Source of the DNA: the human T2T-CHM13v2.0 reference genome, Homo sapiens | Strand: one strand, 5' to 3' | Assembly (NCBI RefSeq): GCF_009914755.1 | Contig: NC_060927.1 | DNA length: 64,000 bases | Shown: one piece after another, positions 1 to 64,000 of the stretch | How positions within the stretch are numbered: the first letter of the stretch is position 1 | How the letters are laid out: the number at the start of each line of letters is the position of its first letter | Translations under genes and position numbers: made by a program | Notes under the pieces: generated by a model | What the model was told of the DNA's origin: nothing | Databases searched by the model: none | What the model saw: only the letters and a program-made list of their open reading frames with translations

Positions 1-649
1 TACTTCTCCCCCTCAAAAACCAACAAAAAGTTTGTTTGTTTCAGGAGAAAAACATGAAATGTTCAGTTGGTCTGCCATTTAAATTAAAAATGAGAACATA
101 ATTCAATACATTCGGTAAATAACATGTATTCTAGTGCCCTATTATGGCCAGTTAAGGAAAGGAGGCAGAATGAAGAAGAGAAAATAAGCAAAGTAGAGAC
201 AATGAGAGGTATACACAGTAGTAAAGGAGAAGGACGCTGGCCTCTCTTCATATAATTGTGTCTCTTTTACTGCTTCTAAAGACTTCTAAAGGTCTGCTGT
301 GTTTTCATTTCTTGATACCTTCTCTTTGGGCCAGAGAATATTAAGCTGAAGATGGAATGTGACCTGTAGATCAGAGATTTACCACCCCTGCTTTGAAGCA
401 GTGTTGGTGTATTCCCACTAAAATAAACCAACTGTATAACATTCCCTGGAACTTAATAAGCACTCAATAAATATTTGTTGAATAAATATAGAAATGAAAA
501 TGCAGAAATCGTACACAGAGTGACTTTTTCTTTAATTTGTTTGGACCTTTATCCTGCATGGAGCAAAATTGGTATTCTAATTCCGAGTGTTGCATCCTTT
601 ATTACTCTATGGCATACTTGAAAATTTCTTAATTTATTGTGGTGTCCTG

Positions 650-1200
650 TCAGCTAGAGTGAAGGAGGATGGTGCTGGTGGAAAGAGTTGTGCAGGTGAG
701 AGTGAAAAATACTACCATTGACTGTGACATGAAGAGGGAGAAGAAGCCCCAGAAAAGATGGAGGATCACTGAGCCTGGCAACAGTTGTGGCCTGGCCGTG
801 TTAAACTTAGAAGAATTCAAGCTACCTGTAATAATTGATCCTGACTCTGAATGGATTTTGGTTAGAGAGAGTAAGAGCATAGGCAGGAATTGAGAGCTCA
901 GTGGAAGAAGGGTCCAGAACACATTAGCAGTTAACTGCAATGACAGCAATGCCAAGTAAAAATTAGCTCTCATCTCTGCCAAAAGGAAAATCTAGTTTCT
1001 AATGATAGCCTTTACCATATATTAATGCTGATTAGGAAGCAGAAGTCCAGTTAATGGGATATTAAAAATGGAAGAAGTTAAGATACGAAGCAAAATAGAT
1101 CAACAAACTATTTCAAGTACTGGCATCCCCAGTCAGTGATTAAGTCAGAAGAGGCAGCAGTGGCAAACAATCCTGTAATTTTGAGATAGATTCTTCTATG
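650..1200 (+). mobile_element. Possible degenerate LTR-retrotransposon (Gypsy-like) aspartic protease remnant
   Basis: ORF 669-893 contains LNLEEFKLPVIIDPDSEWILVRE, resembling retropepsin aLIDTGS..tli.e (D at 837-839). NPVILR* at 1169-1189 resembles the downstream pvILGxD motif. Confidence 0.3.
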
Positions 1201-1552
1201 ACAAATAATTGCTGTTATGAAGACCATCACTTGATTAGGACCTGTCGATCACCAGTTAAGTTGGAAGTTGAAAAAGGATTATCCTCTCTTACTCTTCAAG
1301 TAACTAGTAGAACTTGTTAGAAATGTTAGTGAAAATTAAGGGAAATTAGAAGTAAAGTGTAAATTAAAATTCAAGGAAATTGGTATACTAACCAGGATGT
1401 TGGTTTTATTTTTGATAAAAGTAAACACATTGCAAATGTTAAGTACGTATTGTAACCTTCATTCCCCTGGGGCACCTGACTAATGGAGCCTTGGGGAAAG
1501 TTTTCTGCTTCAATTTGAATACGTATATTTTAGCTGGAGATTTCTTTCGAGG

Positions 1553-1690
1553 AACTAGAATGTAAGCTCCATGAGGGCAGGGATTTATTTGTGTTTTGTT
1601 CATTAATGTATTCCCAGCATCTACAACACTGTCTGTGCATAGTTGACACTTAATAAATAATTGATGAATGAATGAATGAATGAAAAAATG
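1553..1690 (+). mobile_element. L2 LINE 3' end
   Basis: ctagaatgtaagctccatgagggcaggga... ending in a (TGAA)n tail, the typical L2 3' terminus. Confidence 0.8.
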
Positions 1691-3425
1691 AACACACAGA
1701 CAAATGGATGAATGAGCAATATTGCATTATTAAGCACCCATTATCTTATATGCTCTTGTCTGCATTAGGAACTTTCCTAACCTCACTAGCAATTCTGTCT
1801 GTGTGTAAAGACAGGAAATTTGAAATGGAGAAAATATACCTCTGGTCATATAGTCAGGGGTTTCACTGTTATACTTAGCATAGAGAAAAATGCAGGAAAT
1901 TCCCATTTTTTCAAGAGGCAGGCAATCCTGAGGGCTTGTCTTCTGCTTGCTTGGCTATCAATCAAAGAAAACATGTTTTATGGTATTGTACTTGCTTCAT
2001 TTCAAAATAATTTTGACCATTATTTCTTAATTAGAAAATATAGAGTTTTTATCTTTCTAGATGTATGATTTTTTTAAAGTTTGTATCATTCACACGTGTG
2101 AATCTGGACCAGGTTTTCTAAGGATAAAAGTATGATTTGGTTTATAGAAATTAACCTTTCAGGAATCAACCTATTTGCAAGGTTATATATACTGATATAA
2201 AGTATTTTTCCAATTAGTGTCTGATTTTTAAGATCAGTTACTCAATTCTGCATAGACTGATTGAACTACCTGCATTGTATAATATTGCCCACTGGGTAGA
2301 GGGAAGGAGAGGCAGGGAGGGGAGATAAAGATCAACAAGGCATAGCCTTAAACCTCAGCATTTATAATAAAACCTCAATAAGTCAGAGAAAAGTAAGGAA
2401 TGACCAGTAAGAATTTGCTGAGGTCTCAGAGAAGTATTTAGAACCCATTAAAATGGACATGTTTATCCATGGAGCTATCCTTGAGTCAATTTGGAATTTA
2501 ATAGCTTAATTTTTGGTTACTTTAAATACTTTCTAAATGCTTTTCATTTTACATTTTCAAGAATTGAAAACATGAACTCTTAAGTTTTTGTTCCTTGAAG
2601 GAAAAAAAGTTGTCCAATCACAGTGGCTTTATATGACATGTGAAGAAAGCGAAGAGTGAGATTAAAAAAAATTTTTTTTTGAGAAGTGTAGACAGAAGAA
2701 AAAAGGAAAGCAAAGAACAAGAATTTGTCTTCTATCCTCTTTTTCCTAGCAAAGGAAGTTACAACTGCAGATCATTGTAAATACGTGATATAATGTACTT
2801 AAAATGTTTAGCACAGTGTCTGCCACATAATAGGTGCTCAATAAATGGAAGCATTTATTAGAATATCTAAGTAATTCATTGGGAGATTAAAAAAATATAT
2901 TTTTAAGTATATTAAAAGAAAAGATGACCAACATTGAAGGTGTAAATAAGAGGTTTGCAATGAAGAAAGTGATTTTATGCTGTAAGTTTCTAAAACTTTA
3001 TTCCAGTAAAAGAAGTTATGTTTTAGAAACATAGGCTCTTTCTGTAGAGTATTTCTTGGTAACAAATTGTCTTGTTTATAATTTTATTCTAAAATTTAAA
3101 ATACTAATTTTTAAAACTATTGTCATAGCATGCCCTCCAAAGTGTATTAATAATTGGTTAAAATCTTAGATAATAGATGTCTTAAGAAAAGTAAGGAGGC
3201 CAAAATCTACCTAACTTTGATGACCTAATTGTTACTGCTTATGGTTGTCATGGATGTCATTTCTTCAGAGTCATCATTCATACAAAACCATATCCCAAAA
3301 ATATATGTTCACATTTTGAACCAATGTAATTTTTTCTGTATTTTCAATGCTGTAAGATTTTAAAGCATATTTGTAAATTTAGGTCAATCTTTCTTAATAT
3401 CTTTCTGCTGTCTCTAAAGATTGCT

Positions 3426-3740
<315 letters not shown>

Positions 3741-4668
3741 GATTGCTGAGCATGCATTCACTTTGAACATTTTTATTTATTACTAGTTGATCTTCTGGGT
3801 AACAGTATAAATGTACCGTGAATTTATATTGTTAAATATTTTGCAAAGTTTAATGATTCTAAATGGGCATTTAAAGGGCACAGCATCAAAATTTTGTATT
3901 TTTGTCTACCGTGAAATCAGGCAGATGCAAGGGATTATTTCTAAGCCTTAGCCTGCATATTGAAACAAACACCTTGTACATTTTGAAGGTTTTCCATGGT
4001 ACCACAGAAGTAGCACCCTTCAGGACTTGGCTCTGCTACTGAATAGCAGCAAATTCATTCGGATTTCATAATTCCTTGCCTCAAACTGTGGTTAAGTTGT
4101 TAGTTACCTTCTTAAAGCAAATCCACCAAAGAATTTTATGTGAACCTTGCAACATTCATTCACAATGGTAAGTATTTTTAAAGAAATAACCATGACAGGA
4201 CCAGGTTTTGCCACTTGCCCACAGTATTGAGACCTTTGGCCTTCAACATACTGAAAGAAGCAAACCTGGGAGTGATAATGCTGTATATATAATAGAGGTA
4301 TTTATAAAATAATGAATTTTTATTTCATAGTTTCATTAAATGGAGATATAAAATTGAGTGTTATACTATTTGTGGTATGTCCCTTGCTTAAGCCATTGAA
4401 AGTATGATGGACAAGTTGGTTTATTGTTTATTATCTAGTTAAAAGACAGAGGTTATATACACCAAGAAATGGGCTAAAATATCTTTATTAGATCTGTAAA
4501 TCTAAATGTTGTGACTTAGTTGGATTTTCAAGAACATTCTTTCTGGAAATGAATGAAATATTTGGAATAATTAAATATGTATGGAATAGTAGAACTTGAA
4601 AAGATTAGGATTGTGATAAGAATCAAGGATTGTTGCTATGCTCTTTCCTATGAATAAAGTGCTAGCAT

Positions 4669-4984
4669 AGAGGTTGGTAAACTACAACCTGTGGGTACTG
4701 TTACCTACATTATAATTTTGTAGCTTGCAAGATAAAATTATTTTTGCATTTTTTGATGGTTGGGGGAATTAAAAGAAGAATATTTTCTGACATATGAAAA
4801 GGAAATTAAATTCAGGTTTATGTCCGTAAAGTTATATTGCCGTACGACCTTGTTGGTTTATGTGTTGACTTTTGACTGTTTTGCACTACCGAGGCAAGTT
4901 GAGTAGTTGTGACAGAACTGTATGTCCCACAAAGTCTAAAATATTTACTGCTTGGCCCTTACAGAAAAAGTTTGCCCACCCTGT
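4669..4984. mobile_element. MER58-type hAT-Charlie MITE
   Basis: Ends agaggttggtaaactac... and ...tggcccttacagaaaaagtttgcccacccctg match MER58 termini. Confidence 0.7.
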
Positions 4985-4999
4985 GCTAATACTGCATAG

Positions 5000-5337
<338 letters not shown>

Positions 5338-7703
5338 TAAATAGAAACTCTCATAAACCAGTTTGGCGAAATACCAAACTTCGCATATGCCTGTGTGTAC
5401 TGGCATATAGAAAGAAACAGGGCCCTGACCAGAAGAGGGAGAAGCCAGTTGTCTGACTTTCTGAAGAAAGGCATTATCAATTGTTGACAGTAGACATTGT
5501 CACTGGATACTTTCCTACATACTGATTCCCTTGTTTGAATGATTTTGGCATGTGACAGACCCTAGAAAAATTAGATTAAAACTATGGCTTTGGGTTATGA
5601 TTGGAAATCTTACTGGGTTCTGTGTATTGGTTAGCAAGGTTCTCTGAATAAGATTTTTCACTATGCTTGAGAGAAAAAAAAATCTAGTTCACTTATTAAG
5701 CAAATATATTAAGCCTTTGCTAAATATAAAGTGTTAGGTGGTATGGGGCAAGCAGAAATCATATAAGTCAGATACTTAAGTCAACAGAATCTGTTTGGGA
5801 AACCATATACAACAGAAATATAACTACTACCATTTGTTGAGCACTCACTATGTGCTGGACCCTGTGCTAAGCATTAGCACATTCTCTCCCTTAATTGTCA
5901 TACCACCCTATGAGATAGTTTTTGCAGATCAGGAAATCAGCAATTTGACCAAGGCCCCCCAGCTAGTAAGTAGTAGAGTCTCTGTCTTATCCCAGTCTCT
6001 CTGACTCCAAAGCCTATGTTTTTAACTATTACATCACTTTATACATGCTAAGTTAAATACCATTATAGATCCAAATTATGGCATAGAATGGCAAGAAATT
6101 TTACTGAAGAGTATATGATTAGCCTAAAAAAATACTACAAACTGAGAGAACTTGGTATATAGCTTAATAGTTTGTCCTAGCTGTTTACAAAGCATTAGAT
6201 TCAGAAAACGCCATTTCTCTCACATAGCTTTTGGTACTAAGTGGGTAATGAGATGCTTTAATCCATCTGTACACTCATCATGTAACATTGATGTATGCTC
6301 AGAATGAAGCAGAAGACTGGCATGTACTTTGTGAATGCTTACAGTTTAATGTAGTTAGGGAGATGAGACACTAAATTGCTATGTAGTAATTCCAGAGCCT
6401 CATGTGTGTAAAAAGTCTGTCCACACTGAAAGCCATTTTTGCCCTGAACAGTGTACCCAGATATGATTAAGATATGACTGTAATTGAAATAACCTATTAT
6501 GAATGAGTCTGGAAAAGTCCCTCTCTTATAAAGAAGTTTATTTGGAAGATTTCTTACCTTCTAAAATACTAAAATCATTTCTTCAGAAGTTTTGACCCAT
6601 AGAACATGAGGGACCTCCATATCTGTGTTCCTTCTGCATTAATTTTAAATGTTTTTCTAAGGACACTGTCTAAATATGATTTTATTTCATTCTAGAGAGG
6701 AAGTATCCAGATTATGTATCAAGGTGCTATTTTAGCATTTTATTCTGTAGACAGCTTCTTTATGGGAATAGAATTAAACTTCAGACAACATTTTGAAATC
6801 CTTGAATCTGTTAATAGGTTACTTCTTTGTCAGTGGTTGTCACTGGAATGTAAGCTATGTAAAAGCAGTACCTGGCATATTGTAGGTGTTATACTTTATC
6901 TATTGAGTAATTTTTATATGTCTGGACCTGAAAATTTAGCCAGCTAACCTGTGGGGTAATAAAAACTGTGAGGGTGCATGCCTGTGTATATAGAGGATAG
7001 GGGCTGAACAGGCATTGTGTTGCACAATTCCTGGGCACTGAATCGTTCATGTGCCCAGGATGGCAAACAGGAGGAGACAGATGGAAGTCTCAGTTGTTTG
7101 CATCATAATTTATAATGGTTTTATTTATGTGTTAAAAGAGTGTAATTCAGTGGCTGTTAAGGCTGTATTCTGCCATTAAGCTAATGACTAAACTTTATGA
7201 AATTGAACTCATAGAGAAATATTTTTTGATAGAAGTATTGATCTGTTTTTCTGCAGTATAAGTATTTCTGATGCAATATGTTTATACCTTTGGTTTTGGG
7301 GAAAGGAAAAGTCGACTCAAGAGAAAACTCCCACTTTTCCACAAAGTGTAGAGAAGTTTAGAACTTTCTTCTAATGTTTCTTCTGAACATTTAACATAAA
7401 CGACTTTCCCAGCTAGTAAGAAAATAAAAAGATGTAAATGACCTCAGGTATAAATGACAAAATATCATGAGGCTTAAAAGTAAAAATGAAATGTAGAAAC
7501 TTAAGAATGGGCCCACAATATGTACCCCTCTTCTTTATCTTCTACCCCTAAAGTGAAGTGATACAGCTCCAGCTCCCAGGCAGGCAGGCAGACCTACAGG
7601 AGAGGCTAGATGCTGATTTAATTCAGTACCTTCAAGAGAAAGGATCAAAAAGAGGCCCTACAGACCATCTCTTAGATGGTGGGTTTTTTAGGTCTCCAGC
7701 TGA

Positions 7704-8068
<365 letters not shown>

Positions 8069-8265
8069 AACATTTTTCTGTTGACTCAAGATCATGGAGT
8101 TAGAAGAATTTGGTATGAATGTGGGAGTGGATAGCAATGAAAGAGTGAGAGGAGGGAAGAAATACTTTGTCAAGTGTTTACTGAGACCCCAGAATGTAAT
8201 ATATTCATCAGTGATCTGTTCTAAGAGAAACTGAACAGCTTTTTCTCATTTAGAAAAAAACAAAA

Positions 8266-8577
8266 GCTGGGAGCGGTGACTCACACCTATAATCCCAGCA
8301 CTTTGGGAGGCCGAGGTGAATAGATCCCTTGAGGTCAGGAGCTCAAGACCAGCCTGGCCAACATGGTGAAACCCCATGTCTACTAAAAATACAAAAATTA
8401 GCTGGGCGTGGTGGCATGCACCTATAATCTCAGTTACTCAGGAGGCTGAGGTGGGAGAATCGCTCGAACCCGGGAGGCGGAGGTTGCAGTGAGCCTAGAT
8501 TTCGCCTGGGCGACAGAGTGAGACTCCATCTCAAAAAAAGAAAGGAAAAGAAGAAGAAGAAAGAAACAAAACAAAAC
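8266..8577 (+). mobile_element. Alu (AluS-like)
   Basis: Sense Alu with A-rich tail. Confidence 0.95.
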
Positions 8578-8968
8578 TGGCTTTTACTTTAAAATTCTTT
8601 GCTAGAGGAAAATGTCCAAACATCTTACATTGGAGCAGTGGCACAGGTATTACATAACAGGGTATGGATGGGAAACCCTGCAGTTTTTATTTGCAACAGA
8701 TGAATGGAACTTGTGGCTAAGGACAGTAGAATGTTAGTTCCATTTGGTTACTATCTGCTAAAGCTAGATCCTCATTCTAAAATGGAGGTCAGATGAGTTG
8801 AAATGTCAGTGGAACTCTGTGGTTTCTTCCCGGTTTTTCTTGGCTTATCTTTTCACTGGCTGGCATCCTCTCTGAGCTTTGCCATTTGTACCCCCAACCA
8901 AAGCTGAATCATTGATTTGTCATTTTCTCTCTGGGAGGTCCTGTAAAGTATATCTTTTTTTCCTCCTT

Positions 8969-9277
<309 letters not shown>

Positions 9278-10339
9278 TTTTTTCCTTCTTGTTCAGTTTA
9301 TTAATGATGCCCCTTCTTGCCAAGTATAGTATACTAATCTTTATTGGCCCAAGATATCAATATATAGTCTGTGGTTTCTACAGCAATGATAATTTTTTAT
9401 AGTTCTTTTCCTCTTTCCCTGTTTTCGAAGTCAGATCTCAATTTAGTTAAGGCTAAGTGAAAAATCTCATCCTTAAAACATAGTGAATAGAAAGGACCTC
9501 ATACTGGAAGTAAGAAAACCTGGGAAATGGGGAAGGATGCTCTGCTGCAGTTTGCCTGAAGAAACTGGACCAGTGACTTAATCTTTCTGAACTTCAGAGA
9601 CCTCAGATAAGACTATTTCTAAGACCTCTTCAGATATTAACATTATTCAGCCTAAAAATGAACAGGCACAAATGTGTTTAGTTCTGTCAGATAGTTAAGT
9701 CCACTGCATTAAGAGAATGCAGTAAGAGAATTGGTTTTCCAGTTGAACTGAGTTAGGAGCAAGCACTGCAACTGCCCTTACTTGATTCGTGGAATACCAT
9801 GTACTGTTGGAGATTTTGGATTTGGGTTTTTTGGTCTTTGGTTTGTTTTTGTTTTGCTTTACTTTGTTTTAATAAAGGAGAAATGGTATGAGGATATACT
9901 CAAGAATAATACACATTAGGTGCTCAAGCATTTCCATGATGTATATGGCATCATGTCTTTAAGTATCCTGTGGTCGTCTTATAAAATCACATGGTCACTT
10001 CCTAAAGCCTAGTGAAAGATTGGTTTTCCATTTGGGGCAATGGATCTCTCCCCTGACTCTTGCTGGTTCTACCCAGTCTATCCAGATAAGCTGGTTGTAT
10101 ATGCCTATTTCATTCTAGTATCTGCCTTCTTACCTCATGGCCCTTCTCTTTCCTCCCTAGTCTCTATCCCATTTCCAAAACTAGTGTCTTGATGGCGCTG
10201 ACATGAGATCTTGGGTTTATAGTGCTCATTTCCTAAAAAATAAAAAAAAAATTTAAGTGAGGAACTCTAGACCTTAAATAAATGGTCCTGCTAGGAAAGA
10301 CTCAAGTGCGTGTCCTGGGACTTGTGTTTCTTGACACTT

Positions 10340-13320
10340 ATGAGACTAAATTGCCATCCGCACCCAGCAGGTCCAGTCTCTGTTATACGTCCTTTTTCCT
10401 TGCCAGACCTACTCTCTCTCCCTGACCTCCTTGTGCTGCACCCTGCTTGGCTGCTTAATCCCTCCTGCTTTAACTAGAGTCTGGATTTGATACCTTATCC
10501 ACTTAGATATTAAATGACTGCGGCTTGTGATTTTCAGAGTTTAATTCCAGGTCCTTATTCTTTCTGGCCAGTTCTGTCTTGTTATTACTCATAATCCATT
10601 AAAACTTTCTCTGGAAACTTTCACAAAAGCCTATTTGGAATTAAATTGTATTTGCTTGGCTATTATGCACATTCACATAAGTGATTGATGTTAAGAGAGA
10701 GCCCACTTTGCCACCCACTGCCTTGACACCCCCTCAACCCACCCACTTTGAATTGTCTGAGAAGTTTGCTGACACCACTGAGAATCTACCTGGTTTCAGT
10801 TTCCACATATTTTGGTTGACCTGGTTTCAGCACAGTTGAAGCTAAAGTCCAAGCTAAAGTTTTTCTAGTATCAAGAATGTTTCATCCCGAATAAAGCTGG
10901 AAGAATAGTTTGTCTTGTTTTTTCAAAGACCATATCTCTGACTCTTAGTTCTTCATGTGCTCAGAGGAAAAGATGGCTTATGTCCTGGCCACAACTAAAT
11001 TTTGGATCTACTAAAGGTCATGGAGGGCTGGGAAGTTCCCTTGTAGCCAAAGGCCCATTTTCAAGTTGTTGGAGTTCCTGTGTATACCATAAACCACCAC
11101 CTTAGTATTATCTGGATTCTGCATTTTCCCCATGATCCTCTGGACTGAGTGCCCCTCTTTCCCACTGGTCATAAAAGTCTTGTCCCGATTACAGGGGGCT
11201 CAGATCCTGTTCTAATAGATCCTTATCCACTCCTGCAAGAGCAGCAATGCAAGAGACAGTTTCGCAAAAGCATGTCATAAAAGCTAAAGACACCAGCAGG
11301 GAGGTACACAATACCTGATCCATTGACCTAAAGCGGTCAGTTGAGGATGCAACATTTTTTGTGTTACTTAATTCTGTAGTTTACAGCCCAGGCCCCTAGA
11401 AAAGCCTAGGAAGAAAGATGGCCTCCTCCACTCTGAGGATTCAGTCTACTACAAGTACCCCTTCTGGCTGGGCACAGTGTCTGTGTAACAGAGGGCACTG
11501 TCTCTTTTTCTTTTTTAGCAGATCCAACCAGCTATGCCACAGGGCATATTTGCTGAGCTATGGCCGAGGAGTCTCCAACAAGAACCATGAGGGAGAACAA
11601 CTTTCAGCTTTACTTGGCATTGCTCTTACATCCTGGAAGGACCTAAGATGCTTTTGCAGGGTGCTAGGACTTGGCACCCTCCATCATATCAAGGCTGTGG
11701 AGCACGGTACTGGGGTCGTTAAAAGGCACCACGGAGGACATGTTTTATTGCTCTTGGTTTTCCAATCCCATGTTTGAAAAGCTGTCTGGTGCACTGTTAA
11801 ACCTTCATATGGGTCAGAGGGCTGTGGCAGCAGCCACTACCAGCTCCTTCCCTGCTGACCTGAAAATTTTTTCTCTGGACTGGATTCCAAACCTTTTCCT
11901 GTCTGTGATCACATTTTTGTCCTCATTTTTGTCAGTGTATTCACTATAGTGCCCTTTGTATCCATACACAGACGGTCTCCATGCCCTCAAGCTTGCAAAA
12001 CCCTGGTTAGATCATATTGTCCATACCCTTTTGGAATTCAAAGTTTACATTCTAATTTTATATTGTTTTTCACTCTCACTCCCAGACTGATGTCTTGATG
12101 GAGAAGGTGGACCAGAGATTCAAGCATGCTTTCTAGAACCCTAGCAGGGTTACTGAATTATCTCCATTACAAGTTCAGTTACAGATTCAGGCCTTCTGCT
12201 ATAGACATTCTGTTAGACTATGATCTAAGAAGGGTCAACTTGTGCCTGAGGGGAAGATACCTCCAGATAGTTTTATGTCCTGACTTGGAAAGCGTTTACC
12301 AGCCACCTTATAGCTATACTCTGTCTCCAAAGTATCAGGGACCATACACCCCTAGAAACTTTAAAAGAAAGCGCAAAGCTACACTCTTAATGTTACAGTG
12401 ATTGAGCCCTAATGTTTTTCCACTGTCCTAGATTGTAAAATTCCTGTTCTTGAGAAAAGATGTCTTCCTACCTTCCCTTTGTAGATACTTGTTTCAGTGT
12501 GTGGCCCCATGGTCCCTGTCATTCCCAAGGTGTTCTTTCTACCATGAAATCAAGCACCATAGCACTGAAACACTTAAATTATGTTTGCTTATTCAATACT
12601 GTGAGTTTGGTAGAAGCAAGGGCTTTCTCTTCCTCACCGTTTTGTTTTTGAGTTTCAAAACCATGCCTGTCACTCTCTGGGCACTCAGATATTTGCTGAA
12701 TACATAATTATAGAAATGCAAGTAGGAATTGTGCTGTTTGCTTTTCCTTGCCTTCTCCTTTAGCACTCTAAGTAGACCTGAACCATTCTCCAGCCTCTCC
12801 TCACCCGCCTTCTTCCCAAGTTCCTTCTAAACAACATGGTAGTTTTGTCCAGACTGACTAACATGATCCTTATTCACCTGCTGATTACAAAAGATTGGAG
12901 ATAAAATAATCATTACTGTATCTCCTCATTTTACTGAAGGCCCAGAGAGGTAAATTGCCCAAGATTATACAGCATATCCACTCCATAACATTCCATTTCC
13001 CCTGCTTCACCCACTAGGCTGGCTACCTACTCATTTTATTTCTGATCATCACCCTATTCCCTTTCCACAGGTTCTTTCATATCAGCCTTCCAGACTTTGG
13101 GAAGAGGCTACCGTCTGGACTTTAGCCCATACTAAGCTTGTAGAATTTTCTGTCACATCTCTTGTGTGGAATTAGGCTTTTTCTTGGTGCTAAGCAACTT
13201 CAGGGATTTGTGACCTATGGCTATACTGAGATATACTTTATTAAATGCCTATGATTGCTACATCATTCTGGTTCTTTGGTAGATTTACATCTTTGATTGA
13301 ATGTAGCCAGGAAACCTTAT
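10340..13320 (+). mobile_element. Decayed Ty3/Gypsy (sushi/chromovirus-like) pol fossil: RT-RNaseH-integrase-GPY/F-(chromo?)
   Basis: Colinear degenerate motifs: PCAAP 10429, LRL/DFQSL ~10518, FTK 10620, HFE..F..N.P 10744, EFL ~11072, FFSR and EQLSALLGIALTSWKDL (ORF 11418), GLWQQPLPAP 11819, IFSLDWIPNL 11866, HSQTDVLMEKVDQ 12077, LSPKYQGPY 12321, HRFFHISL 13066, YFIKC ~13234. Many stops and frameshifts. Confidence 0.75.
12425..12705 (+). mobile_element. L2-like 3' fragments inserted in the Gypsy fossil
   Basis: ctagattgtaaaattcctg... and ...ggcactcagatatttgctgaat resemble L2 3' ends. Confidence 0.5.
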
Positions 13321-13769
13321 CTAGAAACCTCTTTCAAGTCTTGGCCACACCCAGGGCAAGCATCTGGAGCCAATGCTAATAGTATTTCTCAGTTCTTTCT
13401 GGAGAGTAACCATGTGTTCAATCCATCCGTACTTCTACCACCACCACATTCTCTGATGATGTAACTATATCCAGTACAGGCAGTTGTTTCTCCCAAGTTA
13501 TCACTTCTCATTCTTAAGTAAAAATAATTTCCCAAGCCAGAAGGATCTTTCAGGCATAAGCATCTAGTCCTCCACTGCCTGAAACTTTTGCCCTAGGCTT
13601 TTGTTTCCTTCCCATATTGAAGGTACTGATTTGGCCTTGTCTGTTTCAAGAACAGTGACTAGTGCATGATTGAACTAACCCAGCCAGTCTTTGATGGTTG
13701 CTGTAGCACAGAAGATTAGGTAATTTGGAAAACACACTACTATGACCCCCAAGGTAATAGTAATAAGGT

Positions 13770-14900
13770 CCCAACTAGTTTAATGGAATGCGAAAGGAAT
13801 GAATATAAGGTATAGTGCTAAGTAAATTGTTTTGGTTTTGTGTGGTAAGGGAGGAAGAGTTGGGGTCAAAATTAGCACAAATGTAGGGCCTGGGTGGCTG
13901 GGAGAATGTTAAAATACCGTTAGCAAAAACAGAAAGACACAGAGAACAAGCAGGTTTAGCCAAGGCTAGGGGGTGGGAGGACAAATTCAGTATGAGGCGT
14001 AATAGATGGGAAGTTCCACTGAACATCCATGTCATATTTATTAGGCAATCAGAAGTATGGAGCTAGAGGTCAGGAAAGAACTCTAGGACAGAACTTTAGA
14101 AAATTTCCAATACTGAGTTGGTTTTTAAGTCACAGTATTGTTATATATAAGAGATGGAGATGGACAGAGCCTTTATTGTATATATGCCCATTTAAAGATG
14201 GAAAGTGGGGAGAGGACTAGCTTCAAGAGGTTAAAGTTTGGACACTTAAACGTCTTTTAAACAGGATTGAAAATGAGAGGTAGGACAGAGTAAAGATGTG
14301 AGAACATTATGGAAAGGTAGTTTTTGGATCAAGGTAGATAGGCTTTGAGCTTGAAGTACCCAACCTTGACAAGAGTAAAGAAAACAGCAAAAGCATGGAG
14401 ACCTTTCGTCAGAAGTGGGAAGTTGCAATGTGTGTCCCCAAAATCAAGGTCCCTACGAAGATGAGGTGGGCACAGAGTGGCTGCGAGCATGAGGGAGGCA
14501 GAAGAATTTGAAGTAAGAGGTAGCTACCATAAGGAACATGGGCATCTCCAGGGGGTTACAAGGCTGGTCACCAGCAGTGAGGGTGCCGCTGAGGTGGGAT
14601 AGCTTACACGGAAAGAACAGTCATGTTTGGTGGTTTTTCTAGAGCAACATCAGCAGTTGGTATCTGGAGGAGGAGTAATGAATGGTGGGAGGACAGTGAA
14701 AAAGGGAAACTGTCTTCTAAGTGGAGTGTCTGAGCAGGACATCCATGCCAGGGGGAAAAGATATGAGGGAGTCACAAAGAGTAGGTAGACTGAGAAAGGG
14801 AGGAATTTAGGGGCTAGAGGTGACAATGAGGACAGAGAGTGATTGTGCATATCAGTAAGAATGGAATTAGGTTTGGTCTAGGGCGAGGAGTAGATCAATA
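13770..14900 (-). mobile_element. Old L2-like fragment(s)
   Basis: Purine-rich text typical of antisense L2 (e.g. gacaaattcagtatgagg...gaacatccatgtca...aggcaatcagaagtatgga). Confidence 0.5.
14037..14042 (-). terminator. NME9: Candidate poly(A) signal (AATAAA) of the distal NME9 last exon
   Basis: TTTATT on +, ~1.07 kb past the stop at 15107; a second candidate lies at 14172-14177. Confidence 0.45.
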
Positions 14901-15106
14901 TGTAAATGTTTTGGAAACTAAAACACCAGATAAAAATTACCATTCCTAATCTACAGCTAAAATGTGGTTCCCTGTTCTTAATAGATGATATTTTCCCTGA
15001 TCATTGTTAATTTCAACAATATTTTCTTCTCTTCTTGTTTGGCTGAAACATCCTGAGGTTTTCCACTCTCTCATGTTCTAAGGTCAGACTTCTGAATCCT
15101 CTCATT

Positions 15107-15153
15107 TTAGTCTAGGTCAGTGATCTTCAACCTTGGCTGTGTACTGGACTCAC
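15107..15153 (-). CDS. NME9: NME9 alternative terminal coding exon (G)ESSTQPRLKITDLD*
   Basis: Acceptor (t)16-aatctcctcAG at 15154-15155; phase 1 matches the donor at 56073; the peptide matches my recollection of a known NME9 isoform C-terminus. Confidence 0.8.
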
Positions 15154-15310
15154 CTGAGGAGATTAAAAAAAAAAAAAAAATTTAGGTGCCTAGCCCTGAC
15201 CCTGGAGAATCTAATTTAATTGGTCTGCTGTATGGCCTGGACATAGGATTAAAAAAAAAAATCTCCCCAGGTAATTCTTCTGCAAGGACAACCAAGGTTA
15301 AGATCTATTG
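15118..15310. mobile_element. MER5-type hAT-Charlie MITE with perfect 8-bp TSD
   Basis: TIR CAGTGATCTTCAACCTTGG...CCAAGGTTAAGATCTATTG; TSD GTCTAGGT at 15110-15117 and 15311-15318. Confidence 0.9.
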
Positions 15311-16305
15311 GTCTAGGTATTCTCCCAGGTGAGAGTAACGACTCCCATTAATGAGTTGCCCATATTGGGAACTACCTGGTGAGTACAAGAGGACTACCTT
15401 AACCAGGGCTGTATTACAAGTGTGGCTGAGCATATAGACTCTGGAGTCACATGCCTGGGTACGTATCTCAGCTGTGTGATTACAGGAAAGCTCTGTATTA
15501 TCCAGAATAATGCCTACAGAAGAGTGAGGGTTAAATTGGGTAATATAACATGCTTAGCACAGTGCTTGGCACATGGAAGAACTCAACAAATGTGTTTGTT
15601 AATATTTGTGTTGTGATGTCATGAGTACTTTATTCTAATATGAAAAGGCTGTTTTTCAATAGGCCCACACAAGTCAAATTCAGTTTCCTTCACACACTAT
15701 TTATTTTGTATCTAGACATTGATGAAGGAAAATTGCAGGTTATCTTATTTTTAAGTTGAAACAATAAAGCTTCATGATTATAGTGATTATATGTAGCAGC
15801 ACTTCGTGCTATAGTGAAAGATGGCAAGGGTTACTTTTCTAAAAGTTTCAGTCGGTTGGTAAGAAAGTAGCCACAGGGTGGCTCTGTCCTAAGCCCAGAT
15901 TTCATTTTGTGAGGGCTGAGCATGGACTGTGATTTCTTTAGAACCTCACTCTGGAAGGAACCTGCCCAATGAGAGTTCATTTATTTCTTTTCCTTTTTCT
16001 CAAGATTATTTACATAACACCTCTGCAGTACTTATACCATTTAATTTTTGTGTTAAATGTCTTTAAAAATAAACAACATAACCTGCCCCTTACGCCTGTC
16101 ATTCAGCCTGGCAGGTCCTTAGTGGGCTAGACCTACCTTTCTGATGAGCTGCCCGCCCCCAGCGCAAGATGATTGTTTGAGAGGTAAAAACTCTTGCCAA
16201 AAACAACGTTAAACTTTTAATGGATGTTAACATACTTGCATTTACAAGCAGTGAAGTTTGTCACCTTCATGTTGTTATTTATGCAGCATTAACCTTTTTC
16301 TCCAG

Positions 16306-16388
16306 ATCATTGAGACTGAAAATATGATGGACCGAATTGTGACTGGCTTGTCTGAGTCTAGTGTCAAGGTGCGGTTAGCTGCCGTCAG
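16306..16388 (+). CDS. ARMC8: ARMC8 exon [28 protein letters not shown]
   Basis: ttctccAG / AG|gtatga; 83 nt; translation recognised as ARMC8. Confidence 0.96.
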
Positions 16389-16697
16389 GTATGAGCTTTA
16401 AATGGTCTGAATAAAAACCTTTTGCCATATATTTAACCTGTTGCCTTTCTGGTCCTTCACTGAGTAAACACAGACTACAAATGTTCCTCAAAAATCTGCT
16501 CAGGTGAATTCATAGAGTATATAACATTGTCTAACAGAGAGCCTGGCCTCCAAACCCCATAAAGTGGTCTGATGTAGTTCACTTAACAATGTAGATATGC
16601 TTGAAGTGTACATTAGTCATTGTAAAATGCCAGCCAGTTTGTTTGAAAAGTAAAAGTTTTGATTTCTTGTGAAGCTAATTTTGATTATTCTTTGTAG

Positions 16698-16779
16698 ATG
16701 TTTGCACAGTTTATCCAGATCTGTGCAGCAGCTTCGAACCAGTTTCCAGGATCATGCTGTTTGGAAACCTTTAATGAAG
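16698..16779 (+). CDS. ARMC8: ARMC8 exon [27 protein letters not shown]
   Basis: tttgtAG / AAG|gtaaga; 82 nt; frame continuous. Confidence 0.96.
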
Positions 16780-16926
16780 GTAAGAAGAAAGGGTCAGCCA
16801 GTAACAGCTGTACTCACAGACCCTAGAGTGAGCTGAGCTAGCTAACACTACTCCCTGGTCTAGGAGTATGTCTGATTTTTGTGTAGAGCATTTTGAACGT
16901 TTATCTCCTCAAATCTGATATTCTAA

Positions 16927-17285
<359 letters not shown>

Positions 17286-17460
17286 GCCTGATTTTCTTTT
17301 ATTAACTAAGCTTTAGTTACTCATCTGATCTCCCTATTTGTTTAATATTACACCTTAACCTTATATCCAGAATTATCCTTGTAATTTTTGGTTCTGAAAA
17401 GCAAAGGAATCTGCCATTTACAGAGATAATGTGTTGTTCTTAGTCTCGGCAATCCCTGGA

Positions 17461-17763
<303 letters not shown>

Positions 17764-19720
17764 CCTGGATATTTTTTAACATAACATTTTTGGTGTTAGG
17801 TCTTCTCTTCAGGCCCCTTTTGTCCCCCCCAAAAAAGGTTCAGGACAAATGAATCTGAATCAAGACTTAGAGCATGTATCAAGTGGCTGCTAATAATGTT
17901 ATCCCCTGATACACTACAAAACTTGGTCTTTGGTCTATCATTTTTTTTCTTAAGTGATCATATACCTTGCATTTAGTCAACTTAATTTTTTAGAGTTTTG
18001 TTTTGTTTTTGCATACCTGCTATGTACTAAGCAAAGCCTTCAAGTACAGTGAGCTACCAAAAACATTTTATCACAGAACTCTTACTCTTGGCTTAAAGCT
18101 TTAGGTTTAGGAGGCGGGGGCATCAATGTGGCAGAAATAGGCAAGAGACCATTCAGGCAGGAAGAATATAAAGTGGGCTTTGAAAGCAAGAGGAAAACAG
18201 GAGGATTTTCTGGGGAGCAGAATAGCATGAGGAGAAACATTATGTATGGTATGTGTAGGGAACGGCAAGTATACCTTTATGACTCTAGTGGAGCAGTGGG
18301 ATATAATGAGACATACCAGTGGACAGGTAAGGACGAAGTGGAAGAGTTAGACCAATGCCAGTGGCCTTGGGAATTGACATGCTGAGTGGTTCTTCCATTG
18401 AGGAGGTTCATCTAGTGACAGAGTATATGATTTATGTGTTGAGGTCCTGGAATAAAGCAGTAGGAGTGGCTTAGGAAAGACCATATGAACCCTGGAGCTA
18501 CTTCAGTGGAAGGAATGATAGATTGAGTGTATGATTCACTACTCAGGAGCTGTCAGGGGGACACCAAGAGTTTTCTATTTTCTAGTCTAAACAAGTGTCA
18601 CAATATGGTCTTATGAGGCCTATCAGAACAGTATGTTTCTTTAACAACTTATTTTCAGTGGGCCTGCCTAAGCAGTATGTAACATTGAACTTGACCCATT
18701 TTCATCCATTGGCACATCTTCCTGAGTTTCACTCTTTTTCACCCTATTAGACATATGTCATCTCTTCTGAATACTCCTCATTCTCTGAGATCCTTTTGCT
18801 TCCTGAACCTCATTAAGAGCCCCAAATCTCAGAATGGTTATTTACCTACACTCTACTCTCCAGCTACAGTATCAGTGCCTTTCTATGCTTGGAACACACT
18901 TGCTTATGGAGTGTGCCAGCTCCCACCAGCAAAAGTTTATTTCAGGACCACCATCCCTTATCCAAAACTGTTGGGGCCAGATTTGACATTTCTGGATTTT
19001 TATAGTTGAGGAATTCATGTACCTATTTAGTTGTTGAGCCCAAATTTGTATCCAAGTAGTCTTATGTTTTTCATTTCCCTGCTACGGTACTTCCCTTATT
19101 ATTCACTATATCACATTTAATCCTAAATAGTTCTATCAAGGAGGTCTTATTTTCCTCAGTTTATAGATGAAGAAATACAGGCTCAGGCTAGTTAGTGGAA
19201 GTGTCCAGTTGGAACTAGGTCTGTGTGATTCCATTTCTGAGAACCAGTCTCCCACACTGTCCTGCCTATGCAGTAGTAGCCTGCTTGATTCGTCAGTGCT
19301 CCTGGTCAAACAAGCCCTTCTAAGGACACATCAGAAAGTCAGGCTGTAGGACCATTCTGTAGACTCATAAGGGGCTTGACTGATGGAGTAGAATGAGCTC
19401 ACTTACCCCAGAGCAGTCCCTTGGCCTTCAAGCATTTCACATAAGAGTATCTTCCCCTGACATGTCTCTCTCCTCCCTGCAAGAGCCCCCAGTGAGGCTG
19501 CAGCTTCTCCAAGCAAGACAGATTTGAGGGCGTTAGTCCGTCATAATTATAGCACTAGGAAAAGTTTGACACAGTATCAAGTGGATTCTTCCTATCTCTC
19601 CAATACGAAGAATCAGGTTGAAAGATAATTGTTCTTGTTTTTATTTATATTTTATATCTCATTTTATATCTCATCTTCATCATTCCAAATCATTAGTAGT
19701 ATCCTTTTTTAATTCCATAG

Positions 19721-19807
19721 GTTTTACAAAATGCACCAGATGAAATCCTAGTGGTAGCATCTTCCATGCTGTGTAATCTTCTTCTTGAATTTTCTCCAAG
19801 CAAAGAG
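19721..19807 (+). CDS. ARMC8: ARMC8 exon [29 protein letters not shown]
   Basis: ccatAG / GAG|gttagt; 87 nt, phase 0-0. Confidence 0.96.
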
Positions 19808-20510
19808 GTTAGTATTGATTTTCTTTTCCTAGACTTTGCCCAGTCCAGCTAGAGCTTACTCAAATACTTTTTATAGTAGTTGACATTGAAATCTGTGGGT
19901 TGGGTTTAAAAACTACTTCGGAATTGTTTGATTGCATAGCGGTAGGGGTGTGCAAATAAATCATTCATTTTAAAGTACGGTTATCATTTCCCATTATTCT
20001 TGTTATTCTATCTAACATATTCAGCTTATTTAAAAGATATTACATCTTCAAGTCTATCTAAACTGCCTGAAACTGTGAATGTAAGAAATAATTTTTCTTA
20101 CAAATAGTAAACTATTCTCAGGCTATCTTTACTAAAGAATAAATTAAGACTAAATTTTGTAAACCAGGATTATAAATCATTTCAAGGACATAACTGCTGT
20201 CATTGGAAAATCATCTTTTGATGTTTAATGTTAATGGTAGTTGTTTGGGGAGGGGTTGGATGGGGGTTCCCTTCTGCATTTTATAAAATATTTGAGTATG
20301 TATTCTTTTTTTTAATAGGAAAAACTAAAATATACCTTAATGAAGAAGGGGAAAACCTTATACAGTTAGTTTTATTATGTCATAATACCCCTGATCTGCC
20401 CAATTATGAACTCAGGTTTATTGTGCATTTAGTTGTCCCATTTGTGTTGAATTTATTTGCTGCATTATAACACTTGTAGGCATTGACTATAATTAAGAAA
20501 GGTAGTATTA

Positions 20511-20843
<333 letters not shown>

Positions 20844-21149
20844 TCAGAAATAGTTATTCAACAAGCAGGAATCTTGGAACAAACAGGGCAAGACTGGTAG
20901 TTACCCTGATGGAAGAGAAAGGCAAAACAGACACCAGAGCTTCCATCAGTTCTCTGCCCTGTAGACGGGGTCTTGGCCTGATGATAATCCAGTCACAGCT
21001 GGTGTACCACCGTTAATCATCCTTAACTGCTCTTATATTGCTCCAGATCTACCTTCAGGATATTTAGGGTCTAGTTAGGAAATAGGTAGATGAGCTCAGG
21101 CAAAGGATCACTAATACGATTTTTTTATATTGAAAAATTAACTCCCAAC

Positions 21150-21770
<621 letters not shown>

Positions 21771-22606
21771 ATATAATTTGTACAGTTGAGAAATGTATAC
21801 CCCTTTTTCTGGGTATATAGATCTGAATTGCTTCTGACGTTTCTATAATCCTCTTGACAAGTGACCTTTAAGCATTCATCGGTGATGGTAAATCTTAATC
21901 CTCTAAGGTTTGAATATTTTTTAGAAATTACCAAAAATTCATGTTCAGTCAAGTATCATAAATAAAGTTAAGTAGTTAGACTAAAGCATGGTATTTTAGA
22001 TGTAAAATGTGGCATGACTGTAAAAGTACAGGACTGTTTTGCTTGTATAATTGATAAGTAGTCCTGAAAATATCCTAAAAGATAAATTCTGCAGCATGTT
22101 TGGAATAAGACTGACAGCTTGGAAGGAGGATGATTTGGTTTTCTAAGTTCCTTTATATTTCTTTCCTTTACCAACCATATTACTTCATAGAGTTCGTAAG
22201 CAATGCACAAGATGTACACATAAAGCAGAAAGTGACAGAGTCTCAGCGAAAGATGAGAGTGGGGAGCTAGGTAATGGGATCATAAGGGTCTGTGTGAAAT
22301 GTACAGATAACTAGAATGTCTCCTGAATCCTCCAGGACTACAAGGATAAAAGGAAATGACAGAGTGGTTTGGTTTTGTTTTCTTTCTTTTTTTTTTTTTT
22401 TTTTTGGCTTTTCGGATTTATGAGAAAATAATTGTCTTTGCCCTTCTCAAGGTGATTTTTATGGCTACATCACTCCCTGCTTTGCAAAAGTTGCCTGGAA
22501 TTGAGTAAGAGTGGGGAAGAAATCACAAAGTGCCAAGGTATATGCATGTTTAGTTTGCAAACTGGACTTTAAAGCTGTGATTTTTTTTTTCCCTGTCCAA
22601 TGGCAG

Positions 22607-22699
22607 CCAATTTTGGAATCAGGAGCCGTAGAGCTACTTTGTGGATTAACTCAGAGTGAAAATCCTGCTTTACGAGTGAATGGAATTTGGGCTTTAATG
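22607..22699 (+). CDS. ARMC8: ARMC8 exon [31 protein letters not shown]
   Basis: tggcAG / ATG|gtacgt; 93 nt, phase 0-0. Confidence 0.96.
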
Positions 22700-24350
22700 G
22701 TACGTTTCACTTTTATATATATCATAACTTACAAAAGGAATACAGCTATTGTCTAAGTTAGAACTATAATGTGTTATTTGAAATGTCTGGAATTTTCTTT
22801 TTCAAAAATCTGGCTATTTTGTTCTAGTTTTCTAATGACTAGGACCTAGAAGGCTTAGTATTAAACTAACAGATTTAACTGTAAGCAAGTTATGCCTCCG
22901 TTCTCTTATTTATTATTAAGAAAAGTGAACAGATGTTGAAACTTAGCTAATTCTGGGAAAATAAATTTTCCTTATCATGAACATATTATATTTTTGTGTA
23001 GCGCCACCTACTTTACAAAGCACTTTCATATCTCCTTTGCTCTTCAGAACAACTTTATGATACCAACCAGAGAGTTCTTACCATACTTTATAGATGAAGT
23101 AAACTAAGGCACAGAATGATTATTTTTTTTAATTGGCAAATAAAAATTATGTGTGTTTATAAAGTACAACATGATGTTTTGAAAGATAAATAGATTGTGG
23201 GATGGCTAATTTGAGCTAATTAATTAACATGTGTATTACCTCACATATTTAACCATTTTTTGCAGAATGATTAACTTGTCGAAGGTAATAAAATTGGTGC
23301 ATAAATACTTAATAATTTTTTAACAGTTTCTAGTAAATAATTTGTAATATATTGTAAAACTTTGAGGTTAGAGAACCATTTCTCCTTAAGATTATTAAAA
23401 TTTTCTTGAAATTGTAAATAGAGTAATCCTAAATTGATTTTTAAAACATATTTATACTATTTACAATTTAATTGCTCTGTACCAGACACTAAGCTGGGCG
23501 TTTTATATTTATCCCTCATTCTTATTTTAAGATATATTGGTATATATTCACTTTACAAATGGGAAACTAGGACTCAGGGAGGGTAAGTGAATTGTGAAGG
23601 TGAAGGCCTCACAGTTAATAATGGAAATGGGTTCAGAACCTTTTCCAAGCCTGTATTCTCCCTGTTCCATGCTATATCTGCTGTGTTTTTATACAGACTT
23701 TAGGATAGAAATAATTATCTTCTAAGAAAGCAACAAATCTGTAGTTTCACAGATATTTTTCTCCTGAACTTTGCACAGCTTTTAGCACTTCTCTTTCTTG
23801 AAACTCCTTCCCAGGACTTATTTTTTTTAAACTCACTTTCTACCTAGCTTCCTTTTCAACCTCTTCTCTGAGAACATTCCCCCAAGTTTCAGTTTCTGGT
23901 TTCCAATTCTCATTACATCAGTTTCAGGGACTTCATCTCATAACATGGTTTCAACTTCCCCTAATAGGTTACTTTGAAATCTACATATCCAGATGTAACT
24001 GTTACCTGTTTCCCACATCTATCACTTAAATGGCGTATGGGACTTCATTTCAGAATTCTCTGACATGCACAACTTTAATGTTGGAAACTGAACTCATTTC
24101 ACTCCTCAAATCTGTACAAACTATCTTATTCTCGTCAGTCTTCATATTACCAGCTGCTGTGTTTTCTCTCTGCAAAATATAAAACCTTAGAGTCATCTCT
24201 GACCTGGGTCTCTTGACACATAGAGTATTCTTTTTGCTCTGCCATGCTGCCTCACATTATTATGTAACTTGATGGCTAATGTCTTAGCTCTTTAATTAAA
24301 ATAAGTTCCTGGAGGGCAACAACCACATATTATGTCTCTAGTTCACAAGA

Positions 24351-24528
24351 TTTTTTTTTTCTTTCTTTTTTTTTTTTTTTGATACAGAGTCTCGCTTAGT
24401 TGCCCAGGCTGGAGTGTAGTGGCATAATCTCAGCTCACTGCAACCTCTGCCTCCTGGGTTCAAGTGATTCTTGTGCCTCAACCTCCTGAGTAGCTGGGAT
24501 TACAGGCGTGTGCCACCACACCTGGCTA
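24351..24528 (-). mobile_element. Alu right-monomer fragment
   Basis: Poly-T plus a single antisense monomer. Confidence 0.85.
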
Positions 24529-25160
24529 TACAAGAGATTTTTGTATCAAAAGTTGATTTGTAAGTTGTTACTTGGAATTTATCATGGTTTTTGTTTTCTT
24601 CAGACATGTATAGCTTGGGATTAAGCTGGGTTAACCCATGATACAAATTAGAGAAAAAGGAGCAAAATAGCTACTAGCCACCCGGGATTACTGGTAGCTC
24701 AGACACACCTCCTACCCTCTGGAGAGCTTCCTGTGTGATACAGCCCAGCCATGCCAACACCTACCATAGTATTGTGAACACAAGAGATGTTTTCATGCCA
24801 GTAAAGTTAAGAAAACCCACTGCTTATTTTCTTCCGTGAGTACTTTGAAATCATTCTCAAAAGGCATGGCACAGTATAAGCATTAATAGTCATTTCGTGT
24901 ACAGCAGGCAACTTGATAACCATAAAGATATTCTCAAAAGTGATAAATGAGTTTTGTATTTATTTGAGAAGTCTTAAGACATTCAAATGTCTGTACCTAA
25001 AAGTGGTCACATTCCTCATGTAGAAGTATATCTAAGAGTAACAGTTACGTTTCTCTTGACGGACAGAAATATAGGTGATTAACAAGAATCAAGAAAATAG
25101 ATTGATTTATCCTTAAAGATTTTCTGCAGATTCTGTTTGTACTTTGAAAATTATCAGAGT

Positions 25161-25683
<523 letters not shown>

Positions 25684-26318
25684 GTAAGTAAAATCACCCA
25701 GGCTTCCAAATTAGCTAGCCCTGCATATGCATTGCAAGACATTGCTCTCTCTCTGTGCTCTCATTAACATCTGCCCATGAGTGTGATTCAAATGCTGCCC
25801 CCTTCCAAAGAAACAAGGAGTTGATGTCTAAACCTGTCACCTTCGTAGGTGTTCTGGGAGCTGCTTCACCATATCACCCCCTATTCTCCACTCCTACACT
25901 GCTTATCCTGTCTCCCTCTAATCCCTGGAACAGAGGAAAACATGACCAGTGCCTACCTTGATTTGTTACTTTTTTCTTACCTGGTATGCTGTCCAGGATG
26001 GATTTTCTCATCTGCCTAAATCACTTATCTCTGGGGCCTCTGCTTCTTTCCCTTTAGAGAATTCTCAGAGCCATTCCATAGACCATCTCCCTACCCACAT
26101 TTACGGGATTGACCTCTGAAGATGCCAGTGTAGAAAGCAGTGGATACGTGTCAGAGTAGGAGAGGCTGAGCCTTGCTGGTGGGATACCTCTCAATGTTCT
26201 CTAATGTTCCCCAAGAAACAATGCAAGTGGCCTTCAGGTAGATGAGGAAATATGAGTGGTTCCCTTCTCTGTGCCCCACAAGTTGTCATTATGCATTTAT
26301 TCTCCAAGATAGTATTAG

Positions 26319-26685
<367 letters not shown>

Positions 26686-26764
26686 TTTGCTTCCTTTTTC
26701 TTTAATATATTTGGGTTTGAGGACCCCCAATGATTGTGCTTTCATATTCTGTCAGGTCAACTTT

Positions 26765-26796
26765 ATGTATGTATGTATGTATGTGTAATGTGTATA

Positions 26797-26827
<31 letters not shown>

Positions 26828-26830
26828 ATG
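26765..26830. repeat. (TATG)n/(TG)n microsatellite
   Basis: tatgtatgtatgtatg...tgtgtgtgtg. Confidence 0.9.
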
Positions 26831-27015
26831 ACATATTTGAAGGCAAACTGCAGCTTCAAAATATAATAAACACTGTTCTTTGGCATCTAGTTCTATATGC
26901 TATAGTGTTTTGCATGAAGCAGTTGTGAATCATATTGTTTTAACTTTTAGAAGCCTTGTATTCGTCCTGTGGTCTTTGTTTCTTTGATAATTATGGATTT
27001 CCCATTGTTTTACAG

Positions 27016-27111
27016 CATATAGATAAAATAATGAGTACTCATGGAAAGCAAATTATGCAAGCCGTCACTCTTATTCTAGAAGGGGAACATAACATTGAGG
27101 TCAAAGAGCAG
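27016..27111 (+). CDS. ARMC8: ARMC8 exon [32 protein letters not shown]
   Basis: ttttacAG / CAG|gtacgt; 96 nt, phase 0-0. Confidence 0.96.
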
Positions 27112-27839
27112 GTACGTTGTTCCTTTCTCTTGGGGAATATTTTCTGAATGTGAGCACAAAGGAAGTTCTTAAGAGTCTCCTGAAATATTCAAATCTGCAG
27201 AAGACAGAGTGCTGAGATGGGAGATGCTCTAGAAATAGGAAGAAATATCTTCCACCATCCCTTAAACTCTCTTTAAGACTTCTTCCTGAAATAGAGGAAA
27301 ACATGACCAGCGTGTACAGTTTTGCTCTCTGTGTCATGCACTGTGCACACTGTCCCTGTCTCTACAGGAGCAGTCACCTTTCATCATCCTGGAATGAATC
27401 CTTTTTCCAGGATAAATAAGTGATTTCCAGGATAAATAAATAGTGGTTTCTAGCCCTCTCCGCCGCCATGCTCTCAACTCAAAATTCCTGCGACTCGCTG
27501 ATAAAATAATTCCTCATCCTGGAGATAGTTTTCATTTCTTTTCTCTTAGGCATCTTATTCCTCATCCCATAACCCTACTTCCATTAAGTTTCAGGAGGGC
27601 AAGTTAAGGGTAGGTATTAAAGTACGAAGCTGTGCATTTATCAGGACAGTTGGGAATTATTTTTCTTTATTTTCTGGGATTTATCATGGGAGTTTTAATG
27701 AATATATTTTATTTTGCTCTAAAAACAAAAGTCACCTGCAAACTTAAGATTTTAACACAGGACCAGAGATACTGGCGATCTTCAGTTTTTTGACATAGGT
27801 TTTGGCTACATGGTTATGTTCTCTTTCAAAATTCATTAA

Positions 27840-28139
<300 letters not shown>

Positions 28140-28959
28140 TCATTAAGCTGTAGACATATAGGTATGTCTATCTGAAAGAAACTCGCCCAAGGTCATCAGT
28201 AGAGAGTTGGACCCAGAGAGTCTAACTTCAGGGGCTGTGCTTCTCATCTTCTGTATTCTTGAGTTAAAGTAATTCAGCCAGCCTTGGAAGAACAGTCCAG
28301 GAAGTAAGAGTTGTAGGTCTTAGGAGCTGCAATTGAATTTGTGAGCAAAAAGTTGGTAGGTTTGATAAAGTGATTTTAAGACAGATATTTTACGTGATAT
28401 CTCTTAAAATTTTTTTTAAAACTGTGTTTTGATGAAAAAAATTTAACACAGAGAAAGTATAATCTCATAAGCATCACTAAAATTAGCCGAAATGAAATCC
28501 ATTACTGAAACACAACAATGAAGAAAGTACATTGTTCAAAATAAACCATTGTACTTTGAGAGGATAGGAATGAATTTTGTCTATAAAGACAACTTACCTG
28601 GATAGAATTTCAGTAACTTGAAAAGCGAAGCAAGACAGAAAGGTGAGGCAAGATTTGAATGAGGGCAAAATGAAAGACCAACAACAGTATTGTTTTTGCA
28701 GGACACAAAGGAACTTTCTCATACAGATTTTGGAAGTGATCTGGAAATAGGCGAGTATGGGAGGCTAAACAGTCGGCTCACTAGCTAGAAGTTTAATGCT
28801 TCTCAAAAGCACCTGATAAATTATTTTTTTGACTGACATACAATTGACATACAATAAGCTGCACATATTTAAAGTATACAGTGTTTCAGTTTTGACACGT
28901 GCATCCACCTATGAAACTGTCACCACAGACAAGATAGTAAAACATATGTATCACTGCCC

Positions 28960-33716
<4,757 letters not shown>

Positions 33717-33851
33717 CTCTATTTCCTTGATTTCCAGTTGTTCATATTAGTATATACACTAATATGCGTACATTAATGGTGTGGGTGTGTGTGTGTGTGT
33801 GTAGTTTTTATCTGTTCCTTAGCTCACATATTCAATGAGTTGGCCCAATAA

Positions 33852-34157
<306 letters not shown>

Positions 34158-34932
34158 AATTGATTTCTTTAAGATTTGATTGCTTGTCTCCATAGGAATA
34201 TTTACAGAGGGGTTTTATGAGCTTCAAAACAGAACTGTACCTCACTTTTTCATGCTGTTCAAGCCTGGGGATGCATGGGCGTATTCTAACACTACAAAAA
34301 GGGGAATTACTCACCTGTCTTGCTGACCTGGTCTATTCTGAGGGATCTTCCCTGGAATTCCCCTTTATATTCTGTTTTAGTGGGTAAGAGGGGGTAGCTG
34401 TTTTCTAGGAGAGTCTAAAAGTGTTTACCATTTCTCTTCCCCCCATGAATACCTTGGTTATGAAGCCTTATTAAAATTCTTATTCATAATAAGGATCATT
34501 TCCATTACTTCCTCTTAAGCTGCTCTGGCCAACCCATAGGATTGAGTCTTCTTGGTAAGAAATGGTGGAGAGATGGAGAACAAGAGAGTAATAAGCTATG
34601 ATTCTTCCATGTGCTGCCCCCGCTCCTACTTCTCAGCCAGGTTTTACCTGTGTTCCCTAGATTGGCCTCACCCTCTGCATTTTGGTTTTGTCTTAGTAAA
34701 GCCTGGCAGAGACTGGTTGGTGAGGATTGGATCACTACCACTGATGAATATCATTTTGCTGGCTTGCTCTTGGAAGGTGGGGTTGTTGTAAAGCTTGCTA
34801 AGGCTTTCTGTAATCACTTTAAGGAATTCGAGCAGAACTAGAAGGAATGTGGTATTGTGAGTCTGGTGTTGCCACATTTGGATTGCATGTCAAGACAAGT
34901 GATGGAGAGGGAGAGAGAAAAGAATACTTGTA

Positions 34933-35222
34933 GGCTGGGCACGGTGGCTCATGCCTGTAATCCCAGCACTTTGGGAGGCCAGGGCGGGTGGATCATGAGG
35001 TCAGGAGTTCGAGACCAGCCTGGCCAACATGGTGAAATCCCGTCTCTACTAAAAATACAAAAATTAGCTGGGCGTGTGGCACACACTTGTAATCCCAGTT
35101 ACTTGGGAGACTAAGGCAGGGAGCATTGCTTGAACCCAGGAGGCAGAGGTTGCGGTGAGCCCAGATGCACTCTAGCCTGGTGACAGAGTGAGACTCCATC
35201 TCAAAAAAAAAAAAAAAAAAAA
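34933..35222 (+). mobile_element. Alu (AluS-like)
   Basis: Sense Alu with A tail. Confidence 0.95.
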
Positions 35223-36997
35223 GGAACACTCATTGTATTTAATTACCTTATCCTGTAGGCTCAGGTGGGGCTAGAATATAGGGAAAGCAACGATAATTCA
35301 CTTGGTTCTGATGTCATCTTGAACTTGGACTCCTAAAACATTGACTGTCAACTCTTCCCCAAACTAATTACTCCTGTTAATTACACTTGGCATGCTCATG
35401 TCTGCCCCTTCATAAGATCTTTTCCGCAAGAGACTAACCAAAAAGAGTGCAGATTATTATTGATTTCCTTAGAGTATTGTTCCTACCAAGAAATTTAAGA
35501 CAGTTTCACCATGTACCAGTGCTTATGTACCAGATCACCAGAAATCTGACACCTTCTCCAGATCAGATCATGTCTGTCCCACTTCTTGGGCACATAAAGC
35601 CCTCCTCAACATGATCTAACTGCCCTGGAATAAATAGTTCCCCAGTGTTTGCTTAGCTATTGGACTATACAATTTATGTTTCATGTCTACTGTGTCTCAG
35701 AGGCAGCCTTTTCTGGTTTCACACCTCAGGACTTACTCCCTAATAATCTAGTGACAGCAGTGTGTTAATCTAGGAGAAATAAAACCACACACGCTTTAGG
35801 ATATTTTGGGGCTTGGGCCACTGCAAGAAAACAATCTCCTCAATTAGCTTAATTAGCTTGTCTTGCAAAGAAAAAGTTTAAAATTGGAGAAAATTATGTG
35901 AGTCTGAATCCCAGCTTCACCTCTCATTCCTTTGAGGTATTCCTGACTGGGTTCCAGGACTGTGTCACTTCCTCCGGGAAGTTTTCCCTAACCCTTGCAG
36001 TATCCAACAAGTGCTCTTTCTTCATGCCTTCTCTATTCTCTGTTTACTTCAATCACAGTGAAATGTAATTGTTTGTGTGACAGCTTCAAAGTCAGGGAGT
36101 GTGTTTTTTTTTCCTGCCTCATCCTGATGCCCTGCAGAGGGCATACCCATAATAGTTACTTAGTAAATGGTTTGTTGAATTGCTAAGCTTGGCACTGTTG
36201 GTATCCCTATCATAGTCCTTTCACCATTATCTTAATTTTTGCCTCCTGCTGGTCTGGCTTTGAGAATGGAACAGCTGACAAGAACAGTTTTTCCTTTGAG
36301 AAGACTGCAGTCATCAGTGCAGTGGTTGTCCTCAAGGTGTACTGTCCTTCCAGCTGGCACAGGCTTCCTCCAGTCTTCACATTAGACCAGCCTGGACTAA
36401 GTTGCTTCATACATTTTACTTCTTTTCTCTTCCCCTAACAGGGTTCAAAAAAGTTAAAAGGTCCTAAGTGCACATGGCTGGTGTAGCTGGTGGACAGGGT
36501 CTAGGCCTTCACCCAGAAGGTCATGAGCTTAGGAGCAAGCAGCAGGTGGAGGCCTAGGAAAGGGAGGCTTCCCTGGGAGGGGAGTTGCAACACCTACAGA
36601 GCTTCCACCAAAGAGACTACATTGTTGAAGGAACATTGTGGTTTGTCACAAGAGCTTCTCTTAGAAATGAGATTTTCAAGAAAAATAATAAGTTACATTT
36701 TCTCTTTGATTTGATAGTATGACCTATACAAAATAGCTGCCTTTGACCAGCTATGGCTTCCCATAGCTCAGGAAGAAACCACCAAAGTGTTGGGGTTCTC
36801 TTTTGCCTAAGGTAGATTTTGTTTGGGTGTGGTTACTGTTACTAGCAATGATGTCAGCAGATGAGAAATCAGGGCATTGAGAGTGGAACCTGTGAGAATC
36901 CATGTACCTTCAAGTGAAAAATTGCCCAAGCTCTTGAGACAGCTTGACTCTGGGACTTCAGAGCTTTCCTGACTGTTGGCCCTTTGTTCTTTTCCAG

Positions 36998-37093
36998 ACA
37001 CTGTGCATCTTAGCCAACATAGCGGATGGGACAACAGCAAAAGATCTTATTATGACCAATGATGATATCCTACAGAAAATCAAGTATTACATG
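36998..37093 (+). CDS. ARMC8: ARMC8 exon [32 protein letters not shown]
   Basis: ttttccAG / ATG|gtgagc; 96 nt, phase 0-0. Confidence 0.96.
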
Positions 37094-37849
37094 GTGAGCC
37101 CTTGTCCCCTTTCACCGTAGGATTAGAATGCAGGGACTGTTGCATTTTTAACTCAAAATAAATTGTGCAGAGATTTTAAAAAGAGGAAAAGAATAGATTA
37201 CTCTGTGACTCCTCAGATTCAAAGAACTCTCTTCCATCCTGAAGAAAAAGGAAAAAACACCAACTCCTTGAAGCTTGTACCACTTGGTAATATTATTACC
37301 TGCCAGTCGACTCCCTGCCCTTGTCATCTACTGGTTGCCTCCCTCTTACTGAGTGAAGACCCGGGCTCTTGGCTTTCTCTCAGTGGCCTCCAGTCCCTGT
37401 CTTCCGTCTCAAGGCTTCAGTCCCATGGTGGATGAACCCTCTAGCCCCCTGGCACCATAGTTCCTTTACCTGTTTGCTTCTAAACAATCTGCTACCTACT
37501 GCCATGGCCATATCCTGCATCTGATCATCACCAGAGACTGCCCATTGCCAAAATGTGGGTATCAAAAAGCCCTCCACTTCTCATTCTGTCAACATCTCCT
37601 GACAAAATTCTAATCATGGAGGAAGCCTCCCCTTGTCACACCTATCTGTCTTCTCTATCCCTGCCATGTCAGAGTTAACAACTGCAGAGAAAGGCACAGA
37701 ACCCCACATGGGCACAGCTCCTCCTAGTGTCCTTCAGTGATTCTCTAGGAAGCTGGCACCCTCATTCTCCATGAGAATATATTCTTACCTGCCCCTCATT
37801 CTTTAGACCTCACCTCTTCCCTCCCCCATTACAGTTAGTGATGACCTCA

Positions 37850-40090
37850 GCTTTTTGTCTTATTAAGAGAAGAGAAACTAAAATCCTTCAGTGGCTCCTT
37901 GTTATACCTTGAATAAAGTTCGTATGCCTTTATGATGGCCTGTCAAGTCCTACGTGACCTAACCCATTCATATCCCCAACTTATCTTATTCCTCTCTTCC
38001 TTTGTTCACTACACTGGCCACTTGAAGTTTCTCAAAAAGGCCACGTTCTTTCCTTCCTTGGGACCTTCACACATACTGGCTTCTCTGCCTGGAACACTTT
38101 TCTTCTCTCTGTTTCACCCTTCAAATCTCAGCTGAACTTATACTTTCTTACTGGACTCTTGCCCTTATAGATTATTCCTCATTACTGCATTTTGTTCACT
38201 TCCTTCAGAGCACTTAGCTCAGTTTTAGTGATATATGTTTGTGTGCCTACTGGGTGTCTTTACCACAGCGTAAGTTCCATGAGGGCAGGGACCATGTCAG
38301 CTTTGTGCACAACTGTATATCCACCATGGTGTCTGGCCCTTAGCATATGCTTGGTAAATATTTGTTGAATGAAAACCTTACCACTTCAACCAGGGATTCC
38401 CTTATCTTTCCAATACTAATCCACACTGTATCCATAATCACTTAAAAAGTTTTCCTTAACTTCTCATACCCATCGAGACATACCCATTTCTCTGTTATTC
38501 AAAGACAAAGCCAAACTTCTTTTTATTTTGAGACAGGGTCTCACTCTGTCACCCAGACTAGAGTGCAGTGACGCGATCTTGGCTCACCACAACTTCCACC
38601 TGTAGGTTCAAGCGATTCTCCTGCCTCAGCCTCCTGAGTAGCTGGGATTACAGGCGCGGCACTATTGCCCGGCTAATTTTTGTATTTTTAGAAGAGATGG
38701 GGTTTCACCATGTTGGCCAGGCTGGTCTCAAACTCCTGATCTCAAATGATCCACCTGTCTCGGCCTCCCAAAGTGCTGGGATTACAGGCATGAGCCACTG
38801 CGCCCAGCCTTCAAAGCCAGACTTCTTAAAAGCATCTTTTCTGTACATACTGCCTCCTCCTCTGCCTCTAAAGTCATTTTTTAACCTCCTCTGTTTCACC
38901 TCTACCCCCATCATTCAACTGAAACTTAGGGCCACCAATGACTTCCATGATGCCAAATCCAAAGGATCCTTTTCTCTTTTCATCTTACCCCACTTACAGC
39001 AGACTTCAACCCAGCTGACTATTTCCTCCTCCTGGAAATATCCTTTTCTCTTGGCTTGCGTGACACCATACCTCCCTACCTATCTCTGGACCCTTTTCTC
39101 TTCTCTTCTACACGTGCTCTCCTGAGATCAGCAGATCACAACCTTCATTGTACAATAGGACCTCGTAGGGAGCTTTCAAAGATTACTGCTTTGTCTCCTC
39201 CCTCCCAAGATTCTTATTTAATAGATCTAGGGTTATAGCCTGGGCATCAGGATTTTTTTTTAAGATCACTGGGTGGTTCTTACGTACAGACAGAGTTGAG
39301 AACCATTGCCTTAGGAGAATCTCATCCACCCCCATAGCTTATACTATCATCACTGTGCTGACAATACACTGTAATTTCCAAATGTGTTTCCCAGCCTAGA
39401 CCTCTCTTCCAAACTCTGGACTTACATATCCGCCTGCCCTTTCAGCATCTCCATGTGGCTGTCTGATAGCATCTTGGAATCTATCTTGATTTCTCCAGCT
39501 CTGTCCCCTCATTCACTCAATTTATCAACAAGTCCTATCTGCCCTTCTTCCAAAACTGATCTTGAATCCAATTACTCCTTTTCATCACCACTGCCCCCAC
39601 CCTAGTCAGTCCAAGTCACAGCACCTTATGCCTGATTAACTATATAACAGTATCTTCCTTGACACTTCCTCACTGTCACTCCAATCCCTTCAGCCCAACT
39701 GGTCTTCTAAAAATGTAAATCAGATCTTGTCCCTCCACTGTTTAAATCTTTCAGGGGCTTCCTCTCAACACAGAATGAAATCCAGAGTCCTTACTGTGGC
39801 CTACAAGTTGGCACAATTTGGCTACACCTACTTCTCTGAACAGACAGCTCCTTCTTACTTCAGACCTTTTCAGGAACTTTTTCTCCTGCTTGGAATTTCA
39901 AGCCCCTTGCTCTTTGCACATCTGGCACCTTCCTATTCTTTAAGTCTCTGTTTAAGTATTGCCACCCTCAAAGAGATCTGTTTTGTGCATTCCACCTAAA
40001 TTAAGTTCCCACCCCTCCACCCTCCAATTTTCTCTATCCTCATAGTAATTTGTGTCCTTAAAAAATATTGAATGATGAATAAACTTATGC
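37850..40090 (+). mobile_element. Cluster of L2 fragments with Alu and MER5 insertions
   Basis: Pyrimidine-rich L2 body text and 3' ends (taagttccatgagggcaggga...aaatatttgttgaatgaa). Confidence 0.6.
38519..38809 (-). mobile_element. Alu (AluS-like)
   Basis: Antisense Alu; TSD caaagcca.acttctt. Confidence 0.95.
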
Positions 40091-41186
40091 ATAGTAAATG
40101 CATATTTGTTATAGTATATACAAGCTCATTTATTCAACAAATATTGATTGATTGTCTGAGGCTGGGAGCAGATAAGTTTTATTCTGTTTTGTCTTAAGGG
40201 AGCCCAAACTGGACATCTCCTTAAAAGTGTTGGCAGTTAGAAGAAGAAAGAATCACTAGCCATAGAATTCTACTGGAGGAAGCCACATCCATTTCTTTGT
40301 CTCTGCTTAGTTGAAATATAGTCCTACATGAGAAGATAAGTCTGTCTTAGCCTTGAAAAAACCATTGAGCATATTTTGCCATTGATACTCTCTCAGATGT
40401 GCATAAATTATTTGAACATACTAGAAATTTTTTTTATTGACCAATAGGACAATCATCTATAAAGTTTATTTTATTATTGAGTCCTTTTTCATTCAGGCGA
40501 AAACACCCTATCCAAAGCAACCAGAAATGGTTGTACTTTCAGTACATAAAGCAAAATAAATAAGAATTGTATTTAGAAGAATAGGAGGCTCATTAGTGAT
40601 AGTAAAGACATTTGAGAAATCAACTAGCGATTTCATCAAGTTTTTGGGGATATTCCTTTAGAAATAGGAGTAATTTAATTATTCCAGAAGCTGAATGTAT
40701 TATATAATGCTTCTTGTTTTCAGCAAGTTGTGTCAGAGGAGTAAGCCATTTATAGATTGTGTGTGTGTGAAAGTCTAGGTGTTACAGAACTTCATGACCA
40801 TATATTCACTTTCTTCCCCAAAGGAATTATTGGGCCATTTGAATAAGATAACCAGTAGCTTAAGAGATAAATACCAAATGCACATCCACCCAGTGTATGT
40901 TGGCTGTTGGTGACCTGGAAACATAGCCTAAGTCGAAAGCATAGAATTGTCATATGACAGTGTTTCCTCGTGCATGGATTGAATCATAAATTGCAAACTG
41001 TACCCATAGCCCTAGAGGTGTTTTGTTTGTCCAGCCAGATGGTTTTTTAAATTTGAATTTGCATGTCTTTTGGCAAGGCTTGTACTCCTCAATTTGCCAG
41101 ATTCTCCACTGTCCCTTGTTATCTTTAGCCCAACCCTTCTACTCATTAGTGTTAACTTCATGGCCCCTCAAGACATTTGAGTTTGA

Positions 41187-41502
<316 letters not shown>

Positions 41503-41613
41503 CTGCTTCAGACTTTTAGGTTATAGGAATTGGCTATGGTAGGTCCCCCCAAAAAAAAATCTAAAATGAGATTACCACCATTTTGATTTTTTTTTCTTTT
41601 TCTGTATTAATAG

Positions 41614-41686
41614 GGCCATTCACATGTTAAACTGCAGCTTGCAGCCATGTTTTGTATATCAAACCTCATATGGAATGAAGAGGAAG
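41614..41686 (+). CDS. ARMC8: ARMC8 exon [24 protein letters not shown](G)
   Basis: Long U tract ...taatAG / G|gtaaga; 73 nt. Confidence 0.96.
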
Positions 41687-42159
41687 GTAAGAGATTGGTG
41701 AGATTTGTTTTGAAAAAAATTATGGGAAGAGTGTCTTGCACAGGGAAGCTAGCAGGTGCCCCTGAGATCCTGGGCAGAGGCTCTGTTCTTGGACCATCTG
41801 GCCCAAGCACCCTCTAGAGTTGCCCTGGTATGAGAATCAGTGGAACTAGCCCAAGTCAGCTGGGCAGTCAACACTGAGTGCCCCGTTGGAGCCAACTCTA
41901 TACCAGATTCAAGGAGGGAGAGTGAGAAGTAAGTGACAGTCCCTGCCAGGAGAGAGCTGATGAGGAGGATGGTGAGATGCACTTGAAGAAGGTGAGAGGA
42001 GAGAGTGGGTGGGAGGATGAGCCTTTCGTTTTGAGCAGAGGAAGCACATATGAGGACTACAGGCAGATAAGCATGATGGAGAAGAAGGTGCATTTGTGAG
42101 AAATGAGAAGTGCAATGTGACCAGTGAAGCAGCTAGTCTGTAAGGAGGCCTGTATAGAT

Positions 42160-42430
42160 CAGAGGTTCTTTACTTTGGCTGCATATTAGAATCACCTGGG
42201 AATTTTTACACCAGGCCAATTAAATCAGAATCTCTCGGGGTGGGCTCCAGGCATAAGTGGTTCTTAAAGCTCCCCAGATGATTCCAATATATAGCCAAGG
42301 TAGCAAATACAGGAGAGCAGTGGGTCTCAAGGCTGGGTTGGCTGCATTAGAATCACCTGGGGAAGTTTTTAAAGTGCAGATTTCTGGGCCCCATCCCTAG
42401 AAATTCTGATTCACTGAGTCTAGAGAGAGC
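42160..42430. mobile_element. Two adjacent MER5A-type fragments
   Basis: ggctgcatattagaatcacctggg...aaatcagaatctct..gggtggg..ccaggcat...aagctccccagatgattc, followed by a second ggctgcattagaatcacctgggg. Confidence 0.75.
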
Positions 42431-43111
42431 CAGTATATGAGTGGTCACTGTGGGCTCTTCAGTGGGGAAGACTCCAGGGGATTACTCAGCAGCAGCGCCC
42501 AAAACAAAGTGCAAGAAGGGAAACTGGATTCCGCCCACAGACCTAGATACCACGTACCACTTGTGTACTGGGGAGACAAAGCCACCCTCAAGGAGATGTT
42601 AGTCTAGTTGGAAGATAGAACAGAATGATATGAAATTGGAAGTGCCAGCTGTGCTGAGAGGCAACAAAAAGTGCTGGGAGGACAGAGGAGGGTAGAAGAC
42701 AATAGAAAGGGGAAGATAAGACCTGCTTAGAGTAGTAAGAGCCTGGCCTGGTCTGGCCAGGGCCATGGGTATGTCCTGAAAGAAGTGGTGAAGCTGGGAG
42801 TCAGTGGCAGAGGGCCTTGTACCAGGCTGAAGAATCTCACCTTGACCCTGTAGTCCATGGAGAAATCAGTCCAACTGCAGAACCCAGGATAGACTGCAGG
42901 CAGGATGATCAGGAGGCAGAGAGACGAGTTAGAAGACTGTCAGAGAGTCCAAGCATGAGCGGGTCCAACTACATTGGGAGAGGGTAGAGGACAAGGGGTA
43001 CAGGAGGAGTAGGGAGTGAAGGACACTGGTAAGGCTCTAGATTGTTAATTGTACATCAAAGAGAGCATTTGCCTGGGTCATGTTCCCAGTAACCTGGCTT
43101 TAATCGTTTAG

Positions 43112-43205
43112 GTTCACAAGAACGCCAGGATAAATTACGAGACATGGGCATCGTAGATATTCTACACAAACTGAGTCAGTCACCAGATTCAAACCTTTGT
43201 GACAA
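43112..43205 (+). CDS. ARMC8: ARMC8 exon [30 protein letters not shown](K)
   Basis: cgtttAG / AA|gtgagt; 94 nt. Confidence 0.96.
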
Positions 43206-43999
43206 GTGAGTATGAATGTGAAAAGGCCTTGCTTTGGGCTGTGTTGGATTCTTTCGTGAAAGGGTTTGAATTGCTTGGTAATTAATGGCCATACTTTTTA
43301 AAATCTTTTAGATTCTTAGATTTTCTTCATAATTTTCTATGAGCCACTGTACGACATTTGAGTGAGCTGTAAACTAATAATTACCAAATTATTAAAGACT
43401 CTCATCTTATTGTGAATTCACGTGAGTCTGGGCCATCTTAGTGGATTGGATCCAGAGGCCATTTGCGTACATTCGCCTGATCATTAGAATAGACATGCAT
43501 GTGGCATTTTGGAAAGCAGAAAAACCAGTAATGCAAACATTCATTAGCTCAAAACCTCACTGAACACCCGTTTTGTGCCAGGCTGGCCCAGCTCCTGGGG
43601 ATACAAAAGCTACCACTAAGGAATCACTGTCCTCAAAGAGCTCATCATTTCCTGGTAGAGTCAAGAGTTATAATCAGATACTCAGCTAACCTCAAAATAG
43701 CCATAAATGCTCTTCCTAGCTGTGTGTTCTCCCTTGTAACAGCCTTCACTTTCCATTTCACCTTTGTATAATAACAAATCAGGGAACATCAGTACTTTTG
43801 AGTCTCTAGACTCTTGAGCATGGCTTAGAAGCCCTTCAGCCCTTAATGGTCTGGCTCTGCCTTTCTCATCTTCTCTGCACCCACCATGTACACCCCATAC
43901 TGCAGCCATACCTGTCCGCTTACAGTAGCACACCTTCGTGCATTTACACATTCTGTTCCATCTACTTTGCTATCCCAGTCTCCTCTCCTCTGAGTCCCC

Positions 44000-45520
44000 A
44001 TTCATTCATCAGATATCTCTTTTGAATACCTGCCTTCTGCCAGGCATTGTTTTAGGCACTGGAGATATAATGGTGAATAAAATTGATGAAGTCTTTGCCC
44101 TCGTGTAACTTACATTCTAGTATAGAAGATAGATGATAAGCAAATGAATACGTAACACAGTATCAGGTGATGAGAGGTACCATGAAGAAAAATAAAGCAA
44201 GGTGAAGGAATGGAGAATCAAGAAAATTTATTTTAGGTTAGCTAGTAAAGATCTCTCTGAGGATGACATGATCAGAGACCTGAATGAAATAAGGAAGATT
44301 TCATCTGGGCAAATGCATAGAGGAAGAGTATTACAGACAGGGGTGATAGTGGGTTCAAAGGCCCTGAAGCAGGAGTGAACTTGGTATGTTCAAGAAACAG
44401 CAAGAAGAACAGAGGGCTAATGAAAAATATGGAGAGGGAGAATGCTAATAGGTGGAAGAATCCAGACCATGAAGAGCCTTGTAGGTAAGGTAAGGACTTT
44501 GGCTTTTATTCAGAGTTTAATAGGAAATCATTGGAGACTGTTAAGGAGAGGAGACATTATCTGATTTGAATTCCTTTTTTCCTTTTCCTTTTTCTTTTTT
44601 TCTTTCTTTTCTTTTCTTTCGAGATGGAGTTTCACTCTTGTTGCCCAGGCTGGAGTGCAATGGCGTGATCTTGGCTCACTGAAACCTCTGCCTCCTGAGT
44701 TCAAGTGATTCTCCTGCCTCAGCCTCCCAGGTAGCTGGGATTACAGGCGCCTGCCACCACGCCCAGCTAATTTTTTTGTATTTTTAGTAGAGACAGGGTT
44801 TTACCATGTTGGCCAGGCTGGTCTCAAACTTCTGACCTCAGATCATCCACCCACCTCGGCTTCCCAAAGTGCTGGGATGACAGGCGTGAGCCACCACGCC
44901 GGGCCCTGATTTGAATTTTTAAAAGATCACTCTGGTGACTTACAGAGAACCATCTGTAGGAGGGCAAGAATGGAGGCACAGAGACCAGTTAAAGGCCATT
45001 GTAATAATGTCGGTAAGGGAGTGGGGGGATTAGTATTGGAAGTATTGAGAAGTGGTTGGATTCAGGATTTAATCTGAAGATAAGCACCAACGGGACTTAC
45101 TCACAGATTCAGTACAGGATGTTAAAGAGAGGAAAGGAAAATGTCTAGGGTTTTAGCCTGAGCAACTGGACAGAGGGTGTTGCCATATACCAAGATGGTG
45201 AGGAATATAGAAGTGGGTTGCGGTAGGGAGCATCAAGAGTTCTTGTTTGGGTATGCCAGCGTTAAGATGCATATTAGATATCCAAGGGACTTGGAAGAGC
45301 AGGGCTATAAATCTGAATGGTATTTAAAGCCATGGAGCTGGATGAAGTCTCTTAGAGCAAGTAAAAAGAGAGAAAGGAGGACTAAGGACCAAGATCTAGA
45401 GTCCCTCCAGCATTTAGGCAGTGATGAGAAAGATGCAGCAAAGGAGCAGAAGGAACAGCTAGTGAGGCAGGCAGAGACTCAGGCGCATAAGGTGTCCAGA
45501 AAACAAAGGAAAAAGATGCC
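44000..45520 (-). mobile_element. L2 (antisense), interrupted by an Alu
   Basis: ttcattcatc...tgccaggcattgttttaggcactggagata... is the antisense L2 3' end, followed by purine-rich body. Confidence 0.75.
44575..44906 (-). mobile_element. Alu (AluS-like)
   Basis: Antisense Alu; TSD ctgatttgaatt. Confidence 0.95.
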
Positions 45521-45825
45521 TGGACGGTGGCCGTTTATCCTTCAAAACTCATATCAGGTTGCTATGTCCTCCAAAAAGCCTTGCCTGACCCACTCTCCAC
45601 CCTCCCCTCCAGGCTTTGCCAGGGATGCCTTTTGTGCTCCTGTAGCATCTGTAGAACACGTCACACTGTGTCTTGGCTGTCAGGTTGTCTGCTCCACTGA
45701 AGGGGAGAGGAACTTAACTAACTCCTCTGAAGTAAATGGCTCTTCCAGATTGTGAAGCACACAGGACAGGCTAGGCCTCTGCTTCCCCGAAGCTTACCAT
45801 CCTGTAGGCTAAAGAAGAATAACTA

Positions 45826-46120
<295 letters not shown>

Positions 46121-47404
46121 GGAAGAAGAACTAAAAAACTGCAGCCCAAGGCTGCTGGTCAGATGAGTGTACCATCAAAGTCAAGTCCATCCACATGCTG
46201 AAGGCTGGATCTGAGCTTGTACCTTGAGGACTGGAACCTCCACCTCCACAGCTGCTGGCATAAACAGTGGGCTCTGTCAGCCCATCTTTTCTACCTGAGA
46301 GCCAGGTTGTTCACTGGGGGTTTTATCTCATATTTATTCAGAAGTAAAAACAAATTTTACTTAAAATCATCTCAAGGATGACATAGGATGGTAGGATAGG
46401 CCTTACCAGCATCAAGTGGGATAGGTTTAGCCTGCTTGCTTAGACCACTCTGGTGCTGTTTTCACATAAGTTTTTAGCTCTTCTTAAACGTAAACCGTAA
46501 AATAATAGAATCAAGGTCTGAGCTACCCAACCTGAGTCCATCTAAGAAAGGGTGATCTTGCCTCCAAAACCATTCTTCTAAAAAGACTCCTTAGATAATG
46601 ACAGTAGAAAGACAATAAAGGTACAGTCTCTGAGACCCAAAATAATCAAACCTAGCCAACCTCTGAATAAGATCCAGAAGGAGTTTGAATTTGGCAGATT
46701 TAAAGAGCAATACAGAATTTCAATCAAGACCCTCAGTTAAGTACAGTAAGGTCTATCACCTGAAGAATATATCTCTCAGGTTCCTTTTGTCGTTAAGACT
46801 TTGATCCTTTGACTTTCAGATGCTTACAGATGAGAAGCTATTGCTAACCAGCCCTCTCCACCCAGGCTTGGAGGGCTTCAGGGTTGCAGGGTCCCAGAGC
46901 TCCCGCCTCCATCAGAACTGCTCTTCTCAGCCTCTTTAAGTATTTGGGGAGTCAGGTGGATGGTCTGTGGCATCATTCATAAACTTGTTTCTGAAAATGT
47001 CCTTGTAGAACCCTACTTGCTCATAACTTGGAGATAATCTTTCTAGAGCTTTCTGTTCTGATGGATTGGACTATTCACAATATCATCTTTAGAGTCTTAT
47101 ATAATTGCAAGAATACACCTTAGTATACCACTTAAAAAACTGTTGTGTCCATTACTGCAGAAACTGCACTTGAATCCAGCTTATTGTATGCATAGTCTAC
47201 TTGGTATTAGTTTGATCAGCTATTGTACCTGAACATTGTAGACTTTCTTTCCATAGCTTAGAAGAGACCATTGCTGAAACCTGACTTCCTAACTCCCACG
47301 ATTACAGCCTCTTTAGAAACTTTACCATGTTTGTGATAGGAATAGTAAAGGAGGCCTCCTTGGGCCCACCTCAAAGGAGGCCACTTTTACAAGGATCAGG
47401 ATAG

Positions 47405-47834
<430 letters not shown>

Positions 47835-48424
47835 TGATCAGTTATGGTGTCATCAGGTGTGATGAGAAGAACAAGATGAAATTGTAGCCTTCTTCCACGG
47901 TTCTGAGGCATGTGAAGCATAAGACAGCCTCATCCCATGGGCTCTTGGCCCCTTCCATGCACCTTCTAATCACCTCAACACCATTTCCTCGGTCAGTTTT
48001 CTTATTTGCTTCCCAGAACCCTAAGTGTTCTCCCTAGTGTTGTGCCTCACTGCATAAAACCTACATGGCAGTAAGAAAAAGTAAAGAATGTAAGACCTAT
48101 CACAACTATATGCCAGTGACAAAAGAAAACATAGAATGTCAGCACATACCAGGGACTGTGGAATGTCACTGAGCTGCAGCAGGTTTAAGTGCAGGAACAG
48201 CCCTCTGAGAGATCCACAGGAAGAAGAATATAGCCAGAGTAGATTTCAGGTGTCTACCCACTGCAGATCTCTTCCCCTTAAGGTAGGTGCCCACCTGGGC
48301 TCACCCCAATTCCCTCTGGAGATTTACTTTTTTAGACTTCCCCAGCTATCATCATTGAACCATAGGGTTTTTTACCCCAATTACAATTCTGAGATGATGG
48401 CTAACAGGAATTTTGTGATTTCAG

Positions 48425-48458
48425 GGCAAAGATGGCACTGCAGCAGTACCTGGCATGA
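48425..48458 (+). CDS. ARMC8: ARMC8 last coding exon (K)AKMALQQYLA*
   Basis: tgatttcAG acceptor, CTAAC branch-like motif at 48401, TGA at 48456-48458. Confidence 0.95.
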
Positions 48459-50945
48459 TGGGAGTGCCCCTGGGCACCTGCGAGCATCCCACCTCCTTGT
48501 TTAAGGAAGTACAGGAACCAGCCTCATTTGATTCCTTCTATTTGCACAAGTCACCTTGGACTGCAGGGAGCTGTTTTGCAAAAGCAGTTTAGTAGGCTTA
48601 GATCTCAAATTCATCTTGAGAACATTTTTTTGAGGTAGTAATTTCCTCAGAAGACTCTTGTGTTTTGTTTTGGTTTTTTTTTCTGAGCTACTCGGACTCT
48701 TTATTAGAACAATCAATCATTTTCCTTTGGACCTACAATTTTTGCCTATGCTGCAGCCACTTTGTGAGTGAGAATGAATATGTCTGTGTGAACACACAGG
48801 CATGCGTGTGTATGTGCACGTACATGGGCCAGAATGAATGGATGTGTGTGTGTGAGGGATACCTCAGATTTTTCTTTTCTTATTTTGTGTGAAAATCTCT
48901 TTTCTACAGATTTTCCAGGGTTTAAGCATTGCTTGCTGTATAAAAAACTTTACTGAATTATATACAGTTTGAATGAAATGTTATTTTAAAAACAAAACAA
49001 TTGTTAAGTGTTCCATAAAGGTTATGTTGAATTTTGGTCAGATGAATATTTGTAAGTAAAAAATATATGCATTTCTGAACCTCAACTTACATAGATTTTC
49101 TTTATATAAAAAAAAAGAAAAAAAAAGAAAAAGTTGGCTATAGTTGGCCTGATTAACAGGCACTATACATGGTGCTGTGCAAAATAGTAAGCTAGCATCT
49201 TACTGCCGTCAATATTAGCAGGTACAGAGCCTTTTTTCATCCTAATTCAGTAAGTTCTCAGGCTTCCAAGTCAAATGGAGAAGTAAAGTGAGGCAACAGA
49301 TTCACCATAGGCTTTTTGAAGCATCAAAGGGAAATATAACTACTGATAGTGAAAGCCCAGCCATGACCCAGATGGGCTTACCCTTGACAGGAACTGGGGA
49401 CCAAGAGCCTCCCAATTGCCCTAACTCCTGTCATTGGTATTAGCAATATCTGGCCAGATTTAGAACCAGTCATGGAAACTTGTGCTCAAACTAAAAGTAG
49501 GTCATCACTTCCCAGAAACAGAATACCTTGTGCTTCCTGAAACAGCATATATCACTGTGAAACTAAAGAATATTCTACAGACACCCCTGTAGAAAGAAAC
49601 AAAGAACAGGATAGTTTAGAAAGCTTTCTGTTAGCTGTATTCAGCAAATTTCATACTAGTTGCTCAGGACTGCTAGTTGGTATGCTTTTGTAAAACGAGA
49701 TTGAAATTTAATAAAAGATGCAACTAAAATCTTTCCTGCATGAAGCTAAAAGCACTCAAGTTGAGAGAGGGGCAAGGGAATCTCCCCAGGATGACTGAAG
49801 ATGACTTCTTTTTACAGCAAGTACTGTTAGCCTTTCTGCACCCCTTAGCTTGGCCCCTGCTCCAACTTCTGGGTCAGCAGCAAGGTGAACTCAACAGAAG
49901 TTGCTCTTGACTGTTTGAAGGTAGAAGCAGCCTACCTTTTCTCTTTGCTAAAAGAAGGTCAAAGGCTTCGCAACCAGGATGCAAGGTCTGCGGTCCAGAA
50001 GCTTGCGGTGAGTGTGTGCCACTGATGGAGCTCCAAGCCCACCCACCAGCCACTCCTGATGGGGTTGCTCACACTGCAGCTGCCCTATCACCACCCTGCA
50101 CGTTCCTTGGAAGATTTAAATGTTTGGTTGCAAATGAATGTTTTAAAAATGTATTTAATGCAATTTTTCCTGCTCTCAACATGACCACCCAAGATTCAAA
50201 CACAGAGACTTCCAAGTTACTATTTTTTCAGAACATCACCGATTTTAAAATCTGTCACAACAGGACTTGGTTTTGTGCAGATATCAGAGTGCTAATGTGA
50301 GAAACCCAGTTAAAAGAAAACTTAGTTTATTGGGAAGAAAGCCTCAGGCCCACTCGTTTCTAGAACTGTGAAAATATCCTTGGTTGGCATTTTTAACACA
50401 AAACACTATAGTGTTGGTATTAAATAGTACTAGGTAAATATAAAGAAACCAATAATGAATTGCTGAGACAATCTTGAACCCAAATAGCATTAGAAAGCTG
50501 AAGGCCCAATGAAATAACACTTTCACACTTAAACTCTGTGGATAAATTTTGCCTGTGGGTATAAACAGATGGTCAAATTAAAAATGCTTTACTATAATTA
50601 ACTTTTCTGATTTGAATGAAGGGAAATGTATTTATTGAAACAAAGCTGTTTGCTGCTTTATGCAGGTGCAGTGTTCAGTCAGCAAGGAAGTGGGAAGAGT
50701 GGACATGGTATTGTGTCTACACCCAAGTTCTTAACTAAGCTTCTCGCTCTAATACTGCATTCTGTTTCTCCTTTTGTGCCCTGATTGTAATCCAAAATTT
50801 ATGAACTAGAAAAGAATGTCCAATTTAATAAGTTGCATTTTTTTTTCTTTAAGCACTTTATTCAGAACAATACATGTTCTTCTGGTAGTGTTTGGATAAT
50901 ATGATTTTAACACATGCTAATAAAAGCCAAGAAAAATCATGGCAA
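48459..50945 (+). other. ARMC8: ARMC8 3' UTR (about 2.5 kb; end approximate)
   Basis: Repeat-poor AU-rich sequence after the stop; AATAAA at 49710-49715 and 50919-50924. Confidence 0.7.
50919..50924 (+). terminator. ARMC8: Candidate distal ARMC8 poly(A) signal
   Basis: AATAAA at the end of the AU-rich block, with a GU/U-rich element (gtctgttttcc) ~35 nt downstream. Confidence 0.6.
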
Positions 50946-53582
50946 CTTCTAAAAAGGAGTCTGTTTTCCAAATGTCTAGAACATTAGGAAACATCAGAAG
51001 ATAATGTGTACACGCTTTTGGAACCTGTGATTCTTGGTAAATGAAGGGCTGGGAAGTGGCTTTGCATTTCAGAGTGGGACCCAGTGCCTTAAGGTAAGTG
51101 TGGTTCCCAGAGGCATCTGCAGCAGTCTGGGGACCCCTCTCTTTTTGGCCTCCTTCTGAAGGCCAGCAGACCCTTCACAGGTGGCCACTCCCAGCCACAA
51201 GATATCCCATCCCCAATATCATGTCCACCCCCTCCATCCTCTTCTCCTTAGGTATGCCCCATCTCCACTACCACCAGCTTGCATCTCCACTACCACAGTA
51301 TGCAAGAGCTTGCTATCCCTCTGCAAGGACACACAGGTGCTCTTCGTCTACTACGCACTGCCACCTTTTCCCATCTCTGAATTGTAGGCACATCTCCTAT
51401 CTCAAGGCCTCACTGGAAACAAAGCCAAGGACACCTGCGCCAGAGTGGCGGGAGGATGATGAGGTGGCTAGCAAGAGAGGGAATAATCATGGTGGGAACC
51501 TCTGAGAGGACCCAAGGTAAGGCGAAGAGAGTAGGAGCAGGGCCAAGCAGGCCCCTGTTTCCCATAACTACCACAGGAAAACTTGGAAGTGAGGTCTAAG
51601 GAGGGAAGGGGGACTCCCACCCCAGATCTTGATGGAGGGCTGACAGAACGGTTCCAATTTCTTGCCACCTGGGGTAGGAACTGGTGCTGTCCCCATCCTG
51701 CCCCTTGCCTGTTTACTGGGCAGAGAGGCACATGTTTATTTCCAGCATGAGAGAAGGTCCAGGATCTGGCTTTAGGGAAGGCTGAGGGAACCCCCCAAGG
51801 GCCACTGAGTGGACTACTAAGCCACCTTTTCTCTATCTCTGCAGCCCCTGGCTCCTGGCTTTGGCAAGCAATCTGCCCTCAGGCTGAGTGGAGGTCCAGA
51901 GCCAGTCCTTAAAACCACCCTCCTTGACTTCATGGAGCCCAGCCTGCCCTCCTCGTCAGGCACTCACACCCAGGAGCCGAGGGATCTTAAAGCCAAAAAC
52001 AGCACCCATCCTTTACTTCCATATTTGCTTCTGTTGTGTGAAACCAGGCCTAGGGTCTCCGCCAATGAGTTCCATCCTCTGGGAGTGGGCTGATATTTGA
52101 GCCACTCTCGGGAACCCCCTTACACCCCATTCCCCTGTTCCTTATGCCATGAAACTTGTGGACTCTTAGAGATGCCCTGCAATGCTGAACCCACAGCATC
52201 CCTGAGTCACCAGTAATGGGAGGAAGGGGCATGTCACCATTCCTCCCACTCCTGCCCCATCACCTAGTGCCCCACTTTGCTTTACCACTGCCCTGCCCAG
52301 CTACTTCATCCATCACTGACACAAGAACACTCCCCGCCGACAGGCTCAGTTCCCCAACCTCATTTTCCCCTCTCTCCCCTGCTTTGGGAGGTCCTGGTGG
52401 CTCCATCTCTCATCTCACCAATGTTGGAAGATCCTTGGCTTCCCAGATTCTGGGGAGATCAGATGGCTGTCAGCTGGGTGCACCCCCTCCAAGTAGCTCA
52501 TTCAGAGCCACACACACCTGTGGTGTGGAAGCCCAGGCATAGGGCTTCTCCAAGTCGTTTGCCACTCGTGAAGTGGGCACAGACCATATGGGCCCCACTC
52601 TTGAGCCCACTCCCAAAGGGAAGAGCACAGCCCCATGGTGGGCTGTGAGTCTGGGGATCTGGAATAGTGCATCCAGCTTCCTGACAGGTCCTGTCAGTGA
52701 GGGCTCTGTTGGGCACATTGAGATCCTGTACAGGTTCCGATGAGCACTGTGGACATGTGTGTTTCCATCCAGGGGTGGCACGAGGTCCTGGGAAGGACAG
52801 TGGCCTTAAACAGTAGGGCCTACTGAAGGTCACTGGCCTTGGTTCCCAACTGTGGGGACTGACTTATCCGTGTGTCCCCTGAGCACAGAGTGTGTTGTGG
52901 TAGGCTGACGAAGTGTGATGCACCCACGAAAATGTCCTCTGGGAGCTAACTGCCCATTTAAAGAACCTCAAGTCATGGACAAAACCAGCAAGGAGGAAGA
53001 CGCTGGCATTTGCTTCGTGGTGTAGAAAATGGCCTTCTCCTCAGATAGGAAAAAGTATGCCGGCACTTGGCAAATTTACAAATAAAGTCGTTAGAGGGGG
53101 TGGCATTGTGTGCTAATAATTCCCAAGTGGTCATAATAGCTACTTTTTACTGAAATCCTGTGTCCCTCCAGGGAAGAACTGCAGAGGGATGGCTAAGCCA
53201 GGCAATTCAGTGGGAGCTGAAGGCAACCTGGCCCCACTAGGAGCTCTCAGCTTTTAAATTTAAGTGTCAGCCAGAATCAGAAGCCAGAGAAATGGGGGAG
53301 GGATGCGTCAAGAAAATTAGATGAACCCTGGTTCCAAATTTAATGTCTGAGCATTGCTTTATGAACATGCCCTGGTAATGGAGAACTGCAGATGGGGAAA
53401 TCTGGCAGCATTAAATGACTGTTGGTGTGACTTGGGCAGGCAGTGTGAGGAAGCATTTGGAGCCTATTTATATCTGCCTCGGCATCAGTGTGCCTGGAAG
53501 TGTCATAGTCAATCTTGCTGCACTGTTTTCAAGCTCATGGTTACCAAATTAAGTTCTAAAATTGTTTAATTCATAAGGTAGA

Positions 53583-53588
53583 TTTATT
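53583..53588 (-). terminator. NME9: Candidate proximal NME9 poly(A) signal
   Basis: TTTATT on +, ~620 nt past the NME9 stop. Confidence 0.4.
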
Positions 53589-53662
53589 GTTGGGGAAACA
53601 CCATCTCATATAACCCAGTATCCTCTGAGATGACACTTATATCTCACAACAGGATGTAATAA

Positions 53663-54070
<408 letters not shown>

Positions 54071-54205
54071 ATATTATTTTCATTGTCTACAAAAGACAGC
54101 TAAACCAAAAAGTATTGGTACTCAAAAGAGTAAGTTCCGATTCCGGAGGTCTGTTTTGTGCAGTAGACCCCTGGTCACGTGCTCTGGAAGAGCAGCACAG
54201 CCATC

Positions 54206-54270
54206 TCAATCCACATCCTCAGGAAAGCAAAGCGCCTCAGTGGGCCCCGCTGTTGCTTCAGCCTCACCGC
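54206..54270 (-). CDS. NME9: NME9 proximal last coding exon (G)GEAEATAGPTEALCFPEDVD*
   Basis: catcccacAG acceptor, phase 1, TGA at 54208-54206. Confidence 0.92.
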
Positions 54271-56072
54271 CTGTGGGATGACAGATGTTTGGTAGGACTC
54301 CTGAAACAGCCCTGTCCCAGACCTTCTGTCCCACCCACCATCCACAAAGAAATAGGAAGTTAAAGGTCAGAGCAGGAGGGTCAGCAAAGAAGTCCTGATA
54401 TGTGTTAGGGACCAGGAATTAAATAAATTAGAATGGATAACATTGAGCATTTAATTTGTGTCAGATGCCAGACCAAGAGCTTTACATCCTGTCTTTCATC
54501 TTCACAACAGCTCTATGATGAAGATTTTTATTATGAAGCTATTTGTGGTTATGACGAGTCTATCATTATCTCCATTTCACAGATGAGGAAACTGAGGCCC
54601 AGAAAATGTAAGTAACTTTTCAGAGGCTCTTCAGCTGGGGAATAGTGGAGCCAGGATTCAAACCCGGGATTGTCTATCACCTTGACTCCTGCCTTTTTTT
54701 AGCAGGAATAGTGCTAACTACAGTGGAGGCATATGCTGCTCCCCAAAGCTGAGAGACAGTGACATATCAGAATAAATGGGCAGAACAGCACCCCAGCCAG
54801 GCTGCCAGTGTCCAAAGGAGGCTGTGCACTTATTCCCAGGATGTGGTCTGCAGATAGCCCCTTTTCTTATCACCTGAGGCCAAAAAGTCAGTCTCATGAT
54901 CTTCCAGCACTCCCAACAGCCCAGTGAGAACTTCCCAGCCACCTGCCACAGACTTGGCTCTGAGTTACAGCCATTTGCTTCCAATCACCACCCCCCATTC
55001 CCAAAAGCTTGAAGGTGCCCCACAACCCTGGACACATAAGGAAATGCATCATGGACTCTCTGAGGGCAGGTCCCAGAGGAAAGCTGGCCTGGAGTGTCAG
55101 TGGGTCTCTGATCCACATAGAGCCACACTTCCCAAGAGTTCCTGGCTCCCCAGCCTCTGTGGCACGCTCAGCTTGTTCCTCAGCTGGCAGTGGGAATAAT
55201 TCTACTTCATAGAGCAGTGGCAAGTCCACCTATTTTGACTTGGCTGCATTTCAGATCTTGAGACCATGAGCATATCAAACATTTAGGCAAATATATTGAT
55301 TAAAACCCAAACATTTAGACACACATTTCAGATGTGAATGTGACCTCCCGAGAATCCAACCCTCACATCCTTTGGGTTTTCCCAAAATAATCATCTCCCA
55401 GCCTCTTCCACTCATTTCATGCTCAAACCAGAGACATGTAATGCAGCAGTTCCACTGGTTGTGGGGTAGACTGAGTCACATGGGCTCCGGACCCCTTGGG
55501 GTTCTCACCCAGATTTGGAGGTGGCATTGCCACCTGGCATGCCTTTCCCAGAGGCTGTCCGAATGCTTCCCATGAAGGGAAGGTCCTAAACAACGGTCAT
55601 GCATTGAAATGTGGTGTTGAGGGAGATGAAGTCACAGCAGGCTCCAGGTTGAGGGCCCTTCCGTATAGCTGCGTTTCTCAGTGAGCCCTTAGGGGCTTAA
55701 CATGGAGTGTGTGGAGCAGGTCTGGCCTCTGACTGGCTTTGAGGTAGGCTTTCAGAAAGTTAATGAAATTTTCCCAATGGTTTCCACAGGGAAATGCAAA
55801 TAAAGTACTTTTTGTAACAAAAATATGACTCCAAGATAAGCAGCAAAAAATTTAATGAGGTATTAAAAAGCAACACTGTTGCTCTATGAGAACACAAAAC
55901 AGTTTAGTATTGATAATCAAGTTATATAATGACCTGTATTTTCAGAACAGGACTGTATTAGGTTGAAGACTTAGTTACCAAAAATTATCAATCCCCCACA
56001 CACTCAAGCACATAGTTACAAATTCCTTGTATCTATGATTTAATAAAGACCAAGTCTGCCTTGATGACTTAC

Positions 56073-56209
56073 CCTGAGGGGCTTCTGTATCTTTGTCTGA
56101 AAATTTCAAACTGGGGAAGAGCAATGCCAGTTCTCTGTCAGCATCTTCTCTGTCCCGGCTTCCATGGACGGCATTGAAGGGCATTTCTGTGCCGTACTGA
56201 GCTCGGAGA
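56073..56209 (-). CDS. NME9: NME9 exon (S)LRAQYGTEMPFNAVHGSRD...DTEAPQ (NDK phospho-His motif)
   Basis: gttcccAG / CAGG|gtaagt; 137 nt; NAVHGS motif. Confidence 0.95.
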
Positions 56210-57438
56210 CTGGGAACATTGGCAAAATGTAAAAGAAACAATTGTTTCATTTGAAAAGAAATGTTTTGCTTTCTGGCAACATGATCACCGACTACCAATC
56301 AGCACCCTGCATTCCTGTGAAATTGATTTCTCTGCAGGAAATACCAAGAACAGCAGCAATGATAATAGCAGCTGGCATTTATTTGGTCATGGCAGTGTGC
56401 TGGGCACATAGCTGGGTACTTTACCTACACGATCCCATTACATTTTCGCCACAGCTCTATGAGGGAGTCTACTGTTACCCCCATTTTAAAGATGCATGAT
56501 TAATGGTGTAAGCACAGGAGCTGCCATTTTTTCGATATTACTACCAAAGGCTAGCACCATACCAAGTGCTTGATAAAGTTGTGCATAGTTATCCTTGCAA
56601 TAACCTCGTAAGATAATATTGCTATGATTTCCTGTGTGTCAAGCACTACTCGGTGAGATATATACATGTATGTATACACAATCCTGATGGATGCTCATAT
56701 CCCCGTTTTACAGTTGAGAGAACTCAGGCTGAGAAGAGACTTGCAGTGACCTAAGATCTGAATCCTGAGCTGGCTTTCACTAGCCCAGCCTGCCTCATAT
56801 ATAAATGTTCCTGGTCCCCTACACCTACAAAGTACAACTGCAGTTCCTTGGCTTCTCTAATTTCTTTCCTGTTGTCTGGGCCTGTCAGCTTCAAAGGCCA
56901 AGGTAAAGTGGATTTGGATTGCTGGCGCCAAGCTAAATACTCCCAAGTCCAAGGAGCAGGCCAAGCAAGCCCAGTGCAATGTGCAGAACAAGGTACTCAG
57001 ACTCCCGAGGGCCTCAGACACCCTGATGGGGAGTAGGTTTGGATGGCATTGAGACTACAGTGCAGATTCTCAGGCCCTGGCCCAGAGTCTCTGATTGACA
57101 GGCTTGAATGGGGCCCTAGAATCTGTATGTTCCTGGGAGTACCCTGTGGAATCCTCTGGCCGAAAAGAGAAAACAGCGACTGAGGAATGAATCCAGAAGC
57201 AGCCTTCAGAAGAGGACAGAGCAGGAAGAGGAAGCAGCTTACAGGAGGCCCTCAGCAAAGGCTGAGGACTGGAACAGAGCGGGAAGATGTCAGGGTCTCC
57301 CCAAATATATAATAGAGAGCCTGGCCATCAGAGAGTCCTCTGTGTTACCCATGATTCTAGGCTGAACACTGAGTGGGACTCAGCCTCCTGGGATGCAGGT
57401 TTTAAGATGGATGAAAGGACCACAGCTGGTGACATCAC

Positions 57439-57593
57439 CTTTCTGGCTGCTCCCTCCTGGCCACATTGGGGTCACGGGGGCCCATGACGGTTCGCCAGGT
57501 AGTGACCACGTCCTCGAAGCCCTCAGTCCTGGTGAGGATCAGGAGGTGGCTTGGTCCACTGCACATGTGATGTACCAGCTTCTCAAATGCCTC
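57439..57593 (-). CDS. NME9: NME9 exon EAFEKLVHHMCSGP...ARREQPE
   Basis: tgcctAG / AAG|gtgatg; 155 nt; NDK core. Confidence 0.95.
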
Positions 57594-58569
57594 CTAGGCA
57601 CAGGGAGGGAAAACAGTGACCAGGGCAGGAGCTGCTAGGGCCTGCAGAGGATCAGCGAGCCCATCTCACCCACGGAATGGGAGGGAGTTAGTGAGCAGCC
57701 TTGCTACCAGCCAGCATGCCCGTGGCCACTCAGCCACTGCACCCTGTCTCTGCCTGGCCACCTCTGCCTGCTGTGGAGGGTGTCAGGGATGGGTGGTAGT
57801 GATGACCTACCACACTCAGAACTCAGAATGACGAGACTTTTAAGTTGACTCATTTGGGAATAAACGTGAGATTATATAAATTAGGCAGAGACATTTAAAA
57901 GACCATATCTATGGAAATCGTGTGATGCTGGATAACCAAGGGCTGAAATATAGTTGGTACTTTTTTTCTTTTCCATGCAATGCCTCACAACCCTTCCTCC
58001 CTCTTCAAGTAACAGTACTCTGGTTTTCCTTTGGGGAACAGCCCTTACCCATTTCATTTGGTCCAAGTTTGACTGACAACCATGGGATGCCTATTCCCCA
58101 ACACACACACACACCCCTGACCTGAGAGGAAGGGTTCTGACCCAAGCTAAGCCAAGAAGACTCCCAAGCAGGTGGGTTATCAGCAGAAGCAAATGGAAGG
58201 TAGTTAGATCTGAGTTATCCAATGGCAGTATCTAAAGTGATATGCTCGAGGCTTTGCTTCGAGATCCCTAGCTTCCTTTTGTCTCCAAGCCCTTCTCATT
58301 AAACTCTCCCTTCAATTCTGTGAGTTATGGACTTTCCTTCTAATAAATTCCTTAATTCATTTCTTAGAGAGAAAACCTTTTCTTTGCAACCAAAAAACTT
58401 TACCTGATACAGCCTATTGTCATTCTGAGAATAAATTCATGACCCACTTGCTGTTCCTATTTTGGTTCTTCATAATTTCTTCTGTCACAAACTGATATCA
58501 ATCTATAAGCATAATGTTGGAGGAAGAGAAACGACAGTGTGTTGAACTTGTGGAAGTAGATGAGCTGAC

Positions 58570-58662
58570 CTCTCCAGCTTTGTGTTGGTAGAAAAGTCGC
58601 ACTTCTGCCTCTGTCATGGTTCTCTCTTCATTTGTTAGAATTTCAAACCCAGCTTCCTGAAT
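58570..58662 (-). CDS. NME9: NME9 exon IQEAGFEILTNEERTMTEAEVRLFYQHKAGE
   Basis: ttctacAG / GAG|gtcagc; 93 nt. Confidence 0.95.
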
Positions 58663-58963
58663 CTGTAGAATATATATAAATATTCTAAAAGGGTAAATCA
58701 AGCCCAAATTCACATTGATTAATTAATTTAGTTGAAAGGTAAAAAATAAAGACAGGCAACATTAAAGGCTGTGGAGACACTGATCCCCACATTATCTGTC
58801 CCAATCAGATTTAACATTTTCATTTACTTGAATGGAACTTGAGCTACAACCCCTTAGAAGTCATCTTTCTGCACTAAGATATCACTGCCCAGTGCCCCAT
58901 CCCTGTTTATCCACAAAAGAGGACACAAGGACAGTGGTGCATGGTAAGTGTTGTCTCTCTTAC

Positions 58964-59046
58964 CTTCATGATAATCTCATCAGTCTTTCCATGGGCCACT
59001 GCATCTGGTTTAATGATGGCCAAGGTACAGGTCCTCTCTGATGAAA
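58964..59046 (-). CDS. NME9: NME9 exon (V)SSERTCTLAIIKPDAVAHGKTDEIIMK (start of NDK domain)
   Basis: tttggcttAG / AAG|gtaaga; 83 nt; ERTxxxIKPD NDK signature. Confidence 0.95.
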
Positions 59047-61588
59047 CTAAGCCAAAAAATGGTGCTGTCAGATGCTGATGTTTGAGGCTCCTGAGAGGCC
59101 ATCCACAAAAAACAATGCAGCCTCTACACAAGGCTCCATTGCACCAAGTGCCAGGCACAGGCTTGGGCTCTCAGAGTTCCCTTCCCTGGCCTCTTAGTTT
59201 TGCCCCTGCAAACCTGGACTCTGGTGGATGCACCAGTCTGACTCCAGACCTGAGGCCAGACCTCAACCTCCATCTTGCTGCAAGGAACAGAGACTCAGAG
59301 ACTGGCTCAATGAACCTGGGCAGGTGGCAGAGGAGGAACATGGGGGAAGGGATTGCTCAAAGACTGCTTGGGACCAGAAATCCAGAAACAACTGAATTGA
59401 GTTGGCCTGGGGAGTGGGAAGAAGAGGAGGTATAGGAGAAAGTGAGAGGGGGGCCTGGAGCATGGGCAATACAGGCCTGGCTGCCCTCACCCTCTCATGA
59501 TTCCCAGCACTCTACCTGCTGTCTGCCACGTGCTCTCCTTTCACTCTACTGGCTCCTGTGCCTCTGATACTTTTTCCCTTTCCTGCCATGTGGCTAAAAA
59601 TGGCTCCTCCAGGCCCTGAGTCTGCATGATGTTCCATGACTTCTCAGCTCCAGCACATACTACCAGATTGCAGTTTCAGTAGTCTGTCTCCGTTCAAGTT
59701 CTCCTGAGAGAAGCCAGATTGCCCCACTCATTGGTTTTAGCCAAGGTACCAGCCCTAGCTCACTGGCCAGTCTGCTGATTGACTGCCCTTGAATAAGCAT
59801 CCACCAGTCCAATTAGCTATGACAATGAGGGAGGTGCCACAGGATCAGAGTCCACTGCTTAGTCCCACAGGAGCTGTAGGGAGGTCTGTGTCTAGTCCAT
59901 GAGCCCATCTCCATTGTCCTCCTGCTTATATTATATAAACTTGTCTTGGATGAGTTATCTACACTCTCCACAGAATCATCATTCTCCCATCACCTATTTT
60001 GTTTCTCAGCTTTTACATTGGTTGTGTTGAAATGAAACAAGACAATATCTACATTTAACGAGGGCTTCTACTCTGAAAAATCTCAAAAACATGTACTGCA
60101 AATGTATAAATCATTTCAAGCAACAAATCTGTTATTTCTTTCTGACATTACTATTTCTAACGTGTTATGAATATTTAGATTTTAAGAGAGTTTTACAATA
60201 AATTCCATTATAAATTGATTAGTGAGATCACCTAGAGGTAGAGGAAGAAGAAAAGAGACCAAAGCAGGGGCCTGGGGTGCTCCAGGTTAAAAGGGCAGCA
60301 CAAGAAAAGAAGCCAATGAAGGAGAAACTGAGGAGAGGCCAGAGACATAGAAGGAAAACAAGAAAAGTTGTGACATCTCAGAAACCGGAAGAGAAGGTTT
60401 TGAGAAGGAAGACATTGTGAACATCATCCCATTCTGCAGAAAAATCCCATAAGATATGAACTGGTAACTACCTGTTGGTGCCACCAATGAGCACCATTTC
60501 AGGGAGTAGTGAGCGCAGAGGCCAGATTGCTGCAGGTCGGGGCATGAATGGAAAGTGAAGGTGGCCTAGAGTGTGGACAAAGGAAGCTTGGCTGTGAATA
60601 AGAGGAAGGCTAAGGAAGGGTAAGGGCGGTATCTTAGATGGTTTTCTACGTGGGAGAGACTTGATTTGGGAGGAAATCATGGAGGAGGGAAGAAAGAGGA
60701 GATGATGCAACAGGGGAGCAACAAATGTCTCCTGCAGAATCACAATCACTGATTTTCTCTTCACCCTTGAAGTTTTGCTGTCCTAAACTGTGCCTTCTCC
60801 GTTGTTAGAATCCAACTCAAACAATTCTTATTCTCCACACATGTAAAAACAGCCTATTTCAAGCAATAATTTAAAAAATCTTCCTCCTCTTATCAACACA
60901 GTTCCTGAGCCTAATTCTGGTTTTCCCTCATGTCTCAGTTACCACCAAGAGACACCGTCCCAGCAACAGCCTTCCTAACTGTTAGCTTTTCTTCATTCTG
61001 TCAGGTCAAGTTGTTCTCATATGAAGGGTTCAAGAAGTACTGTGATACCCAGGAGTGTAAAATCTGCAAGTTAATATTTGGGGAACACAGGAAAGAGGTT
61101 GTAGGGCTCTGGGAAGGAAAGGTTTTCTAACATTTAAGAAAGAGGTGAAAAAAGAAGCTTGAGCTTTTTTAAAAAGTTCAAATAAGAACTAAGGAAATAA
61201 CAGCATCATTGCTTTCGATTATTGGTGTTGCTACCCTCCATTTTATTACATGCAGCTTTTTTGATGCCTGGTAATTGCGATGAAAGTCACACGTGTTATA
61301 TTTGAACATAAAATGCTGTGAAATGTGCCCAAAATGCTGATAAAGATCCAAAAAGATATTTGACACAGTATGTTTGAAGTCAAGTGACTGGAGACAAAAT
61401 ATTTTATGGTTAAGCTTCCCAGAGTCTTTCCAATTTATCTAGCAACAGGCTTCTCAATAGAAACTATATAGGCCAGGAGGCAGTGGAATGACATTTCCAA
61501 AATACTGAAAGAAAAAAAAAAAAAAAAAAAAAAAACTGTCATCCAAGAATACTGTACCCAGCAAAGCTATCCTTCAAATATGAAGGCA

Positions 61589-61882
61589 GGCCAGGCATGG
61601 TGGCCCAGCACTTTGGGAGGCTGAGGTGGGCAGATCACCTGACATCAGGGGTTCAAGACCAGCCTGACCAACAGGGCAAAACCCTGTTTCTACTAAAAAT
61701 ACAAAAAAAAAATTAGCTAGGTGTGGTGGCACATGCCTGTAATCCCAGCTACTGGGGAGGCTGAGGCAGCAGGAGAATCACTTGAACCCAGGAGGCAGAG
61801 GTTGCAGTGAGCCAAGATTGTGCCACTGCACTTCAGCCTGGTTGACAGAGTGAGACTTCATCTCAAACAAAAAAAAAAAAAA
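61589..61882 (+). mobile_element. Alu (AluS-like)
   Basis: Sense Alu inside L1. Confidence 0.93.
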
Positions 61883-61969
61883 GAAGGAATGCCTAAGGAA
61901 ATCTTTAATCTGAAAGAAAAAAATACTAATATGCAAAAAGAAGACATTTGAGGTATAAAACCCACTGTT

Positions 61970-62600
61970 GGCTGGGCACAGTGGCTCACGCCTATAATCC
62001 CAGCATTTTGGGAGGCCAAGGCAAGTGGATCACTCGAGGCTAGGAGATCAAGACCAACCTGGCCAACATGGTGAAACCCTGTCTCTACTAAAAATACAAA
62101 AATTAGTTGGGCATGGTGGCACACGCCTGTAATCCCAGCTACCCAGGAGGCTGAGGCATGAGAATCACCTGAGCCCAGGAGGCGGAGGTTGCAGTAAGCT
62201 AAAATCGCACCATTGCACTCCAGCCTGGGTGACAGAACTAGAGTGAGCCAAGATCATGCCACTGCACTCCAGCCTGGGTGACAGAGCTAGACTGTCTCAA
62301 AAGAAAAAAAAAAGCCAGATGCAGTGGCTCATGCCTGTAATCCCAAGACTTTGGGAGGCCAAGGCAGGCAGATCACCTGAGGTCGGGAGTTCCAGACCAG
62401 CCTGACCAACATGGAGAAACCCCATCTCTACTAAAAATACAAAATTAGCCAGGTGTGGTGGTCCATGCCTGTAATCCCAGCTAATTGGGAGGCTGAGGCA
62501 GGAGAATCGCTTGAACCCAGGAGGTGGAGGTTGCAGTGAGCCAAGATCATGCTAGCCTGGGCGACGAGTGAAACTCCATCTCAAAAAAAAAAAAGAAAAG
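61970..62600 (+). mobile_element. Tandem Alus (61970-62312 with duplicated 3' end; 62313-62600)
   Basis: Two head-to-tail sense Alus; the 3' ~50 nt of the first is repeated. Confidence 0.92.
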
Positions 62601-64000
62601 AAACCAAGACCCAACTATATGCTGCCTACAAGAAACCCACTTTACCTATAAAGACACATAGACTGAAAGTGAAGGCATGGAAAAAGATATTCATTGCAAG
62701 TGGAAACCAAAAGAGAGCAAGAGAAAATATACTTAGAGAAGGTCACTATATAATGATAAAGGAGTCAGTTCATCAAGAGTAACAATTATAAATATCTACC
62801 CAACACCAGAACACTCAAGTATATAAAACAAACATTAATAGATCTAAAGGGAAAGATAGACTGCAATACAGTAATACAATACTACAATACATAGGGGACT
62901 TCAACACCCTACTGTTAGTGATGGACAGATCATTCAGGCAGAAGACAAACGTCATAGTCAAACTGCATACTAGACCAAACAGACCTAACTGATATTTACA
63001 GAAGATTTCACCCAACTGCTACAGAAAAGACATTATTTTCATCAGCATGTGGAATATTCTCCAGAATAGAGCAAATTATAAGCCACAAAACTAGTCACAA
63101 CGAATTTAAAAAAGCAGAAATCATATATATCTTTTCTGACCACAGTGAAATAAAATTAGAAATCAATAGTAAGAGGAACCTCAGAAACTACACAAACACA
63201 TGAAAATTAGACAACATACTCATGAACAACAAATGCATCAGAGAATAAATTAAAAAGGGAAATTTTTAATTTCTTGAAACAAATGAAAACGGAAATACAC
63301 ATCCAAAATCTACAGGATACAGTAAAAGGAGTAATACAGTAAAGGGGAAGTTTGTAGCAATAAATGCTTACATCAAAAAACGTAGGAAGACTTCAAATAA
63401 CCGAATGGATGCACCCAAATGCGCTAAAAAAGCAATAACCAAACCCCCAATTAGTACTAGGAAGCAAATAATAAAGATCAGAGCAGAAATAAATGAAATT
63501 GAGCCTAAAAAATACAGAAGATCAATGAAGCAAAAAGTTGATTTTTTGAAAAGATAAAATCAACGAAACTTTAGCTAGACTAAGAAAAAGAGATGACCCA
63601 AATAAAATCAGAAAGAAAATGGAGACATAACAACTGGAAACCACAGAAATATAAAGAATCATTAGACACTGTTATGAACAACTATACACCAACAAATTTG
63701 AAAACCTAAAAGAAATAGATAAATTCCTGGATATATGCAGTCTACCAAGATTGAACCATGAAGAAATAGAAAACCTCAACAAACCAATAACAAATAACAA
63801 GATCACAACTGTAATAAAAAGTCTTCTGCCAAAGAAAATCTCAGGACCTGATGGCTTCAATTCTAAATTCTACCAAACATTTAAAGAATAACTAATACCA
63901 ATTATACTCAAACTCTTCAAAAAAATTTGAAGAGGAGGGGAAACTTCCAAACTCATTCTGTGAGGCCAGAATTGCCCTGATAGCAAAACCAGACAAGGAC

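What the first reader, a model, noticed from the sequence alone, without database searches (positions are those of the whole stretch)
15107..15318. NME9 alternative C-terminus built from a MER5 hAT transposon, its TIR and its target-site duplication
Seen: on -, the MER5 internal A16 run (15165-15180 on +) supplies the polypyrimidine tract and the AG lies at 15155-15154. The coding segment (G)ESSTQPRLKITDLD reads through the left TIR and the 8-bp TSD GTCTAGGT, then stops at TAA 15109-15107 immediately outside the TSD. Phase 1 matches the NME9 donor at 56073. The peptide matches my memory of an annotated NME9 isoform. Inference: exonisation of a DNA transposon, with inclusion probably tuned by the length of the A run.
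Basis: partly seen in the sequence, partly recalled or inferred. Interest (0 to 1): 0.7.

Follow-up and report, generated by a model that had tools for sequence, protein, structure and literature searches.

The report
Transposon-built alternative tail of NME9
An old DNA transposon lying inside the ARMC8 gene supplies the splice site and the last 15 codons of an already annotated alternative ending of the cilia gene NME9, which is likely a minor, near-neutral by-product of read-through rather than a new function.

Summary
Every coordinate checks out. A 193-bp palindromic hAT-type element (15118-15310) with a perfect 8-bp target-site duplication supplies the U16 tract, the acceptor and 15 codons of NME9's distal last exon; the stop abuts the duplication. 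The exon is already in RefSeq and the tail is in public protein records (5 of 121 NME9 clusters examined). The acceptor is a family-built CAG|GT made usable by T-run expansion (16 T versus at most 11 in 30 other copies). The tail starts after the NDK domain, NME9 tails vary widely among mammals, and its conservation in monkeys fits neutrality. A-run tuning is untested and probably not the limiting step. One lead: both tails end D-hydrophobic-D (7 of 3942 random acceptors). Verdict: real, an ordinary kind of exonisation, neat anatomy.

The parts
15118..15310 (.). Palindromic non-autonomous hAT-type element (MER5 family, MER5B-like by recall), 193 bp
   Evidence: dispersed copies
15110..15117 (.). 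Left 8-bp target-site duplication; on the minus strand it codes most of the last three residues
15311..15318 (.). Right 8-bp target-site duplication, identical to the left
15165..15180 (-). U16 polypyrimidine tract (A16 on +), predicted unpaired in the element's hairpin
15181..15185 (-). Candidate branch point region about 29 nt upstream of the acceptor (inferred from the sequence only)
   Evidence: sequence
15154..15156 (-). CAG acceptor of the distal NME9 last exon, predicted fully base-paired with the opposite arm
   Evidence: hub annotation exon 14003-15153
15148..15153 (-). Consensus donor half-site at the exon's first six bases; the junction reconstitutes a 5' splice site
   Evidence: 9 of 9 consensus positions in pre-mRNA, 8 of 9 after splicing
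15110..15153 (-). Coding part of the distal exon (completes Gly, then 14 residues)
15107..15109 (-). Stop codon TAA, in flanking DNA directly outside the duplication
14003..15106 (-). 3' UTR of the distal exon, 1.1 kb; an L2 origin was suspected but not shown
   Evidence: hub annotation; inconclusive
14037..14042 (-). AATAAA 34 nt before the annotated end; downstream DNA not A-rich, so a likely true cleavage site
15251..15261 (+). A11 run in the other arm; leaves the ARMC8-sense copy of the acceptor motif without a pyrimidine tract (8 of 20)
56073..56209 (-). Penultimate NME9 coding exon whose phase-1 donor splices to three alternative last exons
   Evidence: hub annotation
53565..54270 (-). 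Proximal (main) NME9 last exon with its poly(A) signal at 53588-53583; must be skipped for the distal exon to be used
   Evidence: hub annotation

Best explanation
A MER5-type transposon copy supplies the acceptor and 15 codons of an annotated distal last exon of NME9, and the resulting isoform is likely a low-level, near-neutral product of read-through transcription. Shown: the family carries a CAG|GT motif in each arm; in this copy the short T tract before it has grown to 16 and no other AG lies within 34 nt upstream, which makes it one of the two best acceptor-like sites in the 41 kb after the donor; frame, stop and a poly(A) signal are in place; the NDK domain is left whole. Inferred: when the proximal last exon (12 of 20 pyrimidines) is skipped, the transcript is not cleaved at 53588, polymerase runs antisense through ten ARMC8 exons, and the free donor at 56073 is captured by this site. 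Inferred: use is kept low by the hairpin that pairs the AG and by the donor at the exon start. The stop lies in the last exon, so the message would escape junction-dependent decay and could be translated, swapping a poorly constrained 21-residue tail for a 15-residue one.
For: Family comparison: AG at the same register in 17 of 30 copies, AG|GT in 10 of 30; longest T run median 4, maximum 11, versus 16 here; pyrimidines maximum 17 of 20 versus 18. An exact pattern for a T10+ tract with an intact arm found 3 sites in the genome, this being one. Two nearer same-family arms on the same strand keep CAG|GT but have 13 and 10 of 20 pyrimidines and are not annotated acceptors (hub table). 2 of 1372 minus-strand YAG sites in the intron have at least 18 of 20 pyrimidines and no AG within 20 nt; this is the U-rich one. 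NDK domain ends at 236 of 263, tail starts at 249. 38 distinct C-terminal hexamers among 121 NME9 clusters; the proximal tail is cut to 11 residues in New World monkeys. Tail changes: 0 of 14 in Cercocebus, 2 of 14 in Aotus; neutral expectation about 2.1 and 3.6 with assumed divergences, P 0.13 and 0.30. The tail occurs only on 240-263 aa backbones that also lack part of the thioredoxin fold; the chain deposited with a solved structure (8J07) is the 330-aa form.
Against: No expression data were available, so 'minor' is inferred. The frame and stop are kept in apes, an Old World and a New World monkey, slightly better than the neutral mean. Cluster P0004 has 38 members that I could not see one by one. 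A second human record (P0121) has the same 14 residues on a differently spliced backbone, so the exon may have been captured more than once. A 2009 survey gives human NME9 a 67.9-kb span that fits the distal form. The D-L-D ending resembles the conserved proximal ending. Both duplications are perfect, whereas 0 of 13 comparison copies with both ends recognisable had 8 of 8 (crude boundaries).
Confidence: 0.7

Rival explanations
1. Functional exaptation: the transposon end and its duplication re-create the acidic D-hydrophobic-D C-terminus of the ancestral NME9 tail, so the distal exon would be a working substitute tail, for example for a carboxylate-clamp (TPR-type) partner or a C-end degradation signal (these motif classes are recalled, not tested).
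For: Proximal tails end EDVD, EDMD, VDAD, KNVD or KNMD in catarrhines, colugo, squirrels, aye-aye, elephants and manatee; the distal tail ends TDLD; 7 of 3942 random phase-1 acceptors in the window give such an end; none of the 30 other copies read in this frame, as far as printed (first 40 residues), shows it. New World monkey records with the proximal exon lose this ending while the Aotus distal tail keeps it.
Against: The pattern was chosen after seeing it. The hAT target preference NTCTAGAN (PMC2836564) itself favours x-L-D/E in this frame. 79 of 121 clusters lack the motif, so it is dispensable. The Aotus distal and the other New World monkey proximal records come from different genera. 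No partner is known.
Confidence: 0.08
2. Recursive-splice site: the acceptor is a ratchet point, and the annotated transcript is the part-spliced product that is polyadenylated before the reconstituted donor is used for a further downstream acceptor.
For: The site matches the donor consensus at 9 of 9 positions before and 8 of 9 after splicing, as good as any of 13 annotated donors in the window (6-8 of 9); the other two last exons give 4 of 9. The +5 G is found in 0 of 30 other copies, and Aotus has D for E at that codon, so the strong donor seems to be a catarrhine gain.
Against: No NME9 exon is annotated beyond 14003 (hub table); the exon has its own poly(A) signal; 3.6% of human exons reconstitute a donor and most are included because the exon junction complex blocks re-splicing (PMC6224609, passages). 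A single T-to-G change explains the match.
Confidence: 0.1
3. One reading: inclusion is a regulated quantity set by the length of the A run, which would vary among people and primates.
For: The run is the feature that separates this copy from its family; long mononucleotide runs are mutable (general knowledge).
Against: No allele or RNA data were seen; no listed paper held NME9 together with sQTL, exonisation or transposable. Sixteen U is longer than the tract at any other of the 20 acceptors listed, so a change of a few bases probably matters little (inference); upstream steps are more likely limiting.
Confidence: 0.07
4. The overlap matters, not the peptide: the distal isoform marks antisense transcription through ARMC8 that would interfere with ARMC8 expression or isoform choice in ciliated cells.
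For: The 40.9-kb intron covers ten ARMC8 exons on the opposite strand (hub table).
Against: No expression data; none of 5 papers holding both gene names has such a theme in title or abstract start; the mature exon overlaps no ARMC8 exon.
Confidence: 0.05

Closest known systems
MER5 family of non-autonomous hAT elements (listed under hAT in Repbase review PMC5753468, table seen)
   Same: About 180-190 bp, palindromic, inverted termini, 8-bp duplication with central TA, many dispersed copies
   Different: This copy has two expanded A runs and a +5 G after the arm's AG; subfamily name rests on recall
Exonisation of transposed elements (Sela et al. 2007, PMC2394776, passages; Piriyapongsa et al. 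2007, PMC2203978, passages)
   Same: Intronic repeat supplies an alternative splice site; DNA repeats exonise at about 0.07% of intronic copies; coding function usually doubtful
   Different: Last exon rather than cassette; the pyrimidine tract is an internal run grown after insertion, not an antisense poly(A) tail as in Alu; the duplication itself is coding; the element sits in another gene's intron 41 kb from the donor
MER58A-derived 3' splice site of a COL4A5 pseudoexon (PMC7951965, passages)
   Same: A short hAT element supplies the acceptor and branch region
   Different: That case needs a disease mutation and is an internal pseudoexon; this one is fixed in simians
Annotated RS-exons (Blazquez et al. 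2018, PMC6224609, passages)
   Same: Exon begins with a donor half-site and reconstitutes a 5' splice site
   Different: Terminal exon with no competing downstream donor or known next exon; no evidence of use
NME9/TXNDC6/Txl-2 splice isoforms (reviews PMC13256974, PMC10470845, passages)
   Same: Same gene; several isoforms described
   Different: The passages seen do not discuss the last exon or a transposon origin; the primary papers were not held

Membership tests
hAT non-autonomous element | 8-bp target-site duplication | tested here: met
   8 of 8 identical
hAT non-autonomous element | Target preference NTCTAGAN with central TA | tested here: met
   5 of 6 defined positions and the central TA; motif from PMC2836564
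hAT non-autonomous element | Terminal inverted repeats | tested here: met
   17 of 20 aligned columns; hairpin z -2.74
hAT non-autonomous element | Dispersed copies, too short to code a transposase | tested here: met
   9 other loci by DNA search, 58 exact matches to a 19-nt arm motif versus 0 control; 193 bp
MER5 (MER5B) | Best match to the curated subfamily consensus | not testable with these tools
   No repeat library; name and 178-bp length recalled; my profile has 178 positions
TE exonisation | Splice site lies inside the element and is used by a transcript | tested here: met
   Acceptor at 15154 within 15118-15310; hub RefSeq exon 14003-15153; proteins P0004, P0121
TE exonisation | Inclusion level and translated product | not testable with these tools
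   No RNA-seq or proteomics access
Exapted (functional) TE coding sequence | Purifying selection on the codons | tested here: inconclusive
   0 and 2 changes in 14 residues; P 0.13 and 0.30 under assumed neutral divergences; two genera only, models probably projected
RS-exon | Junction reconstitutes a strong 5' splice site | tested here: met
   8 of 9 consensus positions by simple count; the MaxEntScan threshold of 5.52 could not be computed
RS-exon | The reconstituted donor is used in a second splicing step | not testable with these tools
   No annotated downstream exon; no lariat or junction data
L2 LINE origin of the 3' UTR and poly(A) signal | Similarity to other L2 copies or L2 ORF2 | tested here: inconclusive
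   0 Pfam hits for 11 ORFs, no DNA hit but itself, best pairwise E 0.74, no protein hit

The most novel reading that the evidence does not exclude
A transposon's terminal repeat and its own target-site duplication re-created, by chance, the acidic D-hydrophobic-D end of the ancestral NME9 tail, giving simians a working second C-terminus that is the only source of that motif in New World monkeys, and catarrhines later gained a recursive donor at the exon start that damps it.
Probability: 0.06. Interest if true: 0.65.

Novelty: new member of a known kind. Interest (0 to 1): 0.27.

Why it matters
As it stands it is a tidy teaching case: acceptor, tract, codons and duplication of one small DNA transposon make a whole protein ending, and the family's built-in AG|GT arms show why MER5-type copies are latent splice sites that one T-run expansion can switch on. 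It also flags that a 263-aa record of NME9 carries a transposon-derived tail and lacks part of the thioredoxin fold, which matters for anyone using that clone. It would matter more only if the tail proved translated and selected.

Tried and rejected
L2 origin of the 3' UTR and poly(A) signal: suspected from recall; DNA searches found only the locus itself, 11 ORFs gave no Pfam family, a six-frame search gave 8 other places all at E above 1, a profile from 7 of them picked up Alus only, a profile from 6 related copies missed the region, and a protein search gave nothing. Left open. Internal-priming artefact for the distal end: rejected (AATAAA present, no A-rich tract). Use of the element as an ARMC8-strand acceptor: not supported (8 of 20 pyrimidines; no annotated exon). 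Domain truncation by the tail swap: rejected. P0121's upstream junction could not be mapped by eye to a GT donor. SOS splicing (PMC12779559): a find for MER, hAT, MITE gave 0 hits; not pursued. Literature: searches NME9+isoform, MER5+exonization+splice site+DNA transposon (13), TXNDC6+transposable element+exon (24; 0 papers), MER5B/MER5A/Charlie/TSD (28), Txl-2+splic+colon cancer (36), NME9+ARMC8 (49), alternative last exon+TE+MER5A (58), NME9+transposable+sQTL+exoniz (62) showed no paper on this exon's transposon origin. Supplements held for PMC2394776 (1 file) and PMC2203978 (2 files) had no TXNDC6 entry; larger gene lists not held, and those of PMC4028971, may list it. No structure or complex prediction was run: a 15-residue tail outside the domain with no candidate partner would not be informative.

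Full report
Observation. The element spans 15118-15310 between identical 8-mers at 15110-15117 and 15311-15318; the A16 run is at 15165-15180; the minus-strand AG is at 15155-15154; the donor at 56073 is phase 1; the spliced frame gives 15 residues and stops at 15109-15107, directly outside the left duplication. The ends align as inverted repeats at 17 of 20 columns. The hub's RefSeq table already lists exon 14003-15153 for NME9, so the intron is 40.9 kb and runs antisense over ten ARMC8 exons.

The element. A DNA search of the genome gave 9 other loci at 69-82% identity; a 19-nt arm motif from one of them had 58 exact matches against 0 for the control, of which 30 were fetched. A profile from 16 of those 30 (those where both ends could be placed) has 178 positions and matches the element end to end on both strands, with no hit in the reversed window. 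The duplication fits the hAT preference NTCTAGAN at 5 of 6 defined positions (PMC2836564, passages). MER5A and MER5B are listed as hAT elements (PMC5753468, table passage). The subfamily label MER5B is my recall and was not tested.

How the acceptor arose. In the 30 copies the same register has AG in 17, YAG in 14 and AG|GT in 10, so the acceptor dinucleotide is inherited from the family (copies were picked on sequence downstream of this site). What is special is upstream: longest T run 16 versus median 4 and maximum 11; 18 of 20 pyrimidines versus 10-17; no other AG for 34 nt, whereas 13 of 30 copies have one within 14 nt. An exact pattern asking for ten or more T before an intact arm found 3 sites in the genome, including this one (a lower bound). 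Between the donor and this site there are 1372 minus-strand YAG sites; 2 pass 18 of 20 pyrimidines and a 20-nt AG-free zone, and this is the U-rich one. Two nearer arms of the same family (42356, 42195) keep CAG|GT but have 13 and 10 pyrimidines and are not annotated acceptors. On the ARMC8 strand the mirror motif is preceded by A11 and scores 8 of 20. The proximal NME9 acceptor has 12 of 20.

The minus-strand RNA folds into a hairpin (-65.9 kcal/mol, z -2.74, 2 of 200 shuffles as good) in which 15164-15150, including the AG, is predicted paired while the U16 stays open. And the exon begins with a donor: the site matches the donor consensus at 9 of 9 positions in the pre-mRNA and 8 of 9 after splicing, against 6-8 for 13 annotated donors and 4 for the two other last-exon junctions (simple match count, not MaxEntScan). 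The +5 G is absent from all 30 other copies, and Aotus has Asp where catarrhines have Glu at that codon, so it is likely a catarrhine change. Exons that reconstitute a donor are common, 3.6% of human exons, and are mostly protected by the exon junction complex (PMC6224609, passages).

The 3' end. AATAAA at 14042-14037 lies 34 nt before the annotated end and the DNA after it is not A-rich, so the end is likely real. I suspected from recall that the UTR is an L2 remnant; six tests left this unproven.

The protein. A search with the penultimate exon found 275 proteins among 284 candidates, of which 120 were listed and read; a search on the last 40 residues of P0004 gave 59 of 61 candidates and one new record. 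The tail is in 5 of these 121 clusters: P0004 (263 aa, named for chimpanzee and Homininae, 38 members not seen singly), P0017 (Cercocebus, identical), P0082 and P0083 (Aotus, 13 of 15) and P0121 (human, 240 aa, with an upstream junction I could not map to a GT donor). The monkey records are probably projections of the human model (inference), so they show an intact frame, not use. None of the listed representatives named 'isoform X' carries the tail. With assumed neutral divergences of 6.5% and 11.5%, 0 and 2 changes have P 0.13 and 0.30: no sign of constraint, low power. The NDK domain ends at 236 and the tail starts at 249. P0004 also lacks the first 22 residues and about 39 residues of the thioredoxin region relative to the 330-aa chain of PDB 8J07. 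NME9 tails are loose: 38 distinct final hexamers in 121 clusters, and New World monkey records with the proximal exon end after 11 residues.

One lead for function. Proximal tails end in D/N-hydrophobic-D in catarrhines, colugo, aye-aye, squirrels, elephants and manatee, and the distal tail ends D-L-D, read from the duplication. 42 of 121 clusters have such an end, and 7 of 3942 random phase-1 acceptors in the window would give one. The pattern is post hoc, the hAT target preference favours part of it, and many lineages lack it, so I give it under 0.1.

What is known. [quoted passage not shown] An ARMC8 paper notes that NME9's last exon is partly nested in ARMC8, without saying which exon (PMC6680376, passages). 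DNA repeats exonise at the ordinary rate of about 0.07% of intronic copies (PMC2394776, passages), exonised non-autonomous elements have low coding potential on average (PMC2203978, passages), and a short hAT element has been shown to supply an acceptor before (PMC7951965, passages). Eight searches showed no paper on this exon's origin; the primary Txl-2 papers were not held, and gene lists in supplements that I could not see may include it.

Verdict. Real and correctly described; the exon is annotated; the kind of event is well known. Most likely a minor simian read-through isoform enabled by T-run expansion in a family-built acceptor (0.70). Rivals: recursive-splice intermediate (0.10), functional tail mimic (0.08), A-run-tuned regulation (0.07), antisense control of ARMC8 (0.05). 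Interest 0.27.

Noticed in passing
window 41607-42968 (-): The middle NME9 last exon has no AATAAA or ATTAAA and ends just before an A-rich stretch that is the reverse complement of the pyrimidine tract of ARMC8 exon 41614; its annotated end is likely an internal-priming artefact. It would code a 9-residue tail that was not seen among 120 proteins.
   Followed up: partly
window 42160-42307 and 42318-42445: Two adjacent MER5-type copies inside that middle exon's UTR, both with intact CAG|GT arms on the NME9 strand but short pyrimidine tracts.
   Followed up: partly
window 39130-39308: Another full-length, older-looking copy of the same family (E 6e-15).
   Followed up: no
window 42847-42958 (-), 44804-45288 (-), 39471-39810 (+): Matches to a profile of an L2-like dispersed repeat (label recalled); the first covers the start of the middle NME9 last exon, which may also be repeat-derived.
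   Followed up: no
window 15319-15337 (+): A second CAG|GTGAG motif just outside the right duplication, on the ARMC8 strand about 1 kb before exon 16306; not part of the element profile.
   Followed up: no
window 15428-15600: MIR-like sequence by eye (recalled, not tested).
   Followed up: no
proteins P0030-P0068 (New World monkeys): The proximal NME9 tail stops after 11 residues in marmoset, squirrel monkey and capuchin records, against 21 in catarrhines and aye-aye.
   Followed up: partly
proteins P0054, P0062, P0075, P0086, P0087, P0092, P0100: Several rodents have their own unrelated NME9 tails after the same donor, suggesting repeated capture of distal acceptors.
   Followed up: no
L007, L025, L031, L036: Several MER5-type copies carry Alu-like insertions at their internal A/T runs (by eye).
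   Followed up: no
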